From: an uncultured Klebsiella sp. | Lineage (GTDB): Bacteria > Myxococcota_A > UBA796 > SXON01 | Direction: 5' to 3' | Length of the DNA: 49,105 nt | NCBI GenBank assembly: GCA_964359125.1 | Contig: CAYHRZ010000001.1 | Location: forward strand, 1 to 49,105 | Shown: piece by piece, positions 1 through 49,105 of the stretch | How positions within the stretch are numbered: position 1 is the stretch's first letter | Layout of the letters: each line of letters starts with the position of its first letter | Program-made: the position numbers and the translations under genes | Notes under the pieces: generated by a model | Seen by the model: only the letters and a program-made list of their open reading frames with translations | What the model was told of the DNA's origin: nothing | Databases searched by the model: none

Positions 1-1
1 C

Positions 2-130
2 GATGCCGACGCCGACGCCGACGCGGACGCCGACGCGGACGCCGACGCCGACGCGGACGCGGACGCGGACGCGGACGCCGACGCGGACACCGATCCCGAC
101 ACCGGGGACACCGGGGACTCCGGGGACAGC
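2..130. repeat. Imperfect hexanucleotide tandem repeat (GCSGAC)x14 followed by ACCGGGGAC-like units
   Basis: Read directly: gccgac/gcggac units from nt 5 to 88, then accgatcccgac accggggac accggggac tccggggac. The repeat is coding and gives the DA/DTG linker of the LTD protein. Confidence 0.9.
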
Positions 131-673
131 GGCAGCGGCGAGGCCGACCCCGTGTTCGACGAGGGCGAGCTCTACGTCAACGAGGTGATGAACAACAGCA
201 CCCCCGTGGCCGACGAACTGGGAGAGTGGTTCGAGTTGGTCAACACCTCTGGACGCGACCTGGAACTCGAGGGCCTCGTCGTGAGCGACGACGACGCCAC
301 CGCTCCGCAGTCCTTCACCGTGGTCGGGTCGCTGGTGGTGCCCGCCGGGGGCTTCGTCGTGTTCGGCAACAACGGCGACCGGGCCACCAACGGCGGCGCG
401 AGTGTCGACTACGTGTTCGACGGCACCGCCTTCCAACTCGGCAACGACGGCGACGAGATCGTGCTCACCCGCGGCGCCACGCTGGTCGACCGGTTCGCGT
501 GGACGGAGGACTGGGCCGAAAACGCCAAGGGCTACTCCATGACCCTCGACGCCGACCGCCTGGACCCCGCCTCGGCCGAGCTCGAGACCTCCTGGTGCCT
601 CGCCACCAGCGGCTTTGGCAGCGACGGGCAGTTCGGCACGCCCGGCGCCACCAACGACGACTGCGGCGTCTGA
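2..673 (+). CDS. Lamin-tail-domain (LTD) protein, 5'-partial (open to the window edge)
   Basis: The frame is open from nt 2. It encodes a (DA)n and DTGD low-complexity linker, then ELYVNEVMNN...GEWFELVN...GGFVVFGNN, which resembles an LTD beta-sandwich. Position 152 in the ORF track is only the first in-frame GTG. Stop is TGA 671-673. Confidence 0.8.
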   Translation, partial: DADADADADADADADADADADADADADADTDPDTGDTGDSGDSGSGEADPVFDEGELYVNEVMNNSTPVADELGEWFELVNTSGRDLELEGLVVSDDDATAPQSFTVVGSLVVPAGGFVVFGNNGDRATNGGASVDYVFDGTAFQLGNDGDEIVLTRGATLVDRFAWTEDWAENAKGYSMTLDADRLDPASAELETSWCLATSGFGSDGQFGTPGATNDDCGV

Positions 674-674
674 G

Positions 675-1181
675 GTGTCGCCCTTCCGCATCCGCGAGCG
701 TCTCCGCGCCCTGCTCGGCCGCGAGCCCAGCATCGCCAGCGACCCCATCCCGCCGCCCCGCGCGCCGTCCCCGAGCCCAGCCGCCCAGCCGCGGCCGGAG
801 GTGAGCGTGTCGATGCACGGTAACGGCGCCACCGAAACCGCGCCCGCCGCGGCCGCAGCCGGGCCTCCCGGGGGGGCCGCCGCCGCGCCCGCCGCCCCCG
901 ATCCCGCGCCCCCGACCGCCGCCGGGCCCTCCGAGGCCGAGTTGGCCAAGCAGAAGAAACACTGGGAGCGCACCCGCAAGGGCATGCTCAAGTGGCTGTC
1001 GGAGCAGGGGGGCTCGGCGACGATGAAAGACATGCACGACCGGGCCGAGGCCCGGTACTTCGTGGCCCACCGCGCCTTCTCGCGGCTGATGGAGGAGTTC
1101 ACCGGCCAGGGCCTCGTCGACTACTCCAGCACGACCGGGATGGTGGTCCTCACCGACGCGGGACGGGCGGAACTCGGGTAG
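675..1181 (+). CDS. Hypothetical protein with Pro/Ala-rich N-terminal half and possible winged-helix C-terminus
   Basis: GTG 675 lies 1 nt after the upstream stop. GC3 is high in this frame. The C-terminal ~75 aa (KKHWERTRKGMLKWLSEQGG...MVVLTDAGRAELG) look globular. I recognise no family and the start is uncertain. Confidence 0.55.
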   Translation: MSPFRIRERLRALLGREPSIASDPIPPPRAPSPSPAAQPRPEVSVSMHGNGATETAPAAAAAGPPGGAAAAPAAPDPAPPTAAGPSEAELAKQKKHWERTRKGMLKWLSEQGGSATMKDMHDRAEARYFVAHRAFSRLMEEFTGQGLVDYSSTTGMVVLTDAGRAELG

Positions 1182-1187
1182 GCGCCC

Positions 1188-2138
1188 TCACGCGCGCAGC
1201 TTCATCAACCCGCGCCGCGCCATCACCCGCGCCATCTGCCGCCGCCAGGCCTCGCCGCCGTGCACGCTGCCCTGCGGGCGCGTCTGCTTGTACACGAGGT
1301 CCGCGATCGCCTCGGCGGTGGTACCGTCGATCGCCGCGCCCGCGAACGCATCCAACCCCCGCACCGGCTTGGGCTGGGGGTTCGCGGCGCCCACCACGAT
1401 CTCCAGCTTGCCGAGCACGTTCTCGTGCACCTCGGCGGCGATGGCGAGGCCCAGCTGCGGGAAGTCGATGCTGTCGCGCGTACGCAGTTTCTGGTAGCTG
1501 CCGCGGAAGTCGACGGCGGGCCGGGGGACGACGACGTCGGTGAGCAACTCGCCGTTGTCGATGGCCAGGTGATCCATCCCGTTGAAGCGGTACAGGTCGC
1601 GGATGGCCAACTCCCGGGCCCCACCCGGCCCCAGGAGCCGCAGCCGCGCGTCGAGTGACAACAACACCGGCACGGTGTCGCTGGACTGCGCGGCCACGCA
1701 GGTCTTGGGTCCACCCACCACGTGGCACCACGTGCCCTCCGCCTTGAGGCAGTACCCCAGCGAGGCCCGCCAGTGCTCGGTCTGGTTGTAGTACAGGCAC
1801 CGGGTGTCGAGCAAGACGTTGCCGCCGAGGGTGCCCATGTTGCGGATCTGCGGCCCGGCCACCGACGCCGCCGCCTCGGCCAGGGGGGGCACCAGCGCCC
1901 GCACCGCGGGGTCGTCGGCCACTGCTTGCAACGTCGTCGTGGCGCCGATCACGAGACTCTCGCCCAGCGAGATGCCACCGGGGATGCCCGAGAGGCTCAC
2001 CAACCGCGACGGCTTGAAGATCCGGTGTTTGACATTCGGCAAGAGGTCCGTGCCACCCGCCACGTACATCGCGCCCGCACCGTGCAGCGAGAGCGCCTCC
2101 TCCCAGGTCCGGGCGAGCCGCAACTCGAAGCCGTCCAT
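1188..2138 (-). CDS. Xanthine-dehydrogenase-family FAD-binding (medium, CoxM/XdhB/HcrB-like) subunit with a 4-Cys insertion
   Basis: ATG at 2136-2138 (MDGFELRL) lies 2 nt after the stop of the upstream subunit gene. It has AGGTDLLP and TLGGN FAD-domain motifs and a C-terminal CO-dehydrogenase flavoprotein-like region. The extra loop is C114-x15-C130-x7-C138-x8-C147. Confidence 0.85.
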   Translation of the reverse strand: MDGFELRLARTWEEALSLHGAGAMYVAGGTDLLPNVKHRIFKPSRLVSLSGIPGGISLGESLVIGATTTLQAVADDPAVRALVPPLAEAAASVAGPQIRNMGTLGGNVLLDTRCLYYNQTEHWRASLGYCLKAEGTWCHVVGGPKTCVAAQSSDTVPVLLSLDARLRLLGPGGARELAIRDLYRFNGMDHLAIDNGELLTDVVVPRPAVDFRGSYQKLRTRDSIDFPQLGLAIAAEVHENVLGKLEIVVGAANPQPKPVRGLDAFAGAAIDGTTAEAIADLVYKQTRPQGSVHGGEAWRRQMARVMARRGLMKLRA

Positions 2139-2140
2139 CC

Positions 2141-4924
2141 TCAGCACGAGGCCGCCCGGATGGCTTCCAGCACGCGCTCGGGCGTGAAGGGGATCCGGCG
2201 CAAGCGGATGCCCACGGCGTCGTAAATCGCGTTGGCGATCGCCGGGATCACCGGGTGCAAGGGCCCCTCGCCGGCCTCCTTGGCGCCGTAGGGACCGCCG
2301 GGGTCGATGCTCTCCACCACCGAGGCGAAAAAGTCGGGACACTCCTTCGACGTGGGAATCCGGTAGTCGAGCAGGTTCGGTCCGCCGTGCAGGCCGCGCT
2401 CGTCGAAGGTGTGCGCCTCCATGATCGCCTCCGCGTAGCCCATGTAGACGCTGCCCTCGATCTGCCCCTCCACCAGTTGCGGGTTGAGCGCGCGTCCGCA
2501 GTCGTGCGCCGCCCACACCTTCTCGACCCGCACGATCCCCGTCTCGGGATCGACGACCACCTCGCACACGTGGGCGGTGGTACTGTAGGCCGGCGAGGCG
2601 CCGATCGTTCCCCCGCGGTAGTCGCCGCCGATCTTCCGCGTGCGGTACCCGCCGGCGGTGGCCAGCGGCGTGCCCTCGGCGGCCTCAGCGAGCACCAGGG
2701 CCTCCCGCGCCGAGATGCTCCGGCCGGTGTCGTCGCCCAGTGTTCCAAAGCCCACCGTCACCGCTTCCGGCGTCGTTTCCCACGCCGTGGCCACGGCGGC
2801 GCGCATCTTGGCAGCCATCGCCTTCCCCGCCTCCTCGGCGGCGATGCCACACATGAAGGTAACCCGGGAGCTGTAACTACCCAGGTCCACCGGCGTGAGT
2901 TCCGTGTCGCCGCTCACCACGGTGATGTACTCCGGCGGCACACCCGTCTCCTCGGCCACGATGTAGGCGAGCATGCCGTCGCTGCCCTGGCCGATGTCGT
3001 TGGCCCCGCAGAACACGGTGATCTTGCCGCTGCGATCCGCCCGGAGGATCACCCCCGACTGGGGCATCTCGTTGGGGTAGATTGGGTACGCCGTGCCGCT
3101 GATATACATCGAGGTAGCCACCCCCAGGCCGCGTCCCCGGCCCATCTTGCCGTGACGACGTTTCCAGCCGGAGGCCCCCTCCACCGCGTCGAGGCAGGCA
3201 GCCAGTGCCGTGGACGGGACGAGCTGCCCGTTGACGGTGGACTGTCCCGACACCATGGCGTTGCGCCTGCGGATCTCGATTGGGTCGAGTGACAGTTTCG
3301 CGGCGATTTCGTCGAGCGCGATCTCGAAGGCAAAACGCGGCTGCACGCTGCCGTGCCCACGCTTGGGGCCACAGCAGGGCTTGTTCGTGTACACTCGCCG
3401 CGAGCGGAAGTGGTAGGTCCGGAAGTCGACCGGACCGGTGAGTAACTGCCCCGCGTAGTAGGTGGTGACGAGCCCGAACGAGTGGTAGGCGCCGCCGTCG
3501 ATGAGCACGTCGTTGTCGACCGCCGTGACCTTCCCGTTGGCATCCGCGCCCATCCGCATGTGCATCAGCATCGGGTGACGACCACGGTGGGCGTAGAACA
3601 CCTCCTCCCGGGTGTAGAGGATCTTCACCGGCCGCCCGGCCTTCTTCGCCAGCAAGGCCGTGCAGAACTCCAGGTCGAAGGGCTCGGACTTGCCCCCGAA
3701 GGCGCCGCCGAGCACCGGTTGGATGACGCGCACGCGCTCGCCGGGCAAGCCGAGCACCTTGCCCAGCTCCCGGTGCAGGTAGTGGCTCACCTGGGTGCTC
3801 GACCACACCGTGAGGAAGCCATCCGCGCTCCAGCTCGCCACCGCGCAGTGCGGCTCGATCGGGGCGTGCGTGGAGCCCTCGTAGAAGAACTCGGCGTCGA
3901 CGGTGGCCGCGGCCGCCGCAAGTTCGCCCTCCACGTCGCCGAAGGCCAGGTCCACTTCCTTGCACACGTTGTCGGTGCGCGGACGTCCCTTCCAGTCGGC
4001 CTCGTGGACCAGCGGGGCGCCGGGGGCCGCCGCAGCGGCAGGATCGAGCACCAGCGGCAGGTCCTCGTAGTCCACCTCGATGGCCGCCAGCGCCCGGTTG
4101 GCGGTCTCCTCGTCGATAGCCGCCACCGCCGCCACCCCCTCGCCGATGTAGCGGACCTTGCCCACCGCCAGCACCGTCTCGTCGGGCGTCCAGGGGATGA
4201 TGCAGTACGGCGTGGGCAACTCCGCGCCGGTCATCACCGCGAAGACCCCGGGCATCGCCTCGGCCGCCGCCACGCGGATGGCGAGGATCTTGGCGTGGGC
4301 GCGGGTGGACCGCAGGATCTTGCCGTGCGCCATCCGGGGCAGGGCGATGTCGTCGGCGTAAATGGCCTCGCCGGTGGCCTTCTTGATGGCGTCGGCCTTG
4401 CGCCCGCGTGCACCCAGGACGTTGAAGCCCGGCGCGGGTGTGCCGTACCGTAGCGGCACCTGCCGCGCCGTGGCGCCCGCGTTGCGCACGGCCTCGAAGA
4501 TCTTGGTGTAGCCGGTACACCGGCACAGGTTGCCCGACAGCGCCTCGCGGATGTCGGCGTCGCTCGGATTGGGCTGTCGCGACAAGAGTGCCTTCGCCGA
4601 CAGGATCATGCCCGGCTGGCAGAACCCGCACTGCAAGGCGCCCGCGACGTCGAAGGCGCGCTGCACGGGATCGGGGCCCTCGGCGGTGGCCAGGCCCTCG
4701 ATCGTGGTCACCTCGCCGCGGACGGCATGGGCCAGCGTCAGGCACGACAACGTGGGCTTGCCGTCCAACAACACCGTGCAGGCTCCACAGTCACCCTTGT
4801 CGCACCCCTGTTTGCTGCCGGTGAGCCCCGCGGCGTAGCGCAGCGCCTCGAGCAGGGTCCAGTGCTCGGGGACGGCGACGACGAGGTCGCTGCCGTTGAC
4901 GCGGAGTGAGCACGGCGAGGACAT
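2141..4924 (-). CDS. Fused [2Fe-2S] small subunit + molybdopterin-binding large subunit of the xanthine dehydrogenase / aldehyde oxidoreductase family
   Basis: The N-terminus carries CDKGDCGACTV...SC and QCGFCQPG...CRCTGY, the two [2Fe-2S] motifs. About 760 aa typical of the Mo-hydroxylase large subunit follow (a/b-hammerhead, GGAFGGK-type motif). Confidence 0.9.
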   Translation of the reverse strand: MSSPCSLRVNGSDLVVAVPEHWTLLEALRYAAGLTGSKQGCDKGDCGACTVLLDGKPTLSCLTLAHAVRGEVTTIEGLATAEGPDPVQRAFDVAGALQCGFCQPGMILSAKALLSRQPNPSDADIREALSGNLCRCTGYTKIFEAVRNAGATARQVPLRYGTPAPGFNVLGARGRKADAIKKATGEAIYADDIALPRMAHGKILRSTRAHAKILAIRVAAAEAMPGVFAVMTGAELPTPYCIIPWTPDETVLAVGKVRYIGEGVAAVAAIDEETANRALAAIEVDYEDLPLVLDPAAAAAPGAPLVHEADWKGRPRTDNVCKEVDLAFGDVEGELAAAAATVDAEFFYEGSTHAPIEPHCAVASWSADGFLTVWSSTQVSHYLHRELGKVLGLPGERVRVIQPVLGGAFGGKSEPFDLEFCTALLAKKAGRPVKILYTREEVFYAHRGRHPMLMHMRMGADANGKVTAVDNDVLIDGGAYHSFGLVTTYYAGQLLTGPVDFRTYHFRSRRVYTNKPCCGPKRGHGSVQPRFAFEIALDEIAAKLSLDPIEIRRRNAMVSGQSTVNGQLVPSTALAACLDAVEGASGWKRRHGKMGRGRGLGVATSMYISGTAYPIYPNEMPQSGVILRADRSGKITVFCGANDIGQGSDGMLAYIVAEETGVPPEYITVVSGDTELTPVDLGSYSSRVTFMCGIAAEEAGKAMAAKMRAAVATAWETTPEAVTVGFGTLGDDTGRSISAREALVLAEAAEGTPLATAGGYRTRKIGGDYRGGTIGASPAYSTTAHVCEVVVDPETGIVRVEKVWAAHDCGRALNPQLVEGQIEGSVYMGYAEAIMEAHTFDERGLHGGPNLLDYRIPTSKECPDFFASVVESIDPGGPYGAKEAGEGPLHPVIPAIANAIYDAVGIRLRRIPFTPERVLEAIRAASC

Positions 4925-4957
4925 AGGGCGGGGCTAACCGCGCTACGTTCCGCCGCC

Positions 4958-5389
4958 ATGGCCCTGCCCGACCCCTGGGAATCCCGACTCGCCCGCACCC
5001 GGGCCGAAGCCGGGCGATTCGCACCGTTCCTGGGCGAGTGGGTCGGCGGCGGCGAGGCCCACGGTACCGCCACCGGGGGCACGCTCTGCGGGGCGGCGAT
5101 CCTCGACGGCAGCATCGTGGAAGTGAACGAGCGCACCGGGGAGCACGAGGACCGTTCGTTCTACCGCTTCGACCCTGACAACGGTGGCTTCTCCGTGCTG
5201 CACATGATGGCGGGCGCCCACCTGCGCGAGTACCCAGTGGAGTTCACCGCGACGGGCCTGGTGTGGGTCACGCCGCCGAGCGAGCCCGCCGTGGAGTGGA
5301 CTTTCTCAGCCACCGAACTGGTGTGCGAGGTCACCTGGCCGGGCGACGAGCAGCCCGAGGTGCGCGTGCGCTGGCGGCGGTCGCGGTAG
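4958..5389 (+). CDS. Hypothetical small soluble protein (beta-barrel-like, DUF1579-like by eye)
   Basis: 143-aa ORF with an ATG start, good GC3 and a non-repetitive sequence ([13 protein letters not shown]...[16 protein letters not shown]...). Family assignment is tentative. Confidence 0.6.
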
Positions 5390-5399
5390 GAGGCCCGCT

Positions 5400-6482
5400 G
5401 TGCCCGGCAACAGCCTTGGTCGTCGCTTCCGGGTCACCACCTTCGGCGAGAGCCACGGCCCCGCCCTCGGCGTGGTGATCGACGGCGTGCCGCCGGGGAT
5501 CGTGCTGGACCTGGGCCACGTGGCCGCCGACCTCGCCCGGCGCCGCCCTGGCCAGTCCGCGATCACCAGCCCACGCAGGGAGGCCGACACCTTCGAGGTG
5601 CTCAGCGGCGTGTTCGAGGGCAAGACGCTGGGTACGCCACTGGCGATGCTGTTTCGCAACACCGACGTAAAATCAGCCGACTACGATAATCTTCGTGATA
5701 CGTATCGACCGTCTCACGCCGACTACACCTACGACGCGCGGTTCGGCCTGCGCGACCACCGCGGCGGCGGGCGTGCTTCAGCCCGGGAAACCGTGGGCCG
5801 GGTGGCGGCCGGCGCGGTGGCCCGACAGGTATTGCTGGCCCAGGGCATCGAGGTGGTGGCCTGGGTGGCCGAGGTGGCCGGTATCGGCTCGACGGTCGAC
5901 GACACCACGGTGGGCCGCCAGGACGTCGACGCCAACGACGTGCGCTGCCCCGACGTCGCGGCCGCCCCCGCCATCGACGCCGCCATCCGCGCCGCCCGCG
6001 CCGAGGGCGACACCCTGGGCGGCATCGTGCGCTGCACATGCCGAGGCGTGCCGCCCGGCCTCGGTAGCCCCGTGTTCGACAAGTTGGAAGCCGACCTCGC
6101 CAAGGCCATGTTGTCGATCCCCGCCGCCAAGGGCTTCGAGTCGGGTAGTGGCTACGGCGGCACGACGATGCGTGGTTCCGCCCACAACGACCCCTTCGTC
6201 CCCGGGCCTCGCGGCCCCGTCACCACCACCAACCACTCCGGCGGCATCCAGGGGGGCATCAGCAACGGCATGCCGGTGAACTTCTCGGTGGCGTTCAAGC
6301 CGGTGGCCACCATCTTCTCGCCCCAGAGCACGGTCAACGACCGCGGCGAGGCAGTGACGCTGAAACCCCGGGGCCGGCACGACCCCTGCGTCTTGCCGCG
6401 GGCGGTGCCCATCGTCGAGGCCATGGCGTGCCTCGTCCTGGTCGACCACTGGCTGGAACGGGTATGGCGCCCGGCCGGCTGA
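5400..6482 (+). CDS. aroC: Chorismate synthase
   Basis: N-terminus [31 protein letters not shown], plus RPSHADYTY and [11 protein letters not shown], are canonical AroC motifs. Length is 360 aa. Confidence 0.95.
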
Positions 6483-6569
6483 GCCGGCCGACCTCCCCGC
6501 CCCGTGACGAGTAGAGGGAATCACGTCGTCGCCGCCGGTGTCGGGCTAGGTTCAGCGCCCGGAGACGAA

Positions 6570-7982
6570 GTGACCCATTTTTCCCAGTTCGGTATCGACT
6601 CGGCCCTCTGCCAGCGCGTGCTGGCGGCCGCTCTCTCCCGCGGCGCCGACGACGCGGACCTGTACTTCGAGCACGCCGGCAGCACCGCCGTGGCGCTGAG
6701 CGACAACAAGGTCAACCGCGCCAGCACCCACGTGGACCTCGGCGTGGGCGTGCGTGTCGTGGTCGGCGACCAAGTCGGCTACGCCTACACCGAGGAGTTG
6801 ACCGAAACATCCATGATACAAGCCGCGCGTATCGCCGCCGAGATCGCCGCGGGCAACCGCCAACATGTTCCGGTATCGATCAACGAACTGCGGCACGCCG
6901 ATCGCTACCGGGCGGTGCTGCCCTGGGAGGGCGTCGAACTCTCCACCCGCGTGAACCTCGTCCGCGACTGGGAGCAGCGCGCCTTCGCCAAGGACCCGCG
7001 GGTGCTCAAGGTGGAGACGTCTCTGGCCGACAGCTTCAAGCACGTCCTCGTGGTGCGGCCCGACGGCCGCGCCGTGTACGACTACCAGCCCATGACCCGG
7101 GGCTGGGTGGTGGTCACCGCGAAAGACGGGGAGCGCCGCGAGTCGAGCAACGCGAACCTCGCCCAGCGGGCGGGCCTGGAGTTCTACACCCCCGAGCGCA
7201 CCGAGCGCATGTGCGACAAGGCGGTCAACGACACGATCGCGCTCTTCGACGCTGCCAAGGCGCCAGCCGGCGAGATGACGGTCGTGCTCGGCGCCGGCTC
7301 CTCTGGCATCCTCTTGCACGAGGCGATCGGGCACGGCCTGGAGGCCGACTTCAACCGCAAGGGCATCAGCATCTTCGCCGACCGGGTGGGCACCCGAGTC
7401 GCGCCGCCCGGCGTCACGGTGGTCGACGACGGGACGATTCCCTTCGCGCGCGGGACGATCAATACCGACGACGAGGGCAACGCGGCCGAGCGCACGGTGC
7501 TGGTCGACGACGGCATCCTGCGCGGCTTCCTCCACGACGAGATCAGCGCCCGGCACTACGGCGTTCGCCCCACCGGCTCGGGACGCCGGGAGAGCTTCCG
7601 GCACGTGGTCCTGCCCCGGATGCGCTCCACCTACATGGAGTCGGGCAACTTCGCCCCCGAGGAGATCATCGCCTCGGTACAGAACGGCATCTACTGCGCC
7701 GACTTCGCAAACGGCCAGGTGCAGATCGGCGCGGGCGACTTCGCCTTCTACGTGCGCCGGGGCTTCCTCATCGAGGGCGGCAAGCTCACCCGCCCGATCA
7801 AGGACGTGAACCTCATCGGCAACGGCCCGCAGGTGCTCGCCACCGTCGAGATGGTCGGCAACGACCTGCAGATCGACGAGGGCGGGTGGACATGTGGGAA
7901 AGACGGGCAGTCGGTGCCGGTGAGCCAGGGTATGCCCACGGTGAAGGTGTCCAAACTCTCGGTGGGCGGGGTGTCGGCATGA
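6570..7982 (+). CDS. tldD: Metalloprotease TldD
   Basis: HEAIGHGLEADF motif and full-length similarity to TldD. I chose GTG 6570, which is preceded by GGAG. The ORF is open from GTG 6504, so the start is uncertain. Confidence 0.9.
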   Translation: MTHFSQFGIDSALCQRVLAAALSRGADDADLYFEHAGSTAVALSDNKVNRASTHVDLGVGVRVVVGDQVGYAYTEELTETSMIQAARIAAEIAAGNRQHVPVSINELRHADRYRAVLPWEGVELSTRVNLVRDWEQRAFAKDPRVLKVETSLADSFKHVLVVRPDGRAVYDYQPMTRGWVVVTAKDGERRESSNANLAQRAGLEFYTPERTERMCDKAVNDTIALFDAAKAPAGEMTVVLGAGSSGILLHEAIGHGLEADFNRKGISIFADRVGTRVAPPGVTVVDDGTIPFARGTINTDDEGNAAERTVLVDDGILRGFLHDEISARHYGVRPTGSGRRESFRHVVLPRMRSTYMESGNFAPEEIIASVQNGIYCADFANGQVQIGAGDFAFYVRRGFLIEGGKLTRPIKDVNLIGNGPQVLATVEMVGNDLQIDEGGWTCGKDGQSVPVSQGMPTVKVSKLSVGGVSA

Positions 7983-9304
7983 GCGAACTCTTCAACCTCG
8001 CCCGGCGCACCGTCGCCCAGGCGCAGGCGTTGGGCGCCGAGGAAGTGTCGGTGTCCGTGTCGCGCAGCACCGAGGTGTCGATGACGCGGCGGGCGGGCAA
8101 GCTCGAGCAGGCCACCCAGGCCACCAGCCTGGGGCTCTCGCTGTCGTTGCTGGTCGACGACCGCTACTCCGGGCACGCCACGTCGGACCTGCGGCCGGAG
8201 GCGCTCGACGTCTTCCTCCGGCGCGCGGTCGACGCCACGCGCGTGCTCGAACCCGAACCGGAGCGCCGACAACCCGAGTTCAAGGACTGTGGTCGCGGCG
8301 TGAGCGAGGAGGTGCTCGACAGCTTCGACGCCTCGCGTGAGGCCTTGCCGGTGGAGGCCAGGCGCCAGTTGGCGGAGCAACTCGAGGCCGCCGTCGACGC
8401 GCTGCCGTCGCGCAAGCAGATCATCTCCGCCACGATGTACGTGGGCGACAGCGCCGACGAGTCGGTCCGGGTGATGTCGAACGGCTTCGAGGGCGCGCGC
8501 CGCGGCACGGGCTTCGGAGCCGGCCTGGAGATGACGCTGGAAGAGCCGGGCGGCCGCCGCCCCGAGGCCATGGCCTGGTACGGCGCAGCCCACCGTGCGG
8601 ACCTCCCGGACCCCGGCGCCATCGCGGCCGAGGCCTGGAAACGAGCCGCAGAACGCCTAGGCGCCAAGCCCATCGCCTCGGGTCGGTACCCGATGCTCCT
8701 GCAGAACCACGTCGTGGGGCGCATCCTCGGGGTGATCGGCGGGCCGCTATCCGGCTCGGAACTACACCAGCAACGCAGTTTCCTGGCCGGTCGGAAAGAC
8801 ACGCCGGTGGCCAGCGCGGCGCTCACCCTCACCGACGTGCCCGACATCCCCCGTGCCGCGGGCTCCCGCCCCTGGGACGGTGACGGCCTGGTGGCGCGGC
8901 GCATGCCGGTGATCGAGAACGGCGTGCTCCGCAACTACTACATCAGCACCTACTACGGCCGCAAGCTCGGCATGCCGGTGACCAGCGGCGGCCGGAGCAA
9001 CTGGGTTGTATCACCAGGATTGAGGTCTCCAGCTGATATTCTAGGAGATGTATCACAGTGTATCGTGGTGACCGGCTTCCTCGGCGGCAACAGCAACGGC
9101 CTCACCGGCGACTTCAGCTTCGGCGTCCAGGGCCTGCTCGTCGAGCGCGGCGAGGTGGCTGCCCACCTCGGCGAGATGAACGTCTCGGGGAACATCGAGT
9201 CGGTCCTCAAGGCGATGGTGGAGCCGGCCAACGACGTCTGGACCTGGTCGAGCTTGCGCTCGCCCTCGTTGTTGTTCGAGGGGATCCAGTTCTCGGGGAC
9301 CTAG
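7979..9304 (+). CDS. pmbA: Metalloprotease PmbA/TldE
   Basis: ATG 7979 overlaps the tldD stop (ATGA). MSELFNLARRTVAQAQALGAEEVSVSV... and the C-terminal GFLGGNSNGLTGDFSFGVQG are typical of PmbA. The tldD-pmbA pairing is standard. Confidence 0.9.
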   Translation: MSELFNLARRTVAQAQALGAEEVSVSVSRSTEVSMTRRAGKLEQATQATSLGLSLSLLVDDRYSGHATSDLRPEALDVFLRRAVDATRVLEPEPERRQPEFKDCGRGVSEEVLDSFDASREALPVEARRQLAEQLEAAVDALPSRKQIISATMYVGDSADESVRVMSNGFEGARRGTGFGAGLEMTLEEPGGRRPEAMAWYGAAHRADLPDPGAIAAEAWKRAAERLGAKPIASGRYPMLLQNHVVGRILGVIGGPLSGSELHQQRSFLAGRKDTPVASAALTLTDVPDIPRAAGSRPWDGDGLVARRMPVIENGVLRNYYISTYYGRKLGMPVTSGGRSNWVVSPGLRSPADILGDVSQCIVVTGFLGGNSNGLTGDFSFGVQGLLVERGEVAAHLGEMNVSGNIESVLKAMVEPANDVWTWSSLRSPSLLFEGIQFSGT

Positions 9305-9319
9305 TACGCCGATCCGGAC

Positions 9320-10228
9320 CTACTTCCCGCGCGGTCGGCTGCCCTCGGGCAACTCCGCCGCCAGGCGGCGGTGGGCCTCGTCGAGCGCGCCGGACTTGCC
9401 CGAGAAGTCGGCGGGCTTGAAGGGCTGTCCGAACGCCAGGCGCACCGGCCCGCGGAACATCCGCGGGGCGTCGATCGGGAACAGGGCGTCGCCGCCGGTC
9501 TGCGCCAGCGGCAAGACCGAGAGGCCGTCGACGGCCAGGTAGCGAGCCGCCGCCCGCAGGAACGGCTGGAGTCGACCGTCGCGGCTCCGCGTGCCCTCCG
9601 GGTACAGCAGCACGATGTAGCCCTCGTCCATCAGGCGGGTGCACGCCTGGAGCGTCTCGACCGCCACCGCGGCCAGCTCCCTGGCGCTCATGCTGTCTTG
9701 TTCGCTGGCCACCGCCGACGACTGCGCCGTCTTGCGCGTGTTCAGCGCGATCGAGGCCATCCGGCGCCAGGGCTCGGTGTAGACCTTCGGCCCCGCCACG
9801 GCCACCAGTCGGTCGGCCAGCGAGGAAAGGCCCGCCCGCGCCAGCACGCCGTCGGTGATCTGGGTGTCGGTGTAGCTGAGGTGGTTGCAGACGATCAGCC
9901 GTCGACCGCCGCGCTCGTCGAAACTCAGGAGCCGGTCCACGCCGCGCAACTCCTGCGGCTCCATCAGCGCCGACATGTACACGCGGGTCAGGCGCCGCGC
10001 CAGGGGGTCGGCCCGGAACAGTTTCCAGCCCGATCCCGCCGCCGCGTAGGCGGCCAGCAGGGCGGCGACCTCGTCGTCGCCGGCCACGTCGACGATCCTT
10101 TGCAAGTCGCGATGCAGCCGGTCGCACACGTATTGCTCGGCTTGAAGGTGGCTTGCGACCCAGGCGGCGAGGCCAGCCCGGACCTGCTCCGGCGACAGCG
10201 CCGCGAGCGCTTCGATGGACAGCTCCAT
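9320..10228 (-). CDS. 1-acyl-sn-glycerol-3-phosphate acyltransferase family (PlsC-like)
   Basis: HX4D motif (CNHLSYTD) and PEGTRS motif. The start is taken at ATG 10228 (MELSIEAL); the longer ORF to 10399 looks like junk. Confidence 0.8.
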   Translation of the reverse strand: MELSIEALAALSPEQVRAGLAAWVASHLQAEQYVCDRLHRDLQRIVDVAGDDEVAALLAAYAAAGSGWKLFRADPLARRLTRVYMSALMEPQELRGVDRLLSFDERGGRRLIVCNHLSYTDTQITDGVLARAGLSSLADRLVAVAGPKVYTEPWRRMASIALNTRKTAQSSAVASEQDSMSARELAAVAVETLQACTRLMDEGYIVLLYPEGTRSRDGRLQPFLRAAARYLAVDGLSVLPLAQTGGDALFPIDAPRMFRGPVRLAFGQPFKPADFSGKSGALDEAHRRLAAELPEGSRPRGK

Positions 10229-11294
10229 GCGGCGCGGAGTTAGCCCGTTGCGCTTGCAACGTCTGCCCCCAACGCTCATCGACGCGGACGGCGCGTTGTG
10301 CGCACTACAGCGCCGCGTCGCCACTTCGCGGTACCTGAACCCCACCAACGAGCCCGAGCTGCGCGCCGCGTTCGCCGCGGGCAAGCCAGTACGACCCACC
10401 TACGTCCCCGCGAGCTGGGCCGACGAGCACCTCCGCGCGCTGGACCGCATCCGGCCGCCACTGGGCCACGCCCTGGGCGCCGTCGTCGCCCAGGCGGTCG
10501 AGGAGTCACGGCTCGCAGCGCGGGCGCTTCGCGACCGCTCCGCCGAGGCCTTCGCCGCCCTGGGCGCGGCCGCGGGCTGGGACGACCCGCCGGGGGTGCC
10601 GTCGCCGCCCCCGTTCCCCGCCCGCGTCGCCGACGAAACCCGCCTGGGGGCCCCTGTCCTCGCGGATCACCTCGCAGCGGCCTTGCGCGCCCGGCGCCTG
10701 GACCGCTGGCGCGTGGAGATGGACCCGGTGATGAGCGCGCGCGTGCTGGTCGACGCGCCCCGCTTCACCGTCCGCGTCAACCCGCGCGCCACCTGCACCA
10801 CGACGGAACTCCACGCGCTGGAGGCGCACGAGATCGACGTGCACGTGGCTCGCGCCGAGGCCGGAAGCCGACAGCCGCTGGCGATTTTTGCCCACGGCCT
10901 CCCCGGCTCGCTCCCCACCGAGGAGGGGCTGGCGCTGCACGCCGAGGCCGAGGTGGTCGGGCTGCCGAGTGGGGCCCTCGCCCGGCTCGAGAGCATGGCG
11001 GCCATGGCCCTGCGCGCCCAGGACATGGGCCTCACCGAACTGGTGCGGGAGGCGGCGCCCAGGGTGGGGGCCGCGACGGCACTGGGCATGGCGCTCCGGG
11101 TGAAGCGCGGCCTGTCCAACATGGAGCAGCCGGGGGCCTACACCAAGGACCGGGTGTACTGGCTCGGCGTCCTGCGCGTCGCGGACTACCTCCGGCGCGG
11201 GGGCGCGCGCGACCTGCTCGCCGTCGGCAAGGTGGGCATCCAGCACCCCGTGGGCGACTGGGTGGAGCGCGGGTGGGTCAGTCCACCTGGATGA
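10227..11294 (+). CDS. DUF1704 / 'QEGLA-motif' protein (tyrosine/phenylalanine carboxypeptidase-like metalloprotein)
   Basis: HEIDVHV ... [12 protein letters not shown] matches the HExxxH + (Q/E)EGLA signature of this family. The start is uncertain (ATG 10215 or 10227, or a later TTG). Confidence 0.7.
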
Positions 11295-12039
11295 GGGCGC
11301 CGAAGCCCGGCAGTTCTTCCTTCAGCAGCGCCTCCACGCCCATCTTCATCGTCATCACGCTCGACGGGCAAGACTGGCAGGAGCCCACGAGCTTCACGTA
11401 CACGTCGTTGTTCTCGATCTTCAGCAGCCGGATGTCACCGCCGTCGCCCTGGAGGGCCGGGCGCACCATCTCGTCGAACAACTCCTGCACCTGCTCCATC
11501 GAGAAGGCCGGTGCGCCCACCTCGTCCTGGCCTGCGGGCGCGGGCGCCGCGGGCGCCGCTTGCGCCGCTTGCGCCGGTTGGGCGGGGGCGGCGGCCGCAG
11601 GCGGGGGCGCGGCCTCGGCGCTGGCAACGGCCTCGGCCGCGTCGGCCTTCTTCCTCGAGGGCTTCTTCGCCTTCTTCACCGGCGCCGCGTCTGCGGCGGG
11701 CGCAGCGTCGGCACTCGGGGCGTCCTCGGCGACGGGGGACGCCTCCGCGGCCGGGGCCGCCTCCGCGACCGGGGCTGCCTCCGCGACCGGGGCTGCCTCC
11801 ACGACGGGCGCCGCCTCCGCGACCGGGGCGGCCTCCGCGGCGGGGGCCGCCGCCACGACGGGCGCCGCCTCCACGACCGGAGCCGCTTCCGCCGCGGGCG
11901 GGGGCGGCGTCCCCACTGCTGCCGCGGCGACCGGCGCGTCCCGCCACGCGGGGGGCGGCGGCGGGCTCGCGGGCGGCTGGGGGTGCTCGCGCAGCCCAAG
12001 AACACGCTTGATGCCGGACTTTAGGGCGCTACGAATCAT
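11278..12039 (-). CDS. Nfu/NifU-C-terminal-domain Fe-S cluster protein with a long Pro/Ala/Glu repeat N-terminal extension
   Basis: The C-terminus [47 protein letters not shown] is the Nfu CxxC domain. The N-terminal 170 aa contain (EAAPVA)n repeats. Confidence 0.85.
11741..11902. repeat. Nine tandem imperfect 18-bp units (consensus GCCTCCGCGACCGGGGCY)
   Basis: Read directly. The units are in frame on the minus strand and encode the (E/A)AAPV(A/V) repeats of the Nfu-like protein. Confidence 0.9.
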
Positions 12040-12142
12040 CTGTACCTCGCGGGCATCCTAGCAGCATAATCACCGCCTCCGCGTGTTCCGGTAGTCCGCC
12101 CCGCGCTGTTTCTCGTTAAGCCGCGCGCCCGCGAGATTCACA

Positions 12143-12532
12143 ATGTCCGTGCCGCACATCCGCATCGTGGCCGCCGAGATCGAGCGCGACGGGGCATTCC
12201 TGATCACCCAGCGCCGCCCCGAGGCCGAGCTACCGCTGCTCTGGGAGTTCCCCGGCGGCCGCGTTCGCGACGGCGAGAGCGACAGCGAGGCCCTGCGACG
12301 CTGCCTCCGCGACCGCCTGGGCTGCGAGGCCCAGGTGGGCCACCGCGTGCTGCACGTCTCCCACGCCTACCCCGACTACACCCTCGACATGGTGGTGTAC
12401 CGCTGCGGCCTGCTTGGCGAGCCACATATCCTCCGGGTACACGCAATTTGCTGGGTTACACCCGAGCAGTTCGGTGACTACCGGTTCCCGGGCGCGGACC
12501 AGCAGACGGTCGACAAGTTGTTGAGGGACTAG
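12143..12532 (+). CDS. Nudix hydrolase (MutT-like) with a degenerate Nudix box
   Basis: LLWEFPGGRVRDGESDSEALRRCLRDRLGC aligns to GX5EX7REUXEEXGU. Size is 129 aa. Confidence 0.8.
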   Translation: MSVPHIRIVAAEIERDGAFLITQRRPEAELPLLWEFPGGRVRDGESDSEALRRCLRDRLGCEAQVGHRVLHVSHAYPDYTLDMVVYRCGLLGEPHILRVHAICWVTPEQFGDYRFPGADQQTVDKLLRD

Positions 12533-12541
12533 CGGACGCAG

Positions 12542-12559
12542 GGCGCGATGAGTCGTGCC
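12542..12559. repeat. Hairpin element GGCGCGATGAGTCGTGCC (member of a 3-copy family)
   Basis: 7-bp stem (one G-T pair) and 4-nt loop in a convergent intergenic gap. It matches 48990-49007 at 16 of 18 positions. The reverse complement of the 48990-49007 copy in turn matches 29762-29779 at 16 of 18 positions. Confidence 0.6.
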
Positions 12560-12573
12560 CCGCGGTCGCGACG

Positions 12574-13557
12574 CTACTCCTCGCCCGTCTGCAACACCCG
12601 CGGCAGCCGGGAGCCCGTCTCGCCACCGAGCTCCCGTGGGTCGCCAGGCACCGTTTCCACCAGCTTCGCCGCCTTGGCGCGGTCCATGTCGAGGATGGTG
12701 ACCACGAGATCCGAGGTACCGGCGGGCGTCTCCGTCACCCACACCACGTGCTCGCCGCGCCAGTACCAGGCCTTGAGCGCGCTGTCCCAGCGGGGGGCGC
12801 CCAGGACCTCCTTGATCCGCTCGCGCAGCCTGAAACTGCCGGTGTCGCCCCGCACCAGGAAGCGCGCCGCGTAGAGCCCGTTGTTGCCGTCGAAACTCCA
12901 CGCCGCCGCGCCGGCCACCCCCATCAGGACCGCGTCGCTGTCGAAGGCGCGACCGTAGGTGGTGCTGTTGCGGTACTGCGCCGACATCTTGCGGTCGTCG
13001 AGGCGATCGAAGCTGTCGCCAAAGTTGACGTTGGCCAACCCGTGGTGCCGGTCCACCAGGGGCGGCACCGGTCCGGGGTCGGCCTCGAAACGGAAGGTGT
13101 AGGTGGCCTCGGGTTCCTGGCGGGTGGGATGCAACAGCGCCGGGAACTCCCGCTTCAGCAGTCCGTCCACCACGCAGCCGGCCAGCGCCTCGTGGGCGCC
13201 GGCGGCGGGGCGGGCCACGGTGAACTTCGCCGAGCGATTCACCCGCAGCCTCACCGCCGCTTCCGTGCCCGGCGCCACCCCCGCCGCGACCGCGCAGGCC
13301 CCGACCACCACGCTCTCGCGCGCCAGCAGGGCGTCGAGGGCGGCCATGTCGGCCCGGCGGTCCACCAGGTTGTCGACCTCGCGCTCCCAGGCCTCGAGCG
13401 CGGCCTCGGTGGCCTGGCGCGGCATCTCCGGGTCCTCGGTGGTCTCGGCCTCCACCTGCATCCGCCAGAGCTGCACCGGTGCGCCGTCGCCGAGAACCGT
13501 CACCTTCAGGGGCTCGGCGTTCTTGGCGAGCGCCACGCCCAGCGCGAGGATCAGCAT
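12574..13557 (-). CDS. Hypothetical secreted protein
   Basis: 327-aa ORF with a hydrophobic N-terminus (MLILALGVALA). Its start lies 1 nt after the stop of the upstream hydroxylase gene. GC3 is good and I recognise no family. Confidence 0.6.
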   Translation of the reverse strand: MLILALGVALAKNAEPLKVTVLGDGAPVQLWRMQVEAETTEDPEMPRQATEAALEAWEREVDNLVDRRADMAALDALLARESVVVGACAVAAGVAPGTEAAVRLRVNRSAKFTVARPAAGAHEALAGCVVDGLLKREFPALLHPTRQEPEATYTFRFEADPGPVPPLVDRHHGLANVNFGDSFDRLDDRKMSAQYRNSTTYGRAFDSDAVLMGVAGAAAWSFDGNNGLYAARFLVRGDTGSFRLRERIKEVLGAPRWDSALKAWYWRGEHVVWVTETPAGTSDLVVTILDMDRAKAAKLVETVPGDPRELGGETGSRLPRVLQTGEE

Positions 13558-13558
13558 C

Positions 13559-14155
13559 TCAGTAGGTGCGGAACACGTGGTCCCACAACGTGGTGCTCAC
13601 CCCGTACTTCCGACCGTCCTTGTTGTGGTGATGGTTCATGTGGTGGGCCCGCAGGCGCTTGAACCAGGTGCCCGTCACCTTGCCGTGGTGCACGTAGTAG
13701 TGGGTCATGTCGTAGGCGATGTAGCCCGCGACCTTGCCGGCGAAGAACGGGAACACCAAGCTGCCCATGAGCAACCACCACATCCCGAAGAACAGGCCGC
13801 CCAGCGCGAGCGCCGCCGCCGGGGGCATCACCAGCCGGAGGTGGTCGTCGACGTAGTCGTGGTGGACGCCGTGCATCAGGAAGTGGAAACGCGGCCCCCA
13901 GCTCGTCTTGGGCACCCAGTGAAACAGCTCCCGGTGGAGCCAGTACTCCGAGAAGGTCCAGACGAAGAGGCCCGCGGCGAAAAGCGCCAGGCTGGTGCCC
14001 AGACCCAGGCCCACCCCCGCGAGGCCGTAGGCAAAACAAGCCACGACGATCGGCACGAAAACCGCGGGGACCAGGTACCACGGCACCCGGCTGAAGCCGT
14101 CGATGAACTTGTTCTCGAACATCGGGGGCGAGCGGTCGGTGGCGGGGAAGAACAT
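13559..14155 (-). CDS. Fatty acid hydroxylase superfamily protein (FA2H/sterol-desaturase-like di-iron membrane enzyme)
   Basis: Histidine boxes HRELFH, HGVHH and HHMNHH, with about 4 TM segments. Confidence 0.8.
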   Translation of the reverse strand: MFFPATDRSPPMFENKFIDGFSRVPWYLVPAVFVPIVVACFAYGLAGVGLGLGTSLALFAAGLFVWTFSEYWLHRELFHWVPKTSWGPRFHFLMHGVHHDYVDDHLRLVMPPAAALALGGLFFGMWWLLMGSLVFPFFAGKVAGYIAYDMTHYYVHHGKVTGTWFKRLRAHHMNHHHNKDGRKYGVSTTLWDHVFRTY

Positions 14156-14212
14156 CGGGAGCGCATATCCAGAGGCGGGACGATGTCAACTATGTAGTAT
14201 TTTCCCCAGCAG

Positions 14213-15493
14213 TTACCCGCGGCGACGCCGGGCGGCGAGGAGCGCCGTCGCGGCGGCGATCATCCCCGGAGCGGCCGCGTTGTCGCAACCGCAGCCGGTG
14301 CCCGCGCTCTGCAAGCCGGGGTCGTCGCCCCCGGGCGAGTCGCCATCGAGGTCGCCGTCGTCGTCCCAGCCGTCCTCCTCGGTGGGCGTGTCGCGACCGT
14401 CGCAGAAGCTCTCCACGCAGGAGTAGTTCTGCTCGTAGTCGTCGGCGTAGGCGGTCACCATCGGCTCGTAGAGGCCCGAGCCGTAGAGCACGAGGTCCGT
14501 CTCGGCCTGCTCCGGCGTGTAGCGCATGTGCAGCCGCGTGAGGTGGTGGTTGTCGGCGTTGCCCCGGAAGCCCAGCGCCTCCACGTCTTCCTCGGTGATG
14601 TACACCCCCGAGCAGGGGTTGCAGTCGTAGAAGCCGCCGGCAAACTCCACCGTCCAGCCGGCGTCGCCCACCGCCGTCCACGCCTTCGTGTAGAGGTCGT
14701 CGTAGAACACCGAGAAGTCGTCGGCGTTGGGATCCCCCCAGATACACTTGTCGGGCACCTCGAACTCTGGGTAGTTCGAGATCGCCGCGCGGGCGGGGTC
14801 GTTGGCGCCTTCGAGCTCGGTGAAGGCGTAGATGATCATGTCTTGTTCGCCGGGCGAGTTCAGCGTGGCCAGGCGCAGGGGGATGGCGAAGAGCTCGCTG
14901 TCGTACGACACTTGCAGCGGCGAGAGCGGCACCCCGGTCGCGACCGCAGCCTCCTCCGCCACCTTGGCCGCGAGGAAGTAGCTCCCAGCCTCGATGTACT
15001 CGGCCAGGCGCTCGTCGGCGCCGGTGGGCAGGTAGTAGGCGTTGGCGTCGAGCCAGGCCCCGAGGCTCGACGACTCCTCGGCGGAGAGGATCACCACCTG
15101 GTACTCGCCCACGAGGTACTCGGCCTCCACCGTCACCCCGGTGTCGCCCGCGTCGGCGGTGTCGGACTGGGGGCCGCCGTCCTCGTAGGCCACGCCCGAG
15201 TCGGTGTTCGGGCAACCGGCGTCGTTCACATGCCGAGGGGCGCTGTACCCGTCCAAGCGGGCGAAGATCGACGGGTCCAGGGTCGTGACCTCGTCCTGGG
15301 CCAGCACCTCGGGCACCGGCATCACCAGCGCGAAGGCCTGGGGGTCGCCCACCGGGTTGATCGACACCGAGAACGTGGTGCGGTTGTCCTGGCGGACGAT
15401 GGCCACTTGCGCCGTGTCGAACGACAAGCTCGACGGCGTGCCGGTGGCGACGGTGGGACAGGGCAAGGCGAGCGAGACGGCGAGAAGGAGCAC
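14213..15493 (-). CDS. Secreted DUF2330-like protein with MYXO-CTERM-like sorting tail
   Basis: GTG 15493 is preceded by GGAGGG. It has a signal peptide, an acidic C-terminal linker, and the tail GTGCGCDNAAAPGMIAAATALLAARRRRG (Cys motif + TM + Arg cluster). Confidence 0.75.
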   Translation of the reverse strand: MLLLAVSLALPCPTVATGTPSSLSFDTAQVAIVRQDNRTTFSVSINPVGDPQAFALVMPVPEVLAQDEVTTLDPSIFARLDGYSAPRHVNDAGCPNTDSGVAYEDGGPQSDTADAGDTGVTVEAEYLVGEYQVVILSAEESSSLGAWLDANAYYLPTGADERLAEYIEAGSYFLAAKVAEEAAVATGVPLSPLQVSYDSELFAIPLRLATLNSPGEQDMIIYAFTELEGANDPARAAISNYPEFEVPDKCIWGDPNADDFSVFYDDLYTKAWTAVGDAGWTVEFAGGFYDCNPCSGVYITEEDVEALGFRGNADNHHLTRLHMRYTPEQAETDLVLYGSGLYEPMVTAYADDYEQNYSCVESFCDGRDTPTEEDGWDDDGDLDGDSPGGDDPGLQSAGTGCGCDNAAAPGMIAAATALLAARRRRG

Positions 15494-15612
15494 GAGGCCC
15501 TCCGGGGGACAGGCCCCTACTATGCCTCCGGCGAGCCCTGGTCGCCAGCCTCCCCCGCCCGGCCCGCGATCCGCTCCCCGAGCTTCACGGGTTGGCCGGG
15601 GGTGGTGGTTCG
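15487..15612. repeat. Direct repeat copy A (left boundary of the inserted cassette)
   Basis: 40 nt are identical to 18638-18677, followed by ~85 nt at ~80% identity to 18678-18763. Confidence 0.85.
15520..15606 (-). pseudogene. Displaced remnant of the psd 3' end (28 codons + stop)
   Basis: Translates to TTPGQPVKLGERIAGRAGEAGDQGSPEA*, compared with the genuine psd C-terminus ATPGQPVKLGERIAVRVGEAGGAPPEGA*. No upstream psd body is present. Confidence 0.7.
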
Positions 15613-15620
15613 TCTGGACG

Positions 15621-15863
15621 CTAGTCGGACGGACATTTCTCGAGGTCGTAGTACTCTTCGGTCAGGCAGTCGCAGGCCACGTTGACCGGTCGCCAGCGGC
15701 AAGCGCCGTCCACGTTCGAACACCCACAGTAGAACGTCGTTCCACAACCGTCGCAGCGGTAGTCGTACTCGCTGCTGGCGTCGCAGATCGCCAACGGCGC
15801 GAGCCGCCAGCAGGGTGCGTCGTCGCCGCAGGCCAAGAGCGAGGTGGCGACGGTCCAGACCAT
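15621..15863 (-). CDS. Small Cys-rich lipoprotein, paralog 1 (80 aa)
   Basis: MVWTVATSLLAC lipobox, then about 10 Cys in a pattern shared with the neighbouring paralog (Y-x-CDGCG-x-T...C-x-C...C-x-W...CDC-x-T-E/D-E). GC3 is lower than in neighbouring genes. Confidence 0.65.
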   Translation of the reverse strand: MVWTVATSLLACGDDAPCWRLAPLAICDASSEYDYRCDGCGTTFYCGCSNVDGACRWRPVNVACDCLTEEYYDLEKCPSD

Positions 15864-15938
15864 CAGGACAGCTCGCGGCCGACGCAGGCGTTGACTCTCA
15901 ACGTGAACCACCTCACGACCCGCAGTTCGGGCACGCAC

Positions 15939-16217
15939 TCAGTCGCCCTCCCCAAAGTCGTTACCGTCCCAGTAGCACTCGTCGCGAGACTCGTCTAGGC
16001 GGTGTTCATCTGTCACGCAGTCGCAGGTGATGTCGGACTTTAACCAATCGCACTCGATGCCTGGTCGGTGACAAGAACACAGCGACGTGCGCCCGCAGCC
16101 GTCGCACTGGTAGGTCTCGTGATTACTGTAGTCGCAGTCGAAGCTCGGCAAGATCGGCTCGCACTCCGCGTCGCCGTCGCAGGCCAGCAACGAAACGCAG
16201 AGCAGACAGACCGTCAC
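15939..16217 (-). CDS. Small Cys-rich lipoprotein, paralog 2 (92 aa)
   Basis: The GTG start overlaps the upstream stop (GTGA). VTVCLLCVSLLAC lipobox. The Cys pattern is conserved with paralog 1. Confidence 0.65.
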   Translation of the reverse strand: MTVCLLCVSLLACDGDAECEPILPSFDCDYSNHETYQCDGCGRTSLCSCHRPGIECDWLKSDITCDCVTDEHRLDESRDECYWDGNDFGEGD

Positions 16218-18130
16218 GCATCCTCTCCACAGCCCAGCGCCTCGGCGGTGTCCGGGCTCCAGCACGGCAACGCCGCGACCGTGGCCACCTGGCCGGGTGT
16301 CCCGTCCACCACTGTGTCGCAGTAGAGTGCGTGGTAGCGCAGCGTGCCGCTGTCGGTACTGCAACTCGCACAGTTGTCCAGGAACGCCGCGTCGGGGTTG
16401 TCGAAGTCGCCGCTACCTCGGCGCTCGTACGTGTACAGCGGAATGCCGAGATGCGCCCGGACGCGACACTTCCAAGCGTTCGACGCTGACTCGAAACAAC
16501 AGTGGTGGCCATGGGGGCAGTGGCCCCCTCCCAGGTACACGTGGCCGATCTCGTGGATCAGGGTCTCGCCATGGTCGGCCAGCATACACAGGACATACCG
16601 CGACAAGCGCTGCGCCGTGAGCAAGTACTCGGCGGCCCCGGCGAGGTCGCCCTCGTCGCCCAGGGCGTAGGCGTAGTCGAGCGCCAGCCGCGCCAGGTGC
16701 ATGATGCGATCCGCCACCAGGCCATGGTAGGCAAGCTGGTTGGGCGGGAACACCACGTTCCAGCTCCCGCCGAACGCGATCCCACCACACCCTGACTTGG
16801 GCGGCTGACAATCCTCGCCCGACTCCCGGCCGGTGTAGCAACCCTCGCTGCCCACCCAGCGCAGGTCCCAGTCGTCCCAGGTCTTCCCGTCGCACACTCC
16901 CGGGTTGTACCCCTCGTGGCACGTGTCAGCTAGCTTCCACGAGTGGCAGGGCTCGTTCACGGGGCCGTAGCCGCGCTGCGCGCTGGAGTAGTGGATGGCG
17001 AGGGAGCAAGACTCCCGGCGGCCATCGCCGAAGTACGCCTCGTGCCGCTCGGCACTCTTGCCCTCCAGCATCGCCTCGAGGAACTCCGGGAACTTCCGGC
17101 ACTGCGCGAAGGCGTCGTTGGTGTAGGGGTTCACGTCCTTGGTGTTGGCGTACTGCACGTAGGTGAGCACGAGCTGGCAGGCGTAGACGTGGAACCGGAA
17201 GGGCGCGCCCCAGCCGTCGTTCCAGAACTGGTAGGCGTGCTCCCACTCCCAGTCGTCGCGGTGCAGGTTGTAGCAGCCGAGCAGCTTGCGGAACACGTCG
17301 GGGTCGCCGCGGGACTCGGAGCGAAACGCGGCCCAGAGCACGTCGAGGGTCTGGTGGACCGAGTGGACCTTGCCGTGGGCCGCGTCGCGGCCCTGCCGGT
17401 ACACGTGCGTCCAGTCGAGCAGCCACGCCTCGTACCAGTCGAAGGGGATGGTGAAGGACTGGTCCCGGTAGCTGAACGATGCCACCTCCTCCCGGGCCGT
17501 GAGGCCAGAGGGCGGTGGCGCCCCGGAGAGCGGCGCCGGCGCCGGTGCCTGCCCCCTTGGCCCAGGCGCACCGCCGGGCGGACCAGCCTTCCGCGGGACG
17601 ACGAGCCCGACCACGTCGGCGAACGACGCCGCGGCCCGCGATCGAGAGGCCCGCGGGGCGAGCAACTGGGAACAGCCCCGGCCGCCAGCCTTCGGCAGTA
17701 GCCGCTCCCCCCTCGGCGACGTGGTCGCTGGCGGGCGGAGCAGCGACGCCGCCCGGGCCAGCACCTGCTCGGTGTGCGACGCGGCGAACGGGGTCGCGTT
17801 GCCCGAGGCGTCGATGCCGACGACGAGCCCCGGGAGCAGCCGCGACCGGGGCGAGGGACGGGCTCGCGGCGGGGGCAGCACCCCGGCCGGGTCGATCACG
17901 CCGTCCCCCGTCCACCCCACGCCGCAGTCAGGAGCCCGGGGAGGCGCCAGCTTGCGCGTGCGACGGGCGCGCCCGCGCGTCCCGGGTGGTCGCCCGAGGT
18001 TCACCGGCACGATGCCGGCTTCCCGGGGGTCCGTGGCTGGCAGCCCGGCTGCGCCGCCCGGCGCCACAGCGCCCTGGCCGCAGCCGCAACTACCCCCGCA
18101 GCCGCCCCCGCAGCCGCACCCCGCGCTCAC
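16214..18130 (-). CDS. Large Cys-rich protein with HExxH zinc-metalloprotease-like motif (638 aa), family not recognised
   Basis: GTG 18130 overlaps the stop of the 120-aa gene (GTGA). N-terminus is VSAGCGCGGGCGGSCGCGQG, followed by a ~250-aa Pro/Arg/Gly-rich region. The ~390-aa globular C-terminal part has more than 25 Cys and TLIHEIGHVYLGGGHCPHGHHCC. GC3 is consistently high in this frame. Confidence 0.7.
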   Translation of the reverse strand: MSAGCGCGGGCGGSCGCGQGAVAPGGAAGLPATDPREAGIVPVNLGRPPGTRGRARRTRKLAPPRAPDCGVGWTGDGVIDPAGVLPPPRARPSPRSRLLPGLVVGIDASGNATPFAASHTEQVLARAASLLRPPATTSPRGERLLPKAGGRGCSQLLAPRASRSRAAASFADVVGLVVPRKAGPPGGAPGPRGQAPAPAPLSGAPPPSGLTAREEVASFSYRDQSFTIPFDWYEAWLLDWTHVYRQGRDAAHGKVHSVHQTLDVLWAAFRSESRGDPDVFRKLLGCYNLHRDDWEWEHAYQFWNDGWGAPFRFHVYACQLVLTYVQYANTKDVNPYTNDAFAQCRKFPEFLEAMLEGKSAERHEAYFGDGRRESCSLAIHYSSAQRGYGPVNEPCHSWKLADTCHEGYNPGVCDGKTWDDWDLRWVGSEGCYTGRESGEDCQPPKSGCGGIAFGGSWNVVFPPNQLAYHGLVADRIMHLARLALDYAYALGDEGDLAGAAEYLLTAQRLSRYVLCMLADHGETLIHEIGHVYLGGGHCPHGHHCCFESASNAWKCRVRAHLGIPLYTYERRGSGDFDNPDAAFLDNCASCSTDSGTLRYHALYCDTVVDGTPGQVATVAALPCWSPDTAEALGCGEDA

Positions 18131-18489
18131 TCCTTCCACACCGAGTCGGCCAGCACGACCGGGCTCCCGGTGACCGTGCCGACCGCGACCAGGCGGATGA
18201 AGCGGAGGAAGTTCTCGCACCACATGTGCTTGTTGCCCGCCGCGCTGTTGTCGAGCACCACCTGGAGGTCCGCGCCGCTGGGGTCCTTCGCGTCGATGAA
18301 CGCGTCGTCCTCGTTCACCGCGGCGTGCTGCACGCGCAGGTAGGTGGCGGCCGACGTCCCGTCCTTGAGGCGGCGGAACTGCAACTCCCCTCTCGTGAAG
18401 GCGCCGGCGTCGAGCACGTCTTCCTTCGGGGTCTTGTAGCCGGTGGTGATGACGGTGGGTTCCAGGACTCGATGGTACAACGACGACAT
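18127..18489 (-). CDS. Hypothetical 120-aa soluble protein, first gene of the cassette
   Basis: ATG 18489 is preceded by GGAG. The sequence is non-repetitive (MSSLYHRVLEPTVITTGYKTPKEDVLDAG...HMWCENFLRFIRLVAVGTVTGSPVVLADSVWKE) with no signal peptide. I recognise no family. Confidence 0.65.
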   Translation of the reverse strand: MSSLYHRVLEPTVITTGYKTPKEDVLDAGAFTRGELQFRRLKDGTSAATYLRVQHAAVNEDDAFIDAKDPSGADLQVVLDNSAAGNKHMWCENFLRFIRLVAVGTVTGSPVVLADSVWKE

Positions 18490-18573
18490 GGGAAACTCCA
18501 GTGGACGGGTGAAGCGGTGCGAGGTACCCGAGGGACGGTCCCCCCGGCCACGCACCGGTCACACGGGCTAGCA

Positions 18574-18583
18574 GGGGGGGGGG
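18574..18583. repeat. Homopolymer G10 (C10 on the coding strand) in the cassette leader
   Basis: Read directly. It lies 85 nt upstream of the 120-aa gene start and 6 nt downstream of a TTGACA hexamer (minus strand, 18595-18590). Confidence 0.9.
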
Positions 18584-18637
18584 TCACCTTGTCAATGCAT
18601 CTGCCACATCCGTTACATCTCGTGACAATTCCACCCG

Positions 18638-18763
18638 GGAGCACGAGGCCCTCCGGGGGACAGGCCCCTACTATGCCCCCTCGGGAGGCGCCCCGCCAGC
18701 CTCCCCAACCCGCACCGCGATCCGCTCCCCGAGCTTCACCGGCTGGCCCGGGGTAGCCGTCCA
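18638..18763. repeat. Direct repeat copy B (right boundary of the cassette; overlaps the genuine psd 3' end)
   Basis: See copy A. It contains the psd stop (18671-18673), the 33-nt spacer, and the RBS+GTGCTC that in copy A starts the DUF2330-like gene. Confidence 0.85.
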
Positions 18764-19546
18764 CCGGATGGACCCCGGCGGAAACAGCAGCACCACCGTA
18801 CTCCCCATCTCGAAACGGCCGATCTCCTCGGCCCGCCCCAGCGGGTGGTTCACCTCGCGCTCCACCGTGTCGCGACCGCCGTTGTTGGACACCACGTCGG
18901 AGAACACCACCCGGATCCGTCCCACGCCGAAGGCCCCCACCAGGCACTCGGCCACCTCGCCGAGCTCGGTGTCGAGAAAGGCCGTGAGCCGCTCGTTACG
19001 ACTGAACAAGAACGGGATCTTCCGCGTGGCCGCCGGGAACACTGGCCACAGGGCGCCGGGCACGTACTGGAAGCGAGTGACGGTACCCGCCAGGGGCGTG
19101 TGAACCCGGTGGTAGTCGCGGGGCGACAGGTAGATCACCGCGTAGTGGCCTCCCTCGTAGCCCTCGCGCCCCGCCAGCAGTTCCCGCGCCGAGAAGTGTT
19201 GGGTGTCCGACTGGGGGATACGGTCGTCGACCACCGTGCCGATGGCGTACACCTTGCCGTCGCAAGGCGACACGATGGCGCCGGGGTCGCCGTCCACCGG
19301 CCGCACGCCGACCCGGAGCGGGCGGGTGAAGAAGGCGACCAGCGAGTCGTAGTCCTGGACCGAGCCCTCGCACTCGGAGAGGTCGACGTTGTACTTCCAG
19401 CAGTACGAGCGGATCACCCAGCCGAGGAGCGGCCGCGGCAGCCGGATTCTCGCCAGCGCCCCCATCCACCCCGACACCGCGTGCTTGGGCACCACCGACA
19501 AGGCCGAGATGATGAGCGCATCTTTCATCGCCGCGGCGGATAACAC
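18671..19546 (-). CDS. psd: Phosphatidylserine decarboxylase proenzyme
   Basis: FFTRPL, SPCDG, YLSPRDYHRVH and the FEMGST self-cleavage site. The start is either GTG 19546 or ATG 19528. Confidence 0.9.
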   Translation of the reverse strand: MLSAAAMKDALIISALSVVPKHAVSGWMGALARIRLPRPLLGWVIRSYCWKYNVDLSECEGSVQDYDSLVAFFTRPLRVGVRPVDGDPGAIVSPCDGKVYAIGTVVDDRIPQSDTQHFSARELLAGREGYEGGHYAVIYLSPRDYHRVHTPLAGTVTRFQYVPGALWPVFPAATRKIPFLFSRNERLTAFLDTELGEVAECLVGAFGVGRIRVVFSDVVSNNGGRDTVEREVNHPLGRAEEIGRFEMGSTVVLLFPPGSIRWTATPGQPVKLGERIAVRVGEAGGAPPEGA

Positions 19547-19554
19547 CCCCCGTG

Positions 19555-20583
19555 ATGCCGATCTGGTCCTGCGCGCTACCTGTCCCCACTCGCCCCTCCG
19601 GGCGCGTGCTCCACGTCGTGGAGCGGGTGTGGGCCAAGATGCGCGAACAACCCGAGATGGCCGGGCCCACCCTGTCGCGACAGCTCCGCGAGGATCGCAG
19701 CCTGGGCGCCAAGGAGCGGCCGGTCGCGGGCGACATGCTGCTGGGCATGATCCGCCACCAGGCGGCGCTCGGACGGCTCCACGCCGAGCCGGTGTCGGCC
19801 TGGCTGGCGCTCTGCGACGGCGTCCCCGATCTCCCCGATCCCGACGACGAGGTCGATGCCTACGCCGTGGCGCTGTCGTTGCCCCGCGACCTGGCGGCCG
19901 AGTGGTGGACCCGCCTCGGCCCCGAGCGCGCCGTGGCCCTGGCCCAGACCCTCGCGGGCCGGGCCCCGGTGTGGCTGAGGGTGCTGCGCGATCCTGTCGG
20001 CCTCGAGATCCCTCACCACCGCGAGGGGTTGTCGATCCGCCTCGACGGTCGCGCCAACGTCACCACGCTCGCGGCCTACCGAGAAGGCCGGGTGGAAGTC
20101 CAGGACCTCGGCAGCCAGCGGATCGCCGAGGCGGCGTTTCCCGGCGCCGGCGGCACGGTGCTGGACCTCTGCGCGGGCGCCGGCGGCAAGTCGCTGGCGC
20201 TGGCGGCGATGGGGGCGAAGGTCACAGCCTGGGACAGCCGTCCCGGGGCGCTGCGCGAGCTGGAAAAACGCGCCGGGCGCTGCGACCTCCACGTCGAGAT
20301 CGCCCCGCCCTCGGGCAGCTACGACGTGATCCTCGTCGACGCCCCCTGCTCCGGGACCGGCGTGCTGCGCCGTCACCCGGAAACCCGCTGGCGGCTCTCG
20401 TTCCACGTGGAACAACAGCGCGCGCTCCTCGAACGCGTTCGCGGTCGCGCCGCCCGCGTCGTGTACGCTACCTGCTCGCTGGCCCGCCGCGAGAACGAGG
20501 AGGTCAGCGGGGTCGAGGGCACCACGCTCTGGCCCGAGCCCCTCGGCAACGATGGCTTCTACATCGCGGTGGTGGGCGGCTAG
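19555..20583 (+). CDS. RsmB/NOP2/Sun-family RNA (cytosine-C5) methyltransferase
   Basis: VLDLCAGAGGKS SAM motif, DAPCSGTG and YATCS catalytic Cys motifs. The start is uncertain (GTG 19552, ATG 19555 or GTG 19606). Confidence 0.8.
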   Translation: MPIWSCALPVPTRPSGRVLHVVERVWAKMREQPEMAGPTLSRQLREDRSLGAKERPVAGDMLLGMIRHQAALGRLHAEPVSAWLALCDGVPDLPDPDDEVDAYAVALSLPRDLAAEWWTRLGPERAVALAQTLAGRAPVWLRVLRDPVGLEIPHHREGLSIRLDGRANVTTLAAYREGRVEVQDLGSQRIAEAAFPGAGGTVLDLCAGAGGKSLALAAMGAKVTAWDSRPGALRELEKRAGRCDLHVEIAPPSGSYDVILVDAPCSGTGVLRRHPETRWRLSFHVEQQRALLERVRGRAARVVYATCSLARRENEEVSGVEGTTLWPEPLGNDGFYIAVVGG

Positions 20584-20592
20584 AATCCCCCC

Positions 20593-22998
<2,406 letters not shown>

Positions 22999-23022
22999 CG
23001 GCCAGTGGGATAAACGCCCCCG

Positions 23023-23400
23023 ATGTTTCTCGGCCTCCGCACCACCGTCTACTTCGTGAACGACCTCCCCGCCGCCCGTGACTGGTACGCCCGAGTGCTG
23101 GAGGCAACTCCCTACTTCGACACGCCCTACTACGTGGGTTTCAGCGTGGGCGGCTTCGAACTGGGCCTGCACCCCGCCGAAGACGGCCGCGCCCCCGGCC
23201 TCGGCGGCCACGCGGCCTACTGGGGGGTGCTCGACGCCGAGGCGGCCCACGCCCGGCTCATCGCCCTCGGCGCCACCTCCCTGCAGGCGCCGCACGACGT
23301 GGGCGGCGGCATAGTGGTCGGCGCGGTGACGGATCCCTTCGGCAACGAGCTGGGGATCATCTTCAACCCCCACTTCGGCAAGGCTACGCCGGAGGCTTGA
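23023..23400 (+). CDS. VOC/glyoxalase-family protein
   Basis: 125 aa. The pattern GLRTTVYFVNDLPAARDWY...GFELGLHP...DPFGNELGII is typical of the glyoxalase/bleomycin-resistance fold. Confidence 0.8.
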   Translation: MFLGLRTTVYFVNDLPAARDWYARVLEATPYFDTPYYVGFSVGGFELGLHPAEDGRAPGLGGHAAYWGVLDAEAAHARLIALGATSLQAPHDVGGGIVVGAVTDPFGNELGIIFNPHFGKATPEA

Positions 23401-23827
23401 GGCCGGCCCGGCGCTTCGCTTCGATGTTGCCCGCGGTGTAGGCCACCAAGAGGTACAGCGGCAGTTCCACGTAGAACCACGGCGGGCCCTTGATGGTCAC
23501 CATGTTGATGACCCCGCCCAGGAGCGACAGCGAACCGACGATCATCGCCAGCAACACCGGGCGGGAGCTCCCGAGCCGGGCCGCGATCCAGCCGCCCAGC
23601 GAGGCCTGGCCCAGGTGCGCCACCATCACCACGAGGAAGGCCGCGGTGGGGAGGGTGTCGAGGTAGGCCTGGAAGGCCACCGGGTCCTCCATGCTCGCGC
23701 CGGCGGGCATGGGGAACAGCACGAAGGCGTTGAGCGAGATCAGCGCGCCGTTGAAGAGGCTGCCCACGAAGAGGCCGAGGAGCGTAGCGCCGATGTTGCG
23801 TAGCACGAGGTTGAACCCGGGGAGCAC
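23384..23827 (-). CDS. Hypothetical integral membrane protein (4 predicted TM segments)
   Basis: 147-aa ORF with four hydrophobic stretches and good GC3. No family recognised. Confidence 0.6.
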   Translation of the reverse strand: MLPGFNLVLRNIGATLLGLFVGSLFNGALISLNAFVLFPMPAGASMEDPVAFQAYLDTLPTAAFLVVMVAHLGQASLGGWIAARLGSSRPVLLAMIVGSLSLLGGVINMVTIKGPPWFYVELPLYLLVAYTAGNIEAKRRAGLKPPA

Positions 23828-23872
23828 GGCAAGCTACCGCGGGGAAGCCGCCCGCGCCCGCTCGCGCGGTGC

Positions 23873-24079
23873 CTACCGCTGCGCGAGACGCGGTGCGGGG
23901 TTCGCGCGTTCGGCCACGCCCACGAGGTAACGGCGCAGGGCGTCGGCCCCGTGCCGCCGGGCCACCTGGAAGTTCATCCGATCCAGGCGCTCGCGGAGCG
24001 CCGCGGCGAGGGCATCGTCTTCCGACTCGCCGGTGAGGTCACGGAGTTCGCGGAGGAGGCGGGCAGCGGAGTGGTTCAT
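23873..24079 (-). CDS. Orphan VapB-like (Rv0623/PSK-type) antitoxin-like small protein, 68 aa
   Basis: ATG 24079 is preceded by AGGAG. AARLLRELRDLTGESEDDALAAALRERLDRM parallels [31 protein letters not shown] of the VapB at 34476-34721. No toxin gene is adjacent. Confidence 0.6.
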   Translation of the reverse strand: MNHSAARLLRELRDLTGESEDDALAAALRERLDRMNFQVARRHGADALRRYLVGVAERANPAPRLAQR

Positions 24080-24155
24080 CGGTGCTCCTGCTCGAGGTAC
24101 GCCCCCGGCGATACCGGGGTGACAGGGATACCGCCAGGGGACTGTGAACCTGCCC

Positions 24156-25145
24156 CTACTGACTCCGCACGCAGGCCCCGAACAGCTTGTGGAACAAGCG
24201 GGCGGCGACGTTGCCGTCCCACTCGCCGGGGCCGATTTCGTTGACGTCGAAGCCGACGATGCGACGCCGCGCGGACAGGCGTTTGAACAACACCTGGGCG
24301 TCGCGGAAGGAGAGCCCACCGGGGACGGGCGTGCCGGTGCCGGGGCAGAGCGACGGGTCGAGGCCGTCCACGTCGAAGGAGACGTACACCCGCGGCGGCA
24401 ACTTCTCCACCAGCTCGTCGACGACCGCCGCGAAGCTCTCGCCCTCGGCCAGCCGGCTCGCCACGTCGGCGTCGAAGAGGGTGCTGATACGGCTCGGTGT
24501 ATCATGTATCAGTCTTCGTTCAGCATCGCCAACATCTCTAATACCTAGCTGGATAATGTTGGATACACCCTGGATGTATCGCAACACGTTGAACATGATC
24601 GAGGCGTGGCTGTGGGTGAAGCCCTCGTAGGCCTCGCGCAGGTCCGCGTGCGCGTCCACGTGGAGGATCCCCACGCCGGGAAACACTTCGGCCACCGCCC
24701 GGATGGCGCCGAAGGGGGTGCTGTGGTCGCCCCCGACGAGGGCCGGCACCCTGCCCGCCGCGAGCACCGCCCGCGCCCGCTGGTACACCGCCTCGTTCAC
24801 CCGCTCCGAGAGCACGTTGACCCGCCCGGCGGCCTCGGGGTCCTGTCCCAGCGACTCGATCACCCGCAGCGCGTCGGCCTCGGCCTCCCCGTCCCACCGG
24901 CGGAACTGCGGATCCTCCGGCAACAACACCACGCCCGCGCGCCAGGCGTCCCCGTACTCCACGTCGTACAAGTCCACCTGGGCGCTGGCCCGCACCAGGG
25001 CCGCCGGGCCCTCGATCGTCCCACGCCGGTACGAGGTGGTGGCCTGCCAGGGCACCGCCTGCACGTGGACGAGCGCCTCGCGAGGCGTGCAGGGCAGGCC
25101 GAACAGGGAGCCGGGCGCGGCCGGGGCGTCGGGGTCGAAGGACAT
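24156..25145 (-). CDS. Arginase/agmatinase/formiminoglutamase-family ureohydrolase
   Basis: Mn-binding motifs GGDHS, DAHADL and SFDVDGLDP. Confidence 0.85.
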   Translation of the reverse strand: MSFDPDAPAAPGSLFGLPCTPREALVHVQAVPWQATTSYRRGTIEGPAALVRASAQVDLYDVEYGDAWRAGVVLLPEDPQFRRWDGEAEADALRVIESLGQDPEAAGRVNVLSERVNEAVYQRARAVLAAGRVPALVGGDHSTPFGAIRAVAEVFPGVGILHVDAHADLREAYEGFTHSHASIMFNVLRYIQGVSNIIQLGIRDVGDAERRLIHDTPSRISTLFDADVASRLAEGESFAAVVDELVEKLPPRVYVSFDVDGLDPSLCPGTGTPVPGGLSFRDAQVLFKRLSARRRIVGFDVNEIGPGEWDGNVAARLFHKLFGACVRSQ

Positions 25146-25154
25146 GCGCTCGGC

Positions 25155-25598
25155 CTAGCCCGCGCTGCCCTCGAGCACCGCCTTGAGCTTGTGCAGGTCG
25201 GCGGTGTTGGCGCGGCGCATCATCAACTCCATCAACGGGGCGGTGATCGCCGCGAAGCCGGAGGGCTCGCCCCGGTTGCGCAGCGTCATCCTCGTGCCCT
25301 CGCCCTCCGCCGCCCAGGTGTAGGTCGTCTCCATGGGGAACGGCCCGTCGGCGGTCGACATCACCAGCCGCTCCCCAGCGACAAGCTCGCGGATCTCGTA
25401 GGTGTAGGCGATGCGCCGCCCGAGGAAGTAGGCCACGAAGGCCACCCTCGAGCCCACCACGAACGGGGGTGGGGTGACCGGCTCCACCGAGCGGATGTTG
25501 ACGTACCAGTCGCACACCCGCAGGGGATCCCCCGCGAAGGCCGACACCACCGCCACCGGGCGGGCGATCAGGATCTCGGTGAGCACGTCGACGGGCAT
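25155..25598 (-). CDS. SRPBCC (START/polyketide-cyclase-like) family protein
   Basis: 147 aa, with a typical SRPBCC pattern (MPVDVLTEILIARPVAVVSAFAGDP...W...). Confidence 0.65.
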   Translation of the reverse strand: MPVDVLTEILIARPVAVVSAFAGDPLRVCDWYVNIRSVEPVTPPPFVVGSRVAFVAYFLGRRIAYTYEIRELVAGERLVMSTADGPFPMETTYTWAAEGEGTRMTLRNRGEPSGFAAITAPLMELMMRRANTADLHKLKAVLEGSAG

Positions 25599-25628
25599 GC
25601 GCCAGCGTACCCCGGGGAACGGCTCGCC

Positions 25629-27668
25629 TCAGTCCGCCAGGGCGAGCACGCAGCCGTTCGACACCGGCTGCCCCGTGAACGCGTCGAGGGGCGCCGCGCC
25701 GAGCAGGGCGTTGGCCGCCACCCAGCCCGGGTCCTCGAGGGTGGCCACGGGCGTGCCGTAGGGCAGGATCACCACCCCGGCCCGCACCCCGGGCGACGAC
25801 TCCACCAGCACCGAGTGACAGCGCCCGTCGCGACCGGCCAGGCGCAGCACGCCGTCGGGGGCCAGGCGGGCCGCGTCGGCGGGGTGCAGCGTCGCCGGCC
25901 TCGGCGCGGCCGGCCCGCGCCGCGCCCTCGGCCAGGCCGCCGGGCGCCCGGCCGTGCCCGCCCCCCGCCCCGGCGGGGCGGCGTCGCGTTGCCCCAGCGC
26001 GGCCACGTAGGCCACGGGCGCCAACGACACACTCAGCGCTTCCTGCGCGTACTTCCGGGTGGCCAGGAGGCCACGGGGCGCCGCCGCAAGCGCGGACCAC
26101 GACAGGCCCGAGGCGGCGAGGACCGCGAGCCGGGCGAGGCCGCTGGGCCCGAGGGCCCGGGCCAGCGGGTGGGCCAGCCAACTGCCGAACAGCGGGCGCC
26201 GGGCGCCTCGCGACAGCGCCACGCAAACGTCCCAGTCCGGGCGGGCCTCGCCCACCGGCGGCACGACCGCGCCGCCCACCTGGAGGTGGGGGGCTGGCTT
26301 CTGCGAGGCCATGTGCAGGGTGCTGTCCCACCGCTCCAACCACGTGGCCGCCGGGAGAACCACGTCGGCCAGCGCGGTGGTGTCGTTGTGGTAGGCGTCG
26401 ACCGCGACCAGCAGGTCCAGGCGCGACAGCGCCTCGCGAACCTTCGGCGTGTCGGGACAGGACCGCAGCGGGTTGCCCCCGAAAACCACCAGGCCGCGCA
26501 TGCGGTCCGGCCCGTCGGTGAGCACGTCGTCGGCCATGGTCGCGGCCGCGTGCGTGCCGAGCACGGCGGGGTAGCCGCCCACGCGCGAGCGATTACCCGG
26601 GTCCGAACCGCGCATCCCCGCGAGGCGCAACAGGCGGGACAGGTCCACCGCACTGCCCGGCCGCACCCAGCCGCCGGGGCGATCCAGGCCCCCGGTCAGC
26701 GCCTGCAAGCACAGGGTCAACCACCACCCCAGCGTGGCGTCGGGCCCGAGGAGGATCCCTAGCCCCGACCAGAAGAGGGGGCGGTCCGCCGAGCGCACGC
26801 GGTCCGCCAGCGCCGACAGCGTCGCGACGTCGAGCCCCACGACGGCCGACACCCTCTCGGCGGAGAACGCCTCCACCGCTGCGGCGATCGCCGCCACGTC
26901 CGGGGCGGAAACCGTCACTCGCTGCACTAGCCCCGGGCGCGGCACCCGGGTGGCCTCGCGCACCAGGTACGCGAGCAAGAACCGGTCGGTGCCAGAGCGA
27001 ACAGGTAGGTGCAAACTCGCGTGGCGGGCGGTGGCGGAAGCCCGCGGGTCCACCACCACGAGGCGGTCTTTCGCCCGCAAGAGTTGGCGCACCCCGTCGG
27101 GGTTCGACTGCGCCTGCGAGGGTTGCGAGGCCAGGGGGTCGGTGCCGAACAGGACGATGCAGTCGCTGTGGGCGTAGTCGGCGGTAAAGGTGGTGGTGGC
27201 ATCGCCAAACACCGCCTCGGCCACCACGAACTGCGGCGCGTTGTCGAGGGTGAGCGCGCTGTACGACTTGCGGATGCCCAAGGAGCGGGCGAACGCCGTG
27301 GTACCGACCACCGCGCCGAAGTTGTGAATCACGGCGTTACCGAGGTACAAGCCGAGCGCCTCGGAGCCGTGTTCGTGGCGGAGCCGGCGGAGCGCGGGGC
27401 CCACCCGGTCCAGGGCCTCGTCCCACGACGCGCGGCGGAGTTGGCCGCCGCGGGTGTCACGAAGCAACGGCGTGGCGAGCCGTCCTTCGCCCCGCAGGCG
27501 CTCGTTGAACTTCAGGCCCTTGGTGCAGGCATAACCGTGGGAAACCGGGTGACCGGGGTCGGGGGACAAGCGCACCACCTCCCCACCGCGCACCTCGGCG
27601 AGCAAACCACAAGCCGACTCGCACACCCGGCACCAGGTGGGCACCAACGCCGGCGCGAGGCTACCCAA
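25629..27668 (-). CDS. Molybdopterin (MopB superfamily) oxidoreductase with N-terminal [4Fe-4S] motif
   Basis: CRVCESACG...C (C-x2-C-x3-C-x26-C) at the N-terminus, 679 aa, with MopB-like body and C-terminal barrel. No TAT signal is seen. It overlaps the upstream GMC gene by 8 nt. Confidence 0.85.
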   Translation of the reverse strand: MGSLAPALVPTWCRVCESACGLLAEVRGGEVVRLSPDPGHPVSHGYACTKGLKFNERLRGEGRLATPLLRDTRGGQLRRASWDEALDRVGPALRRLRHEHGSEALGLYLGNAVIHNFGAVVGTTAFARSLGIRKSYSALTLDNAPQFVVAEAVFGDATTTFTADYAHSDCIVLFGTDPLASQPSQAQSNPDGVRQLLRAKDRLVVVDPRASATARHASLHLPVRSGTDRFLLAYLVREATRVPRPGLVQRVTVSAPDVAAIAAAVEAFSAERVSAVVGLDVATLSALADRVRSADRPLFWSGLGILLGPDATLGWWLTLCLQALTGGLDRPGGWVRPGSAVDLSRLLRLAGMRGSDPGNRSRVGGYPAVLGTHAAATMADDVLTDGPDRMRGLVVFGGNPLRSCPDTPKVREALSRLDLLVAVDAYHNDTTALADVVLPAATWLERWDSTLHMASQKPAPHLQVGGAVVPPVGEARPDWDVCVALSRGARRPLFGSWLAHPLARALGPSGLARLAVLAASGLSWSALAAAPRGLLATRKYAQEALSVSLAPVAYVAALGQRDAAPPGRGAGTAGRPAAWPRARRGPAAPRPATLHPADAARLAPDGVLRLAGRDGRCHSVLVESSPGVRAGVVILPYGTPVATLEDPGWVAANALLGAAPLDAFTGQPVSNGCVLALAD

Positions 27669-29190
27669 GGGCCAGGCCGCGCCCGATGATCGTCGCCATC
27701 GCCATGGTGGTGATCGACGGGTTCACGCCCAGCGACGTCGGGAAGATCGAGCTGTCGGCGAGGTAGAGGCCGTCCACTGCGTGCGCCCGGCCGTCGGCCC
27801 GGATGACGCTGGTGGCGGGGTCCACTCCCATCCGGCACGACGACATGGGATGCGACGCGTACAGCGTGAAGTCGCGGATGGTCTTCGTCGACAGGGCCGC
27901 CTCCATCGCCTCGGGCGAGTCCACCATGCCCGCGCCCGCCACGGCGCAGAACAACCGCCGGGCGCCGCCGGCGAGCAGCACCCGGGCGCTGGCCACCATC
28001 CCCCGCTTCACCCGTTCCACGTCGTCGGGGTCGAAGTCGTAGCTGATCTTGGCCCGCCCGTCGGGCCAAGCGCTCACCCTGCCGGATCCCTTGTCGCTCA
28101 CCATCACCAACAGCCCCGCGAGGTGGTCGAGCAGGCCCAGCGCTTCCGGCGCGGGCACGCCCACCGCCGCCAGCGCCAGCAAGGCCACCTCGGGCGGCAG
28201 GGAACTGGTGTGGGGCAGGACCCCGGGCAGGTCCGGCACGTGGAAGTAGGCGCCCTGCGTGGCGCCGCGCCACCAGTACACCGGCGTGTCGGTGATGCCG
28301 AAGACCCCGTTCCCCGGGTGGACGTGGAGCCCCTTCCCCACCGCCGGGCCCAGGTCCAGCCCGGAGTGCGCGAGCAGGCGAGGGGTGCCGATGCCGCCAC
28401 ACGCGACCACCACCCGCGCCGCGCGCACCGTCACCCTGCCGCCGGGCTCGTGGCTGTCGGGGTGGAAACACTGTCCCCGCACGCCCACCACTCGACCGTC
28501 CTCGACGATGAAGCTCGACACCCGGGTGTCGGCGAGGATGCTCGCCCCGTTGGCGCAGGCCTCCACCAGGAGGTTGTGGTTGACACTCGCCTTGCAGCCC
28601 GAGGGACAACCGAACTTGCAGGTCCCGCAACCCACGCAGCGCGGGGTCGCGCGGGAGAGGTAACCCCCGTCGTACCCCACCTTCTGCACGCCACGGACGA
28701 CGAGGTCGTTGTTCTCGCCCGAGATCTCCTTCCGGGTTTCCCAAATGCCGAGCAACTCCCAGAGTTCGTCGTAGACCGGCCTCATGGCGGCGGCGTCGAA
28801 GTGATCGGCTCCGATCACGCCGGTCCAGCCGTCGAGCACGTCGTCCGGGCACCGCCAGGCGATGGCGCTGTTGATCAGCGAACCGCCGCCCACGCCGCGC
28901 CCGGCGGCGATGGGCATGAAGGTCGAACCCGTGGCCACCATCGCGCCGCCTTCCTGCATGTGGTAGCGCATCGTCTGCCCCTGGTTGGGCCGGAAGCGCT
29001 CCTGCGGCGGTCCCTCCTCGATCACCAGCACCCTCGCGCCGGCCAGGGCCAGAACGCGCGCCAACGCCGCGCCGCCGGGCCCGCTGCCCACCACGCACAC
29101 GTCGACGGCCAGGTCGCGGTCGGCGGTGGCGAACCCCTCGGCCTCCGGGGCCGCCTGCCACAAGACGCCGTCGCCCGGGGCCCAGCGCAC
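27661..29190 (-). CDS. GMC-family FAD oxidoreductase
   Basis: DVCVVGSGPGGAALARVLALAGARVLVIEEG dinucleotide fold. C-terminus has ADSSIFPTSLGVNPSITTMAMA. Confidence 0.9.
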   Translation of the reverse strand: MRWAPGDGVLWQAAPEAEGFATADRDLAVDVCVVGSGPGGAALARVLALAGARVLVIEEGPPQERFRPNQGQTMRYHMQEGGAMVATGSTFMPIAAGRGVGGGSLINSAIAWRCPDDVLDGWTGVIGADHFDAAAMRPVYDELWELLGIWETRKEISGENNDLVVRGVQKVGYDGGYLSRATPRCVGCGTCKFGCPSGCKASVNHNLLVEACANGASILADTRVSSFIVEDGRVVGVRGQCFHPDSHEPGGRVTVRAARVVVACGGIGTPRLLAHSGLDLGPAVGKGLHVHPGNGVFGITDTPVYWWRGATQGAYFHVPDLPGVLPHTSSLPPEVALLALAAVGVPAPEALGLLDHLAGLLVMVSDKGSGRVSAWPDGRAKISYDFDPDDVERVKRGMVASARVLLAGGARRLFCAVAGAGMVDSPEAMEAALSTKTIRDFTLYASHPMSSCRMGVDPATSVIRADGRAHAVDGLYLADSSIFPTSLGVNPSITTMAMATIIGRGLALG

Positions 29191-29191
29191 C

Positions 29192-29701
29192 CTAGGCCCC
29201 GTAGCCGCAGGGGAAGGACCGGGCGAAGCGCGGCGCGACCTGGGGGTTCAGCGAGTACGCCATCGCCACGAAGATGTAGAGGCTGGCCACGACCCCACGC
29301 AATTCCGCCAGGTCGCTCCGTGTCCAGTCACCGAGGATGGCCACCGCGTCGGCGAGTTGGAGCGACCGGAACGGCTGCCCGTGGCCGGGCCGCGGGTACT
29401 GGTCCAGCGCGTGGACGGAGAGGCGCAGCATGTTGCGCTGCACCGGCGCCATCCCCGAGATCACCCCGTCGATCACGATCGAGACCCCGGCCTCGCGCCC
29501 CCGCAGGGGTAGCCCCGGGTGCGGCGGGAAGATGGCGTCGGCCAGCGCGTCGAAGAACGCCGCCTCGTCGGCGGAGACGTGGGCCAGGCCGGGCGCGGGC
29601 GCCTGGTCCCACCACGTGTGGTAGCCGAGGGCCGCGGCCCCCGCACTCGCAGCGGCCAGCGCCCCGGCGGCAGCGACGAGTTGACGGCGGGAAGGGGGCA
29701 C
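29192..29701 (-). CDS. Gluconate-2-dehydrogenase subunit-3-like small subunit with twin-arginine signal
   Basis: MPPSRRQLVAAAGALAAASAGA (TAT-like), then SADEAAFFDALADAIFP...REAGV, typical of this family. It lies immediately upstream of the GMC gene. Confidence 0.75.
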   Translation of the reverse strand: MPPSRRQLVAAAGALAAASAGAAALGYHTWWDQAPAPGLAHVSADEAAFFDALADAIFPPHPGLPLRGREAGVSIVIDGVISGMAPVQRNMLRLSVHALDQYPRPGHGQPFRSLQLADAVAILGDWTRSDLAELRGVVASLYIFVAMAYSLNPQVAPRFARSFPCGYGA

Positions 29702-29729
29702 CGGGGACGCTTAGCGCGGCGGGCGGCCC

Positions 29730-29779
29730 AGCAACGTGGCCGCGCCAATAGCAACGTGGCCCCGCGATTCATCGCGCGC
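29730..29779. repeat. Composite element E1: 2x AGCAACGTGGCC direct repeat + GCGATTCATCGC hairpin
   Basis: Repeats at 29730-29741 and 29750-29761, and a hairpin core at 29762-29779. The architecture matches the reverse complement of 48990-49038. Confidence 0.7.
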
Positions 29780-29817
29780 CCGTCCGTCCAGCCACGCCCG
29801 CCGGATAGCCCTCCCCC

Positions 29818-30639
29818 GTGCGCCGCCTAGACTTCACCGACCACCGCCGCGACCTCGGCGACAACCGCTACGTCTACGCCGTGGTCTCCCGCCGGGCGCG
29901 GGGGCTGTCGATCGGGCTCAACCTCAACCCCGACAAGGTGTGCAACTTCGACTGTCCCTACTGCCAGGTCGACCGGAGGCTGCCCGGCGGCGAGTCGTCT
30001 ATCGACGTGTCGCGACTGGGTGACGAACTCGAGCACCTGCTCCACCTCGTCAACGGGGGCCACCTCTGGGAATCGGCCCCCTTCGACACCGCCGACCCGG
30101 CCCTCCGCAGGGTGGCCGACATCGCCTTCGCGGGCGACGGGGAGCCCACCACCCCGCCCGAGTTCCCGGCCGCCGCCGCCGCGGTCCACGCGCTCCGCGA
30201 GTCGCTGGCCCCCGGCGTGCCGATCCGCCTCTTGACCAACGCCACGATGTTGCACCGGGCCCGGGTGCGCGAGGCGTTGCGGTTCGTCGACGAGCCCTGG
30301 TGCAAGCTCGACGCCGGCACCGAGGCCTACTTCCGCCTGGTCGACGGTACGCGCTTCCCCTTCCGGCGCATCCTCCAGAACCTGCACGCCACCGCGGCGG
30401 AGCGCCCCATCGTGATCCAGTCGATGTTCATGAACCTCGACGGCGCGGGACCGAGCGACGAGGAGATCGCGGCGTGGGTGGCCCGTCTCCGGGCGATCGG
30501 CGGCACCGTCACGGAGGTACAGGTGTACTCCGTGGCACGGAAACCCGCCGACGACCGCGTTTCCCCCTTGCCGCCGGCGCGGCTGGCGTACATCGCTTCC
30601 CGCGCGACCTCGGCGGGTTTTTCCGTCACCATCGCGTAG
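29818..30639 (+). CDS. Radical SAM protein (subfamily not recognised)
   Basis: CNFDCPYC (CxxxCxxC) cluster motif and FAGDGEPT SAM-binding motif. 273 aa. Confidence 0.8.
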   Translation: MRRLDFTDHRRDLGDNRYVYAVVSRRARGLSIGLNLNPDKVCNFDCPYCQVDRRLPGGESSIDVSRLGDELEHLLHLVNGGHLWESAPFDTADPALRRVADIAFAGDGEPTTPPEFPAAAAAVHALRESLAPGVPIRLLTNATMLHRARVREALRFVDEPWCKLDAGTEAYFRLVDGTRFPFRRILQNLHATAAERPIVIQSMFMNLDGAGPSDEEIAAWVARLRAIGGTVTEVQVYSVARKPADDRVSPLPPARLAYIASRATSAGFSVTIA

Positions 30640-30646
30640 GAGCCCC

Positions 30647-31144
30647 GTGGACATCGCCACCCTCGCCAACGTGCTCTCCGCCGTCGCCGTCGTCAGCGGC
30701 GTCGTCCTCGGGATGTTGCAGATCCGCCACATGTCCAAGACGCGGGCGATCTTCTCCTCGGCCGAACTGGTCCACGCGATGCTGACGCAGCAGTTCGCCG
30801 ACAGCGTGCGCATCGTGCTCGCGCTCCCGGAGAACGCCCACCCGGACCTCGTCCGACGTGACAGCCGAATGTCGGAGGCGGTGCTGATGCTGAGCCACGT
30901 CTACGAGAGTCTCGGGGTCCTGGTGTACCACCGCATCGTGCCGCTGCACATCGTCGACGACCTGATGGGCGGCTACGTCCGCAACTCCTGGAAACGCCTG
31001 CGGCCCTACGTGGAGGTGCGCCGGGCCGAGCTTGGCGTACACTACGGGGAATGGATGCAGTGGCTCGTCGAACAACTCGAAGCGCACCCCTCACCGGGCA
31101 AGAGCGTCGGCGCGCACATCGCCCACCGCCGGTGGCGGCCGTGA
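30647..31144 (+). CDS. Hypothetical N-terminally membrane-anchored protein
   Basis: 165-aa ORF with one N-terminal TM (ATLANVLSAVAVVSGVVLGML). Lies 7 nt after the radical SAM gene. Confidence 0.6.
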   Translation: MDIATLANVLSAVAVVSGVVLGMLQIRHMSKTRAIFSSAELVHAMLTQQFADSVRIVLALPENAHPDLVRRDSRMSEAVLMLSHVYESLGVLVYHRIVPLHIVDDLMGGYVRNSWKRLRPYVEVRRAELGVHYGEWMQWLVEQLEAHPSPGKSVGAHIAHRRWRP

Positions 31145-31980
31145 TCCTCGCCTTCCTCGCGGCCTGCGCCTCGGCCGCCCCGCGCCCGTCCCCGGAGCCT
31201 CCCGTGCCTTCCTTCACCCCCGCCGATTTCTCTGTGGCCGACGCCGACCGCCCGTTGTTCGAACAACTCCACGCCCTGGCCGTGGCGCGCGCGCCCGGCT
31301 GGACGTTCTTGCCGTTCCGCCGCATCGGGAACTTCGTCGAAGCTCGCTGGTGCTCGCCGACCGTGCGGCCCGCGGCCTGCGACGGCGGCTCGGTAGTCAA
31401 CGACATGGAGCCGGGGACGGCGTGGTCGCAACTGTCAACCTTGCACTACGACAGTTCCTGGCCCGCCACCTTCGGTGTCGTCTGGAACGCGGGCGAGATC
31501 CCCACCTCCGGCATCGGCGCGACGGTGTTCTACGCCCAGAACGGCGCCGGCGTGGTGGGTGGCGGTTTCGGTGCCCAGGTCCTGCGCGTCGACGGCGGAA
31601 GCGTGGTCGAGAAGGGCTCGCTCGGGCAGTACGAACTCACGGTGGGCGCCACCACCCTGGTCGTCGAGGCGGACCCGCGATCAGAAGCACGCGCCCTGCT
31701 CGCGGTCGACTCGTACAAGTCTACGGTCGCGACACGAATGTCAGAGTTGCGCGAGAAGCTCACCACGGCCTCGCTCAAGGTGTGGCACGAGGAGCCCTAC
31801 CGGGGCGGCGGCATCCCGCCCGAGCGCACCGAAGCCGAGCCCAGCCCGGAGGAGCGCGCGGCGCTGCTCGCCGAGGGAACCGCCGAGATCGCCCGGCGCG
31901 AGGCGCTCTTGCTGGGGAACGCCGAAACGGCGGTGGCCGCGCTGGCCAAGCTCATGCCGCCGACGGCGTTCGGGCCCTAG
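31141..31980 (+). CDS. Hypothetical lipoprotein
   Basis: GTG 31141 overlaps the upstream stop (GTGA). VILAFLAACAS lipobox. No family recognised. Confidence 0.6.
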   Translation: MILAFLAACASAAPRPSPEPPVPSFTPADFSVADADRPLFEQLHALAVARAPGWTFLPFRRIGNFVEARWCSPTVRPAACDGGSVVNDMEPGTAWSQLSTLHYDSSWPATFGVVWNAGEIPTSGIGATVFYAQNGAGVVGGGFGAQVLRVDGGSVVEKGSLGQYELTVGATTLVVEADPRSEARALLAVDSYKSTVATRMSELREKLTTASLKVWHEEPYRGGGIPPERTEAEPSPEERAALLAEGTAEIARREALLLGNAETAVAALAKLMPPTAFGP

Positions 31981-31986
31981 TGCACG

Positions 31987-32625
31987 ATGTGCGGTCGCTT
32001 CGCCCTCCACCACCCCAACGACGAGATCCACGAGCAATTCCAGGTGGAGCACCCGGAGTTCCTCTTCTCGCCCCGCTACAACATCGCGCCCACCCAGACG
32101 ATTGCCGTCGTCACCGCCGACCGGCGACTGGTGCCGATGAAGTGGGGACTCGTGCCCCGGTGGTCGCGCGACGGCAAGCCCTTCATCAACGCGCGCGGCG
32201 AGACCATCGCCGAGAAACCTAGTTTCCGTCACAACTTCAAGTCGCGGCGGATCCTGGTCCCGTGCAGCGGCTTCTACGAGTGGAAGGTAGATGGCAAACA
32301 ACGACTGCCCCGCCACATCCGCATGAAGGACCACCGCGCGTTTGGCCTGGGGGCGATCTACGAGCCGGGCGAGGTGCCCACGGTGTCGCTCATCACCATC
32401 GCGGCCAACGCCGTCATCAGCGACTTCCACGACCGGATGCCGGTGATTGTCCCTCCGGCGCACCAGGCCCGGTGGCTCGACGTCGACAGTCCCGACCCCG
32501 CCGCGCTGCTGCTCCCCTACGACGCCGACGCGATGGAGGCCTACCCGGTGTCCACACGCGTCAACGGGGTGAAAGACGACGACCCCTCGCTCGTCGTCCC
32601 CGAGCGCCAGGGGCTATTCGGGTAG
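31987..32625 (+). CDS. SOS-response-associated peptidase (SRAP/YedK, abasic-site processing protein)
   Basis: N-terminal MCGRF with catalytic Cys2, then YNIAPTQ..., typical of SRAP. Confidence 0.9.
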   Translation: MCGRFALHHPNDEIHEQFQVEHPEFLFSPRYNIAPTQTIAVVTADRRLVPMKWGLVPRWSRDGKPFINARGETIAEKPSFRHNFKSRRILVPCSGFYEWKVDGKQRLPRHIRMKDHRAFGLGAIYEPGEVPTVSLITIAANAVISDFHDRMPVIVPPAHQARWLDVDSPDPAALLLPYDADAMEAYPVSTRVNGVKDDDPSLVVPERQGLFG

Positions 32626-32628
32626 GCG

Positions 32629-33183
32629 ATGATCGAAGCCTACCTGCACATGATCCCCCGGGTGGATCCCACGGCCTTCGTGCACGAGGGGGCCTACGTG
32701 CTGGGCGACGTCAGCCTCGGCGCGCGGGTGAGCATCTGGCCGACCACCGTGCTCCGGGGCGACCAGGGCGCCATCGTGGTGGGCGACGACAGCAACATCC
32801 AGGACGGCTCGGTGGTCCACGCCACGGGCGGGGTTTCCCTCACCAACGTGGGCGCGAGGGTGACGGTAGGACACCGGGCGATCCTCCACGGCTGTACCGT
32901 CGGCGACGACTGCCTGGTGGGCATGGGGAGCATCGTGCTCGACAACGCCGTGATCGAGCGCAACTGCATCGTGGGCGCGGGGGCCTTGGTGCCGGTGGGC
33001 ATGCGCGTGCCCGAGGGATCGCTGGTCCTCGGCACGCCGGCCCGGGTGGTGCGAAAGCTCACGGAGAAGGACTACGACCGCATCGCCACCGGTACCACCA
33101 CCTACGTCCGCCTGGCGGCGGAGTACCTCGCGGCGCGCGCTACATCAGCGGCCCCGCGCACCGAAAACCGATGCTCCCGATGA
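32629..33183 (+). CDS. Gamma-carbonic-anhydrase-like / hexapeptide-repeat (LbH) protein
   Basis: FVHEGAYVLGDVSLGARVSIWPTTVLRGDQGAIVVGDDSNIQDGSVVH is the YrdA/PaaY-type pattern. Confidence 0.85.
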   Translation: MIEAYLHMIPRVDPTAFVHEGAYVLGDVSLGARVSIWPTTVLRGDQGAIVVGDDSNIQDGSVVHATGGVSLTNVGARVTVGHRAILHGCTVGDDCLVGMGSIVLDNAVIERNCIVGAGALVPVGMRVPEGSLVLGTPARVVRKLTEKDYDRIATGTTTYVRLAAEYLAARATSAAPRTENRCSR

Positions 33184-34048
33184 AGTCGGGGTCGTGGCCG
33201 TCGTAAGCGTATCGCACATCTACCCCCGCGCCCGAGTAGTAGGCGCCGCCGCGCTTCTCGGTGAGCGGCTCGCCGTCCCGCGCGCGGTCCAGCGACAGCG
33301 TTGCCTCGCGGGCGGCCCCCTCCGGCGTGCCGAGGGTCACCGGCAGCCGCGCGTCAGCGAGGTGCAGCCAGCCGCGGGTGGGCACCTGGAACTGGCTCTG
33401 TCCCCCGTGGAGTCGCGCGGAGAGCGGTGAGCCGTAGAGCTCCACCTTCCCTGGCCACACCACCTCCAGGGTCGCGCCCGGCGCCGCGAGGATCGTGTCG
33501 CCGTCGAGTTCGATGCCGCTCTTGGACACGGCGGCGGCGAGGTCGTAGCTGCCCCCGGGGTCCACCCACTCCCAGGCCCCGCCGAGCTGGTCGAAGACGC
33601 CAAACCGGCTCTCGCAGTGCGGATAGCTCCCGGTCAGGGGCGGCGCTTGCATCGCCAGCGGCGCGGCGCCGGCGTCGGGGACAGCACAGCGGCCGCTCTC
33701 CCACGTTTCACCATAGGGATACGCCCAGCCCCCCGGGCCAACTTGTCCGTCGGCGGCGTCTTCCCACTCGCTCGACGTCGCGAGGTGCTTCACGCCGTCG
33801 CCGTGCGCGGTCGCCGCGCAAATCTCCTTGGCCGTTCGCCACGACACGCCCTGCGTGGGCGCCCGCCCCGCCTCGCTCACCGCGTAGCTCACCGGGCGCC
33901 GCTTGCCGCTCACCTCGCGCACCTCCGTGACCACGAAGGCCTCGAAGCGGTCGATGCAGTGCGACTCGCCCACCTGGGCCATGCCCGCGGGACAACGGGG
34001 GGAGGAGCAGGTGGCGAGGGACGGGAGAATGGTCGCGAGGAGGATCAA
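33140..34048 (-). CDS. Formylglycine-generating-enzyme (SUMF1/FGE) family lipoprotein
   Basis: LATC lipobox. GGAWEWV and GFRC motifs typical of the FGE-sulfatase domain. Confidence 0.7.
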   Translation of the reverse strand: MILLATILPSLATCSSPRCPAGMAQVGESHCIDRFEAFVVTEVREVSGKRRPVSYAVSEAGRAPTQGVSWRTAKEICAATAHGDGVKHLATSSEWEDAADGQVGPGGWAYPYGETWESGRCAVPDAGAAPLAMQAPPLTGSYPHCESRFGVFDQLGGAWEWVDPGGSYDLAAAVSKSGIELDGDTILAAPGATLEVVWPGKVELYGSPLSARLHGGQSQFQVPTRGWLHLADARLPVTLGTPEGAAREATLSLDRARDGEPLTEKRGGAYYSGAGVDVRYAYDGHDPDFIGSIGFRCAGPLM

Positions 34049-34074
34049 CCGGGTGGCTCTATTCGGGCCCGGGC

Positions 34075-34476
34075 TCAGCGGGTGGTCCCGAGCGCGACCG
34101 CGACGTCGGTCTGGGCGAAGTCGCGACCCTTGAACAGCAGCGGTTCACCACTCGACCGGCTCAGTGCGTAGGCGAAGGTGTCGCCGAAGTTCAGACCAGC
34201 GGGGTGGCGGCCCTTCCCGAACCGCCGCCACGCTTCCCGCGCGATCTCGGCCTGTGCCGCGGTGACCGCGACCACGTCGACGCCGGCCCGGTGCAGCATG
34301 AGGTCGAGCTCCCTCCCCCCGGGCTCACCCTGGCGCGACTCCACCACCAGCGCGCACTCCAACAGCGTGGCGGCGGAGACCAGGCGCACCGGGTCCGCCT
34401 CGATGGCGCGACAAAACGCCAGCGCCTCGGGCTCCCCGAAGAGGATGGCGGAAACCGCCGAGGTGTCGAGGACCAT
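34075..34476 (-). CDS. vapC: PIN-domain toxin VapC
   Basis: MVLDTSAV with acidic PIN residues, 133 aa. The start overlaps the vapB stop by 1 nt. Confidence 0.9.
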   Translation of the reverse strand: MVLDTSAVSAILFGEPEALAFCRAIEADPVRLVSAATLLECALVVESRQGEPGGRELDLMLHRAGVDVVAVTAAQAEIAREAWRRFGKGRHPAGLNFGDTFAYALSRSSGEPLLFKGRDFAQTDVAVALGTTR

Positions 34477-34721
34477 CAGCGTGGCAACCCGTGCTCGTCG
34501 TACTCGACGCCGTCGCCCGGGCCCACCACGGGGAGCGCCGATGCCCGCCGGCTGATCTCCATCAACGCCTCGTGCAGCGGGCGGGGGCGGGCGATCCCTT
34601 CCAGCCGACGGAGCCGCTCCCTCAGGGCGTTGATCACCGCCTGGGTGAGCGTTTCGCCGGTGTGCGCGGCCAGCTTGCGAGCGAGCTCGTCGGCCTCGGC
34701 GCTCTTGATGCTCAGGGGCAC
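34476..34721 (-). CDS. vapB: VapB-family antitoxin (Rv0623/PSK-type)
   Basis: [39 protein letters not shown] start preceded by GAGG. A TATAGAAT-like -10 element lies upstream (plus-strand 34741-34748). Confidence 0.85.
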
Positions 34722-34788
34722 TTTCTACCTCGTCAGGAAGATTCTATACATGGGAGGCACGGTGTCAACCGTCGGTCCCAGCGCACGG

Positions 34789-34803
34789 GCGCCCCACGTG
34801 GGA
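34789..34803. repeat. CCCACGTGGG-core repeat, copy 1
   Basis: GCGCCCCACGTGGGA, read directly; intergenic. Confidence 0.8.
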
Positions 34804-35231
34804 TGTGGATCCTCGCCGTGGCGACGCGAACTACGGGGGCTCTCGCTGCCGGTCAGCGGCAGCGCGAGGATGGGCGTCGATCCCCGCGTCGGAGCGGACC
34901 CACCGGCGCCAACAACCGGAACGACTTGGCCGGTTCTTCCCGGAGGACGTGCGCGACCTGGAACGGGTGCACGTCCTCCCCAGCATGCAGCTCCCTGCCG
35001 CAAACCCACGGTAGGCACATCGAGAGTCGGCGACGGCCACGCCGCTCACGGTACACCGCGACATGCCACGACAAGTACCCGACCTCGGATTCCTGGAGGA
35101 AAGAGGCAATCGGGGTCGTTCCCACCTTCACCGGGCGCCAACGCACCATCATCTTGCCGTGAAGATCCTGATCGACCCCCAGACTTGAGGTGGCGCCGGC
35201 TCCCGGGCATTTCCAAGCCACACGAGTCCTT

Positions 35232-36371
35232 TCACCCGCCATCGAAAAAACTCGAGTGGTTTTTCACCGGTGGTCGAAAAATCTCGTGTGACATCCCGAA
35301 GTCGCGCCGGGGCTCCCCAAGGCCGCCCCACGTGGGTCGCCGACCCTCCCGGTGGGTGACGGTGAGCGCGCCGCCCTCCCCCCGCTCCACGCCGAGACCC
35401 CCGAGGTGAACGGCCCGGTGGTGGGCGGAGCACAGGACAGCGAGGTTTTCGTCGCCGTGGTCGCCACCGTGTGCGCGGAAACGGAGGTGGTGGACGTCGA
35501 GCCACAGCCGGTTTGCACAGCCAGGCACCTCGCAGCTTTCGCCCGCCCGGTGCAGCACCCGGCGCCGGGTGGCGGGCGGGATCACCCGGCTCAGTTGGCC
35601 AGCCGCGGGGCCGGGCGCGGTGTTCAAAACCTCCGCGTCACACGCGGCCTCGGCCGCCACCGTGTCGGAGAGGTCGTGCTCTGGCGTGCGCGCGTGGCCA
35701 CACTCGGGGCAACGTTCCACCACCACGCGGTAGCGCTCGGCGGAGACGCCGGCCTCGGCACCCTCGTCGTGCAAGTAGCGATGCGCGAGGGCCGCCAGCA
35801 AGGCGCCGTCGTCGATCTCCTCGGCGTCGAGTTCGGAGCGACTGCGGAGCACGGCCAGCGCCCGGCGGATGGTGTCGAGGTCCGCGGCGTCGAGTTCGAG
35901 AACCAGTCGGCCGCGCTCCGGGCCTGGCTCATCCATCGCCTCGCGGGTGGGCGGAAGTTCGCCGGGCGACGAACGTGCCACCTCGCGCTCCAACTCCCGC
36001 GACGTGACACTCAGCGCGCGACCTACCCACGCCGCCTCGGTGCCGGGCGTGGCGACGGTGATCACCTCTCTGGCCTTCGTCCAGTCGAGTTCGCCCTCGC
36101 ACATCGCCTGCGCCAGCAGCGGCAGCCGCGGCAGGGCACGACCCACGCGCACGAGGTCCCGGCAGGCGCGGAGCGACAAGTCGAGCACCACCTCGGCGTA
36201 CTCGGCAGTCGAGGCGTAGCCGAGCTCCTCGTAGCCACGCGTGTGCGCGAGCTCGGCGAGGAGGGTGGCCAGCGCGTAACCGGCCAGGCGATGCTGCCGC
36301 CGGGCCTCGAGGAGGCGCTCGTGGAGCGCCTGGGCGGGGGATGTTTCCATGGCCCCGAGCGTAATCGTCAC
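35232..36371 (-). CDS. HNH endonuclease with DUF222-type N-terminal domain (REP13E12-like protein)
   Basis: CEVPGCANRLWLDVHHLRFRAHGGDHGDENLAVLCSAHHRAVH is an HNH motif. The long helical N-terminal domain is typical of DUF222. The last ~35 codons run through an AT-rich structured region and may not be functional. Confidence 0.8.
   Translation of the reverse strand: MTITLGAMETSPAQALHERLLEARRQHRLAGYALATLLAELAHTRGYEELGYASTAEYAEVVLDLSLRACRDLVRVGRALPRLPLLAQAMCEGELDWTKAREVITVATPGTEAAWVGRALSVTSRELEREVARSSPGELPPTREAMDEPGPERGRLVLELDAADLDTIRRALAVLRSRSELDAEEIDDGALLAALAHRYLHDEGAEAGVSAERYRVVVERCPECGHARTPEHDLSDTVAAEAACDAEVLNTAPGPAAGQLSRVIPPATRRRVLHRAGESCEVPGCANRLWLDVHHLRFRAHGGDHGDENLAVLCSAHHRAVHLGGLGVERGEGGALTVTHREGRRPTWGGLGEPRRDFGMSHEIFRPPVKNHSSFFDGG
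35323..35346. repeat. CCCACGTGGG-core repeat, copy 2
   Basis: CCGCCCCACGTGGGTCGCCGACCC, a 23/24 match to copy 3. Lies inside the 3' end of the HNH ORF. Confidence 0.8.
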
Positions 36372-36666
36372 ACGGTGGGGAGCAAGGCCTTGCCGACCAA
36401 AAAATGGTCGTCATCACCTGCGATCCCCGCAACCGGAGATCAACCGTCACCTTCGACCCCGCTCGTCAACGGGCGCCTCCCCGCGGGGGCGGCGCGGAGC
36501 GTTGTTGCGACGGCGAGGTCGGCGGCCGGCTGATGTCGCGGTGGGCGACCTTGTCTGGCGACACCCCGGCGGGGACGTAGGGGCAGGGCGGTTTGCCGCC
36601 GGGCAGGGCGCTGCCACGCCCGGTGCTCGCGGCGCGCGGAGCCGCGACTTCGCCCGACCCGGCCAC

Positions 36667-36690
36667 GCGCCCCACGTGGGTCGCCGACCC
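36667..36690. repeat. CCCACGTGGG-core repeat, copy 3
   Basis: GCGCCCCACGTGGGTCGCCGACCC; intergenic. Confidence 0.8.
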
Positions 36691-36763
36691 ACGCACACGG
36701 CCGGACTGGCGCACACCCGCGCCCGCGACGCCGCCACGCGCCGCGCCCGGCTGCCGTTCCTGT

Positions 36764-36778
36764 GACCCACGTGGGTCG
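36764..36778. repeat. CCCACGTGGG-core repeat, copy 4 (14-bp perfect palindrome GACCCACGTGGGTC)
   Basis: Read directly; intergenic. Confidence 0.8.
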
Positions 36779-36845
36779 TGAACTTCGAACCCAACGATGG
36801 GGCGACGGCAGGCCGCCAGCGCGAGGGGACGCCGCTCCCGGCCAA

Positions 36846-36864
36846 GCGCCCCACGTGGGTCGTG
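36846..36864. repeat. CCCACGTGGG-core repeat, copy 5
   Basis: GCGCCCCACGTGGGTCGTG; intergenic. Confidence 0.8.
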
Positions 36865-36959
36865 TGCCCGCTGCCTCACGATGCCCTTGCTCTCGCCCGC
36901 CCGCCGCGGGATCACCTCGCACTCCCTCGCGCCCCGCCCGCCGGATAACAGGCGTCACG

Positions 36960-38831
36960 ATGCTAACCCTCCTCGCGGGCTGCCTCGTCAATACCGCGCT
37001 CTACGAGCGTCGGGTGCAGGAGCTCTCCGACGCCGACCAGGACGGTTTTGTCAACCCCGCCGAGGGCGGCAACGACTGCGACGACGACGACGCTGCGGTG
37101 TACCCCGGCGCCACGGAGGTCCCTTACGACGGGATCGACCAGGACTGCGACGGCAGCGACCTCGACGACGGCGACAACGACGGGATCGAGGCCGAGGCCG
37201 CCGGCGGGACGGACTGCGACGACGACGACGACGACACCTTCCCGGGCGCCACCGACGCCTGCTACGACGGGGTCGACAATGACTGCGGCGGCGACGACGA
37301 CTTCGACTGCGACGGCGACGGCCACCGGGTCGACAGCAGCACTGGCGGCACCGACTGCAACGACGGCGACGCGACGATCTACCCCGGTGCTGTGGATTCA
37401 TGTTACGACGACGTCGACAGCGACTGCGCGGGCGACGACGATTTTGACTGCGACGGCGACGGCTACACCGAGAGCGACGGCGACTGCGACGACGACGACG
37501 CCACCCAGTTCCCCGGGGCCGACGAGGGCTGGGGGGACCTCGGCACCGCCAACGCCTGCGACGGCGCCATCGACGACCCGGTCAGCGCCTCGTTGGCCGA
37601 CGCCGACGTCATCGTCGATCCCCCCGCCGACTACGGCTACTTCGGATCCACCCTCGGCCCCGTGCACGACCTCGACGGCGACGGGATCGACGAGGTGTTC
37701 GTGTCTGCCCCCTACGCCAGCCCCGACGTGCCCTACCAGGGGGCGGCGTTCCTGGTCCGCGGCGCCGATCTCGCGGGCCACCTCACGCTCGACGCGACAC
37801 ACGACCAGTTGCTCGCCCCCGACACCTACAGCTTCCTCACCGCGCACGGCACCGGGGAACTCGAAGGCGTGGGCGGCGAGTTCCTCTTCGTGGCCTCTGG
37901 CGCCGCCGCCGACGGCGCGGGCGTCACCTGGGCCGTCGCGACCGGGAGCATCCTCGACGGGGGCGCGCAGGATCCCGCCAACGTCGCGGTCGCGACGTTC
38001 ACGGGCGCCGACGGTGACTACGCGGGCACCGCCCCTGTCACCGGTCGCGACATCGACGGCGACGGCGTGCACGACCTCCTCCTCGACGCCATCGGCACCG
38101 GCCGCGCGCTCGGTTTCTCGTCCCCCGGCGGCGGCGCGCACGGCGCTGACGACGCCGACTGGGTTTGGACGCCGTCGCCCACCGGCGACTACCTGATCCT
38201 CCGCGTGCCCGGCGATGTTGACGGCGATGGCACCGACGACGTGGGGATCACGCAGGGGCCCGACGCGGGGGACGCGGTGGGCGCGGCCCTGTACCGGGGC
38301 GGCGCGGGGCTCGCGGGAGGGGAGTTTGGGGAGGGGGCTGCGTTCTACCTGCTTGGGTCGCCCACGTTGGAGGCGGTGGCCGACACCGCTGCCGGCTCCG
38401 CCCTCGTTGTCCTGGCGTTTCAGGCATCGTTGTTTGTCGAGCCCCAGGAAGGGGCCACGTACGATCCCCTCGCGGGGGCCGACTACCAGCTCTTCAGGAC
38501 TGCCGACGAGGCCGCCTTCTCCGGTGCGCTGTGGAGCCCCTCGCTCGGAGCGGCGCAGGCGGCTCTCGTGCTCGCGGCCTACGCCCACCCGGAGGGCACG
38601 CAGACGGGCGAGTGCGTCGTGTGGCGCATGGGAGAATTCAGCGTCGACGACTTCTCGACCGACTTGGCGCTGCGCCTACGAGGCGAACGGCCCGGCGACC
38701 GCGCCTGCGCGGCGCTCAGCGTGGCTCCAGATCTCGACGGCGACGGCCGCGGCGAACTAATGGTCGGCGCCCCCCTTGCCGACGGCACGTCGGCGGACTC
38801 GGGTCGGGCCTACATCCAGCTCAACCCGTGA
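36960..38831 (+). CDS. Lipoprotein with MopE-like Cys-rich repeats and FG-GAP repeats (paralog of 20593-22998)
   Basis: ATG 36960, MLTLLAGC lipobox. Repeats are [27 protein letters not shown]-type. C-terminal FG-GAP units (DLDGDG...GAP). Confidence 0.85.
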
Positions 38832-39961
38832 AACAACGAGCCTGGGCGGCCGGGCTGGTCATCGTCGCTCTGGCCAACGCGATGGTGCTCTCCCTGAATG
38901 TCCCCCGCGGCGACGACATCACGTACTTGGCCTGGGCGGTCGAGCGTCTCGACACCGCATGGTCACCGACGCTCCGACCCCCACCATTCCCGGGCTGGCG
39001 CCCCGTCACCGCGGCGTGGTGGTGGCTCGGCTGCGGCCTCACCTCGGTGTCGGGCGCCGCGCAGCAGGCGGCACTCGCTGGCCTCTGGATCGCCGCGCTT
39101 GGCACGTGGACCTGGTGGTCATGGCGACGCGGGGGCGCGACCGCCGGCCTGACCACGGCAACGCTCCTCCTCGCGACTGATCGCTTTCGTGACCTGGTGA
39201 CGTGGCGTTCCTGGCTCACGAGCACGAGCGAACTCGCCTTCGGAGGTGCATGCCTGCTCGCCCTCTCTGGGGGACGGAGAGGCGTCGCTGTAGTCGCCGC
39301 GGTGCTCGCAGTGTGGTCCAAGGAGCCGGCGGCCCTGTGGCTGTCGGCCGCGGCATGGGTGTTCCACCGCGACGGACGGGTAGCCGGGGCCGCGTTGCTG
39401 GCGGGGATCCCTGGTGGCTTGCGTTTCGCCAGCGAGTTCGCCGACACGATGCATCTGGACGCTGATCTCCTGGCTCGCGGCTGGTTCTACCTCCGCGCGA
39501 CGGTCGCCCTCGGTTGGCCCGTCGTGGCGGTTTTCGTCCTCCTGGTACGAAGGCGGGTAGGAGCGCTGGGCGTCGTGGCTGCGGCTCTCGCGCTCCCCGT
39601 GGTGTACCCGGTGTTCAACGCGACGTACCTCGTCGAGGCCACATGCGTCCTTGCGGTCGGGGTGACCGAGTTCGCGGGGACGGCGGCCCGCCGAGCCCTC
39701 CTCGCGAGCGCGCTCGCCGGTCTGGCTTTCGGCCTACCGGGATCGGTGAGTAACGCCCGCTACCAAGCGGTTCACCAGCGCGACATGCAGGCGGTATGGT
39801 CGCGACTTGCGGCCGCGCCGCCCGTGGCGTACACGCTGAGCGACGGCGCGAACGACGACGCCCGCTGGCTGGCACTGCGACTGCGGTGGGAGCTCGACGC
39901 GGCACCTTCAGCCATCCCGCTCTCGGCGGGACCTGTCGCTGGCCTGCTCGTCGATCCATGA
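38828..39961 (+). CDS. Polytopic membrane protein, GT-C/ArnT-like glycosyltransferase fold suspected
   Basis: GTG 38828 overlaps the upstream stop (GTGA). About 10 hydrophobic segments, Trp/Arg-rich loops. The family call is tentative. Confidence 0.6.
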
Positions 39962-39991
39962 GGCCGAACGAGGTGTTACCCCCACCGTCCC

Positions 39992-41089
39992 TCACCCCAC
40001 CTCCCCCGCCTTCACAAGTCCCCCGGGGGCTGCGACGACCTCCGCATCGCCACCCGCCGCTGCCCCACGCCCCAACCGCATCCCCACCCGCCACTCGGGG
40101 TCCACCATCGGCCTGAAACCAAGTGCCGCGTACACCCCCTGCGCGTCCCGCGTGTGTAGCTCAACCCGGGCGCAGTCCCGCACCGCCGGGTGATCCAGCA
40201 GGCAGCGGGTGATCGCGCGACCGAGCCCCCGGCCCCGTCGGTCGGCGCGCACGATGACGTCCATCACGTAGGCGTACTTCGCGGTGTCGGAGACCGCCCG
40301 CGCGCTGGCCACCACCTCGCCGCCCTCGACGGCCACCACCCAGGCCGCAGAGCCCAGGTGCATGCGACGGATGCGCTCCGGCGTGGCGCCTCGCTGCCAG
40401 TAGGCGCCCGACAACAGCGCCACCACCGCGTCGACGTGCGCCATCGGCTGGGTGACGAAGCGGGCCGTGCCGTGTGACAAGAACGCGGGGCACTGCGCCG
40501 GCGTGGCATCGACCATCGCGTCGAGCGCGGCGAGGTCGCCAGGCGCGCCGCGATGCCAGAGCCTCGCCATGATGCCGAGGCGCACCTCCGGCGACTTGTT
40601 CTGTCCCACCTTCCGCCGTCCCACCAGGGTCGCGTTCGCCAGCCGCACGACGGCGATGTTTCGCACGGCGGCGGCGTACATCGGGTCGTCGTGCGTGATC
40701 GTGCGGTAGCCCCCCTCGGGCTGGTACACCTCCATCATCGTTTGCAACACCCGCGCCTTCGCCACCGGGTCATCGACCGCCTCCAGCGTGCCGCGGGCGT
40801 GGGCGCTGCGGAAGTAGGTGGTGGCGGGACACGCACGCTCGGCGTGTTGCCAGGTCGACGGCAGCGTGGCCAGTACCTCCTCGGTGACGATCACCGCCGG
40901 GCGACCGATCACCTCCATCTTCTCCCCCCGGGGGGAGCCGTGGAAGTGAATGACCCCGTCGACCACCACCGGGTGGACGGCGCGGAGCACCGGCCCCTGC
41001 TCGCCCTCGGCGGCGAGGTGGACGAGGCGGGCGCGCTCGAACAAGGCGAGGGTCTCCGCCGACGAGAGGTATTCGACGTCGAGGAACAT
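39992..41089 (-). CDS. Fusion protein: pyridoxamine-5'-phosphate-oxidase-like FMN-binding split-barrel domain + GNAT N-acetyltransferase domain
   Basis: ATG 41089 (MFLDVEY). The N-terminal ~200 aa are PNPOx-like (VHPVVVDGVIHFHGSPRGEK). The C-terminus has the GNAT motif VRADRRGRGLGRAI. Confidence 0.7.
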   Translation of the reverse strand: MFLDVEYLSSAETLALFERARLVHLAAEGEQGPVLRAVHPVVVDGVIHFHGSPRGEKMEVIGRPAVIVTEEVLATLPSTWQHAERACPATTYFRSAHARGTLEAVDDPVAKARVLQTMMEVYQPEGGYRTITHDDPMYAAAVRNIAVVRLANATLVGRRKVGQNKSPEVRLGIMARLWHRGAPGDLAALDAMVDATPAQCPAFLSHGTARFVTQPMAHVDAVVALLSGAYWQRGATPERIRRMHLGSAAWVVAVEGGEVVASARAVSDTAKYAYVMDVIVRADRRGRGLGRAITRCLLDHPAVRDCARVELHTRDAQGVYAALGFRPMVDPEWRVGMRLGRGAAAGGDAEVVAAPGGLVKAGEVG

Positions 41090-41135
41090 GGGCAACTCCT
41101 GCCGCCGGAGATACTCCGCATGCGGATCCCACAAG

Positions 41136-41167
41136 TGGTCCAGTCCTGGAAAATAGCATGGTCCAGT
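41136..41167. promoter_or_regulatory. Candidate MocR/PdxR-type operator: direct repeat TGGTCCAGT-N14-TGGTCCAGT
   Basis: Perfect 9-mers at 41136-41144 and 41159-41167 (23 bp start to start). They sit in the 91-bp divergent intergenic region between the PNPOx-GNAT gene and the MocR gene. Confidence 0.5.
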
Positions 41168-41180
41168 TGGAGGCATCCTG

Positions 41181-42581
41181 GTGTCCCGTTCCTGGCTTCC
41201 TGCCGCTCCTGTCTTCCGGGCGATCGACCTGGTCGACGCGGTCGTGGCCGACGTGCGCCGCGGGCGACTGCGCCCCGGCGACACGCTGCCCGGCAGCCGC
41301 GCCCTCGCCGCGTCGCTGGGGCTCAACCGCAAGACGGTGGTGAGCGCCCTGGCGGAGCTCGAGGCCGAGGGCTGGATCGAGCAGTCCGCTGGCCGGCGCG
41401 CCCGTGTCCGCGCCGACTTGCCGCCCTCGCCGGTCAATCCAGCCCGCCGCCTCGCCCCGGGTGTCGCCGCCACCCTCCCACCCCCGCAGCAGGTTCCGCC
41501 CCGTCCCCCGGGGCCGCGCCCACTCGCCCTCGCGGGCGGGCAGCCGGACCTGCGGCTGTTGCCCATGAGCGACCTCGCCCGCGCCTGGCGACGGGCGCTG
41601 CGTGGCCCGGGGCGGGCGCTGGCCGACTACGGTAGCCCGCTCGGCGACGCAAAGCTCCGGGAGGTGCTGGGCGACTGGCTGGCGGCCACCCGCGGCGTGC
41701 GCCCCGCACCCGAGGGGCTCCTCGTCACCCGGGGAGCCCAGAACGCCCTGTTCCTGGCTGCGTCCACGCTGCTTCGCCGCGGCGACCGCGTGGCCGTGGA
41801 AGCCTGGGGCTACTCGCCCGCGTGGGACGCCTTCCGCGCGGCCGGCCTGGAACTCGTGCCGGTGCCGGTCGACGGCGACGGCATCGTGGTCGACGAGATC
41901 CCGGCGGCCCGGGCGGTGTACGTCACCCCCCACCACCAGTACCCCACCGGCGTGGTGCTCACACCGGGTCGGCGCGCGGCGTTGCTCGACCTCGCCCGGC
42001 GCCGCGACATGCTGGTCATCGAAGACGACTACGACCACGAGTTCCACTACACCGGGCGGCCGGTGCTGCCGCTGGCGGCCCAGGACCCGGAGCCCGTGGT
42101 CTACGTGGGCACGTTGTCGAAGGCCTTCGCCCCCGGCTTGCGGGTGGGCTTCGTGGCCACGCACCCCGCCCGCATCGCCGCCCTCGCCGCCTTCCGCCGG
42201 GTGGTGGACCGGCAGGGCGACCACGTGACCGAGCGGGCGGTGGCGGAGCTCTTGCTCGACGGCACCGTGGACCGCCACTTGCGGCGTTGTCGGCGGGTGT
42301 ACCAGCGGCGCCGCACCACCCTCCGGGCCGCGCTGGCGGCCCAGTTCGGCACCGCGCTGGTGCCCAACGACCCGCCCGGCGGCCTGGCCTTCTGGACGGA
42401 GGCCCCGGGCATCGACGTGGACTGCTGGGCCGCTCGCGCCCTGGCGAACGGCGTGGAGATCACCACCGCGCGGCGCTACGCCTTCGGCGGTGAAGCCTCG
42501 CCCTGGGTGCGGCTCGGCTACGCCGGCCTCGACGAGTCTGAGCTGGTGGAGGCGGTGGCGCGACTGCGGCGGGGGTGGTGA
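41181..42581 (+). CDS. MocR/PdxR-family regulator (GntR wHTH fused to a fold-type-I aminotransferase-like PLP domain)
   Basis: GTG 41181 is preceded by GGAGG. N-terminus has LPGSRALAASLGLNRKTVVSALAELEAEGWI (GntR HTH). TLSKAFAPGLRVG is the PLP-Lys motif. Confidence 0.9.
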   Translation: MSRSWLPAAPVFRAIDLVDAVVADVRRGRLRPGDTLPGSRALAASLGLNRKTVVSALAELEAEGWIEQSAGRRARVRADLPPSPVNPARRLAPGVAATLPPPQQVPPRPPGPRPLALAGGQPDLRLLPMSDLARAWRRALRGPGRALADYGSPLGDAKLREVLGDWLAATRGVRPAPEGLLVTRGAQNALFLAASTLLRRGDRVAVEAWGYSPAWDAFRAAGLELVPVPVDGDGIVVDEIPAARAVYVTPHHQYPTGVVLTPGRRAALLDLARRRDMLVIEDDYDHEFHYTGRPVLPLAAQDPEPVVYVGTLSKAFAPGLRVGFVATHPARIAALAAFRRVVDRQGDHVTERAVAELLLDGTVDRHLRRCRRVYQRRRTTLRAALAAQFGTALVPNDPPGGLAFWTEAPGIDVDCWAARALANGVEITTARRYAFGGEASPWVRLGYAGLDESELVEAVARLRRGW

Positions 42582-42748
42582 GGCGCGGCAGGCCGCGTCT
42601 TCCGACCGTACCGGTGCTCCCGAACCCGAGGGCACCCACGACACCCACGCCGCACTCCGCGCCCCCCCCGCGCCCGGCTGTCCCCCGGGGGTAGCGGCAG
42701 CGTCGGCCCGAGGTGTACCCTGGCACGACGCTTGCTGGGTTCCCCACC

Positions 42749-43555
42749 ATGATTCTCCTCCTCCTCGCCTGCACGTCGGTCAGCCTCTCCGACAACACCC
42801 GGCTCAACCTGGATCCCTTCAGCGGAGCGGTATCCCTGGCCTCGCCCTACGTCGTGGGAGCCCAGTTCGACCTACTGCTCGACGGGCCCGCGGCCGAACT
42901 CCGGGACTACGAACTCGTCAGCCGCGACGCCGGCGTGCTCTCCATCGGCCGGGGAGAGCTGAGCAACGACGACGACGACGACGACGACGCGCTCATGTCC
43001 TTCCCCACCACCGCCGTGGGCGTGGGCAGCACCGAGGTGGTGGTGCTCGGCCCAACCGGCGAGGAGGTGCTCCAGGGCACGGCCGAGGTCGCGGCACCCG
43101 ACAGCTTCGAGCTGCGCGCGGCCACCGACCTCGAACTCCAGGAGAACCCGGAGCCCGTCGCTACCCCCGTGGTCTACGTAGGTGGACAGTCCGCTTTCCG
43201 AGTAGACTTCTTCTTCGGCGACACGCCCCTGGCCGGGGCGGGCGGCCTGGGCGTCGAGAGCAACAACGCCACCGTCGCAACCCCAGATGACTCCACCTTC
43301 CCCGATGACGCCGACTGGTTGGTCGTCGAACCGTCGCGGGCCGGCGACTTCAGCATCGCGCTGCAAAGCGGCGGCACGGCCGTCGGCGAGGTCGCGCTGA
43401 CCGCGGTAAAGGCCGACAGCGTGGCCCGAGTGGACGTGCTCCGCGAGACGGAGAACGGCGCCGAGGAAGGCGACCGAATCGGCGTGATCGCCTGGGCGGA
43501 GAACGAGGCGGGCGACCGCGTGTACGGCGTCCCATTCACCTGGACCGAGGAGTGA
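42749..43555 (+). CDS. Lipoprotein (Ig-like/beta-rich), terminated by an in-frame TGA that separates it from its apparent C-terminal sorting tail
   Basis: MILLLLAC lipobox, poly-Asp run, beta-rich repeats. TGA 43553-43555 is followed in the same frame by 43559-43786. Confidence 0.7.
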   Translation: MILLLLACTSVSLSDNTRLNLDPFSGAVSLASPYVVGAQFDLLLDGPAAELRDYELVSRDAGVLSIGRGELSNDDDDDDDALMSFPTTAVGVGSTEVVVLGPTGEEVLQGTAEVAAPDSFELRAATDLELQENPEPVATPVVYVGGQSAFRVDFFFGDTPLAGAGGLGVESNNATVATPDDSTFPDDADWLVVEPSRAGDFSIALQSGGTAVGEVALTAVKADSVARVDVLRETENGAEEGDRIGVIAWAENEAGDRVYGVPFTWTEE

Positions 43556-43558
43556 CAG

Positions 43559-43786
43559 GTGTTCGAGGAGACCGGGGACCAGTACGTCTACGCGTACGAC
43601 GCCGACCTCACCACCACCGTCACCGCCGAAGGCGCCGGCCGCGTGATCCAGTTCGAGGTCCACGGTCGCGGCGAGGTGTACGACACCAACGACGTGGCGT
43701 GCGCGGTAGCCAACGCGGGACCGGTGGCGCCCGCGATCCTGCTGGGGTTGCTCGGGCTCCGGCGGCGGCGGCGAAGCCGCGGCTAG
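43559..43786 (+). CDS. 75-codon ORF encoding a beta-strand segment plus MYXO-CTERM-like tail; probably the detached C-terminus of the preceding lipoprotein
   Basis: Same frame as 42749-43555. It ends in DVACAVANAGPVAPAILLGLLGLRRRRRSRG (Cys + TM + Arg run), a sorting tail that makes little sense on a 75-aa cytoplasmic peptide. Confidence 0.5.
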   Translation: MFEETGDQYVYAYDADLTTTVTAEGAGRVIQFEVHGRGEVYDTNDVACAVANAGPVAPAILLGLLGLRRRRRSRG

Positions 43787-45051
43787 GGGCCGTCGCCGAG
43801 GTCTGTGCGCGGCCGTTCCTCCCCTGTCGGCCCCGCCAACACCGGCCACTGCCGCGGATCGGAGCGCGACATCACAAACAGTAGCGCCACCGACGCCAGG
43901 AAGAACGCGGCTAACTCCGCCACCGATGGCAGCGCGAAGAGCGCGCAGAAGCCGCCGGTGAACAACGCCACCATCGGGAGCAAGACCCGCAAGGTGAACC
44001 GCCACCCGAAGGCGCCGGGGCCGAACAACAGCGCGAGCCCCAGCGAGAGCGCCAGCGCCGCGCCACTCGCCACCGCGACGCTCCACCACCGCACCATGTA
44101 CGCGAGGAAAACGAAGAAGGTGAGGTGTACCGTGGCCATGGTGACCACGTGGATCGGGCTTGGGCGCAGCCTCGCCGACTGGCTGGCGGTGGCGAGTAGC
44201 GCCAGGAACAGGCACAGCGCGCCCGGCGAGTGAGCCATCACCCGGCGCACGTAGGCGAGGTCGGAACGCTGGCTGGCGAAACGCAGGCCGACGTCCTGGG
44301 TGGTCGAGACGTTCGCGAGGTCGATGCGGACCACTGAGCGCCCGTCCTCCACGCCACGCCGTTGGTCCAGGCCAAACCGCAACAGGGAAAAGCGATCCGT
44401 GTCGACGCGGATCTCGGCGCTGAACTTCGGCAAGATGCGGTTTCGGAACGAGGACAGTCGGTAGGTGAATGCGTCGGCGCCCTTGGTGGCCCAGGTGATG
44501 GCCACCTCCACCTCGTCGCCCGGGAACACCTCGGGGACGAGCACGAAGCCGTCGTTGAGTCGAGGACCCGCCACCGGCGTGCCGCCGACGACGACTGTGT
44601 AGTCGGTGAGGATCGACGCCCCCGCGGGCCAGGGAAAACGCACACTCAGCGCCCCCACGTTGGGAGTGTCGTTCTGCACGCGGTAACTATCGGCGTGCTT
44701 GGAAGCGAATGCATTGAAACTGAGCGTGGCGTACTCCTGGTAGGAGTGCTCCACGTCGGCGCTGAGCGTCACCGCCACGACCGGGAGCGTGGCGGAGCGT
44801 GGCTCCGCGACAGTGACCCTCTCCTTCAGCACCGCGTCGGTCTTCTCGACCTGCTCCACCCAGGACAACTCGAAGCTGGGCGGCTCGGCCACGATCTGCC
44901 CACCCCACGACGAGGTGAACTCGGTCCACGCGGCGCCGTAGGAGCTCGCCTCGCCCTCGCCCACCCGGCTACTGGCCACCCACAACACGATGGTGCCGAC
45001 CACCGCGACCAGGCCGAACCACGCCAGCAGCAGCACGCCTCGAAACAGCAT
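43783..45051 (-). CDS. Inner-membrane protein, CreD-like topology
   Basis: 422 aa with an N-terminal TM, a ~250-aa periplasmic domain and 5-6 C-terminal TM segments. The CreD assignment is tentative. Confidence 0.55.
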   Translation of the reverse strand: MLFRGVLLLAWFGLVAVVGTIVLWVASSRVGEGEASSYGAAWTEFTSSWGGQIVAEPPSFELSWVEQVEKTDAVLKERVTVAEPRSATLPVVAVTLSADVEHSYQEYATLSFNAFASKHADSYRVQNDTPNVGALSVRFPWPAGASILTDYTVVVGGTPVAGPRLNDGFVLVPEVFPGDEVEVAITWATKGADAFTYRLSSFRNRILPKFSAEIRVDTDRFSLLRFGLDQRRGVEDGRSVVRIDLANVSTTQDVGLRFASQRSDLAYVRRVMAHSPGALCLFLALLATASQSARLRPSPIHVVTMATVHLTFFVFLAYMVRWWSVAVASGAALALSLGLALLFGPGAFGWRFTLRVLLPMVALFTGGFCALFALPSVAELAAFFLASVALLFVMSRSDPRQWPVLAGPTGEERPRTDLGDGP

Positions 45052-45087
45052 CGCGATACCGTACCATCGATCGAGGAGAGCCGTGCG

Positions 45088-46329
45088 TCAGTCCTCGAAG
45101 CTCTTCACCACCGGCGAGGCCGCCTTCTTGCGACGGGCCGCCGCCTCCCGGGCGCCCTGGGCAGTGGTGGCCCGCCGGGTGCGCGCGTGGCGAACCGGCT
45201 CGCCGGTGTCGAGGGTGCCGCCGGCGGCGAGGCGCTCCACCTGCCCGATCAGGTGGCGGTCGCGGTCGGTGACGAGGTTGAACACACGTCCCTTGCGACC
45301 CATGCGCCCCACCCGTCCGATGCGGTGAACGTAGTCGCTGGCGCGCTCGGGCAACTCCCAGTTCAGGACGAAGCCCAGGTCCAGCATGTCCAGCCCGCGC
45401 CCGGCCAGTTCCGTGGTGACGAGGACCCGTCCCTCCCCCCGGCGAAACCGCTCCAGGGCCTGCTTGCGCTCTCGCGGCAACAGTCCCCCGTGGACGATCA
45501 CCGCCTCGTGGCCGCGCTCTGCCAGGGAGGCCCCGGCGGCATCGGCCGTTTCCCGGCGGTTGCAGAACACGATGCCGCGGACCCGGTCCCCCAGCGAGGT
45601 GAGCAGGTCGCTCGCGGCGTCGGCACGCTGCGCGGGCTTGATGGGGATGTTCTTGGTGACCAGCGTATCGGGGGCGGTGTGGGCGTCTTTGGACCAGAGC
45701 ACGGCCGGCACCACCGGTCGCACCGAGAGCCAGTGGCGGATGGGCTCCGGCAGCGTGGCCGAGGCCCACCAGCACTCCCCGCGTGACGATGCCGCGATCA
45801 CGGCTTCCACGGGGGGGCGTTGCCCGGGAGCGAGCAAGGTGTCGACCTCGTCGATCACCAGGATCCGCACGTCGGAGAGGTCCACCAGGCCCTGCTTGAC
45901 CAGCATCGCCAGCCGCGGCGGGTTCGCCACCAGCACGTCGAAGACCTCGCCCAGGCGGCGCTTTGTGTCTCCGGGCAGCTCGCCGCCGCTCACCAACCGC
46001 ACGCGTAGCCTCGCGGCGTGGGTGAGCGCCTTGAGCGCCCTCGCCGTCTGCACCACCAACTCGCGGGTACTGGTGAGCACGACGCCCCGTGGGCGCGCCG
46101 CCACCGCCTGTGCGCCCTCCTCCTCCTCCACCGCCCGCAGCCGCTGCACCAGAGGCACGCCGTAGGCGTAGGTCTTGCCGGAGCCGGTGCGGGCCACGGC
46201 TACGGCGGCCTTCCCGCCGAGGAACGCGGGGATGGCGAGGCGCTGCACGGGCGAGGGCGTCACCACCTGCACTTTCTGCAAGGCGGCCACGAGTTCCTCG
46301 GCCACGCCGAGGTCGGCGAAGGTGGACAT
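45088..46329 (-). CDS. DEAD-box ATP-dependent RNA helicase (motif II is DEVD)
   Basis: Q-motif region TPSPVQ, ARTGSGKT, VIDEVD, SAT, HRIGRVGRMG. Confidence 0.9.
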   Translation of the reverse strand: MSTFADLGVAEELVAALQKVQVVTPSPVQRLAIPAFLGGKAAVAVARTGSGKTYAYGVPLVQRLRAVEEEEGAQAVAARPRGVVLTSTRELVVQTARALKALTHAARLRVRLVSGGELPGDTKRRLGEVFDVLVANPPRLAMLVKQGLVDLSDVRILVIDEVDTLLAPGQRPPVEAVIAASSRGECWWASATLPEPIRHWLSVRPVVPAVLWSKDAHTAPDTLVTKNIPIKPAQRADAASDLLTSLGDRVRGIVFCNRRETADAAGASLAERGHEAVIVHGGLLPRERKQALERFRRGEGRVLVTTELAGRGLDMLDLGFVLNWELPERASDYVHRIGRVGRMGRKGRVFNLVTDRDRHLIGQVERLAAGGTLDTGEPVRHARTRRATTAQGAREAAARRKKAASPVVKSFED

Positions 46330-46437
46330 CCGCGGCCCCTAGCCGATTTCGCGGGCACCGTGCTATAAACGCGCCGCGCGGGGCGTCGTAGCGGCGCACC
46401 CCCCCACCCCAACGCCGCTCCGCCCCGTGCATTTCCC

Positions 46438-46962
46438 ATGATCCTCCTCGCCGCCCTCGCGCTCGGGAAGTCGCTGGCGGGCGTCTCCCTGCCCGACACG
46501 TCGAGCATCGGCGCCACCCCGGTCGTGCTCAACGGCATCGGCCTCCGGGAGAAGTACTTCATCGACATCTACGTCGGTGGGCTCTACCTGCCCGTGGCCA
46601 GTCGCGAGGCCGCGACGATCATCGCTGCCGACGCGCCCAAACGAGTCGAGATGCACTTCGTGTACCGGGAGATCAGTCGCGACCAGATGATCAGCTCCTT
46701 CCGAGAGGACTTCGGCAACCAGCCCGGCGTGGGCGACAAGACGCAGTACGTCGACACCGTCGTGAGTTGGCTCCCCGCAGCCGTGCGCCAGGGCGACGTG
46801 CTCGCCTTCGAGTACACCCCCGCGACCGGGACCACCTTCCTGCTCAACGGTCGGGCACTCGGGGCCATCCCGGGCCGCGACTTCATGCGGGTCGTCTTCG
46901 GCGTGTACCTGGGCCAGAAGCCACCGACCGCCGCGCTCAAGGCCGGGCTGCTCGGGGGCTAG
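46438..46962 (+). CDS. Chalcone-isomerase-like family secreted protein
   Basis: Signal peptide MILLAALALGKSLAG. LNGIGLREKYFIDIYVGGLYL is typical of bacterial chalcone-isomerase-like proteins. Confidence 0.7.
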   Translation: MILLAALALGKSLAGVSLPDTSSIGATPVVLNGIGLREKYFIDIYVGGLYLPVASREAATIIAADAPKRVEMHFVYREISRDQMISSFREDFGNQPGVGDKTQYVDTVVSWLPAAVRQGDVLAFEYTPATGTTFLLNGRALGAIPGRDFMRVVFGVYLGQKPPTAALKAGLLGG

Positions 46963-47001
46963 CGCAGCGCCGCCACCTCGGCGTCGAAGGCGGCGAGGAC
47001 C

Positions 47002-47259
47002 CTAGCGAGCCCCGGCACCCGAGGCCGGTCGCAAGATCGCGCACACCGCGAGCTGGTGGGCGAGGTCGGCACCGCGACCCGCCGCGGTGGGCCAGCCCCG
47101 CGCGGTGAGGCGGGCGGCCTCGTACAGGTCGATGGCGATGCGCACCTTCACGCCGACCGGCTGTGCTGCACGCCAGGCGGGGTCGAGCCGTGCGGTGGCC
47201 CCCCAGTCGCGGCGGACGTGGGCGCGGAGGCTGGCCGGGTCCAGTTCAGGCAGGGCCAT
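47002..47259 (-). CDS. Hypothetical small protein (85 aa)
   Basis: ORF with an ATG start and acceptable GC3. I recognise no motif, so the call is weak. Confidence 0.35.
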   Translation of the reverse strand: MALPELDPASLRAHVRRDWGATARLDPAWRAAQPVGVKVRIAIDLYEAARLTARGWPTAAGRGADLAHQLAVCAILRPASGAGAR

Positions 47260-47294
47260 CGCGCCACCTCGGCACCCCGGGGTACGATGAGCCG

Positions 47295-48278
47295 ATGCTA
47301 CTCCTCGTCACCTCGGCCCTCGCCCTCGAGTTCAACGTCAACGTGGACCTCCCCCCCGAGGCGGTGGCCGCCGGCCTCGACGCCGACGCCATGGAGGCCG
47401 AGTTGAAGGCCGCCATCGACGAGAAGCTCCACGTGGCCGACATGGGCGGCTACCTCGACCAGATGGCGAACGCGAACCTGCTCTCCGCCAAGGGCATGGG
47501 CGCCGACTACGGCAGCGACATGCAGCGCTTCGCCTTCGGCGGCGCCTTCGGGACGGCGGTCAACGGGGCCGGCCTGAACTTCGACGGCGGCGGCGAGGCC
47601 GTCCCAGAGACCGGCTTCGCCTTGCAGATCGGCATCATGGCGGGGCTCAACCTCGGCGCCTTCTCCGACGAGGACAGCGCGCTCCGCCGGTTCAAGATCT
47701 ACGTGTCGGGCATGAGCGCCACCACCGCCCGCGACCCGCTCGAGGGCACTTTCTTCAACTACGCCGCGCACGCGCAGATCAAGGTGGTGAAGGGGGGAAG
47801 CGTCACCGACCCCGTCCGCTGGGGCGGACTGGACCTCACCAGTGGCTACGAGTTCTCCAGCTACGTGCTCACCCTGGCCCAGGACATGCCGGTCAACTCC
47901 GATCCCCTCACGTGGGACGCCACCGGCACCTACACCCTGTCCGCCGAGGGCACGAGCATTCCGGTGGAAGTCTCGACGAACTTCCACGTGCTGGTGGTCA
48001 CGGCCTGGGTCGGCGCCGCGCTGGACTACAACCTGTCCGGCACGGCCGACAGCGAGGTGGGCGTAGCCGGCCCCATCACCGTTTCCTACGACGGCAAGGA
48101 CGCCGACGCCGGGAGCGCGAGTGTGTCACTGAGCGAGAGCGGCATCGCCGAGACATACACGCCGAGAGCATTCGTAGGACTGCAAGCCGATATCTTCTTC
48201 GTCAAGCTCTACGGACAACTCAACGTCACCCTCGACGAGAGCGTGGGGGGACAGCTCGGCGCGCGGGTGGTTTTCTAG
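47295..48278 (+). CDS. Putative outer-membrane beta-barrel protein
   Basis: Hydrophobic N-terminus, Gly/aromatic-rich alternating strands, C-terminal ...QLGARVVF ending in Phe (beta-signal-like). The start is uncertain. Confidence 0.6.
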   Translation: MLLLVTSALALEFNVNVDLPPEAVAAGLDADAMEAELKAAIDEKLHVADMGGYLDQMANANLLSAKGMGADYGSDMQRFAFGGAFGTAVNGAGLNFDGGGEAVPETGFALQIGIMAGLNLGAFSDEDSALRRFKIYVSGMSATTARDPLEGTFFNYAAHAQIKVVKGGSVTDPVRWGGLDLTSGYEFSSYVLTLAQDMPVNSDPLTWDATGTYTLSAEGTSIPVEVSTNFHVLVVTAWVGAALDYNLSGTADSEVGVAGPITVSYDGKDADAGSASVSLSESGIAETYTPRAFVGLQADIFFVKLYGQLNVTLDESVGGQLGARVVF

Positions 48279-48317
48279 CCCAGGCGCGATTCCCCGCAGC
48301 CCGTGATACGTTGCGGC

Positions 48318-48965
48318 ATGCTTCTCCTCCCCTTCTTCCTCGCCTGCGTTCCCGTCGACGACGGCAAACTCGACGGCAACGACACCAGCGGTGGCACCGA
48401 GCAGTCCGACAGCGGACCGTTGTCCTACGACACCTACGCCTGCGGCTGGGAGAAGCGGGACCCCGGCACGCTGTCGAGCACCGGCAGCAAGGTCGGCGAC
48501 GTGCTCGCCGACGTGGCGTGGATGGACCAGTGCGGCGAAGAAGTGCGCGTCTGGGACATGTACGGGAAGTACTTCATCCTGTTTCTCACTGCCGCCTGGT
48601 GAGGCTCGTGCATCGCGGAGGCCGGTGGCCTCCCAGAGGAAATCGAGAGCTTCCGGGAAGATAACCCGGAGATCCCCTTCGATGGCTTCGTGATCGGACT
48701 CTACGAAGACACGAACTCCAACAACCCCCCCAAGAACCCCGACAAGCTCTCCGTCGACTACGCCGAGGCCACGGACCTCGGGCAGCAACTGCCCGTCACC
48801 TCGGACCTCGACGGCACGATGGACGAGGTGGTGCCCATGGACGGCGGGCGCCCCTTCAAGTGCGCGATGAGCCCCGAGATGGTGATGCTCGACTGCGCGA
48901 GCTCATCCCGCAACAAGCAGGCGTTTGGCGCGATCGAGGATCACTGGGCCGACAACGGCGGCTAG
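48318..48965 (+). CDS. Thioredoxin-fold (TlpA/ResA-like) lipoprotein, candidate selenoprotein with in-frame UGA (Sec) at 48600-48602
   Basis: MLLLPFFLAC lipobox. ...GKYFILFLTAAW-TGA-GSCIAEAGGLPEE... sits where thiol:disulfide oxidoreductases have WCxxC. The frame stays open from 48603 to TAG 48965, joining track ORFs 48303-48602 and 48690-48965, which share one frame. A hairpin lies 14 nt after the TGA. Confidence 0.7.
48617..48633 (+). promoter_or_regulatory. Candidate bacterial SECIS hairpin
   Basis: GGAGGCC-GGT-GGCCTCC: a perfect 7-bp stem with a G-rich GGU apical loop, 17 nt long, starting 14 nt 3' of the in-frame TGA. Confidence 0.6.
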
Positions 48966-48989
48966 GCGGCGGGTACCTGACTTGCCGTG

Positions 48990-49038
48990 GGCGCGATGAA
49001 TCGCGCCACCACGTGCCGGGGCGCCACCACGTGCCGGG
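48990..49038. repeat. Composite element E2: hairpin GGCGCGATGAATCGCGCC + perfect 18-bp tandem duplication (GCGCCACCACGTGCCGGG x2)
   Basis: Hairpin at 48990-49007; tandem units at 49003-49020 and 49021-49038. It lies in a convergent intergenic gap. The reverse complement mirrors E1 at 29730-29779. Confidence 0.75.
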
Positions 49039-49105
49039 GCGCGACCGGAGGGGCGGCCGCGACTACTTCGCCGGCCCCGAGGCCGCCGTCTCCGCCACGT
49101 ACACC

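Follow-up and report, generated by a model that had tools for sequence, protein, structure and literature searches.

How did four genes come to lie between psd and its former downstream neighbour, with a copy of the same gene junction on either side? In the window, by which we mean the whole 49,105-nt stretch of DNA analysed here, about 3 kb separate the phosphatidylserine decarboxylase gene psd from a DUF2330 gene (Table 1). A sequence-only reading had described this segment as an att-like island with no integrase. Such an insertion architecture is already known, while the cargo genes are new and unstudied.

Table 1. Coordinates of the features at the psd–DUF2330 junction in the window.
Feature	Coordinates	Strand	Remarks
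DUF2330 gene, former downstream neighbour of psd	14213..15493	−	PF10092, E = 1e-46
Repeat copy A, attR-like	15487..15603	−	body-less psd tail, identical spacer, real RBS and GTG of the DUF2330 gene
43-bp block	15487..15529	.	42/43 against 18638–18680; candidate crossover or gene-conversion core
Unique inserted segment	15604..18637	−	3034 bp; leader and genes A, B, C, D; missing from the three nearest genomes
Gene D	15621..15863	−	80 aa (alternative starts 15911, 15938); paralogue of C, same Cys pattern and lipobox
Gene C	15939..16217	−	92 aa (alternative start 16265); small Cys-rich predicted lipoprotein, lipobox LLAC-D
Gene B	16214..18130	−	638 aa; GTG start overlaps the stop of A
Gene A	18127..18489	−	120 aa; predicted jellyroll beta-sandwich (pLDDT 93), no signal peptide
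Cassette leader	18490..18637	−	non-coding; GC3-like content 0.63 in the frame of the duplicated GTG
Repeat copy B, attL-like	18638..18754	−	genuine last 28 psd codons and stop, 26-nt spacer, GTGCTCC
psd, phosphatidylserine decarboxylase	18671..19528	−	PF02666, E = 3e-55

The junction in relatives and in independent contigs

The sequence-only reading held that psd and the DUF2330 gene were once adjacent and expected an empty site in relatives. This is what a comparison with the three closest genomes (L009, L010 and L011; psd 76–81% amino-acid identity) shows. Their gene order is rsmB, pointing away, followed by psd, the DUF2330 gene and the FA-hydroxylase (FAH) gene in one direction. The DUF2330 start follows the psd stop after about 24–52 nt, and no cassette gene is present. 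In the window psd is intact and of full length, and the junction is duplicated on either side of the insert, as had been proposed, with the unique segment between the copies. The cassette is located within the psd–DUF2330–FAH transcription unit on the same strand.

An assembly artefact, in which the repeats would have produced a chimeric join of two loci, had been named as an outcome that would undo this picture, and the contig coverage is indeed low (cov 2–4 in the contig names). However, an independent assembly from another sample (L098) is identical with window positions 13544–18986 at 5442/5443 sites and spans both repeats unbroken. Three further contigs (L008, L099 and L100) agree with the occupied arrangement. 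The independent contigs come from Hainich groundwater (ERZ1292635, ERZ1292638 and two from ERZ1292640), and these four metagenome contigs and the NCBI contig agree at 99.9% or better. Since the occupied state is found in four independent contigs, misassembly is rejected, and we regard an artefact as next to impossible.

All contigs with an identical psd or DUF2330 protein are occupied, and neither an empty-site allele nor a circle junction is found among them. A search with the 29-mer core returned only the same Hainich contig from the metagenome collection and nothing from the viral collection. No psd closer than 81% amino-acid identity is present in 5.8e9 proteins, and thus no donor lineage is identified. 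A duplicated psd tail flanking an insertion is found at 0 of 77 related psd loci. Separately, the distant locus L035 carries a local tandem duplication only, at the psd end.

The insert holds four same-strand genes, in agreement with the sequence-only reading, and the starts and stops of A/B and of B/C overlap in the form GTGA. A C10 tract (plus-strand G10, 18574–18583) is found in the leader, 94 nt upstream of gene A. The leader is judged not coding because of its GC3-like content, a hand count of third-position G+C. The GC3 is 0.80 in gene C, 0.86 in D, 0.95 in A and 0.90 in the C-terminal domain of B, and that of host genes is 0.916 ± 0.023. The lower GC3 reported for the small genes is seen in C and weakly in D, but not in A or in the C-terminal domain of B. 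Foreign codon usage of the whole cassette is therefore rejected; only C is clearly low, and both A and the C-terminal domain of B resemble host genes.

The described lack of an integrase, a transposase and a tRNA gene also stands. Neither the cassette nor the 30 largest ORFs elsewhere on the contig give a Pfam match to a recombinase or transposase. No tRNA gene is present in the 49-kb contig, and a tRNA-linked island is rejected for this reason. Genes A–D have no Pfam, NCBIfam, PHROG or PADLOC match (PADLOC at E ≤ 1), so that a known anti-phage defence system is rejected as well. In and around the cassette, neither a sigma-70-like promoter nor an intrinsic terminator is predicted, and no RNA element matches Rfam at E ≤ 1. 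Transposons and IS elements carry a transposase and terminal inverted repeats and leave a target-site duplication of 2–15 bp. Of 56 inverted-repeat pairs the 25 longest were inspected, and none joins the cassette ends; there is no transposase match, and a duplication of 117 bp is too long, which rejects such an origin.

The mosaic repeat pair

Copies A and B are direct repeats with an offset of exactly 3151 bp. Their ungapped identity is 98/117 (83.8%), far above the background of 0.29 ± 0.055 at this offset, and the BLASTN self-hit of the pair has E = 2e-29. The pairwise alignment called for by the sequence-only reading thus bears out a direct repeat, which measures 117 bp and not about 125 bp. 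The 40-nt identity at 15487–15526 and 18638–18677 is confirmed. This exact 40-mer occurs twice in the window, still only twice with up to 3 mismatches, and 0 times in 100 shuffled sequences. Together with the identity far over background, these counts rule out a chance repeat.

The identity is unevenly distributed. A repeat finder returns two blocks, both spaced 3151 bp (15487–15529/18638–18680, 98%, and 15543–15603/18694–18754, 89%). Read without gaps, the repeat is a mosaic of 42/43, then 2/13 (15530–15542), then 54/61 identical positions. The low-coordinate edge is sharp, with identity ending at 15486/18637, while on the psd side identity fades gradually from 15603 to 15611. The predicted secondary structure of the 43-mer is unremarkable (z = 0.48).

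Copy B had been read as the real psd end and copy A as a body-less tail, and both tail translations are correct. The tail of copy A (15520–15603) ends ...GRAGEAGDQGSPEA and is in frame but lacks a gene body; its length and stop position are as in copy B. It contains no frameshift, and the residues conserved among orthologues (G..V..G.RI) are all kept. Three differences within PGQPVKLGERIA of the psd tail are all synonymous. The junction spacer is present too, with 26 nt from the psd stop to the GTG; the 33 nt given before include GTGCTCC.

Over 51 conserved coding sites, there are 8 differences (16%) between the tails of copies A and B and 12 (24%) between copy B and the nearest genus (L010). 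The difference between the two tails is thus about two-thirds of that between psd tails of different genera. The 26-nt spacer lies within the identical block and is not alignable between genera. Since the tails have diverged while such a spacer is identical, the two parts of the repeat have different histories. Had the 43 nt diverged by the same 16%, they should contain about 7 differences; they contain 1 (Poisson P about 0.008). This deficit argues for a history of the 43-bp block that is younger than that of the tails, or maintained by recombination. The mosaic identity would fit recombination through the 43-bp core, and the repeat would record two histories, old tails and a young core. With three outgroups to polarise the tail differences, 6 are assigned to copy A and 2 to copy B, an imbalance that is not significant.

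Possible origins of the insertion

The four-gene operon fragment probably entered the psd–DUF2330 junction after the lineage had split from its nearest sequenced relatives. As the best explanation, we propose that the resident junction recombined, via the 43-bp block, with a diverged junction copy on incoming DNA, a reading to which we give about an even chance. The entry would most likely be a reciprocal recombination with the crossover inside the 43-bp identical block, and the incoming DNA, carrying the diverged junction copy, was probably circular. Two hybrids would result. The attL-like hybrid, copy B, would consist of the psd body, its own tail, the core and the cassette; the attR-like hybrid, copy A, would consist of the cassette, a carried-along tail fossil, the core and DUF2330. 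The recombinase is not encoded nearby; it may have been RecA, in a Campbell-type event, or a site-specific integrase supplied in trans. A further exchange between the 43-bp blocks of the two copies would restore the exact empty site and free a circle. Both the crossover site and the circular intermediate are what we infer, and this hypothesis of excision and re-integration is directly testable with existing metagenome reads.

The repeats are consistent with attL and attR of a mobile island. From the att-like reading, the former adjacency, the duplicated junction and the lack of an integrase hold. Given the 0/77 psd loci and the module described below, which has flanking repeats at 0 of 8 other loci, a dedicated family of elements targeting psd is not supported. 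With these counts, and with no empty-site conspecific, circle or cognate recombinase, one recombinational insertion event is supported.

The junction could also have been duplicated in situ. Foreign DNA would then have been joined illegitimately, e.g. by NHEJ or by template switching between sister chromosomes with breaks at a distance of 117 bp, the tail of copy A would have decayed as a pseudogene, and gene conversion or a cis function in both copies would have kept the 43-bp identity. The absence of a recombinase, the lack of other psd-targeted islands in the 77 related loci and the occurrence of the module elsewhere without repeats all speak for this origin, as does the finding that 6/8 polarisable differences lie on copy A; the scrambled 13-nt block could be the barrier that confines gene conversion to the 43-mer. 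We nevertheless consider it unlikely. A target duplication of 117 bp far exceeds those known from transposition or repair, and 11/13 changed positions beside 42/43 identical ones are impossible from uniform point decay. Furthermore, copy A retains the frame, the length, the stop and all conserved residues. Because the spacer is unconserved between genera, selection is also unlikely to have fixed and kept up the 33 non-coding nt of copy B.

A different polarity is suggested by e14 and phage 21 in E. coli icd, where the 3′-end copies differ conservatively, the gene stays intact and recombination restores a single gene (PMC13626634). Our locus is similar to icd with its icdC pseudogene in that the insert is bracketed by two copies of a housekeeping gene's 3′ end and the gene itself, here psd, remains full length beside the second tail. 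In an event of this type, the exchange would have taken place at the psd-proximal end of the repeat, psd would have received its current tail (copy B) and the spacer from the element, and copy A would be the displaced native tail, like icdC beside prophage e14. Both tails do resemble working psd ends. However, the psd-proximal edge has the lowest identity and a fuzzy boundary, with a longest identical run of 25 nt against 40–43 nt at the other end, and it is copy B, not A, that shares the outgroup state at most informative sites. Why an element should carry a spacer identical to the fast-evolving one of the host would be left unexplained. Neither an integrase nor phage genes are found, whereas e14 is a 15-kb prophage with its own integrase and SOS-induced excision; the insert here measures 3 kb, and no gene for a tyrosine or serine recombinase lies beside either att-like repeat. 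In addition, the block of highest conservation is found beyond the stop codon and not in the gene as at icd. We hold this polarity to be very improbable.

Crossover in the 43-bp block, our preferred reading, brings the locus close to the cis-mobilizable elements (CIMEs), such as those at the fda 3′ end in Streptococcus thermophilus. Like these, it is a short island at the 3′ end of a protein-coding gene, bounded at a defined site by direct repeats in the positions of attL and attR, with a putative att function. As in a CIME, the insert has no integration or transfer genes of its own (A–D and 30 other ORFs were checked). It differs from CIMEs in that no cognate ICE/IME or integrase recognising the repeats is known here and no ICE gene remnant is present. 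The repeats, at 117 bp, are also long, and they are mosaic; the host, a groundwater bacterium, is uncultured and Myxococcota-like; and no other elements at the same target are found among the 77 psd loci or, by the core, elsewhere in the viral and metagenome collections. The locus offers a clean natural case of an integrase-less island of very small size at the 3′ end of a protein-coding gene.

The cargo module

Gene A belongs to a family of 27 members (clusters), and a large unannotated protein is encoded downstream of A in 9/9 contexts where downstream DNA is available. Protein A folds like small uncharacterised phage proteins (BFVD TM 0.64–0.69), and weak PDB fold matches are capsid cement, decoration and Ena jellyrolls (TM about 0.45–0.55). 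No homologue of A is found in 2.9 million viral contigs and no PHROG matches it, so a phage origin of A is rejected as fold resemblance only. PDB sequence searches with A and B gave nothing meaningful.

Protein B begins with MSAGCGCGGGCGGSCGCG and has an N-terminal CxC...CxC cluster. It continues with a low-complexity, presumably disordered linker of about 215 aa, which contains CGxG and hydrophobic-hydrophobic-x-Pro motifs. In the linkers of the B family, [LIVM][LIVM]xP occurs 61 times versus 18.5 ± 3.8 in shuffles. The C-terminal part is a 423-aa Cys-rich domain with HEIGH...HC...CC. E527, H530 and H537 do not vary among 30 diverse family members, of which at least 90% also have H526. The motif thereby includes the conserved HExxH and the third zinc ligand by which zincin metallopeptidases are recognised, and B would qualify as one. 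Peptidase_M54 gives weak matches in 8/30 members, all below threshold (best E-value 0.0032), and B here has no Pfam match. Among 1.8 billion proteins, about 200 cluster representatives contain the domain. A structure model for B is unusable (pLDDT 34, 3-sequence alignment).

The archaemetzincins (MEROPS M54) have the consensus HEXXHXXGXXHCX4C, or in its longer form HEXXHXXGXXHCX4CXMX17CXXC (PMC3427221). The HEIGHVYLGGGHCx5CC of B resembles it, with HExxH...G..HC and then conserved cysteines. However, the motif HEIGHVYLGGGHCPHGHHCC has an extra residue before the third His (HExxHxxxGxxH) and a different Cys spacing, and PF07998 stays below threshold. The domain of B is also much larger, and the N-terminal Cys cluster and the disordered linker set the protein further apart.

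From motifs only, we infer every functional assignment of the cargo. B would be a zymogen-like zinc metallopeptidase, A a conserved partner of B that may bind short linear motifs in the B linker, and C and D may be periplasm-facing lipoprotein inhibitors or immunity proteins. The organisation recalls polymorphic toxin/immunity cassettes, with a small conserved partner, a large protein with a variable C-terminal domain, one or two small lipoprotein genes, a patchy distribution and variable regions. It is unlike them in that no trafficking domain (no Rhs, PAAR, LXG, MAFB or T6SS genes nearby) and no toxin or immunity family match are found. Should the module prove to be a toxin/immunity or delivery system, it would extend the knowledge of how bacteria compete in the communities of groundwater and lakes.

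The A–B–lipoprotein module is conserved yet unannotated, and the locus draws attention to it: a metallopeptidase-like protein that bears a Cys cluster at its N-terminus is combined with a jellyroll protein and with Cys-rich lipoproteins. We consider it doubtful that the module is an undescribed protein system of which the repeat-flanked copy is a natural, recombinase-independent shuttle form. In such a system, the jellyroll A could recognise the hydrophobic-hydrophobic-x-Pro motifs and/or the CxC...CxC cluster in disordered leaders and could package, export or activate interchangeable cargo enzymes, the metallopeptidase here and other domains in L089 and L095. The lipoproteins could serve self-protection, and the poly-C tract could give phase-variable expression.

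The module recurs in unrelated neighbourhoods (L001, L007, L092, L096 and L104), which makes it horizontally mobile cargo that moves between genomes of uncultured Myxococcota-like bacteria. In L007 it adjoins a resolvase gene and an integrase fragment. The C-terminal domain of the large protein varies between loci, belonging to the HExxH family in L092, L096 and L104 and being unrelated in L089 and L095.

Insertion at the psd–DUF2330 junction

Comparison with related loci confirms that the cassette formed by genes A, B, C and D (table) is an insertion. No conspecific is present in the genome collection. The three nearest genomes by psd (L009 SXON01000121, L010 VGRQ01000428 and L011 VGRE01000046; 76–81% amino acid identity) all have rsmB divergent from psd, followed by the DUF2330 gene and the fatty-acid hydroxylase gene (FAH), with about 24–52 nt from the psd stop to the DUF2330 start, and none of the three has a homologue of A, B, C or D. 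The sequence-only reading had proposed that psd and the DUF2330 gene were once adjacent and had expected this order in relatives; both are borne out by the empty sites. The occupied state is recovered at no less than 99.9% identity in four independent metagenome contigs from Hainich groundwater, one of which (L098) runs unbroken from psd across both repeats into FAH. FAH follows psd directly in more distant relatives (L013–L019), and another gene lies 3′ of psd in L012. The psd 3′ flank is thus variable in the clade, and the DUF2330 gene was itself gained or lost earlier at the same junction. In L035, a distant relative whose psd is 40% identical, 68 nt right at the psd 3′ end (~7800–7914) are locally duplicated in tandem (88% identity, 47-nt shift).

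Features of the locus between psd and the fatty-acid hydroxylase gene
Feature	Coordinates	Strand	Remarks
psd	18671-19528	minus	PF02666
gene A	18127-18489	minus	120 aa; GGAG 5′ of ATG
gene B	16214-18130	minus	638 aa; GTG start overlaps TGA stop of A
gene C	15939-16217	minus	GTG start overlaps stop of B
gene D	15621-15863	minus	
psd tail without gene body	15520-15603	minus	
DUF2330 gene	14213-15493	minus	PF10092
FAH (fatty-acid hydroxylase gene)	13559-14155	minus	

As first noticed, recombinase, transposase and tRNA genes are missing: a scan of the 49-kb contig with ARAGORN yields no tRNA genes, none of A–D matches a Pfam, NCBIfam, PHROG or PADLOC model, and 30 further ORFs across the contig encode ordinary metabolic and surface proteins, none of them a recombinase or transposase. 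Inverted repeats joining the cassette ends are absent from the matches listed. GC3 is 0.95 in A, 0.90 in the C-terminal domain of B, 0.80 in C and 0.86 in D, and 0.916 ± 0.023 in host genes, which places the cassette near the host in composition; the lower GC3 reported for the small genes holds for C, which alone stands out, and weakly for D.

An out-of-frame ORF of 110 codons (18315–18644, minus strand) is opened by the duplicated ribosome-binding site and GTG on the psd side and crosses the start of A. Its non-overlapping part has a GC3 of ~0.63, which makes a genuine gene unlikely; ribosome loading at its start could affect translation of A. The DUF2330 protein ends in ...GTGCGCDNAAAPGMIAAATALLAARRRRG (14213–14300), resembling a MYXO-CTERM-like sorting tail with Cys motif, hydrophobic helix and Arg cluster, and weakly matches an NCBIfam model for the C-terminal end of a myxosortase-dependent protein. 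Such a tail speaks for a host of Myxococcota type and for a product that is probably surface-anchored.

A mosaic repeat and a proposed route of insertion

Two direct-repeat blocks that share a spacing of 3151 bp are detected by the repeat finder, 15487–15529/18638–18680 (98%) and 15543–15603/18694–18754 (89%). Compared without gaps, the copy on the DUF2330 side (copy A, 15487–15603) and that on the psd side (copy B, 18638–18754) are identical at 98 of 117 positions, far above the background of 0.29 ± 0.055 at this offset in the rest of the window, so the direct repeat originally described is real. Its exact 40-mer occurs at only these two sites in the window even with up to three mismatches allowed, and in none of 100 shuffles. 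The low-coordinate end is sharp, while the psd-side end fades across ~10 nt. Copy B contains the genuine final 28 psd codons and stop, a 26-nt spacer and GTGCTCC; the GTG common to both copies is the true DUF2330 start codon in copy A.

The identity is distributed as a mosaic of 42/43, 2/13 and 54/61 positions. The two psd tails, whose earlier translations were correct, differ at 8 of 51 well-conserved coding sites (16%), and copy B differs from L010, of the nearest genus, at 12 of the same sites (24%). The six codons that precede the common Ala-stop differ almost throughout, with length, frame and stop unchanged; both copies retain every residue conserved among psd orthologues (G..V..G.RI), and the three changes in PGQPVKLGERIA are all synonymous. 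The 43-bp block includes spacer that is not alignable between genera, yet it is near-identical between the copies: ~7 differences are expected at the tail divergence and one is seen (Poisson P ~0.008, calculated here). This implies that the repeat consists of two parts of different age: the psd tails are old or derived from different lineages, and the 43-bp block is young or kept identical by recombination.

An att-like (attL/attR) reading of the repeats, already put forward in the sequence-only reading, fits best, although putative. As an architecture it falls within a known type of element: it corresponds to integrase-less elements of the cis-mobilizable (CIME) type (PMC6323972) and is similar to the copy of the icd end found next to prophage e14 (PMC13626634). 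As the most likely mechanism, with about an even chance of being correct, we favor reciprocal recombination between the resident psd–DUF2330 junction and a copy of this junction on incoming circular DNA, with the crossover within the 43-bp block. The psd-side product would be native tail, core and cassette, and the DUF2330-side product cassette, carried tail, core and DUF2330. The recombinase could be an integrase encoded elsewhere in the genome and acting in trans, or RecA, and the 43-bp blocks would permit precise cassette loss.

A duplication in situ, followed by decay and gene conversion, is possible but doubtful. Polarised with three outgroups, six tail differences fall on copy A and two on copy B, which is not significant and does not tell a foreign copy A from a decayed resident one. 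The opposite, e14-like polarity is improbable. An assembly artefact is so remote, with four independent contigs in agreement and L098 spanning both repeats, that we consider it ruled out. Several results speak against the favored recombination mechanism: a search for an empty-site conspecific, a circle junction or a donor lineage found none, a duplicated psd tail flanks an insertion in 0 of 77 related psd loci, and no flanking repeats surround the A–B–lipoprotein module at eight other loci.

The cargo module

The cargo module lacks annotation and has a patchy distribution. Full-length members of the B family that were read share a CxC...CxC cluster that directly follows the start, a disordered linker in which CGxG and LLxPG/G.LLRP motifs are conserved, and a Cys-rich C-terminal domain of ~420 aa in which E527, H530 and H537 are invariant. 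The CGxG may resemble the cysteine switch (PRCGxPD) of matrix metalloproteinases. B-family linkers contain 61 instances of the pattern [LIVM][LIVM]xP, compared with 18.5 ± 3.8 after shuffling. Peptidase_M54 matches are weak and limited to 8 of 30 members, and the motif HEIGHVYLGGGHCx5CC is similar to the archaemetzincin consensus (PMC3427221) without conforming to it.

Public gene calls shorten B-family N-termini, removing the conserved cluster and much of the linker. For B the call begins at 18067 (617 aa instead of 638; 18067–18130 left out), which cuts off its Cys cluster, and the L092 protein is called as 434 aa (6079–6681 affected); family comparison supports GTG at 18130 as the probable start of B. 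Partly for this reason a word-based search gave only three B homologues; an exhaustive profile search with the C-terminal domain gave 198 cluster representatives at E ≤ 1e-3.

A is modeled as a jellyroll (pLDDT 93); small uncharacterised phage proteins are its best structural neighbors, capsid cement and Ena proteins are weaker ones, and no homologues are found in viral contigs. Its family has 27 members. In all nine contexts with downstream DNA available (the window, L001, L007, L089, L092, L095, L096, L101 and L104), the next protein after A is large and lacks annotation. It belongs to the HExxH family of B in L092, L096 and L104 and differs from it in L089 and L095. The L095 protein (5520–9671, 1383 aa) carries about two dozen RGxGELIxP-like (GELIxP-like) motifs, tandemly scattered over its N-terminal 650 residues, and its large C-terminal region has no Pfam match. 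The small proteins C and D are paralogues that both have a lipobox (LLAC, cleavage before D) and share a Cys pattern; a larger LRR lipoprotein takes their position in L104 and L101. Tentatively, with perhaps one chance in three, motifs and gene order would describe a latent secreted or envelope-directed metallopeptidase, a leader-binding partner, and lipoprotein inhibitors or immunity proteins. The module deserves follow-up.

The only homopolymer of at least 9 nt in the window, G10 on the plus strand (18574–18583; C10 on the coding strand), lies 94 nt 5′ of A. The closest other cassette, L001, has A11 and C14 (9536–9562; at −100/−87) upstream of its gene A, the only runs of at least 8 nt across its 18.9-kb locus, and such tracts are absent upstream of more distant A homologues. 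The tract may mark a slipped-strand, phase-variable promoter. The most distant cassette read (L007, 1664–6957; A-B-C, B 34% identical) has a mobile- or defence-island-like context, with a SNIPE/T5orf172 nuclease gene on one side and a Phage_int_SAM_4 fragment and a resolvase gene on the other. The window (20593–22998, 36762–38831) and L001 (621–2576) have in common large MopE (Cu-binding motif)/FG-GAP surface proteins as well as genes of the xanthine/CO-dehydrogenase type, which suggests that their hosts are related despite the different loci of the cassettes.

Follow-up and report, generated by a model that had tools for sequence, protein, structure and literature searches.

Two small Cys-rich lipoprotein genes coupled to an HExxH protein gene in a mobile cassette: candidate immunity partners of a metallopeptidase-like effector

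INTRODUCTION

Among the described systems, the Tpe-Tpi pairs are the closest experimentally tested case for the combination of an HExxH protein with small Cys-rich lipoproteins treated here. The HExxH effector VgrG2b-Cter/Tpe1 acts in the periplasm, where it is neutralized by a periplasmic, DsbA-dependent immunity protein from the adjacent gene (PMC6899460). Members of this group are the C-terminal metallopeptidase of VgrG2b from P. aeruginosa with PA0261 and the Tpe1-Tpi1 pair from A. baylyi; homologs of PA0261 in Enterobacteriaceae are outer membrane lipoproteins (PMC6899460). The Tpi immunity protein shows conserved Cys residues and neutralizes its effector by complex formation (PMC6899460). 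Polyimmunity loci are a further described arrangement, in which tandem diverged immunity paralogs are situated downstream of a toxin or of a toxin remnant (PMC3482391).

The window analyzed here, the whole stretch of DNA of 49,105 nucleotides, is a complete 49-kb contig from a 5.8-Mb metagenome-assembled genome (71% GC, 85% complete) of a lineage known solely from metagenome-assembled genomes. It carries a minus-strand cassette in which two genes for small Cys-rich lipoproteins, designated here the SC family, follow the gene of an HExxH protein. Genomic comparison suggests, as the moderately probable reading, that the two SC proteins are periplasmic lipoproteins serving as the cognate immunity proteins or inhibitors of an effector that resembles a metallopeptidase.

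ORGANIZATION AND MOBILITY OF THE CASSETTE

The cassette consists of four genes in the order g120 (120 aa), HExxH gene (638 aa), paralog 2, and paralog 1, bordered by the two copies of a direct repeat.

15487 to 15603, no strand: direct repeat copy A, a duplicate of the psd 3' end plus spacer; downstream border of the cassette
15621 to 15863, minus strand: paralog 1 (SC family), ATG start, 80 aa; from translation, GC3 frame plot, and family HMM
15939 to 16217, minus strand: paralog 2 (SC family), GTG start, 92 aa; from translation, GC3 frame plot, and family HMM
16214 to 18130, minus strand: HExxH gene, GTG start at 18130, 638 aa; from frame plot and an alignment of five orthologs
18127 to 18489, minus strand: g120, a 120-aa protein of cytoplasmic type, its stop overlapping the HExxH start (GTGA)
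18638 to 18754, no strand: direct repeat copy B, the original 3' end of psd with the spacer behind it; upstream border of the cassette

The genes are coupled throughout, with GTGA overlaps at 18130-18127 and 16217-16214 and a TGA-GTG junction at 15939/15938. At the first overlap, the GTG of the HExxH gene is preceded by the Shine-Dalgarno sequence GGAAGGAG. At the second, the GTG of paralog 2 overlaps the HExxH stop codon, with a Shine-Dalgarno sequence, GGAGAGG, in front; the GTGA overlap described in the initial annotation is real. A reading of the upstream HExxH ORF as a protein of 782 aa is not borne out by the codon-position GC plot, which splits the ORF into the 638-aa protein and the separate 120-aa gene at 18489-18127.

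The cassette is an inserted segment of 3.15 kb with psd on one side and a DUF2330 gene on the other, both flanks being identified by Pfam. A repeat search resolves copies A and B into two blocks (43 nt at 98% and 61 nt at 89%) with a spacing of 3151 nt. The three closest congeners (G011, G008, and G009) show the empty site, where psd is followed directly by DUF2330, and G008 carries a cassette at another locus, where an AMP-ligase gene and a xanthine-dehydrogenase-like operon flank it. The direct repeats in the source genome (G000), the empty site in three congeners, and the different locus in G008 show that the cassette is accessory and mobile. The modules are multicopy, with 3 to 7 per genome, and the source genome contains at least four g120 genes and at least three HExxH modules. 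A scan of genome contigs recovered only four loci, all already known. Scans with Pfam, NCBIfam, PHROGs, and PADLOC gave zero matches for all four cassette proteins, and a promoter and terminator scan found nothing.

THE SMALL Cys-RICH LIPOPROTEINS

The two tandem minus-strand ORFs of the initial annotation exist at 16217-15939 and 15863-15621, and both look coding, since the third-position GC content reaches 0.75 to 0.93 in the proposed frame. The paralogy of their products is borne out by BLASTP, with 41% identity over 70 gap-free residues (E 1e-16). Both satisfy the lipobox pattern [LVI..][ASTVIL][GAS]-C behind a hydrophobic h-region, with an LLAC lipobox at 16190-16179 in paralog 2 and at 15839-15828 in paralog 1, and each mature protein contains the lipobox Cys and 10 further Cys residues. 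The Cys array follows the pattern originally described except for one spacing: the distance from the C-x-C element to the next Cys is 6 residues instead of 4 to 5. The lipobox and the even Cys count suggest that the paralogs are exported, lipid-anchored, disulfide-stabilized miniproteins.

The signal peptides obtained from the nearest start codons are uncharged and unusually short, the Cys being preceded by 12 and 11 residues, compared to the positively charged n-region and ∼15 to 25 residues expected of a lipoprotein signal; the longest ORF of the orphan SC gene in G011 still gives MALLLAVLVPAC. An alternative start of paralog 1 may be GTG 15938, which adjoins the TGA of paralog 2 and follows the Shine-Dalgarno sequence GGGGAGGG. 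This start leads to a protein of 105 aa with an RLRRPR n-region and a better Shine-Dalgarno sequence, in which the SC family HMM match covers residues 25 to 104.

An alignment of the family shows the features common to its members. In all 20 aligned sequences, the lipobox Cys lies behind a hydrophobic stretch and has A, S, or G as the preceding residue (position -1), and 8 Cys residues and one Trp are invariant over 19 to 20 members. The linker from the lipid-bearing Cys to the first structural Cys comprises 5 residues without a conserved cleavage motif. The mature domain would span ∼65 to 80 aa and is predicted to contain four conserved disulfides with one extra in the source genome, where the two additional Cys residues of the paralogs flank a predicted β-hairpin loop. 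The AF2 model of paralog 2, built with the SC alignment, shows a three-stranded sheet with a mean pLDDT of 81.7 and a core above 89. A Foldseek search of this model against the PDB returned no neighbor, with a best E value of 3.5 and a TM score below 0.3. Because the fold lacks a structural neighbor, no inhibitor mechanism could be borrowed from a known structure for the modeled domain.

The family is rare. When 1.84 billion representative proteins were scanned in full with HMMER, only 6 genuine SC relatives were obtained; two further listed matches, the repeat proteins P0007 and P0011, were discarded as spurious. In a word-indexed search of 5.8 billion proteins, paralog 2 matched only itself. 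Genome searches located SC genes in 19 of 154 species of the source's order, and a single genome contains as many as 11 copies. The dN/dS ratios among the copies, orphans included, range from 0.19 to 0.38, and the SC genes are thus genuine genes under purifying selection. The profile searches and structure prediction proposed in the initial annotation therefore describe a genuine and rare family with a confident small sheet, and its statement that the proteins belong to no recognized family holds for sequence (Pfam, NCBIfam, PHROG, and PADLOC) as well as for fold (PDB).

THE HExxH PROTEIN

The HExxH protein shows a three-part organization. The N terminus contains a Cys/Gly (CGC) motif, MSAGCGCGGGCGGSCGCG, at 18130-18071, followed by ∼230 aa of Pro/Arg/Gly-rich disorder and by a C-terminal domain of ∼400 aa with 16 invariant Cys residues and the sequence HEIGHVYLGGGHC at 16555-16517. 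The five orthologs share 32 to 52% identity, and all show a GTG start, a Shine-Dalgarno sequence, and the same CGC-type motif, which is kept on all HExxH paralogs as well. Neither a signal peptide nor any Sec, Tat, or RTX signal is present in the protein, and no exporter gene is part of the cassette.

Relatives of the HExxH domain are few: the word-indexed search of 5.8 billion proteins gave 6, none of them named, and a scan of metagenome contigs with the HExxH alignment gave none. A profile search against the PDB returned nothing significant, the best matches being ADAM33 (E 0.14) and archaemetzincin (E 0.17 to 0.65), in the motif region only. Pfam Peptidase_M54 matched 2 of 12 members, with a best E value of 0.023 that lies below the cut-off. 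The metzincin spacing HExxHxxGxxH is not found in the protein, as HEIGHVYLGGGHC reads HExxH-x3-G-x2-H, with one residue extra. Among the paralogs, the spacing of the third His varies, with a +8 spacing or longer insertions before an invariant HC. The term metallopeptidase is taken here from the motif, because the metzincin similarity is below threshold and the third-His spacing is variable. At C682, a related jellyroll gene is followed by the gene of a CGC-bearing protein without HExxH.

Tandem, diverging, small precursor-like genes beside a conserved enzyme that lacks a signal peptide would also be expected if the SC proteins were RiPP-like precursors. The HExxH protein would modify such precursors in the cytoplasm, before their export and lipidation. 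RiPP precursors with a lipobox have recently been described, and the paper lists a reference on an HExxH RiPP enzyme (PMC13056109). However, the cassette contains no MNIO, radical-SAM, RRE, or other RiPP enzyme; its four genes have no Pfam match, and it is flanked by psd and DUF2330. The mature SC protein is predicted with high confidence to be a folded disulfide-rich domain, the partners in sister clades are folded lipoproteins of 220 to 440 aa, and the HExxH protein itself shows 16 invariant Cys residues and a 230-aa disordered region. This makes a precursor role for SC extremely improbable.

LINKAGE, ORPHANS, AND ALTERNATIVE PARTNERS

The gene order g120-HExxH-SC recurs in the genomes G008, G015, G019, and G034, at 32 to 52% identity of the HExxH proteins. 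Across the 154 genomes, 47 of the 61 SC genes follow an HExxH match on the same strand at a distance of at most 5 kb, and for 39 of these genes the distance stays within 1.3 kb. This linkage spans seven families of the order and HExxH identities down to ∼30%. On the question raised in the initial annotation, whether homologs always neighbor HExxH proteins, 47 of 61 genes do so, with unlinked copies in a few genomes. Most of the 14 unlinked genes are orphans after loss of the HExxH gene or lie at contig ends. Unlinked homologs had been named beforehand as an argument against the association; they do occur in these few genomes, in a pattern that fits orphan immunity genes rather than independence.

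The SC copies without an HExxH gene and the mobility of the cassette would also agree with SC genes as passengers, which hitchhike on the cassette and exert an envelope function independent of the HExxH protein. Against this stand the 47 of 61 copies found downstream on the same strand in seven families, the start/stop overlap with the HExxH gene, and the traces of decayed modules or the adjoining contig ends at most unlinked copies; a passenger role is accordingly very unlikely.

The decayed modules show several stages. In G011, both SC genes are found at a locus that is syntenic with a full cassette of G008, with flanks of 81 to 86% identity, while g120 and the HExxH gene are missing. A truncated g120 precedes two SC genes in G015:C561, and G127:C75 contains a g120 fragment and an SC gene broken by a TAG stop. 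Lone SC copies occur in G067 and in G013:C205, the latter with neither a g120 nor an HExxH gene nearby. The lipobox is retained in the orphans, and the Cys pattern in almost every one of them. Arrays range from 2 to 7 copies, and several adjoin HExxH remnants: a 114-aa C-terminal HExxH remnant is followed by four tandem SC genes in G021, four copies are found in G139:C153, and seven are found on G128:C9.

These orphans and arrays also bear on the idea of a producer-side inhibitor of the serralysin/Inh or AprA/AprI type. Here, the HExxH protein would be a secreted digestive or predatory protease, and SC would guard the producer's own periplasm from premature or back-leaking enzyme, with no immunity between cells. 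Such a pair would show the same gene order and coupling, the lipobox and the even Cys count point to a periplasmic location of SC, and secreted proteases might be expected in a high-GC order with large genomes. Selected orphans and arrays beside HExxH remnants, however, would be purposeless under pure self-protection, and the protein carries no Sec, Tat, or RTX signal and has no exporter in its cassette. The analogy to serralysin and its inhibitor, which the initial annotation had drawn, fails on membership: Pfam gives no match to Inh (I38), serralysin, or RTX, and the HExxH protein has no signal peptide. The producer-side explanation is hence regarded as unlikely.

The slot downstream of the HExxH gene is occupied by a lipoprotein throughout, but the family of this lipoprotein differs between HExxH clades. 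In a Logan contig pair, g120 and a CGC-HExxH protein are followed by a translationally coupled LRR-like lipoprotein of 442 aa. Two modules of the source genome contain other proteins after the HExxH gene: on contig C21, a Cys-rich lipoprotein of ∼220 aa with two LCDCxGDG repeats and, in the C275 module, two tandem helical lipoproteins with 11 Cys residues that are 81% identical and unlike SC. FG-GAP proteins take the slot at two further loci. A tree of 25 HExxH domains shows 7 changes of partner class compared to a mean of 11.6 after shuffling, and 0 of 200 shuffles gave so few changes. In this tree, SC is the most frequent partner and is paraphyletic, with the LRR partner nested within an SC-linked clade. 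This clustering is supportive and not conclusive, since kin share labels and shared ancestry could explain part of it.

Cotranscription and the fixed gene order would likewise be expected if SC were a substrate, cargo, or anchor of the enzyme, either processed by it or tethering or escorting it at the cell surface. A precedent for an HExxH enzyme acting on lipoproteins is VgrG2b-Cter, which may have lipoprotein linkers as its target (PMC6899460). The SC linker, however, has only 5 residues and no conserved cleavage motif, unrelated partners from a ∼65-aa knot to a 442-aa LRR protein would be odd as substrates of one conserved enzyme, and orphan SC genes persist without the enzyme; this role is distinctly unlikely. 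Of the two readings offered by the initial annotation, the inhibitor or immunity reading is thus favored by the linkage, the partner swaps, the arrays, and the orphans, while the reading of SC as processed effectors is less favored.

THE JELLYROLL PROTEIN AND CANDIDATE DELIVERY ROUTES

The first gene of the cassette, g120, encodes a protein without a signal peptide and with one Cys; its homologs contain zero to three. The AF2 model shows an eight-stranded jellyroll with a pLDDT of 92. Foldseek gives weak jellyroll neighbors in the PDB (E ∼3e-3, TM 0.4 to 0.6), namely, Ena spore-appendage subunits, phage cement proteins, and YomS. In BFVD, many uncharacterized tailed-phage proteins of 110 to 140 aa are similar, with TM scores of 0.6 to 0.7 and E values from 3e-5. 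A profile search of g120 against the PDB returned nothing significant, the word-indexed search of 5.8 billion proteins yielded three relatives, none of them named, and a scan of viral contigs with g120 found none. Of 401 genomes sampled from the whole phylum, 18 contain the gene; 14 of these belong to the source's order, and the rest are sporadic.

Several known delivery routes were compared with the locus. [quoted passage not shown] A phage-type sheath is found in 143 of the 154 genomes of the order, a near-universal distribution that cannot discriminate for or against eCIS delivery. The signature of eCIS/PVC-metallopeptidases is HExxHxxQ...E (PMC3482391). The protein described here reads HEIGHVYLG, without the Q, and shows no Pfam match to the corresponding DUF4157 cargo. 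Each of the five cassette genomes encodes DsbA homologs.

PROPOSED MECHANISM AND IMPLICATIONS

The reading of SC as immunity lipoproteins draws on the coupling and adjacency to the HExxH gene, the replacement of partners, tandem divergence, arrays beside remnants, selected orphans, and the mobile, multicopy nature of the modules. We infer export, lipidation, disulfides, peptidase activity, toxicity, binding, and delivery between cells from comparative genomics. In the proposed sequence of events, the HExxH protein, which has no signal peptide, is probably inactive in the reducing cytoplasm of the producer. It would then reach the periplasm or envelope of neighboring cells, siblings included, by a route that probably uses the coconserved g120 protein together with the CGC motif at the N terminus and the disordered linker behind it. 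Once in the periplasm, the HExxH domain would be bound and blocked by the SC lipoprotein. Duplication and divergence of SC genes would widen this protection and give rise to a polyimmunity locus, and lineages that lose the effector would keep their SC lipoproteins to resist their neighbors.

A more far-reaching version of this proposal is tentative and, in our view, rather doubtful. Here, g120, the CGC effector, and the lipoprotein would constitute an undescribed, self-contained mobile effector-immunity system confined largely to one order, with a new route independent of T6SS, Sec, Tat, and T1SS. The jellyroll protein and the Cys/Gly tag of ∼20 residues would traffic alternative Cys-rich toxin domains, and SC would represent a new fold of protein metalloprotease inhibitors.

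If the immunity reading is true, the small disulfide-rich lipoproteins would represent a new family of inhibitors, probably with a new fold. The locus would also define a new family of HExxH effectors and a conserved two-part trafficking signature composed of the jellyroll protein and the CGC N terminus. The compact 3-kb mobile module shows hallmarks of interbacterial conflict and could explain competition or predation in this uncultured lineage. The small putative inhibitors could serve as stable scaffolds against metallopeptidases.

COMPARISON WITH KNOWN SYSTEMS

Eukaryotic miniprotein inhibitors of metallopeptidases, such as the leech and tick carboxypeptidase inhibitors and the TIMP N-domains, resemble the predicted SC domain in being small, with 4 to 5 disulfides on a short β-sheet scaffold. 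They are not lipoproteins and insert a free N or C terminus into the active site. In contrast, the SC model has no neighbor in the PDB, and the SC N terminus would be acylated.

Inh/AprI (MEROPS I38) is a soluble eight-stranded β-barrel of ∼10 kDa whose gene shares one operon with that of the zinc endopeptidase; serralysins contain RTX repeats, and their type I secretion system (T1SS) is encoded nearby. The likeness to the locus described here lies in the pairing, in one operon, of an HExxH gene with the gene of a small, putatively exported protein. The SC proteins differ in being predicted Cys-rich lipoproteins with a modeled three-stranded sheet, and Pfam searches at E values up to 1-10 gave no match to Inh, serralysin, or RTX. 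Orphans and arrays are not known as a feature of Inh.

The Tpe-Tpi pairs, as described in PMC6899460, share with this locus the gene for an envelope-targeted protein directly downstream of an HExxH gene, which here would be the SC lipoprotein. Contrary to those pairs, it comes with no T6SS, judged by the absence of TssC from five cassette genomes, and with no VgrG fusion; the HExxH protein instead combines the CGC motif with a disordered linker and is preceded by a jellyroll gene, and its HExxH domain and the lipoproteins match no described Pfam or NCBIfam family.

Classical polymorphic toxins carry large N-terminal trafficking regions (RHS, filamentous hemagglutinin, PAAR, LXG, and others), and their immunity proteins are usually cytoplasmic, whereas the HExxH protein carries a CGC motif of ∼20 residues with disorder and the presumed immunity proteins are lipoproteins. 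The SC genes resemble polyimmunity loci in their arrays of 2 to 7 copies, in orphans that persist without a toxin, and in the mobile, variable, multicopy nature of their loci.

Borders of the cassette

The minus-strand cassette between psd and the DUF2330 gene, made up of g120 (a 120-aa jellyroll protein), the 638-aa HExxH protein and the two paralogous small Cys-rich lipoproteins, is bracketed by direct repeats of ~117 bp.

15487-15603, direct repeat
18638-18754, direct repeat

The two copies are spaced 3,151 nt apart and are similar over 43 nt at 98% and 61 nt at 89%; the sequence duplicated in them is the 3' end of psd. The empty site is found in the three closest congeners, with DUF2330 directly following psd. 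No integrase is encoded among the four genes of the cassette.

Conserved features upstream of and within the HExxH proteins

Nearly every HExxH paralog is preceded by g120, and every one keeps the motif M-x-x-CGC-x-GG-C... at its extreme N-terminus.

18127-18489, minus strand, g120; further copies in the same assembly at C21:17631-18044, C275:4177-4599 and C418:4645-4995
18071-18130, minus strand, N-terminal Cys/Gly motif; also in the related loci L011, L014, L015, L016 and L050 and on contigs C21, C275 and C682 of the same assembly

On C682, the motif is carried by a protein without HExxH, encoded after a jellyroll gene related to g120. The motif may represent a trafficking or metal-binding tag.

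The g120 proteins comprise 110 to 120 residues, lack a signal peptide and are encoded in at least four copies per genome. A second jellyroll family, distantly related to them (matched by the g120 profile at E values between 5e-7 and 6e-4), has three copies in the same assembly (C441:1543-2007, C110:11483-11944 and C682:2283-2726). About 1.5 kb downstream of the second-family gene on C110 lies the gene for a different small Cys-rich lipoprotein. Genus g14 contains a second, divergent g120-like gene downstream of the small Cys-rich lipoprotein genes (L014:3548-3892 and L021:732-1076), followed in L021 by a sigma-54-type activator-like open reading frame.

Occupants of the position downstream of HExxH

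The small Cys-rich lipoproteins, read as candidate immunity proteins, also occur in arrays and as orphans. At L013 (G021:C73, 5990-7409), a 114-aa C-terminal piece of the HExxH gene precedes four tandem copies in the order a-b-a-b, with identities of 92% between the first and third and 78% between the second and fourth. One orphan copy, at L080 (G015:C561, 1140-1382), lacks the fifth conserved cysteine, GVWYRSAY replacing GVWQCVVF, which may reflect early decay. In two Logan contigs, an LRR-like lipoprotein gene (~440 aa; L050:3091-4419 and L051:3134-4453), translationally coupled after the CGC-HExxH gene, replaces the small Cys-rich type. FG-GAP proteins also fill this position in L028 and L032. 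The window encodes an FG-GAP protein outside the cassette.

20593-22998, plus strand, FG-GAP/Cys-rich-repeat protein of 801 aa whose start (MLLLLAC) resembles a lipobox

Likeness to phage proteins

The g120 fold resembles uncharacterized small proteins of tailed phages (TM scores of 0.6 to 0.7). Of 154 genomes of the order, 143 carry a phage-sheath-like gene pair (PF04984; ~600 and ~400 aa), suggesting that the lineage has a conserved contractile injection system.

Follow-up and report, generated by a model that had tools for sequence, protein, structure and literature searches.

What kind of system is formed by a 120-aa soluble protein and a 638-aa cysteine-rich HExxH protein that are translationally coupled to each other and followed by two small lipoproteins? 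The question is raised by a locus in a window of 49,105 nucleotides (the whole stretch of DNA that was analysed), where positions 15621-18489 carry four tightly coupled genes on the minus strand: A, B, and the lipoprotein genes C and D. The A stop and the B start share the tetranucleotide GTGA at 18127-18130, and the B stop and the C start share another at 16214-16217. The first-pass annotation had read the set as one operon on the basis of these overlaps, and both overlaps, as well as the boundaries of A and B, were found where it had placed them. It had also left 75 nt before the last gene. This spacing holds if D starts at ATG 15863, but GTG 15938 abuts the C stop (TGAGTG) and is preceded by GGGAGGG at a distance of 8 nt; the C/D junction is therefore probably tight too. 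A GGAG Shine-Dalgarno sequence lies 8 nt 5ʹ of the ATG of gene A. The GTG of B is its probable start; the reading frame is open further upstream to 18562, and the homologues support the GTG. In the related locus L001, B begins with an ATG at 'MACGCGG', two bases past the A stop, and the orthologue of C also overlaps B by GTGA. Scans of 15400-18800 for sigma-70 promoter and terminator consensus sequences detected nothing.

Table 1. Features of the four-gene module and its borders (positions in the window).
Feature	Position	Strand	Remarks
Left direct repeat	15487..15603	.	Degenerate psd 3ʹ-end remnant abutting the DUF2330 gene start
Gene D	15621..15938	-	Small Cys-rich lipoprotein, C paralogue; GTG 15938 likely, ATG 15863 alternative
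Gene C	15939..16217	-	Small Cys-rich lipoprotein; GGAGAGGA upstream; GTGA overlap with B
Gene B	16214..18130	-	638-aa multi-part protein, putative effector; GTG start
Cys-rich C-terminal domain	16217..17488	-	B residues 215-638; putative Zn-dependent hydrolase; no known fold
HExGH...H-C motif HEIGHVYLGGGHC	16517..16555	-	B residues 526-538; putative metal-binding/catalytic
Ordered segment with LLPGφxφ motif	17741..17860	-	B residues 91-130, inside the disordered region
N-terminal Cys/Gly cluster CGCGGGCGGSCGC	18080..18118	-	B residues 5-17
Gene A	18127..18489	-	120-aa soluble jelly-roll protein; ATG start
Upstream non-coding region	18490..18637	-	Module-specific; presumed promoter region; between right direct repeat and A start
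Right direct repeat, 117 nt	18638..18754	.	Final 81 nt of psd with its stop codon, plus the next 33 nt

The module forms a 3.15-kb segment among housekeeping genes and is bracketed by repeats of the 3ʹ end of psd (identified by PF02666, E 3e-55). The two copies lie 3151 nt apart, start to start, and share two sub-blocks of 98% and 89% identity. Since the psd 3ʹ end is repeated on both sides, the module looks like a small insertion; the island context of the first-pass annotation is no large island but this repeat-flanked segment. When metagenome contigs were scanned with an exact 23-mer of the repeat, only the contig of the source organism and one chance match in an unrelated gene were returned, and no uninserted psd-DUF2330 junction was among them, so it is the repeat itself that points to insertion. 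The neighbouring DUF2330 protein was scanned against NCBIfam for a MYXO-CTERM tag, which was not confirmed. Neither tblastn of A against 50,697 phage records nor tblastn with the B domain against plasmids gave a match, so the module is not obviously phage- or plasmid-borne in the collections searched.

Relatives of the module were collected with an exhaustive profile search, which returned 198 B-family clusters, with P0002 and P0003 as close B homologues; the search for related loci used a trimmed alignment. Gene A stood upstream of B in all B loci examined (L001, L007-L009, L016, L017, L020-L022, L024 and L026-L029), and also before two distant B members that were picked arbitrarily, P0134 and P0094 (A-HMM E ~1e-29). 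A gene for a lipobox lipoprotein started at the B stop or overlapped it wherever downstream sequence was available (13 of 13 B loci), and L028 and L034 showed the same arrangement. The A-B-lipoprotein set was kept across genomes in wholly different contexts, which agrees with the self-contained accessory module that had been suggested for the window. We found no description of such a module in the published literature.

The lipoprotein gene was multiplied at several loci, with four or five paralogues in L016, two or three in L028, and four 525-bp units in L027, each made of a remnant of ~30 aa of the B C-terminal tail and a lipoprotein gene. Alternate units in L027 were near-identical and may partly be an assembly artefact. 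Whole loci were also repeated within genomes: Myxococcota MAG.533 had three and Deltaproteobacteria MAG M30B51 at least three, and IS elements interrupted or separated the module copies in such genomes. Between the window and L001, A was the best-conserved component (74% identity), followed by the B domain (62%), C (41%), the B N-terminus (39%) and D (27-28%).

The hosts were labelled as uncultured bacteria of Myxococcota or Deltaproteobacteria. The distribution was patchy, with IS, integrase or resolvase neighbours at some loci. L007 had on its two sides an HsdS-like gene, a gene for a SNIPE/T5orf172 nuclease, and genes for resolvase and integrase; L017 adjoined VapBC, and L001 had an Abi_2 gene ~9 kb off. 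Genes of T6SS, eCIS, T1SS, CDI or other secretion systems were absent from the called neighbours within 6-10 kb of every locus examined and from the 49-kb window, so the association with T6SS or eCIS that had been considered for the module was not borne out.

The C-terminal domain of B was modelled by AlphaFold with pLDDT mostly >90 over 424 aa. This high-confidence model had no fold match among 350,542 PDB chains in Foldseek (best E 1.4, no peptidase among the matches listed). The domain is longer than the ~390 aa first assigned to it, and of the 27 cysteines of B it holds 20, not more than 25. Across the family, 14 of its cysteines and an invariant D474 are conserved. That neither A nor this domain could be placed in any family was confirmed by empty searches of Pfam, NCBIfam, PADLOC and PHROGs.

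The HExxH motif, TLIHEIGHVYLGGGHC, was present as first described, with the third His 7 residues beyond the second. In the full form HEIGHVYLGGGH, this His lies one residue too far for the metzincin HExxHxxGxxH/D, and the motif of P0003 has three extra residues. The family consensus is HExGHxYxGxGHC. Residues H526, E527, G529, H530, H537 and C538 were conserved in 107-113 of ~113 sequences, and the cysteines C538, C544, C545 and C555 are conserved. In the AlphaFold model, residues 463-533 make a long helical hairpin, and the motif lies at its end; the zincin fold, in which an edge strand of a beta-sheet is followed by the active-site helix, was not found for B by Foldseek. Curated peptidase families in Pfam and NCBIfam gave no match at E up to 1.

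A profile of three sequences gave two chance matches in the PDB (E ~1), and a profile of 115 sequences gave the archaemetzincins 3zvs, 4axq and 2x7m over 22 residues only, at non-significant E-values of 0.19-0.7. Archaemetzincins (M54) share with B a local HExGHxxGxxHCxxxC, that is, a third His followed directly by a Cys and then by more cysteines; in archaemetzincins the cysteines after the third His make up a structural zinc site of the Cys4 type, with the patterns HCxxxxCxM and CxxC. In B, by contrast, the third His comes one residue later, the protein is 2-3 times larger and the topology around the motif helix differs, and B matched neither Pfam M54 nor the archaemetzincin structures. The metzincin likeness noted at first thus did not become membership: there was no Pfam match and no fold match, and the 22-residue resemblance to archaemetzincins had E ~0.2. 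We propose that the domain is a Zn-dependent hydrolase; in view of the missing zincin fold match and the non-significant archaemetzincin link, it is the motif that carries this proposal.

The N-terminal region of B showed no Sec or lipoprotein signal, consistent with the first reading that B has no signal peptide. The Cys/Gly cluster that had been noticed at its start was found in most long homologues as well: at least four cysteines fell within the first 35 residues in 50 of 70, with position 3-4 as the commonest start, and in L033 and L034 the cluster was encoded 5ʹ of miscalled B starts. It is possibly a metal-binding knot. The whole region spans ~195-200 aa, is rich in A, P, G and R, and is largely disordered with conserved short motifs (PPxxPxCGxG...IDPxG, LLxPGφxφ and RGERLLP-type repeats; φ, hydrophobic residue). 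The Pro/Arg/Gly-rich stretch had been described as ~250 aa of disorder; it is ~195 aa long, and residues 91-130 within it are ordered, with two strands and a helix predicted by AlphaFold at pLDDT 90-96. In this segment L98 was conserved in 76 of 93 sequences, P100 in 75 of 94 and G101 in 92 of 96, and we propose that the LLPGφxφ segment is an A-binding or trafficking motif. Pfam recognised no domain in the N-terminus, including no trafficking domain.

Protein A was predicted to be an all-beta protein with a confident jelly-roll fold (AlphaFold pLDDT 92.9). The structural comparison that had been recommended for it showed that its nearest structures are phage proteins: Foldseek returned small uncharacterised tailed-phage proteins (105-145 aa, BFVD) at TM 0.64-0.70 and phage cement proteins at TM ~0.5. 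A resembles both groups, the latter with the cement proteins of Bordetella phage BPP-1 (3j4u_H) and cyanophage Pam1 (7eel_H) as examples, in its size and its single jelly-roll (TM 0.5-0.7 over the two groups). It differs from them in having neither detectable sequence similarity nor phage structural gene context, and in being always beside a large cargo gene. Searches of A against PHROGs gave no match, no phage genes were found in A neighbourhoods, and the sole match among PDB sequences was an engineered protein without a valid aligned stretch. The A family consists of 36 proteins, none of which (0/36) has a Pfam domain; A is 108-120 aa long and without N- or C-terminal arms, and no Sec or lipoprotein signal was found.

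A also preceded two cargos unrelated to B, one of 607 aa (L014/L015) and one of 1423 aa (L023). Both carry an N-terminal GxφφxP motif related to the LLPGφxφ of B, and the L023 cargo has 35 copies of it in its first 700 aa, compared with 0.9 expected from shuffling. No small Cys-rich lipoprotein was encoded directly downstream at the two non-B cargo loci.

C and D both have a hydrophobic signal that ends in a lipobox ([LVI][ASTVI][GAS]C). C has the signal VTVCLLCVSLLA|C with the lipobox ...CVSLLA|C and a mature form of 80 aa with 11 Cys; if translation begins at GTG 16217, its signal has 12 aa, which is unusually short. D has the lipobox ...VATSLLA|C, a mature form of 69 aa with 11 Cys, and 38% identity to C. 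Most of the small lipoproteins have an odd mature Cys count of 7-11, as would fit if one Cys is lipidated and the others, even in number, pair in disulfides. For C and D, searches of Pfam, NCBIfam, PADLOC and PHROGs were without a meaningful match; the matches of D to TIGR04292 (E 0.19) and of C to phrog_3641 (E 0.03) were taken as noise of Cys-rich composition. C is a putative immunity protein or inhibitor.

We propose that the four genes make up an antagonism module that is mobile and self-contained and belongs to a type not described before. The reading of B as an envelope-acting metalloenzyme effector, of A as its carrier or adaptor and of C and D as lipoprotein immunity proteins has, in our estimate, an even chance of being right. 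The first-pass annotation had offered toxin/effector, chaperone/adaptor and immunity as one option; comparative evidence favours it, namely the lipoprotein gene always directly 3ʹ of B, the arrays with B-3ʹ remnants, the several loci per genome, the lipoproteins as the fastest-diverging components, and the pairing of A with other cargo types. What we infer within it is toxicity, immunity, metal catalysis, binding of the motifs by A, and the route of export or delivery.

Under this effector/immunity reading, B would be synthesized with no Sec or Tat signal and would act on a recipient cell or a neighbour, in its envelope or periplasm. Its HExGH helix, with His537 as third ligand, would bind Zn, and Glu527 would be the general base. 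The 14 family-conserved cysteines suggest an oxidising compartment as the place where the domain folds and works, although they could instead bind metals in the cytoplasm, which would speak against the reading. The first ~210 residues, with the Cys/Gly knot and conserved linear motifs, would be the delivery region, and A would bind these motifs and, as a carrier or adaptor, serve in release or delivery. The periplasm-facing, disulfide-rich C and D would bind and neutralise B and thereby give immunity to self or kin. Since no secretion machinery lies nearby, the reading leaves the route of the signal-less, Cys-rich B to the envelope unexplained.

A precedent is the C-terminal domain of VgrG2b (Tpe1-Tpi1; DUF4157, T6SS), an HExxH metalloenzyme-type toxin domain that is toxic solely in the periplasm and has its immunity gene just downstream, encoding a periplasm-exposed lipoprotein or membrane protein (PMC6899460); B, too, is directly followed by a lipoprotein gene. 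B is, however, unrelated to it in sequence or fold (Pfam E up to 1, Foldseek) and is neither fused to nor near VgrG, PAAR or Hcp. Unlike these effectors, B begins with a Cys/Gly cluster and comes with a jelly-roll partner; its domain is ~424 aa long, with 14 conserved Cys. Polymorphic toxins such as CDI and Rhs (Zhang et al. 2012, PMC3482391) share with the module the immunity-like gene directly downstream, tandem arrays of toxin-3ʹ remnants with immunity genes, several loci per genome, mobility, and the combination of one upstream partner (here A) with different cargos. The array remnants of the module are only ~30 aa long and therefore look like recombination scars rather than spare toxin tips. 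Classical polymorphic toxins have a conserved N-terminus and a variable C-terminal toxin, whereas B is conserved at its C-terminal domain and of low complexity at its N-terminus, and the module is without a known trafficking domain or a link to a secretion system (T5SS, T6SS, T7SS, PVC/eCIS).

Colicin-type bacteriocins are signal-less, have a disordered Gly-rich N-terminus with linear motifs, lie in an operon with a small lipoprotein, and in some cases act in the periplasm. Their lipoproteins are lysis proteins of ~30 aa, whereas those of the module are Cys-rich and 70-120 aa long; no homology was found, and we know of no colicin partner equivalent to A.

We regard a broader reading as unlikely: A, the GxφφxP motifs and the N-terminal knot of Cys and Gly would form an unrecognised protein-delivery route that is independent of known secretion systems. 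A, with its structural likeness to phage jelly-roll proteins, would recognise repeated motifs in the disordered N-termini of several unrelated effector classes, and would carry or package signal-less, disulfide-rich effectors out of the producing cell and into its neighbours' envelope.

B may also be a secreted or surface metalloprotease that serves its own cell in nutrition, predation on macromolecules or envelope remodelling, with C and D as inhibitors, A as a folding or export chaperone, and no killing. The serralysin/Inh paradigm, in which a periplasmic inhibitor prevents premature protease activity, is a model for this arrangement, and the predicted hosts, Myxococcota, are protease-rich predators. 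The invariant HExGH...H motif, the small disulfide-rich lipoproteins directly 3ʹ of B and the coupling of all genes in one operon are as such a protease would have them. Lipoprotein arrays with B-3ʹ remnants and several divergent loci per genome are, however, poorly explained by a housekeeping protease, and the patchy distribution beside IS, integrase and resolvase genes, the fastest divergence in the lipoproteins, and the lack of a signal peptide and a T1SS also argue against it; we consider it unlikely.

An anti-phage or abortive infection system, in which A senses or mimics a capsid component, B is a cytoplasmic, infection-activated metal-cluster protein or protease, and the lipoproteins are membrane effectors or regulators, seems to us quite improbable. 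The closest folds of A are phage proteins, the module is patchy and mobile, and the neighbours of L007 (defence/mobile genes), L017 (VapBC) and L001 (Abi_2) would suit it. PADLOC-DB was nevertheless empty for all four proteins at E up to 1, most loci including the window lie outside defence islands, and exported disulfide-rich lipoproteins and arrays of toxin-3ʹ remnants are typical of envelope effector/immunity pairs and not of known defence.

A protein assembly has an equally slight chance. Here A would be a jelly-roll subunit of a shell, sheath or fibre, and the downstream protein would be cargo or scaffold by way of its GxφφxP repeats, in a nanocompartment-like or virus-like particle that possibly packages an enzyme. 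A is a minimal jelly-roll like viral capsid proteins, cement proteins and Ena fibre subunits, it is the most conserved component, and the three unrelated kinds of cargo have N-terminal motif repeats (35 in L023) that recall targeting peptides. A is, however, only 108-120 aa long and without terminal arms, the obligatory lipoproteins are left unexplained, and we know of no bacterial compartment with a jelly-roll shell. This assembly is compatible with the effector/immunity reading, as A could be the vehicle of the effector.

Four narrower assignments were dropped: an encapsulin (A is a 120-aa jelly-roll and not an HK97 fold, with no Pfam match), an Ena-type fibre (neither conserved cysteines nor an N-terminal connector occur in A), a T6SS cargo effector (no T6SS linkage, while delivery by a distant T6SS may still apply), and a RiPP cluster whose precursors would be the small proteins (these have lipoprotein signals and 70-120 aa).

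Should the effector/immunity reading hold, the module would bring a new effector domain, whose confident 424-aa model matches no PDB fold and whose HExGH...H-C site is invariant, together with a new family of Cys-rich lipoprotein inhibitors and a new kind of accessory protein, from uncultured Myxococcota/Deltaproteobacteria lineages whose weaponry is poorly known. A module without a recognisable secretion partner raises the testable question of how a signal-less, disulfide-rich B reaches the envelope, and at 3.1 kb it is small enough to be synthesized and tested as one unit. Whatever the function, annotation can now draw on two definable protein families, A with 36 proteins and B with 198 clusters, and on one motif class.

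The four genes A (a small jelly-roll protein), B (a putative effector with an HExGH...H-C motif), C and D (both lipoproteins) follow one another on the minus strand, all in the same orientation. The first-pass annotation had reported two GTGA overlaps, and both were present: the one at 18127-18130 is common to the A stop and B start, and the one at 16214-16217 to the B stop and C start. It had also started D at ATG 15863, 75 nt past C. We prefer GTG 15938, which abuts the C stop (TGAGTG), is preceded by GGGAGGG 8 nt upstream and gives D a signal peptide whose charged n-region is normal, so the C-D junction is probably tight as well. The start of B was assigned by inference because its frame is open upstream as far as 18562. 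The placement is supported by homologous sequences: B of L001, the closest relative locus, starts with ATG at MACGCGG, 2 bases past the A stop, and the Cys/Gly cluster lies at the very N-terminus of B throughout the family.

Coordinates of features in the window and in loci recovered from other genomes
Feature	Sequence	Position	Strand	Remark
NifU-domain gene	window	11278-12039	minus	
DUF2330 gene	window	14213-15493	minus	downstream of module; adjoins left repeat copy
DUF2330 protein C-terminus	window	14213-14300	minus	
117-nt repeat, left copy	window	15487-15603		
Gene D	window	15621-15938 or 15621-15863	minus	80-105 aa; start GTG 15938 or ATG 15863
Gene C	window	15939-16217	minus	92 aa; GTG start
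Gene B	window	16214-18130	minus	638 aa; GTG start
Gene A	window	18127-18489	minus	120 aa; ATG start, GGAG 8 nt upstream
117-nt repeat, right copy	window	18638-18754		
psd	window	18671-19546	minus	upstream of module; PF02666, E 3e-55
MopE-type/FG-GAP paralogues	window	20593-22998, 36762-38831		
1423-aa cargo gene	L023	1129-5400		
LRR lipoprotein gene	L008	3067-4419		LRR_EndoS, E 4e-7
LRR lipoprotein gene	L009	3032-4453		LRR_EndoS, E 4e-7
Tandem array	L027	2481-4755		four 525-bp units
Transposase gene	L024	11563-12207		IS-type
Transposase gene	L026	9632-10324		IS-type
Second A-family gene region	L020	10630-12406		E 5e-16, A HMM

The two copies of the direct repeat exactly bracket A-D at a spacing of 3151 nt, and their sub-blocks are 98% and 89% identical. 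The right copy is the true psd 3' end plus 33 nt running into the DUF2330 GTG, and the left one, abutting DUF2330, is a degenerate remnant. Judged from the signature left by this bracketing repeat of the psd 3' end, the module looks like a 3.15-kb segment inserted where psd meets DUF2330. No integrase gene was found inside the insert, nor was an uninserted psd-DUF2330 junction found in metagenomes. The G+C content was 61% for C and 65% for D versus about 70% in the neighbours (window, about 71%). Elsewhere the 49-kb window codes for housekeeping and metabolic functions, among them a DEAD-box helicase, chorismate synthase, an RsmB-like methyltransferase, arginase, molybdo-enzymes, TldD, NifU and NUDIX.

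When the four proteins were searched against Pfam, NCBIfam, PADLOC and PHROGs, none had a match at useful thresholds, in agreement with the earlier failure to place the 120-aa protein or the large domain in any family. B has no signal peptide and contains 27 Cys, 20 of which are in the C-terminal domain, where more than 25 had been counted at first. The HExxH followed by a third His was indeed present (TLIHEIGHVYLGGGHC), with the third His 7 residues past the second. In the AlphaFold model of B, built with a 115-sequence alignment, residues 1-90 and 146-210 are predicted to be disordered, residues 91-130 would form a short ordered element of two strands and a helix holding RLLPGLVVGI, and residues 215-638 have pLDDT mostly >90. 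In place of the canonical zincin beta-sheet/helix arrangement, the model has a long helical hairpin (463-533) with the HExxH at its end. Foldseek gave the model no match in the PDB (best E 1.4). Across the family D474 is invariant, H526, E527, G529, H530, H537 and C538 are near-invariant, and 14 domain Cys are conserved; so many conserved Cys suggest that the domain works in an oxidising compartment. The 115-sequence profile matched only archaemetzincins in the PDB, over a 22-residue motif (HExGHv-lGlkHCsnnC; E 0.19-0.7), which may serve as a lead on the metal site and is not evidence of membership. Motif spacing, fold and family models did not support assigning B to the metzincins.

The N-terminal region of B carries a CxC...CxC cluster, and C5, C7, C15, C17, P64, C69, G72, L98, P100, G101, L131, P133 and P159 are conserved in it. 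It also holds the motifs GVIDPAG, RSRLLPG, SLLRPP and RGERLLPK (motif peptides RSRLLPGLVVGI and RGERLLPKAG). Short motifs of this kind were found in the N-terminal regions of two proteins without the B domain that are likewise preceded by A, of 607 aa (L014/L015) and 1423 aa (L023). The first 700 residues of the latter contain 35 copies of (R)G(E)φφxP(G), where φ is a hydrophobic residue and 0.9 were expected from shuffling; the copies look tandem-like, as (R)G(E)LIxPG. Its remaining 720 residues have no copies and no match in Pfam. A possible FG-GAP lipoprotein gene follows the 1423-aa gene.

A was modelled as an all-beta jelly-roll (AlphaFold, 36-sequence alignment, pLDDT 92.9). Its best matches in the PDB were weak (E about 2e-3, TM about 0.5) and comprised phage cement proteins (BPP-1, Pam1), Ena fibre subunits and viral capsid jelly-rolls, while the best in BFVD were uncharacterised tailed-phage proteins of 105-145 aa (TM 0.64-0.70, E about 1e-5). 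No sequence link of A to phages was found; its 36 detectable relatives are 108-146 aa long. Because A is the most conserved component and is common to three unrelated cargo classes, which are alike only in their N-terminal linear motifs, the role that fits it best is that of a carrier or adaptor binding these motifs, not that of an immunity protein.

Mature C (80 aa) and D (69 aa) have 11 Cys each and are paralogues, 38% identical, with the common pattern CDGCG...C.C...C.W...C.C; L001 also has two lipoproteins. In all 13 B loci with downstream sequence, a gene for a lipobox lipoprotein starts right at the B stop or shares bases with it. These lipoproteins are mostly small and rich in Cys, the mature count being odd (7-11); many have Asp at +2 (CDGD, CDPD, CDES), which might matter for sorting. 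In L008 and L009, whose B proteins (764-772 aa) form the most divergent subgroup, a 450-aa LRR lipoprotein replaces the small one. Paralogues number four or five in L016 and two or three in L028. In L027, each of the tandem units past the intact B gene consists of a remnant of about 30 aa of the B C-terminal tail and a lipoprotein gene. The units are of two alternating variants, 64-72% identical, and alternate units are 99-100% identical, so the array could partly be an assembly artefact.

Close homologues of B were limited to two in a word-seeded search (51% and 34% identity). Searching exhaustively with a profile gave 198 representative clusters, of which 87 scored below 1e-30; most members are 500-750 aa long and have the domain C-terminally. 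Loci were recovered via B (L001, L007, L033, L034), via A (L008, L009, L014-L018, L028, L029) and by genome scan (L019-L027), and A and the B domain were confirmed with local HMMs. Conservation of the gene set, proposed as a check by the first-pass annotation, was borne out: the order A, B, lipoprotein(s) is kept in other genomes across entirely different neighbourhoods (AMP-ligase and xanthine dehydrogenase genes; HsdS-like, SNIPE nuclease, resolvase and integrase genes; VapBC; a ThiS/JAB/ThiF cluster; a fumarase gene). Two arbitrarily chosen distant B members (loci L033 and L034) had A upstream (E about 1e-29) and Cys/Gly N-termini upstream of miscalled starts. The hosts were labelled as Myxococcota, Deltaproteobacteria and Proteobacteria MAGs, and three as Enterobacterales, labels that are doubtful because of the high G+C. 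The organism of the window itself is from Hainich groundwater assemblies. Identity between the window and L001 was 74% for A, 62% for the B domain, 39% for the B N-terminus, 41% for C and 27-28% for D.

Single MAGs held three or more loci, and some loci were interrupted by IS elements. In L024 and L026, transposase genes are found within A-B modules or separating them; L024 has a frameshift in its first B copy, and L026 has an A gene interrupted by a stop and a B missing the N-terminal region, which shows that the loci decay and turn over. In L020, the A-B-lipoprotein set is closely followed by another, divergent A-family gene and then by a gene for an FHA-domain sigma-54 activator.

The invariant metal-type catalytic motif, the Cys-rich domain, the lipoproteins, the multiple loci per genome and the mobility together fit an effector/immunity module best, a reading to which we give an even chance. 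B, presumed to be catalytic and toxic, would have the cell envelope as its site of action, with C and D as inhibitors or as immunity proteins. Immunity is suggested by their being obligatory, periplasm-facing, directly downstream and fastest-diverging, and by arrays with toxin-end remnants. The module would work like a polymorphic effector/immunity pair, and a precedent for an HExxH enzyme with a downstream periplasm-exposed immunity gene is VgrG2b-Cter/Tpe1, a T6SS toxin that is toxic only in the periplasm and is neutralised by a lipoprotein or membrane protein exposed there and encoded just downstream (PMC6899460). Membership tests failed for DUF4157/Tpe1, T6SS cargo effectors, encapsulins and PADLOC defence systems. 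The export route is the most conjectural part. A would be a carrier or adaptor binding the N-terminal linear motifs; that A and the motifs together make a new delivery route is unlikely. Association with secretion systems had been suggested for checking; no T6SS, eCIS, T1SS or CDI genes were found near any locus, the loci being on short contigs, and no secretion-system genes in the 49-kb window.

B might instead be a self-directed protease held in check by C and D as inhibitors, a reading that the HExxH would fit and that we consider rather improbable. An assembly or compartment based on A, to which its capsid and cement protein matches might point, has a low probability as the main explanation and could coexist with the effector/immunity reading. 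An anti-phage system, for which PADLOC gave no match, is similarly improbable. No described counterparts of the B domain, the C/D lipoprotein family, the A family or the N-terminal Cys/Gly knot were found in the literature.

Several minor features were observed in the surroundings. The DUF2330 protein ends in ...SAGTGCGCDNAAAPGMIAAATALLAARRRRG, with a GCGC motif, a hydrophobic stretch and an Arg cluster, which we take to resemble a MYXO-CTERM sorting tag; an NCBIfam scan gave no match for this tag. The GCGC recalls the CGCG cluster at the B N-terminus. In the NifU-domain protein the N-terminal part is a long stretch of repeats rich in Ala and Pro, and several long spurious ORFs overlap this gene on both strands. 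Two large paralogues in the window have both Cys-rich metal-binding motifs of the MopE type and FG-GAP repeats, and FG-GAP proteins also flank both non-B cargo loci (L014, L023), possibly by coincidence.

Follow-up and report, generated by a model that had tools for sequence, protein, structure and literature searches.

A palindrome tied to a divergent DUF222-like/HNH nuclease gene family in an uncultured myxobacterial lineage

Genes of the DUF222-HNH ("13E12") type are very common, and the profile of the N-terminal domain described below alone finds about 12,000 clusters (50%-identity representatives). In Mycobacterium tuberculosis, 13E12 genes drive genome rearrangement. Free-standing HNH homing endonucleases of the I-HmuI type also act on DNA already carrying their own element. 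We know of no established function or mode of spreading for the DUF222-HNH family. The promoters of the M. tuberculosis 13E12 genes involve LexA boxes or RecA_NDp (PMC3381160). Short palindromes are also the binding sites of ParB proteins, and the parS site of M. xanthus is TGTTCCACGTGGAACG (PMC3778016). When we searched the literature, we found neither a published statement of a cognate terminal palindrome of 13E12 or of dispersed solitary copies, nor a published description of the link between palindrome and nuclease that is reported here. The data presented in this paper suggest that the nuclease encoded between the copies of the palindrome (G)CGACCCACGTGGGTCG(C) probably recognises this palindrome as its own double-stranded DNA site and that the protein belongs, as a divergent member, to the DUF222-HNH (13E12-type) superfamily.

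Palindrome copies and neighbouring features in the window

For this analysis, a DNA stretch of 49,105 nucleotides (the window) was inspected. A sequence-only reading of this DNA had described five repeat copies centred on a palindrome around a DUF222/HNH gene. Here, we located five exact CCCACGTGGG cores at positions 34793, 35327, 36671, 36766 and 36850 (span 34793-36859), and the positions given in that reading turned out to be the starts of the extended consensus. No further CCCACGTGGG copy was detected in the 49-kb window outside 34793-36859, as had also been claimed. Shuffled sequence contained a mean of 0.32 copies, and none of 100 shuffles reached the five copies observed in 2 kb. CCCACGTGGG forms the inner part of a palindrome of 16-18 bp, (G)CGACCCACGTGGGTCG(C), and the gene-linked variant of this palindrome is CGCCCCACGTGGGTCG.

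The five copies, which carry no strand assignment, are distributed around and within the nuclease gene. Copy 1 (34784-34821; core 34793-34802, GCGCCCCACGTGGGAT) precedes the -35 element of the vapB promoter by about 25 bp. Copy 2 (35318-35348; core 35327-35336) lies within the 3' end of the HNH ORF, where it is translated as codons R-P-T-W-G, and copy 3 (36651-36692; core 36671-36680) lies 309 bp upstream of the HNH ORF start. Copy 4 (36750-36780; core 36766-36775) is indeed the perfect 14-bp palindrome that had been noticed before (GACCCACGTGGGTC), and copy 5 (36830-36864; core 36850-36859) is found about 100 bp upstream of the start (36960) of a MopE/FG-GAP lipoprotein gene. The reported near-identity of copies 2 and 3 was borne out by an identical 23-nt stretch, which forms a direct repeat. 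Copies 3 and 5 have 33 nt in common at 88%, and copies 1 and 2 have 38 nt in common at 76%.

On the minus strand next to copy 1, there is a vapBC toxin-antitoxin pair (34075-34721), which consists of VapC (PIN domain, 34075-34476) and VapB (PSK_trans_fac, 34476-34721) and has a strong sigma-70-like vapB promoter at 34741-34768. The sequence-only reading had placed the element next to this addiction module, but the module is a neighbour that does not belong to the conserved layout of the family, since other copies have different neighbours. A toxin-antitoxin cassette as carrier of the palindrome was also rejected, since vapBC homologs of two relatives (G008, G004) do not have the palindrome nearby. 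Contigs with an identical VapB in other assemblies were derived from the same population, and the points at which they end are arbitrary. An A/T-rich pair of 29-nt tandem and inverted repeats (35219-35290, no strand assignment) is situated at the stop codon of the HNH ORF, outside the paralog-conserved region. For an ORF of 129 amino acids (34853-35242), no family match was obtained. PADLOC did not match any known defence system, and plasmid records yielded HNH-domain matches only. An Rfam search over 34000-37500 gave nothing credible, which speaks against a guide RNA of the IscB kind and against a group II intron at this locus.

The nuclease gene, its protein and the promoter box

The gene between the palindrome copies (35232-36371, minus strand; likely start ATG at 36350) encodes a divergent DUF222-like/HNH nuclease, the activity of which is predicted from its sequence. 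The conserved part of the ORF stops at 35324 and the final 31 codons represent unrelated read-through. In the protein, the conserved part of which measures 350 aa, a helical N-terminal domain (residues 12-205, approximately) is followed by a zinc ribbon (221-224) and an HNH domain (about 262-325). The Pfam HNH (PF01844) score of the protein (16.6 bits) is under the cut-off of 21.4, whereas PHROG HNH families match it at up to 9e-10 and its profile matches the PDB HNH domains of IscB, a group II intron maturase and McrA at about 1e-4. Across 48 homologs, there is no variation at C280, C285, H294, H295, C314, H317, H318 and H322. By these sequence comparisons, the C-terminal part is an HNH nuclease domain with its predicted metal-binding and catalytic residues.

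Assignment of the N-terminal domain to DUF222, as the sequence-only reading had it, stood only by way of relatives. When we used the Pfam DUF222 model (PF02720), neither the window protein nor four homologs were matched, even at E<=10. On the other hand, a profile of the N-terminal domain (A5) matched the proteins P0186 and P0198 at about 1e-40 to 1e-43, and these two proteins exceed the DUF222 gathering score (28.7 and 27.3 bits vs. 24.4). Structural modeling of the domain (pLDDT 93) followed by Foldseek returned almost exclusively DNA-binding domains of ParB, Noc and Spo0J with probabilities of 0.93-0.99, but with E-values of 0.2-1; for the ParB-type matches, the target-normalised TM-score was 0.56-0.67 and the rmsd 2.5-4 Å over about 100 columns. 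In hhalign, the same helices were in register with ParB (P=0.019), but the probability was 2.4%. Pfam HTH_ParB did not match the window protein. Taken together, these comparisons weakly but consistently predict that the N-terminal domain folds like the DNA-binding domain of ParB. For an N-terminal ParB/Srx CTPase domain, no Pfam match was obtained, and the predicted model starts directly at the helical domain.

About 25-45 nt upstream of the HNH gene start, we identified the box CGACCATTTTTTGGTCG (36394-36410, minus strand), which is kept in the close paralog of this genome and in a homolog from another metagenome (C170 and L051, see below). The same box is present in this genome upstream of recA, ssb, recC, a sbcD-like gene, priA, an IMS-family polymerase and an XPB-like helicase, and the box in the upstream regions of recA and the HNH gene is also given as CCATTTTTTGG. 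Judged from its sequence and position, the box is a candidate promoter element of a DNA-damage or repair regulon, and it points to such a damage regulon element in an uncultured myxobacterial lineage.

Association of the palindrome with the gene family

The genome contains a single close paralog of the window gene (C170, 72%), which has the motif both some 200 bp ahead of the gene and at the 3' end, and the 72% homolog from another metagenome (L051) shows the same layout. All three pairwise DNA alignments of these genes end within 3 bp of the 3' core, and the DNA homology of the window gene to both homologs ends at 35324, at copy 2. The lack of any link between motif and HNH paralogs, which the sequence-only reading had named as the outcome that would speak against it, was not observed; the paralog is bracketed like the window gene. 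When we mapped the motif (<=1 mismatch) on 49 distinct near-full-length homolog copies from relatives, it peaked at -300 to -200 (14 matches), +400-500 (10), +600-700 (11) and +900-1100 (18), and away from these peaks its frequency was 0.02-0.05 per 100 bp. In the tails of 115 homolog proteins, the motif is read as PTW (5), [TPAS]HVG (24) or PRG (14), and it is also often found in tandem in variable loops; for one homolog (L112), its presence was confirmed at the DNA level. Thus, the motif is translated in all three frames, the constraint acts on the DNA rather than on the protein, and a protein-level constraint on the 3' copy was ruled out. In the relative G013, the homology between gene copies starts at the upstream palindrome, and there are arrays of 51-93-bp units, each of which opens with the palindrome, together with BIME-like arrays of 77-bp units.

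The family has a multi-copy, repeat-like distribution. It is represented by 5-34 matches per relative genome, many of which are fragments, and it is absent from most genomes of the same genus; the present genome carries two close copies and a distant one. Within the window, the motif is restricted to the locus, as the sequence-only reading had it, but within the genome it is not. In total, the genome contains 64 CCCACGTGGG cores, about 30 of which have a GA../..TC extension. These extended cores are mostly located in non-coding-looking DNA, and about 30 of the 64 cores have no extension and lie in ordinary coding DNA. About 25 additional copies are solitary, mostly in non-coding-looking DNA, and several are positioned within 0-100 bp of the stop codon of a gene; this metagenome-assembled genome consists of 859 contigs, and gene copies missing from the assembly may lie next to some of the "solitary" sites at contig ends.

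Quantification of the 14-mer (<=1 mismatch) yielded 30 sites in the present genome (G000; control 2), 46 in G013, 14 in G016 and 11 in G039. In most relatives without the HNH gene, we counted 0-2 sites, and the controls ranged from 0 to 6. In a set of 301 genomes from the phylum, 12 have at least six sites and 9 of these have the HNH family, compared with 55 of 301 overall, although related genomes are non-independent samples in this comparison. Exceptions occur in both directions: three genomes with 6-11 sites (G148, G293, G142) have no detectable member of the HNH family, four of the sites in G148 being placed in repeat units around an IS256-type transposase, and two HNH-bearing genomes (G002, G133) have two sites each. 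A more distant HNH lineage (36% identity, G270) does not have this palindrome. Its genome contains CCCTCGAGGG 64 times (control 5), and at least 12 of these copies are situated within HNH genes of this lineage. These paralog, homolog and genome counts support the view of a multi-copy, patchy HNH family to which a palindrome is specifically tied. Of the earlier idea of a selfish HNH element with its own repeats, the tie between palindrome and family can therefore be retained, but not the vapBC neighbour, which does not belong to the family layout.

The three-frame usage of the motif also bears on the suggestion that the palindromes are transcriptional operators for the HNH gene, vapBC and the lipoprotein gene, bound by a separate regulator or by the HNH protein as a mere autorepressor, and have no part in cutting or spread. 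Operators would hardly be expected at the 3' end of a gene, in coding loops, in three frames and in tandem arrays, or, as for many solitary sites, directly downstream of gene ends. Moreover, the conserved promoter-proximal element is a different box, which is common to recA and ssb. It is true that copies precede the starts of three window genes (by 72 bp for vapB, by 309 bp for the HNH ORF and by 100-190 bp for the lipoprotein gene), that homologs repeatedly show an upstream copy at about -200, and that the M. tuberculosis 13E12 genes have palindromic LexA boxes (PMC3381160). However, same-genus genomes without the HNH gene are also without the sites, which indicates that the sites are not a conserved host regulon, and operators of a host LexA or global regulator were ruled out for this reason. 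Operator sites for an unknown regulator, which the sequence-only reading had considered equally plausible, are a poor fit to these data and we regard this explanation as unlikely.

Folding analysis of the five window copies gave z-values of -0.8 to +0.15, which is no better than shuffles. These copies are thus not unusually stable hairpins, and this result favours recognition of the motif as duplex DNA. Since no terminator-like sites were found either, a hairpin or terminator role of the window copies was discarded. The same result weakens the possibility that the sites are REP-like extragenic hairpins, which are spread or kept independently of the HNH protein (mRNA 3'-end protection, another enzyme) and beside which HNH genes insert. 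Such an origin would account for the roughly 25 solitary copies in non-coding-looking DNA with several near stop codons, for the good folding of a perfect copy (-14.3 kcal/mol, z -3.7), for the BIME-like 77-bp arrays of G013 and for the sites of G148, which has no HNH gene. It would not explain that the site counts track the HNH gene and that the core changes with the HNH lineage. In addition, the solitary copies have only about 20 bp in common, which also rules out a MITE, they show neither a REPIN doublet nor a GTAG/CGTC head, and the only Y1_Tnp match of the genome (C157, 25.6 bits) has no adjoining extended palindrome. We therefore consider REP-like hairpins of independent origin quite improbable.

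The palindrome shares its centre CCACGTGG with myxobacterial parS, and also with canonical parS (TGTTCCACGTGGAACA). The genome encodes its own ParB (C743) and has canonical GTTCCACGTGGAAC sites, one of them in the window at 20400. One might thus suppose that the host ParB loads or binds at these sites as secondary versions of parS, and that HNH genes acquired them by chance or for hitch-hiking. This is very improbable, since ParB is present in 23 of 25 relatives but enrichment of the extended site is limited to genomes with the HNH family, since the core of the G270 lineage is not that of parS, and since each half-site departs from parS at two positions of the outer arm. A two-base change (TT to CC) in one half-site of an M. 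xanthus parS lowered ParB affinity about tenfold (PMC3778016). Finally, the zero-order expectation for the 10-mer in this genome of 71% G+C is about 31 and some 30 of the 64 cores lie in ordinary coding DNA without extension, but a 3' copy as by-product of a conserved C-terminal peptide with all other copies due to chance can practically be dismissed in view of five copies in 2 kb (0.32 expected), the reading in three frames across homologs and the 30 occurrences of the 14-mer (control 2).

Proposed mechanism and comparison with described systems

If the palindrome is the cognate site of the nuclease, the helical N-terminal domain, which is ParB/Noc helix-turn-helix-like by prediction, may dock as a dimer on the parS-like palindrome, and the C-terminal HNH domain would then nick or cut close by. 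Gene and sites would form a selfish cassette that is multi-copy, patchy and often decayed, and its expression is probably turned on together with the DNA-damage/repair regulon. Repair of breaks at the sites would account for tandem arrays of units that carry a site, for the presence of sites in loops of the gene and at its 3' end, for the fact that homology between copies stops at the site and for the solitary sites dispersed over genomes that have the gene. More tentatively, one may envisage a REP/RAYT-like system on a different enzyme, in which a ParB-fold/HNH nuclease recognises a parS-like palindrome. Here, damage-induced cutting and repair would seed the palindrome within and next to the nuclease gene and throughout the chromosome, every lineage of the nuclease would have a palindrome of its own, and solitary sites would serve as exchange hot spots for small cassettes such as toxin-antitoxin pairs and for the nuclease gene itself. 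At one syntenic spot, L051 carries the cassette and a contig of the present genome (C433) has a perfect solitary site with vapBC, but the junctions do not align. A clean pair of filled and empty sites was not found by synteny when the flanks of the C170 copy were traced in same-genus genomes, nor in the genus g102, the flanks being on different contigs. A DNA site that co-varies with the protein lineage provides this family with a testable activity, which is to bind and cut the palindrome, and suggests a way in which short palindromes might populate a genome without a RAYT-type transposase.

Compared with REP13E12 of M. tuberculosis, a helical N-terminal domain followed by a zinc-ribbon HNH domain is found in both cases, the window family is connected to Pfam DUF222 through intermediate sequences, and both are multi-copy repeats of about 1.2-1.4 kb. 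The promoters are tied to DNA damage there, and here a candidate box is common to recA, ssb and recC. In contrast to REP13E12, the window protein itself is under the Pfam gathering scores for DUF222 and HNH.

With free-standing HNH homing endonucleases, including the nicking I-HmuI, the locus has in common a selfish HNH gene of patchy distribution and a specific, here putative, DNA site. Classical homing involves one site in a conserved gene, which is destroyed on insertion, whereas here the gene retains full sites on either side and in its interior, and tens of other loci have them too. Our synteny comparisons of relatives revealed no homing event.

ParB-parS, Noc-NBS and KorB-OB (13-16-bp palindromes) resemble this system in the predicted ParB/Noc fold of the N-terminal domain, in a 16-bp palindrome with CCACGTGG and in sites in and beside the protein's own gene. 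Unlike these systems, the window protein has no N-terminal CTPase (ParB/Srx) domain and carries an attached HNH domain, the sites are not clustered near parAB, and the gene occurs patchily and in multiple copies instead of being universal and single-copy.

The differences from REP/REPIN-RAYT systems concern both partners. The enzyme is an HNH nuclease with a predicted HTH-type domain and not an HUH/Y1 transposase, and its gene is multi-copy and decaying instead of single-copy. The site measures 16-18 bp and not the 20-40 nt of the imperfect REP palindromes, it occurs in tens (about 30) rather than hundreds of copies, which are mostly single and have no GTAG/CGTC head and no REPIN doublet, and the gene-linked copies are poor hairpins. 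Nevertheless, as in REP/REPIN-RAYT, a nuclease gene is flanked by a short G+C-rich palindrome with more copies in intergenic DNA, gene and palindrome co-occur by genome (exceptions G148, G293 and G142), and mosaic arrays are formed.

Copies of the palindrome in and around the HNH gene

The sequence-only reading had proposed five copies of a repeat that flanks and invades the HNH nuclease gene (ORF 35232-36371, minus strand), and this claim held. The window contains exactly five occurrences of the palindrome core CCCACGTGGG (34793, 35327, 36671, 36766, 36850), with a mean expectation of 0.32, and five cores were reached in none of 100 dinucleotide-preserving shuffles of the window. The proposed likeness of copies 2 and 3 was also confirmed by a 23-nt stretch that is identical in both, copies 3 and 5 share 88% identity over 33 nt, and copy 4 is indeed a perfect 14-bp palindrome. 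The 3' end of the ORF contains copy 2, translated there as R-P-T-W-G.

Two other features were observed in this region. A 129-aa ORF (34853-35242, minus strand) occupies the space between copies 1 and 2; it had no family match in Pfam, PHROG or PADLOC and may be a remnant or no gene at all. An A/T-rich pair of 29-nt repeats, direct as well as inverted (TTTCACC..TCGAAAAA.CTCG.GTG, 35219-35290), falls exactly on the stop codon of the HNH ORF and is unusual because the genome has 71% G+C.

In the only close paralog of the source genome G000 (contig C170, 72%), the motif is found ~200 bp upstream of the gene as well as at the 3' end; in a 72% homolog on a Logan contig from another metagenome (L051), the upstream distance is 114 bp, and the 3' end likewise has the motif. 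When these genes are aligned pairwise as DNA, each of the three alignments ends within 3 bp of the 3' core, and past this core each ORF continues for ~30-50 codons in unrelated sequence. Among 40 relatives, the HNH family is multi-copy, patchy and often fragmented, with up to 34 matches per genome and none in most same-genus genomes. In 49 distinct near-full-length copies, the motif (at most one mismatch) is concentrated at -300 to -200, +400-500, +600-700 and +900-1100, and the background outside these peaks is 0.02-0.05 per 100 bp. The favoured positions are clade-specific and correspond to linkers, loops and the tail. The tails of 115 homolog proteins contain PTW, [TPAS]HVG or PRG, which are the three translations of the motif, and in distant homologs these peptides are repeated in tandem in variable loops. 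In the DNA of one such gene (L112), GACCCACGTGGG lies within the HNH domain, and the tail contains five degenerate 15-nt units in tandem. Because the motif is read in three frames, the constraint on it is at the DNA level.

In the related genome G013, homology between gene copies begins at the upstream palindrome, and arrays of 51-93-bp units, each headed by the palindrome, lie up- or downstream of the genes. Its ~77-bp unit arrays (L046 = G013:C205; L025, 611-1265; L006, 1559-1880) combine the palindrome with a second G+C hairpin, GGGGCGGGCGTCCCGCCCGCCCC. Here, the last 93 nt of the gene were also found tandemly duplicated, with the palindrome at the start of each duplicate.

Sites in the source genome and its relatives

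The source genome, of which the window is contig 1, is a fragmented MAG (5.8 Mb, 859 contigs, 85% complete), in which we counted 64 cores vs. ~31 expected from base composition. About half of them have dissimilar flanks and lie within ordinary coding DNA; these cores are chance background. Some 30 of the 64 are extended by GA on one side or both (GA-core-TC), and nearly all of these extended cores lie in DNA without coding periodicity. In a half-site matrix, information reaches position -8/-9, giving a 16-18-bp palindrome (G)CGACCCACGTGGGTCG(C). Similarity among the solitary copies is limited to ~20 bp, and a longer MITE was therefore rejected. Terminator-like sites were looked for and none were found. 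Single-strand folding of the five window copies was no better than that of shuffles (z -0.8 to +0.15); a perfect solitary copy folded better than shuffles (-14.3 kcal/mol, z -3.7). Near the HNH gene, it is the duplex sequence that is conserved, as would fit a dimeric HTH protein that recognises the site. Every one of the five sites next to or within the source genome's two HNH genes deviates at position -6 of one half-site (CGCCCCAC or CGTCCCAC), and the consensus is kept at this position in copy 4, the additional upstream one, and in most of the solitary copies. One possible reason would be protection against self-cutting.

To compare genomes, we counted the 14-mer GACCCACGTGGGTC (at most one mismatch) in 41 relatives with the reversed pattern as control; the relatives share kinship and are not independent samples, and the counts are given without a formal P-value. 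The source genome had 30 sites (control 2), G013 had 46 (control 2), G016 had 14 (control 1) and G039 had 11 (control 2), followed by G007 (7), G031 (6) and G006 (5); nearly all genomes without the HNH gene had 0-2. In G016, the majority of sites precede an HNH gene or a fragment of one by ~240 bp. In a 301-genome sample of the phylum, the HNH family was present in 55 genomes, and it was present in 9 of the 12 with at least six sites and a control of at most 2. Genomes G148, G293 and G142 have 6-11 sites, yet no detectable HNH family gene; four of the G148 sites lie within repeat units around an IS256-type transposase. At this locus (L111, G148:C12:1-3999), the units that flank the transposase gene follow each other every ~235 bp, each with GCCCCACGTGGGTC, and no DUF222-like HNH gene was detectable in the genome carrying them. 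G270, which belongs to a distant lineage (36% identity, 30 matches), lacks the window-type site. It contains CCCTCGAGGG 64 times vs. 5 for the control, and at least 12 of these occurrences fall within its HNH genes (e.g. +729 to +797 in L072, L078, L080 and L082). With CCCTCGAGGG in place of the window-type site, the palindrome therefore changes with the protein lineage.

Locus L051 is syntenic with contig C433 of the source genome (~80% nucleotide identity). Between the same CxxCxxCC and Peptidase_M1 genes, L051 holds the HNH cassette, and C433 holds a perfect solitary site 25 bp past the stop codon and a vapBC pair. The junctions do not align, and we therefore regard this spot as a shared hot spot, which falls short of a clean filled/empty pair. 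Sites in the window (vapBC, 34075-34721, minus strand) and on contig C188 also have toxin-antitoxin genes next to them; no palindrome was found near the homologs of the C433 vapBC pair in two HNH-less genomes. The C433 vapBC cassette (2667-3371) shares 81-82% DNA identity with its copies in two genomes of the same genus (G008:C210, G004:C53) and the flanking housekeeping genes only ~73-75%, which suggests that the cassette moved horizontally. On contig C52, a gene of a different HNH family (Pfam HNH_2, 317 aa, 2841-3794) with three ~70-bp repeats upstream ends 152 bp before a perfect solitary palindrome (C52:3945), which is followed by a tRNA gene.

The HNH protein and its predicted likeness to ParB

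In Pfam, the HNH match of the protein was below threshold and DUF222 was not matched. PHROG HNH families matched it (up to 9e-10), its profile matched the HNH domains of IscB, group II intron maturase and McrA in the PDB, and the Cys and His residues of the domain are invariant in 48 homologs. The predicted HNH domain is thus clear despite the sub-threshold Pfam match. A profile of the N-terminal 200 residues retrieved 11,980 cluster representatives, many with two N-domains in tandem, and 2 of 10 scanned tandem proteins passed the Pfam gathering score for DUF222. Since these relatives pass, we infer membership of the DUF222-HNH (M. tuberculosis '13E12') superfamily, with the protein as a divergent branch; the DUF222 label of the sequence-only reading stands in substance through them and failed in the direct Pfam test.

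A distant third family member in the source genome (C64:12472-14193, minus strand, 574 aa) has two tandem N-domains plus an HNH domain, a type that in relatives reaches the Pfam DUF222 score; no window-type palindrome lies nearby. The source records of the homologs are labelled Myxococcota, Polyangiaceae or 'Deltaproteobacteria'. G+C-rich myxobacterium-type HNH genes were also seen on CAMAWH01 contigs (L056-L059 etc.) titled 'MAG: Klebsiella pneumoniae', an organism label that looks wrong.

AlphaFold modelled both the whole protein (pLDDT 88) and the N-domain (pLDDT 93) with confidence. The top Foldseek matches of the N-domain were almost exclusively ParB/Noc/Spo0J DNA-binding domains (probability 0.93-0.99, target-normalised TM-score 0.56-0.67, ~100 aligned columns), with E-values of only 0.2-1. 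hhalign against 23 ParB HTH domains from relatives gave P=0.019 at low probability and paired LRIGRxLPxLP with ParB LRLLKLP and GxLxWTKARE with GxISAGHARA. A ParB-type fold of the N-domain is moderately supported by these predictions.

The M. xanthus parS consensus is TGTTCCACGTGGAACG (PMC3778016). We found 11 canonical parS sites within two mismatches in the source genome; two cores GTTCCACGTGGAAC, one perfect and one with a single mismatch, lie in the window (20400-20413, 23464-23477), and another site adjoins parB on contig C743 (C743:27). It is possible that the window belongs to the parS region near the origin. The central CCACGTGG is common to parS and the HNH-linked site, but the outer arm differs. 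Nearly all of the relatives have ParB, which is not true of the HNH-linked site.

Candidate promoter box, proposed function and related systems

The HNH genes of the window (36394-36410), C170 and L051 share a further conserved element, CGACCATTTTTTGG(TCG), which is located 25-45 nt upstream of their starts. CCATTTTTTGG has 11 exact occurrences in the source genome vs. ~0.25 expected (zero-order estimate), oriented toward the downstream gene in every case; besides the window, it is found on contigs C482, C128, C500, C424, C20, C172, C48, C40 and C349. Among the downstream genes are recA, ssb, recC, an sbcD-like phosphoesterase, priA, an IMS-family (ImuB/DinB-like) polymerase and an XPB-like helicase. 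This 14-17-nt box, 20-80 nt upstream of repair genes and both HNH paralogs, looks like a candidate promoter or operator of a DNA-damage/repair regulon of the lineage. The sequence-only reading had considered operator sites as an equal alternative for the palindrome, and the conserved box upstream of the HNH genes takes the promoter-operator role away from it. HNH copies of the g102 genus (L085-L088, G152) share ACTTG(T/C)CATGTGTTCAGTG ~30-70 nt upstream of their starts, which resembles the M. xanthus LexA box (CTRHAMRYBYGTTCAGS) and would be a further hint of damage control in the family. In M. tuberculosis, 13E12 genes are under LexA/RecA_NDp control (PMC3381160; PMC13157036), a control paralleled here by the box common to repair genes.

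Taken together, the palindrome is most likely the nuclease's own putative DNA site. The HNH gene and its sites would then form a selfish cassette, which is probably induced by DNA damage. In the published literature, we found no paper tying HNH or DUF222 genes to cognate dispersed palindromes. REP13E12 elements are the closest published kin in protein family and damage control; the logic of a nuclease with dispersed palindromes is nearest to that of REP/RAYT systems, and the likely mode of recognition to that of ParB-parS.

Follow-up and report, generated by a model that had tools for sequence, protein, structure and literature searches.

The TGA at positions 48600-48602 of the 49,105-nucleotide stretch of DNA analysed here (hereafter the window) is very probably a selenocysteine (Sec) codon, lying within a gene for a ResA/TlpA-like lipoprotein; that Sec is actually inserted at this site is what we infer from sequence comparison. 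The preliminary description of this DNA had placed two open reading frames, 48303-48602 and 48690-48965, in a common frame with the TGA as their sole interruption, and translation of 48303-48965 across the triplet (...FILFLTAAW*GSCIAEAGGLPEE...) bears this out. The active-site peptide of the window protein would thus read FILFLTAAW-U-GSCIAEAGGLPEEIESFR. The features to which we refer throughout are the following.

48303-48965, + strand: full selenoprotein gene as predicted, one frame with a lone internal TGA; TAG stop at 48963-48965
48318-48347, + strand: lipoprotein signal peptide with lipobox F-L-A-C, assigned by pattern match; codon of the putatively lipidated Cys10 at 48345-48347
48435-48533, + strand: conserved N-terminal extension Y-A-C-G-W-E ... 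D-Q-C; Cys42 (48441-48443) and Cys72 (48531-48533) invariant
48600-48602, + strand: TGA predicted to be read as Sec (U95), first residue of the U-G-S-C redox motif; TGA in the same column in relatives
48609-48611, + strand: TGC, resolving Cys98 of the UxxC motif; invariant in all alignments
48617-48633, + strand: SECIS-type hairpin GGAGGCC-GGU-GGCCUCC, within codons A-E-A-G-G-L-P
48861-48896, + strand: C-terminal Cys pair, Cys182 (48861-48863, P-x-K-C) and Cys193 (48894-48896); near-invariant

There are two candidate start codons, GTG at 48303 (MIRCGMLLLPFFLAC...) and ATG at 48318 (MLLLPFFLAC...); the encoded product comprises approximately 215-220 amino acids, Sec included. Composition is of the coding type in both halves of the gene, with a GC3 of 0.88 before the TGA and 0.89 after it. 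Elsewhere in the window TGA serves as a normal stop, for example in the chorismate synthase gene at 5208-6482, whose Pfam match is complete, so the organism uses the standard code. Another TGA, at 45088-45090 on the minus strand, is the plain stop of a DEAD-box helicase gene, with the next gene beginning 37 nt on in the same frame. Scanning the window and the related loci for further selenoprotein genes, as an in-frame TGA with Cys context and hairpin, yielded only out-of-frame noise.

The principal evidence is the persistence of the triplet among relatives. The same in-frame TGA (TAAW-U-xx-C) occurs in all 12 related genome loci; of the 40 related loci extending as far as this position, 33 keep it, and these 33 represent 31 distinct sequences. 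These TGA-bearing relatives span genomes and metagenomes from independent assemblies, and the related loci range from 43 to 73% in G+C content and from 34 to 51% in protein identity. One of the genomes with relatives of the gene, MAG167 (JBMOQZ01), has two paralogs. A Cys occupies the TGA column in the other seven loci and in 67 full-length database proteins (TAAWCxxC and variants), and these Cys forms are scattered through the tree. Another 53 database proteins have been called in such a way that they break off exactly after ...TAAW (53 vs 67 Cys forms among the best 120 matches listed), and truncated (Sec) forms are probably commoner than Cys forms among the 99 matches beyond those listed. 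When four of the ...TAAW-ending calls were checked in DNA, the called stop was TGA in each, with the frame running on for approximately 112 amino acids. In the first search, coverage of the query by full-length homologs was 73-95%; in the profile search it was 88-98% for most full-length matches.

These alignments settle several expectations of the preliminary description. It had placed the TGA at the first Cys of a WCxxC motif, and that is exactly where the Cys homologs, and likewise ResA and Etrx1, align their Cys. Homologs that ended at the site, or that lacked both Cys and Sec there, would have spoken against it; instead, they run on in frame through conserved C-terminal motifs. The mis-annotation that it foresaw is real, as automated calls stop at ...TAAW. 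The UGSC spelling of the window, by comparison, is not shared, the orthologs having U-GA-C, U-GR-C, U-SP-C, U-SG-C, U-GG-C, U-AG-C, U-PG-C or U-TG-C.

Protein architecture, fold and known relatives

The protein begins with a lipobox-type sequence. Judged by pattern match only ([AGS]-C after a hydrophobic run), such a sequence is present in 34 of the 42 loci examined, counting the window (where it reads FFLAC) alongside 41 related ones, the remaining loci being without a visible N-terminus or ATG start; alignment A1 shows no variation at A9 or C10. Positions Y1, C3, G4, W5 and C33 of the N-terminal extension are invariant in the 33-sequence alignment A3 and in the 67 Cys homologs, and Cys42 and Cys72 may form a structural disulfide. 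The C-terminal pair (C143 and C154 of A3) is almost invariant and may likewise be disulfide-bonded. In the profile alignment, the Pro located three residues ahead of Cys182 falls on the cis-Pro loop of ResA ("elpgkc" over "PLPTTF").

The thioredoxin fold that the preliminary description gave the product was upheld by profile and structure searches alike, which place it in the ResA/TlpA type. Against the PDB, a 33-member profile matched Etrx1 (4hqs, 5e-8), ResA (~3e-7) and TlpA (1jfu, 4e-3) with CxxC motifs aligned, W-U-G-S-C falling on ASWCSIC of Etrx1 and GTWCPHC of ResA. All 33 members match PF00578 at E <= 0.01 (best 7.6e-10); the window protein itself scores 25.3 bits at full length and 26.0 for the domain alone, the gathering cut-off being 26. 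An AlphaFold model of the Cys homolog P0030, which is 46% identical to the window protein, was built from 67 sequences and reached a pLDDT of 89.8 (an earlier three-sequence run, at pLDDT 54, was discarded). In this model a helix spanning residues 94-100 begins directly after C93, and Foldseek matched the model to ResA, Etrx2 and DsbF, the TM-scores normalised to the target being 0.72-0.79. In an exhaustive profile search with P0001-3, inclusion of the repeat linker in the profile let TSP3-repeat giants dominate the output, which was used only to spot truncated and full-length members.

Among characterized proteins, Bacillus subtilis ResA (together with CcmG/DsbE and Mycobacterium tuberculosis DsbE/DsbF) offers a close parallel, as the top structural match and one of the best sequence matches. 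The likeness extends to an extracytoplasmic, membrane-tethered location, a WCxxC motif at the start of helix 1, the aligned cis-Pro loop and, in relatives of the window gene, adjacency to genes for c-type cytochromes, which are the known clients of ResA. The two differ in that identity is 15-17% in the structural alignment, that the window family has Sec for the N-terminal Cys, a lipid anchor rather than a transmembrane helix and four extra conserved Cys, and that no ccm, res or ccs genes were seen beside the family. Streptococcus pneumoniae Etrx1 and Etrx2, the former being the top profile match and the latter a high match in structure, are lipoproteins with an extracytoplasmic TlpA-like domain. 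Unlike the window family, the Etrx proteins use CxxC; they serve methionine sulfoxide reductase, and no Msr gene was seen next to the window-gene family.

With respect to selenoproteins, the preliminary description was right that UxxC thioredoxin-fold members are an established class; they form the commonest one in bacteria (PMC2398784). As the class is long established, the window gene represents a new member or subfamily rather than a new kind, one that specialists would expect rather than find surprising. The nearest described groups are the Prx-like and Trx-like UxxC selenoproteins, namely the "Prx-like thiol:disulfide oxidoreductase" (PF00578; Geobacter, Syntrophus, and "Prx-like 1/3" of the GOS set) and the "thiol:disulfide interchange protein". 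The window gene has in common with them a thioredoxin fold, weak similarity to PF00578/PF08534, a UxxC motif that opens with Sec, numerous Cys homologs, a SECIS hairpin right behind the UGA, and an abundant presence both in marine metagenomes and in deltaproteobacteria-like lineages (PMC2398784, PMC1794560, PMC13188914). What sets its subfamily apart is the combination of the lipobox, Y-A-C-G-W-E...D-Q-C, T-A-A-W-U-x-x-C-x-x-E-A and P-G-K-C...C, usually with two DxDxDG (TSP3-type) repeats, which the window copy lacks. None of the NCBIfam selenoprotein models matches it. A search of one part of the GOS supplement for YACGWE, TAAWU and similar motifs came back empty, and the subfamily may have been counted within "Prx-like 1/3".

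Two other assignments were considered and rejected. The "UGSC-containing" selenoprotein family (GOS/Sargasso Sea) consists of small proteins with a conserved U-G-S-C motif and no Pfam domain, whereas the orthologs here vary at U-xx-C and the family matches PF00578; the UGSC spelling is incidental to the window, so the gene should not be filed with that family. A peroxiredoxin proper (Prx, with TxxU/TxxC), which would have the peroxidatic motif P-x-x-x-T/S-x-x-C(U), does not fit F-L-T-A-A-W-U-G-S-C, where Thr stands at -4 in front of a UxxC motif; nor do peroxiredoxins match as well as ResA, Etrx and TlpA.

A broader version of the latter idea is that the selenoprotein acts as a thiol peroxidase or another redox enzyme fed by neighbouring cytochromes, and not as a maturation reductase in the manner of ResA. 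Enzymes that reduce peroxides are typical users of Sec, the Pfam matches are to AhpC-TSA/Redoxin, peroxiredoxins do appear lower in the structure search, and two related loci (L001 and L036) have a gene for a dihaem cytochrome c peroxidase next door. Even so, W-U-x-x-C is a motif of the thioredoxin type and not the P-x-x-x-T-x-x-C of peroxiredoxins, and the proteins that match best in both sequence and structure are ResA, Etrx, DsbF and TlpA, so that we consider such a role unlikely and favour a thiol:disulfide oxidoreductase.

The downstream hairpin and the reading of the TGA

Immediately downstream of the TGA, the perfect 7-bp stem noted at the outset is present as described, GGAGGCC at 48617-48623 pairing with GGCCTCC at 48627-48633 across a GGT loop (48624-48626). 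The stem begins 14 nt past the TGA and the loop 21 nt past it, and the 21-nt segment folds with -13.6 kcal/mol. The consensus model of bacterial SECIS elements has a loop of 3-9 nt, a stem of 4-16 bp, G as one of the two bases that open the loop, a UGA-to-loop spacing of 16-37 nt and an MFE of -7.5 kcal/mol or better (PMC13188914), so the size, distance and loop of the window hairpin do agree with a bacterial SECIS. Like the element of E. coli fdhF, it is a stem-loop directly 3' of the UGA within the coding sequence, with a small G-U-containing loop and a spacing inside the 16-37 nt of the model, although the two have no sequence similarity. A covariance-model check lent no support, as no Rfam family reached E <= 10 on 48560-48700, nor was there a match at gathering thresholds anywhere in the window. 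Such hairpins are uncommon next to the TGAs of this window of 71% G+C: only 12 of its 731 TGA trinucleotides (1.6%) have a comparable one, defined as a perfect stem of at least 7 bp with G in the first two loop bases and within the SECIS distance range. The 66-nt region overall folds only somewhat better than shuffles (z = -1.8). Among the relatives, shuffle statistics overstate independence, because the sequences are related to each other.

The hairpin was also compared across the family. A consensus 6-bp stem in fixed register is found in all 31 distinct Sec sequences, with pairs 25-29 paired in 100% and a closing pair that covaries (GC 18, CG 6, AU 1). The consensus over Sec forms consists of a stem of 6-7 bp only and a loop of 3-5 nt, with neither a conserved bulged U nor a long lower stem detected. 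All 31 Sec forms fold at -8.0 kcal/mol or better (mean -11.0), whereas 10 Cys forms average -4.1 (Mann-Whitney p = 1.8e-5, on mutually related sequences). The hairpin is lost in eight of the 10 Cys homologs even though their Glu-Ala residues stay, the exceptions being P0002/L045, in which it is full, and L035, in which it is weaker. Since the arms lie within codons of conserved residues (E-A..x-L), their conservation is partly at the protein level. The synonymous-site check proposed earlier nevertheless came out in favor of constraint on the RNA: the Glu codon is GAG in 31/31 Sec forms vs 6/10 Cys forms, and the codon at the Leu site in Sec forms is CUC, CUU or UUC, never CUG, even at 43-48% G+C.

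A hairpin and a UGA conserved together would also be expected of any SelB-like, structure-dependent recoding, and hence the UGA might be read as an amino acid other than Sec, be it Cys through a tRNA-Sec-like tRNA(Cys)/SelB-type system, or Trp or Gly through a suppressor tRNA. Systems that recode by means of tRNA-Sec-like tRNA(Cys) exist, and Cys is chemically acceptable at the site, judging from the Cys homologs. Yet a gene that needs Cys can simply use TGC and dispense with a recoding apparatus, as the scattered Cys homologs do; UGA is an ordinary stop in the window, which argues against general suppression; and the UxxC thioredoxin fold is the very one in which bacterial Sec is most often found (PMC2398784). 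Recoding to another residue is therefore very improbable next to insertion of Sec.

More improbable still is a genuine UGA stop, which would leave a peptide of about 95 amino acids that lacks the redox motif, either by itself or alongside a second product starting at GTG 48690. Gene callers and public records do read the site in this way, naming the products "hypothetical protein". The resulting N-terminal piece, however, would end one residue short of the active site of a thioredoxin fold and lack everything from helix 1 onward, and in all relatives the in-frame conservation of the C-terminal part sets in at the TGA itself and takes in the 29 codons ahead of GTG 48690. Finally, although TGA is one base away from TGC and Cys homologs exist, the idea of a pseudogene or of a sequencing or assembly error, in which a Cys codon (TGC/TGT) was mutated or misread, is effectively refuted by comparative data: the TGA is shared by 31 distinct, independently assembled sequences that retain the frame and the motifs beyond it, and at least 53 more gene calls stop at the same residue. 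In addition, GC3 downstream is 0.89, and a structure fitting the SECIS model accompanies the TGA specifically.

With a Sec codon as the preferred reading, the machinery for its use is assumed to lie in the rest of the genome, beyond the window. ARAGORN, used in search of tRNA-Sec, returned no tRNA in the window or in loci L001-L012; E. coli SelA, SelB and SelD gave no tblastn match in the window and 41 loci (332 kb); and a Pfam scan of 40 window ORFs revealed no sel gene and no DsbD/CcdA domain. Use of Sec is on record for the Myxococcota, Anaeromyxobacter having 11 selenoproteins (PMC1794560), while a literature search for Myxococcota selenoproteomes gave nothing specific.

Gene neighbourhood, proposed function and significance

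In many relatives the gene is the first in a cassette with dihaem and pentahaem cytochrome c, the cassette cytochrome sometimes forming a fusion with a multicopper oxidase. At least 21 related loci have cytochrome c genes as neighbours; in L001, L002, L048 and L050 such genes follow the gene, and L048 and L050 show a 4-nt overlap between its stop and the start that comes next. No cytochrome cassette is visible in the window, which extends for 140 nt past the stop; judging from their sequence, a convergent gene may terminate within these last 140 nt. For none of the five genes that precede the window gene do the related loci contain a homolog.

We propose that, during translation, the hairpin at 48617-48633 would recruit SelB carrying Sec-tRNA(Sec), as a result of which the UGA at 48600-48602 would be read as Sec and not as a stop. 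The protein would be exported and then lipidated at Cys10, yielding a lipid-anchored thiol:disulfide oxidoreductase of the ResA/TlpA/Etrx type whose first active-site Cys is replaced by Sec (W-U-G-S-C). Outside the cytoplasm, U95 and C98 would probably cycle between selenol/thiol and selenenylsulfide, reducing disulfides of client proteins and presumably drawing on an electron donor of the CcdA/DsbD type. Given the cytochrome cassette of the relatives and the likeness to ResA, the likeliest clients would be the CxxCH haem-attachment cysteines of the co-encoded extracytoplasmic cytochromes or, as with TlpA, neighbouring copper proteins; the cytochrome c neighbours from which these clients are suggested are those of related loci. 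By this analogy, a role in cytochrome maturation is tentative, and we put it at somewhat less than an even chance. The fuller proposal is a shade more doubtful: that the family is a Sec-dependent counterpart of ResA/CcmG, a lipid-anchored reductase dedicated to this task and co-transcribed with dihaem and pentahaem extracytoplasmic cytochrome c in marine Myxococcota-like bacteria, and matures these proteins or keeps them reduced.

The finding has consequences at several levels. First, mis-annotation of the family is systematic, since 53 of the best 120 database matches are stubs of 125-171 amino acids ending in ...TAAW; the few that are named are called "hypothetical protein", and only Cys forms are called at full length, one of them under the name "redoxin domain-containing protein". 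A family model with U in the column would mend many gene calls in marine Myxococcota-like MAGs, and would also give a marker of selenium use in this group. Second, the scattered Cys forms, one of which still has the hairpin, make the family a clean case in which to follow how Sec and Cys replace each other and how a SECIS element within coding sequence arises or decays. Third, the dihaem and pentahaem cytochrome cassette presents a concrete, testable client for an extracytoplasmic selenoprotein, and if the proposal is true, a Sec-dependent counterpart of ResA/CcmG would be the first selenoprotein tied to the biogenesis of cytochrome c or copper proteins.

Reading frame and relatives of the window gene

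The ORFs at 48303-48602 and 48690-48965 share one frame, and, as the preliminary description had it, that frame is broken by a single TGA (48600-48602 of the window sequence): translation of 48303-48965 meets only one internal stop, set between GKYFILFLTAAW and GSCIAEAGGLPEE, before the true end of the gene.

48963-48965, plus strand: TAG, true stop of the window gene, from the translation

The two halves have GC3 values of 0.88 and 0.89, which are gene-like for a window of 71% G+C. Since TGA terminates many other high-GC3 ORFs in the window, the organism evidently uses it as an ordinary stop. At 48600-48602, we consider it very probably a selenocysteine (Sec) codon in a ResA/TlpA-like lipoprotein.

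A first protein search, using a query with C in place of the internal stop, returned three full-length homologs of 36-41% identity, all reading TAAW-C-xx-C. A one-genome-per-species scan yielded 12 loci in Myxococcota, Polyangiaceae and 'Deltaproteobacteria' MAGs, and 12/12 carry TGA at exactly the same column, followed by conserved sequence and then a normal stop; with 29 further loci from a metagenome scan, the related loci number 41. The site is covered by 40 of them (L041 ends short of it), with TGA in 33, at loci spanning 43% to 73% G+C, and Cys in seven, so that Cys homologs do align their Cys to the TGA as anticipated. The closest relatives, L001:10277 and L002:4276, are paralogous Sec copies in one Myxococcota MAG (JBMOQZ01). 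Cys forms occupy at least four separate positions among the Sec forms in a rough neighbor-joining tree without support values, which is the picture expected of repeated Sec/Cys exchange.

The prediction that automated annotation shortens the gene was likewise correct: public records truncate it. A profile search of a 5.8-billion protein collection gave 219 matches at E <= 1e-10, and the 120 listed comprise 67 full-length Cys forms and 53 stubs of 125-171 aa with C-terminal ...T-A-A-W (...T-A-G-W in a single stub). The sole specific NCBI name among the listed Cys forms is 'redoxin domain-containing protein [Myxococcota bacterium]', and the named stubs listed are all called 'hypothetical protein'. 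In the DNA of four stubs, the gene call stops at a TGA, beyond which the frame continues for ~112 codons with the C-terminal motifs of the family.

The hairpin downstream of the TGA

A SECIS element, the hairpin 3' of a Sec-UGA that recruits SelB, had been proposed just downstream.

48617-48633, plus strand: hairpin GGAGGCC/GGT/GGCCTCC, from the window sequence

The hairpin starts 14 nt, and its loop 21 nt, after the TGA. As a single-sequence event it is moderately unusual: only 12 of the window's 731 TGA trinucleotides (1.6%) are followed at SECIS distance by a perfect stem of at least 7 bp with an early loop G, and shuffled versions of the 66-nt region fold almost as well (z = -1.8). For comparison, the window and the 32 loci that extend far enough past the site (33 sequences, 31 distinct; L040, cut directly after the TGA, is absent) were assembled. 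The alignment of the 31 distinct Sec sequences is free of gaps, and RNAalifold finds one consensus helix, columns 24-29/35-40, which is the hairpin originally described. For its 7-bp version, 87.6% of cells pair versus 82.0 ± 1.3 in shuffles, with 0/500 shuffles as high, pairing statistics that are underlain by phylogenetic kinship throughout the set; sliding the 3' arm drops pairing to 33-57% of cells. The inner five pairs are intact in every Sec sequence, and the closing pair covaries (GC 18, CG 6, AU 1).

Because the arms overlap codons of the conserved residues E-A-x-x-L, the Cys homologs served as a control. Glu-Ala is kept in 9/10 of these, yet the hairpin is absent in 8/10. Sec forms have a mean local MFE of -11.0 kcal/mol (weakest -8.0), against -4.1 kcal/mol for Cys forms (Mann-Whitney p = 1.8e-5). 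Glu is encoded by GAG in 31/31 Sec forms versus 6/10 Cys forms; at the fourth codon Sec forms have only NGC or NGU (Gly, Ser or Arg), and at the fifth CUC, CUU or UUC, never CUG, even at loci of 43-48% G+C. These contrasts in MFE and codon choice mean that RNA structure constrains both synonymous sites and permitted amino acids, the former a constraint for which a check had been suggested. Two Cys forms retain a hairpin, L035 (-8.2) and the homolog P0002 (L045:4224-4973, TGC); the latter keeps it in full (GAGGCCGGCGGCCUC, -10.7 kcal/mol) and in SECIS register, which may reflect a recent change from Sec to Cys or a structure older than Sec.

The bacterial SECIS consensus calls for a 3-9 nt loop with G in its first two positions, a 4-16 bp stem, a UGA-to-loop distance of 16-37 nt and an MFE of -7.5 or better (as quoted in PMC13188914). 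The window element satisfies this model and its register is kept in all 31 distinct Sec sequences, bearing out its designation as SECIS-like. No Rfam family matches it.

Fold, export and placement among selenoproteins

The gene product had been described as a thioredoxin-fold lipoprotein, a view that profile, model and lipobox sustain. The window protein alone scores 25.3 bits against Pfam AhpC-TSA (cut-off 26), with weak TlpA and ResA matches in NCBIfam; PF00578 is matched by 33/33 members, and a 33-member profile finds in the PDB Etrx1 (4hqs, 5e-8), ResA (about 3e-7) and TlpA (4e-3), whose WCxxC aligns with W-U-x-x-C and whose cis-Pro loop aligns too. A structural model was built from a 67-sequence input for P0030, a Cys homolog that shares 46% identity with the window protein (pLDDT 89.8); its best Foldseek matches, at target-normalised TM-scores of 0.72-0.79, are ResA, Etrx2, a Bacillus ResA-like oxidoreductase and M. 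tuberculosis DsbF. Of the 42 loci examined (41 related plus the window), 34 have a lipobox (FFLA-C10 in the window protein). Four more Cys, at window protein positions 42, 72, 182 and 193, are invariant or nearly so and could pair as two structural disulfides, as would suit an exported protein. Two DxDxDG (bacterial TSP3) motifs stand in the linker of most members but not in that of the window copy or of L001, L002 and P0001, its nearest relatives.

The dominant bacterial selenoprotein class is the UxxC thioredoxin-fold proteins, including 'Prx-like thiol:disulfide oxidoreductase' (PF00578) and 'thiol:disulfide interchange protein' (PMC2398784, PMC13188914, PMC1794560). The window gene would work like these and shares all of their features that were open to testing, apart from a Pfam score just short of the cut-off. 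Its orthologs differ in the two middle motif residues, which sets it apart from the 'UGSC-containing' family, and peroxiredoxin proper was also rejected. None of the curated NCBIfam selenoprotein models recognises it. We regard it as a new, or at least uncurated, member or subfamily of the UxxC class. The window and 332 kb of related loci hold no tRNA-Sec, SelA, SelB or SelD, and Sec machinery in the window's genome is assumed; Sec use in Myxococcota is documented for Anaeromyxobacter, with 11 selenoproteins (PMC1794560).

Genomic setting and likely role

None of the five upstream window genes is conserved next to the family. They encode, among others, a DEAD-box helicase, a chalcone-isomerase-like protein and the product of ORF 47163-48278, which has no homolog beside the family in other loci and whose C-terminal Phe is reminiscent of outer-membrane beta-barrel proteins. 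Elsewhere in the window, 20584-22998 and 36534-38831 (both plus strand) are paralogs of ~770-800 aa with MopE-type putative copper-binding motifs and FG-GAP repeats, and molybdenum enzymes are encoded on the minus strand; the uninterrupted frame of the first excludes a Sec-type formate dehydrogenase.

47163-48278, plus strand: upstream ORF, ~371 aa, no Pfam match, ending ...GARVVF
25629-27722, minus strand: molybdopterin oxidoreductase with Fe4S4 domain
2141-4933, minus strand: Mo hydroxylase, xanthine-dehydrogenase-type
1188-2567, minus strand: FAD subunit of the Mo hydroxylase

Just past the stop, 49003-49046 hold an 18-nt unit in tandem (GCGCCACCACGTGCCGGG x 2.4, 96% match), and a convergent minus-strand ORF that stops at a shared CTAG could have its 3' end in the last 140 nt. 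The window ends 140 nt past the stop, so the cytochrome neighbourhood seen in relatives cannot be confirmed for this copy.

In at least 21 related loci, a protein of ~710-780 aa with five CxxCH is encoded within 2 kb of the family gene (~2 kb downstream in L008, L009, L011 and L012), with a dihaem protein of ~365-390 aa between the two at least in L009 and L012. In relatives the Sec gene stands first in a conserved three-gene cassette (L048:10001-13985, L050:10001-13952; also L002, L003, L004, L007-L012), in which the Sec ResA-like lipoprotein is followed by a dihaem (2 CxxCH) PSCyt1-like protein of ~365 aa and a pentahaem protein of ~700-780 aa that includes a CarboxypepD_reg domain. On long contigs this cassette is the sole block in common. 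Between the selenoprotein stop and the next start there is a 4-nt overlap; in L048, L049, L050 and L051 this genuine stop is also TGA, within ATGA, so that one mRNA bears a recoded and a terminating TGA ~340 nt apart. The two JBMOQZ01 paralogs have different large neighbors, each a cytochrome or copper protein: L002 has a fusion of the pentahaem protein with a multicopper oxidase, and the L001 neighbor is a PKD and CCP_MauG protein. CCP_MauG, a dihaem cytochrome c peroxidase domain, is also present in the neighbor in L036.

ResA reduces the CxxCH of apocytochromes. Since it also leads the structural matches and ranks among the best by sequence, the simplest hypothesis is that the Sec-containing reductase would mature or maintain the cassette cytochromes, a role we propose tentatively; a peroxidase-like role in its place seems unlikely. 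The Sec assignment, which we judge correct and useful, would not surprise a specialist, and the association with cytochromes in the relatives is of interest.
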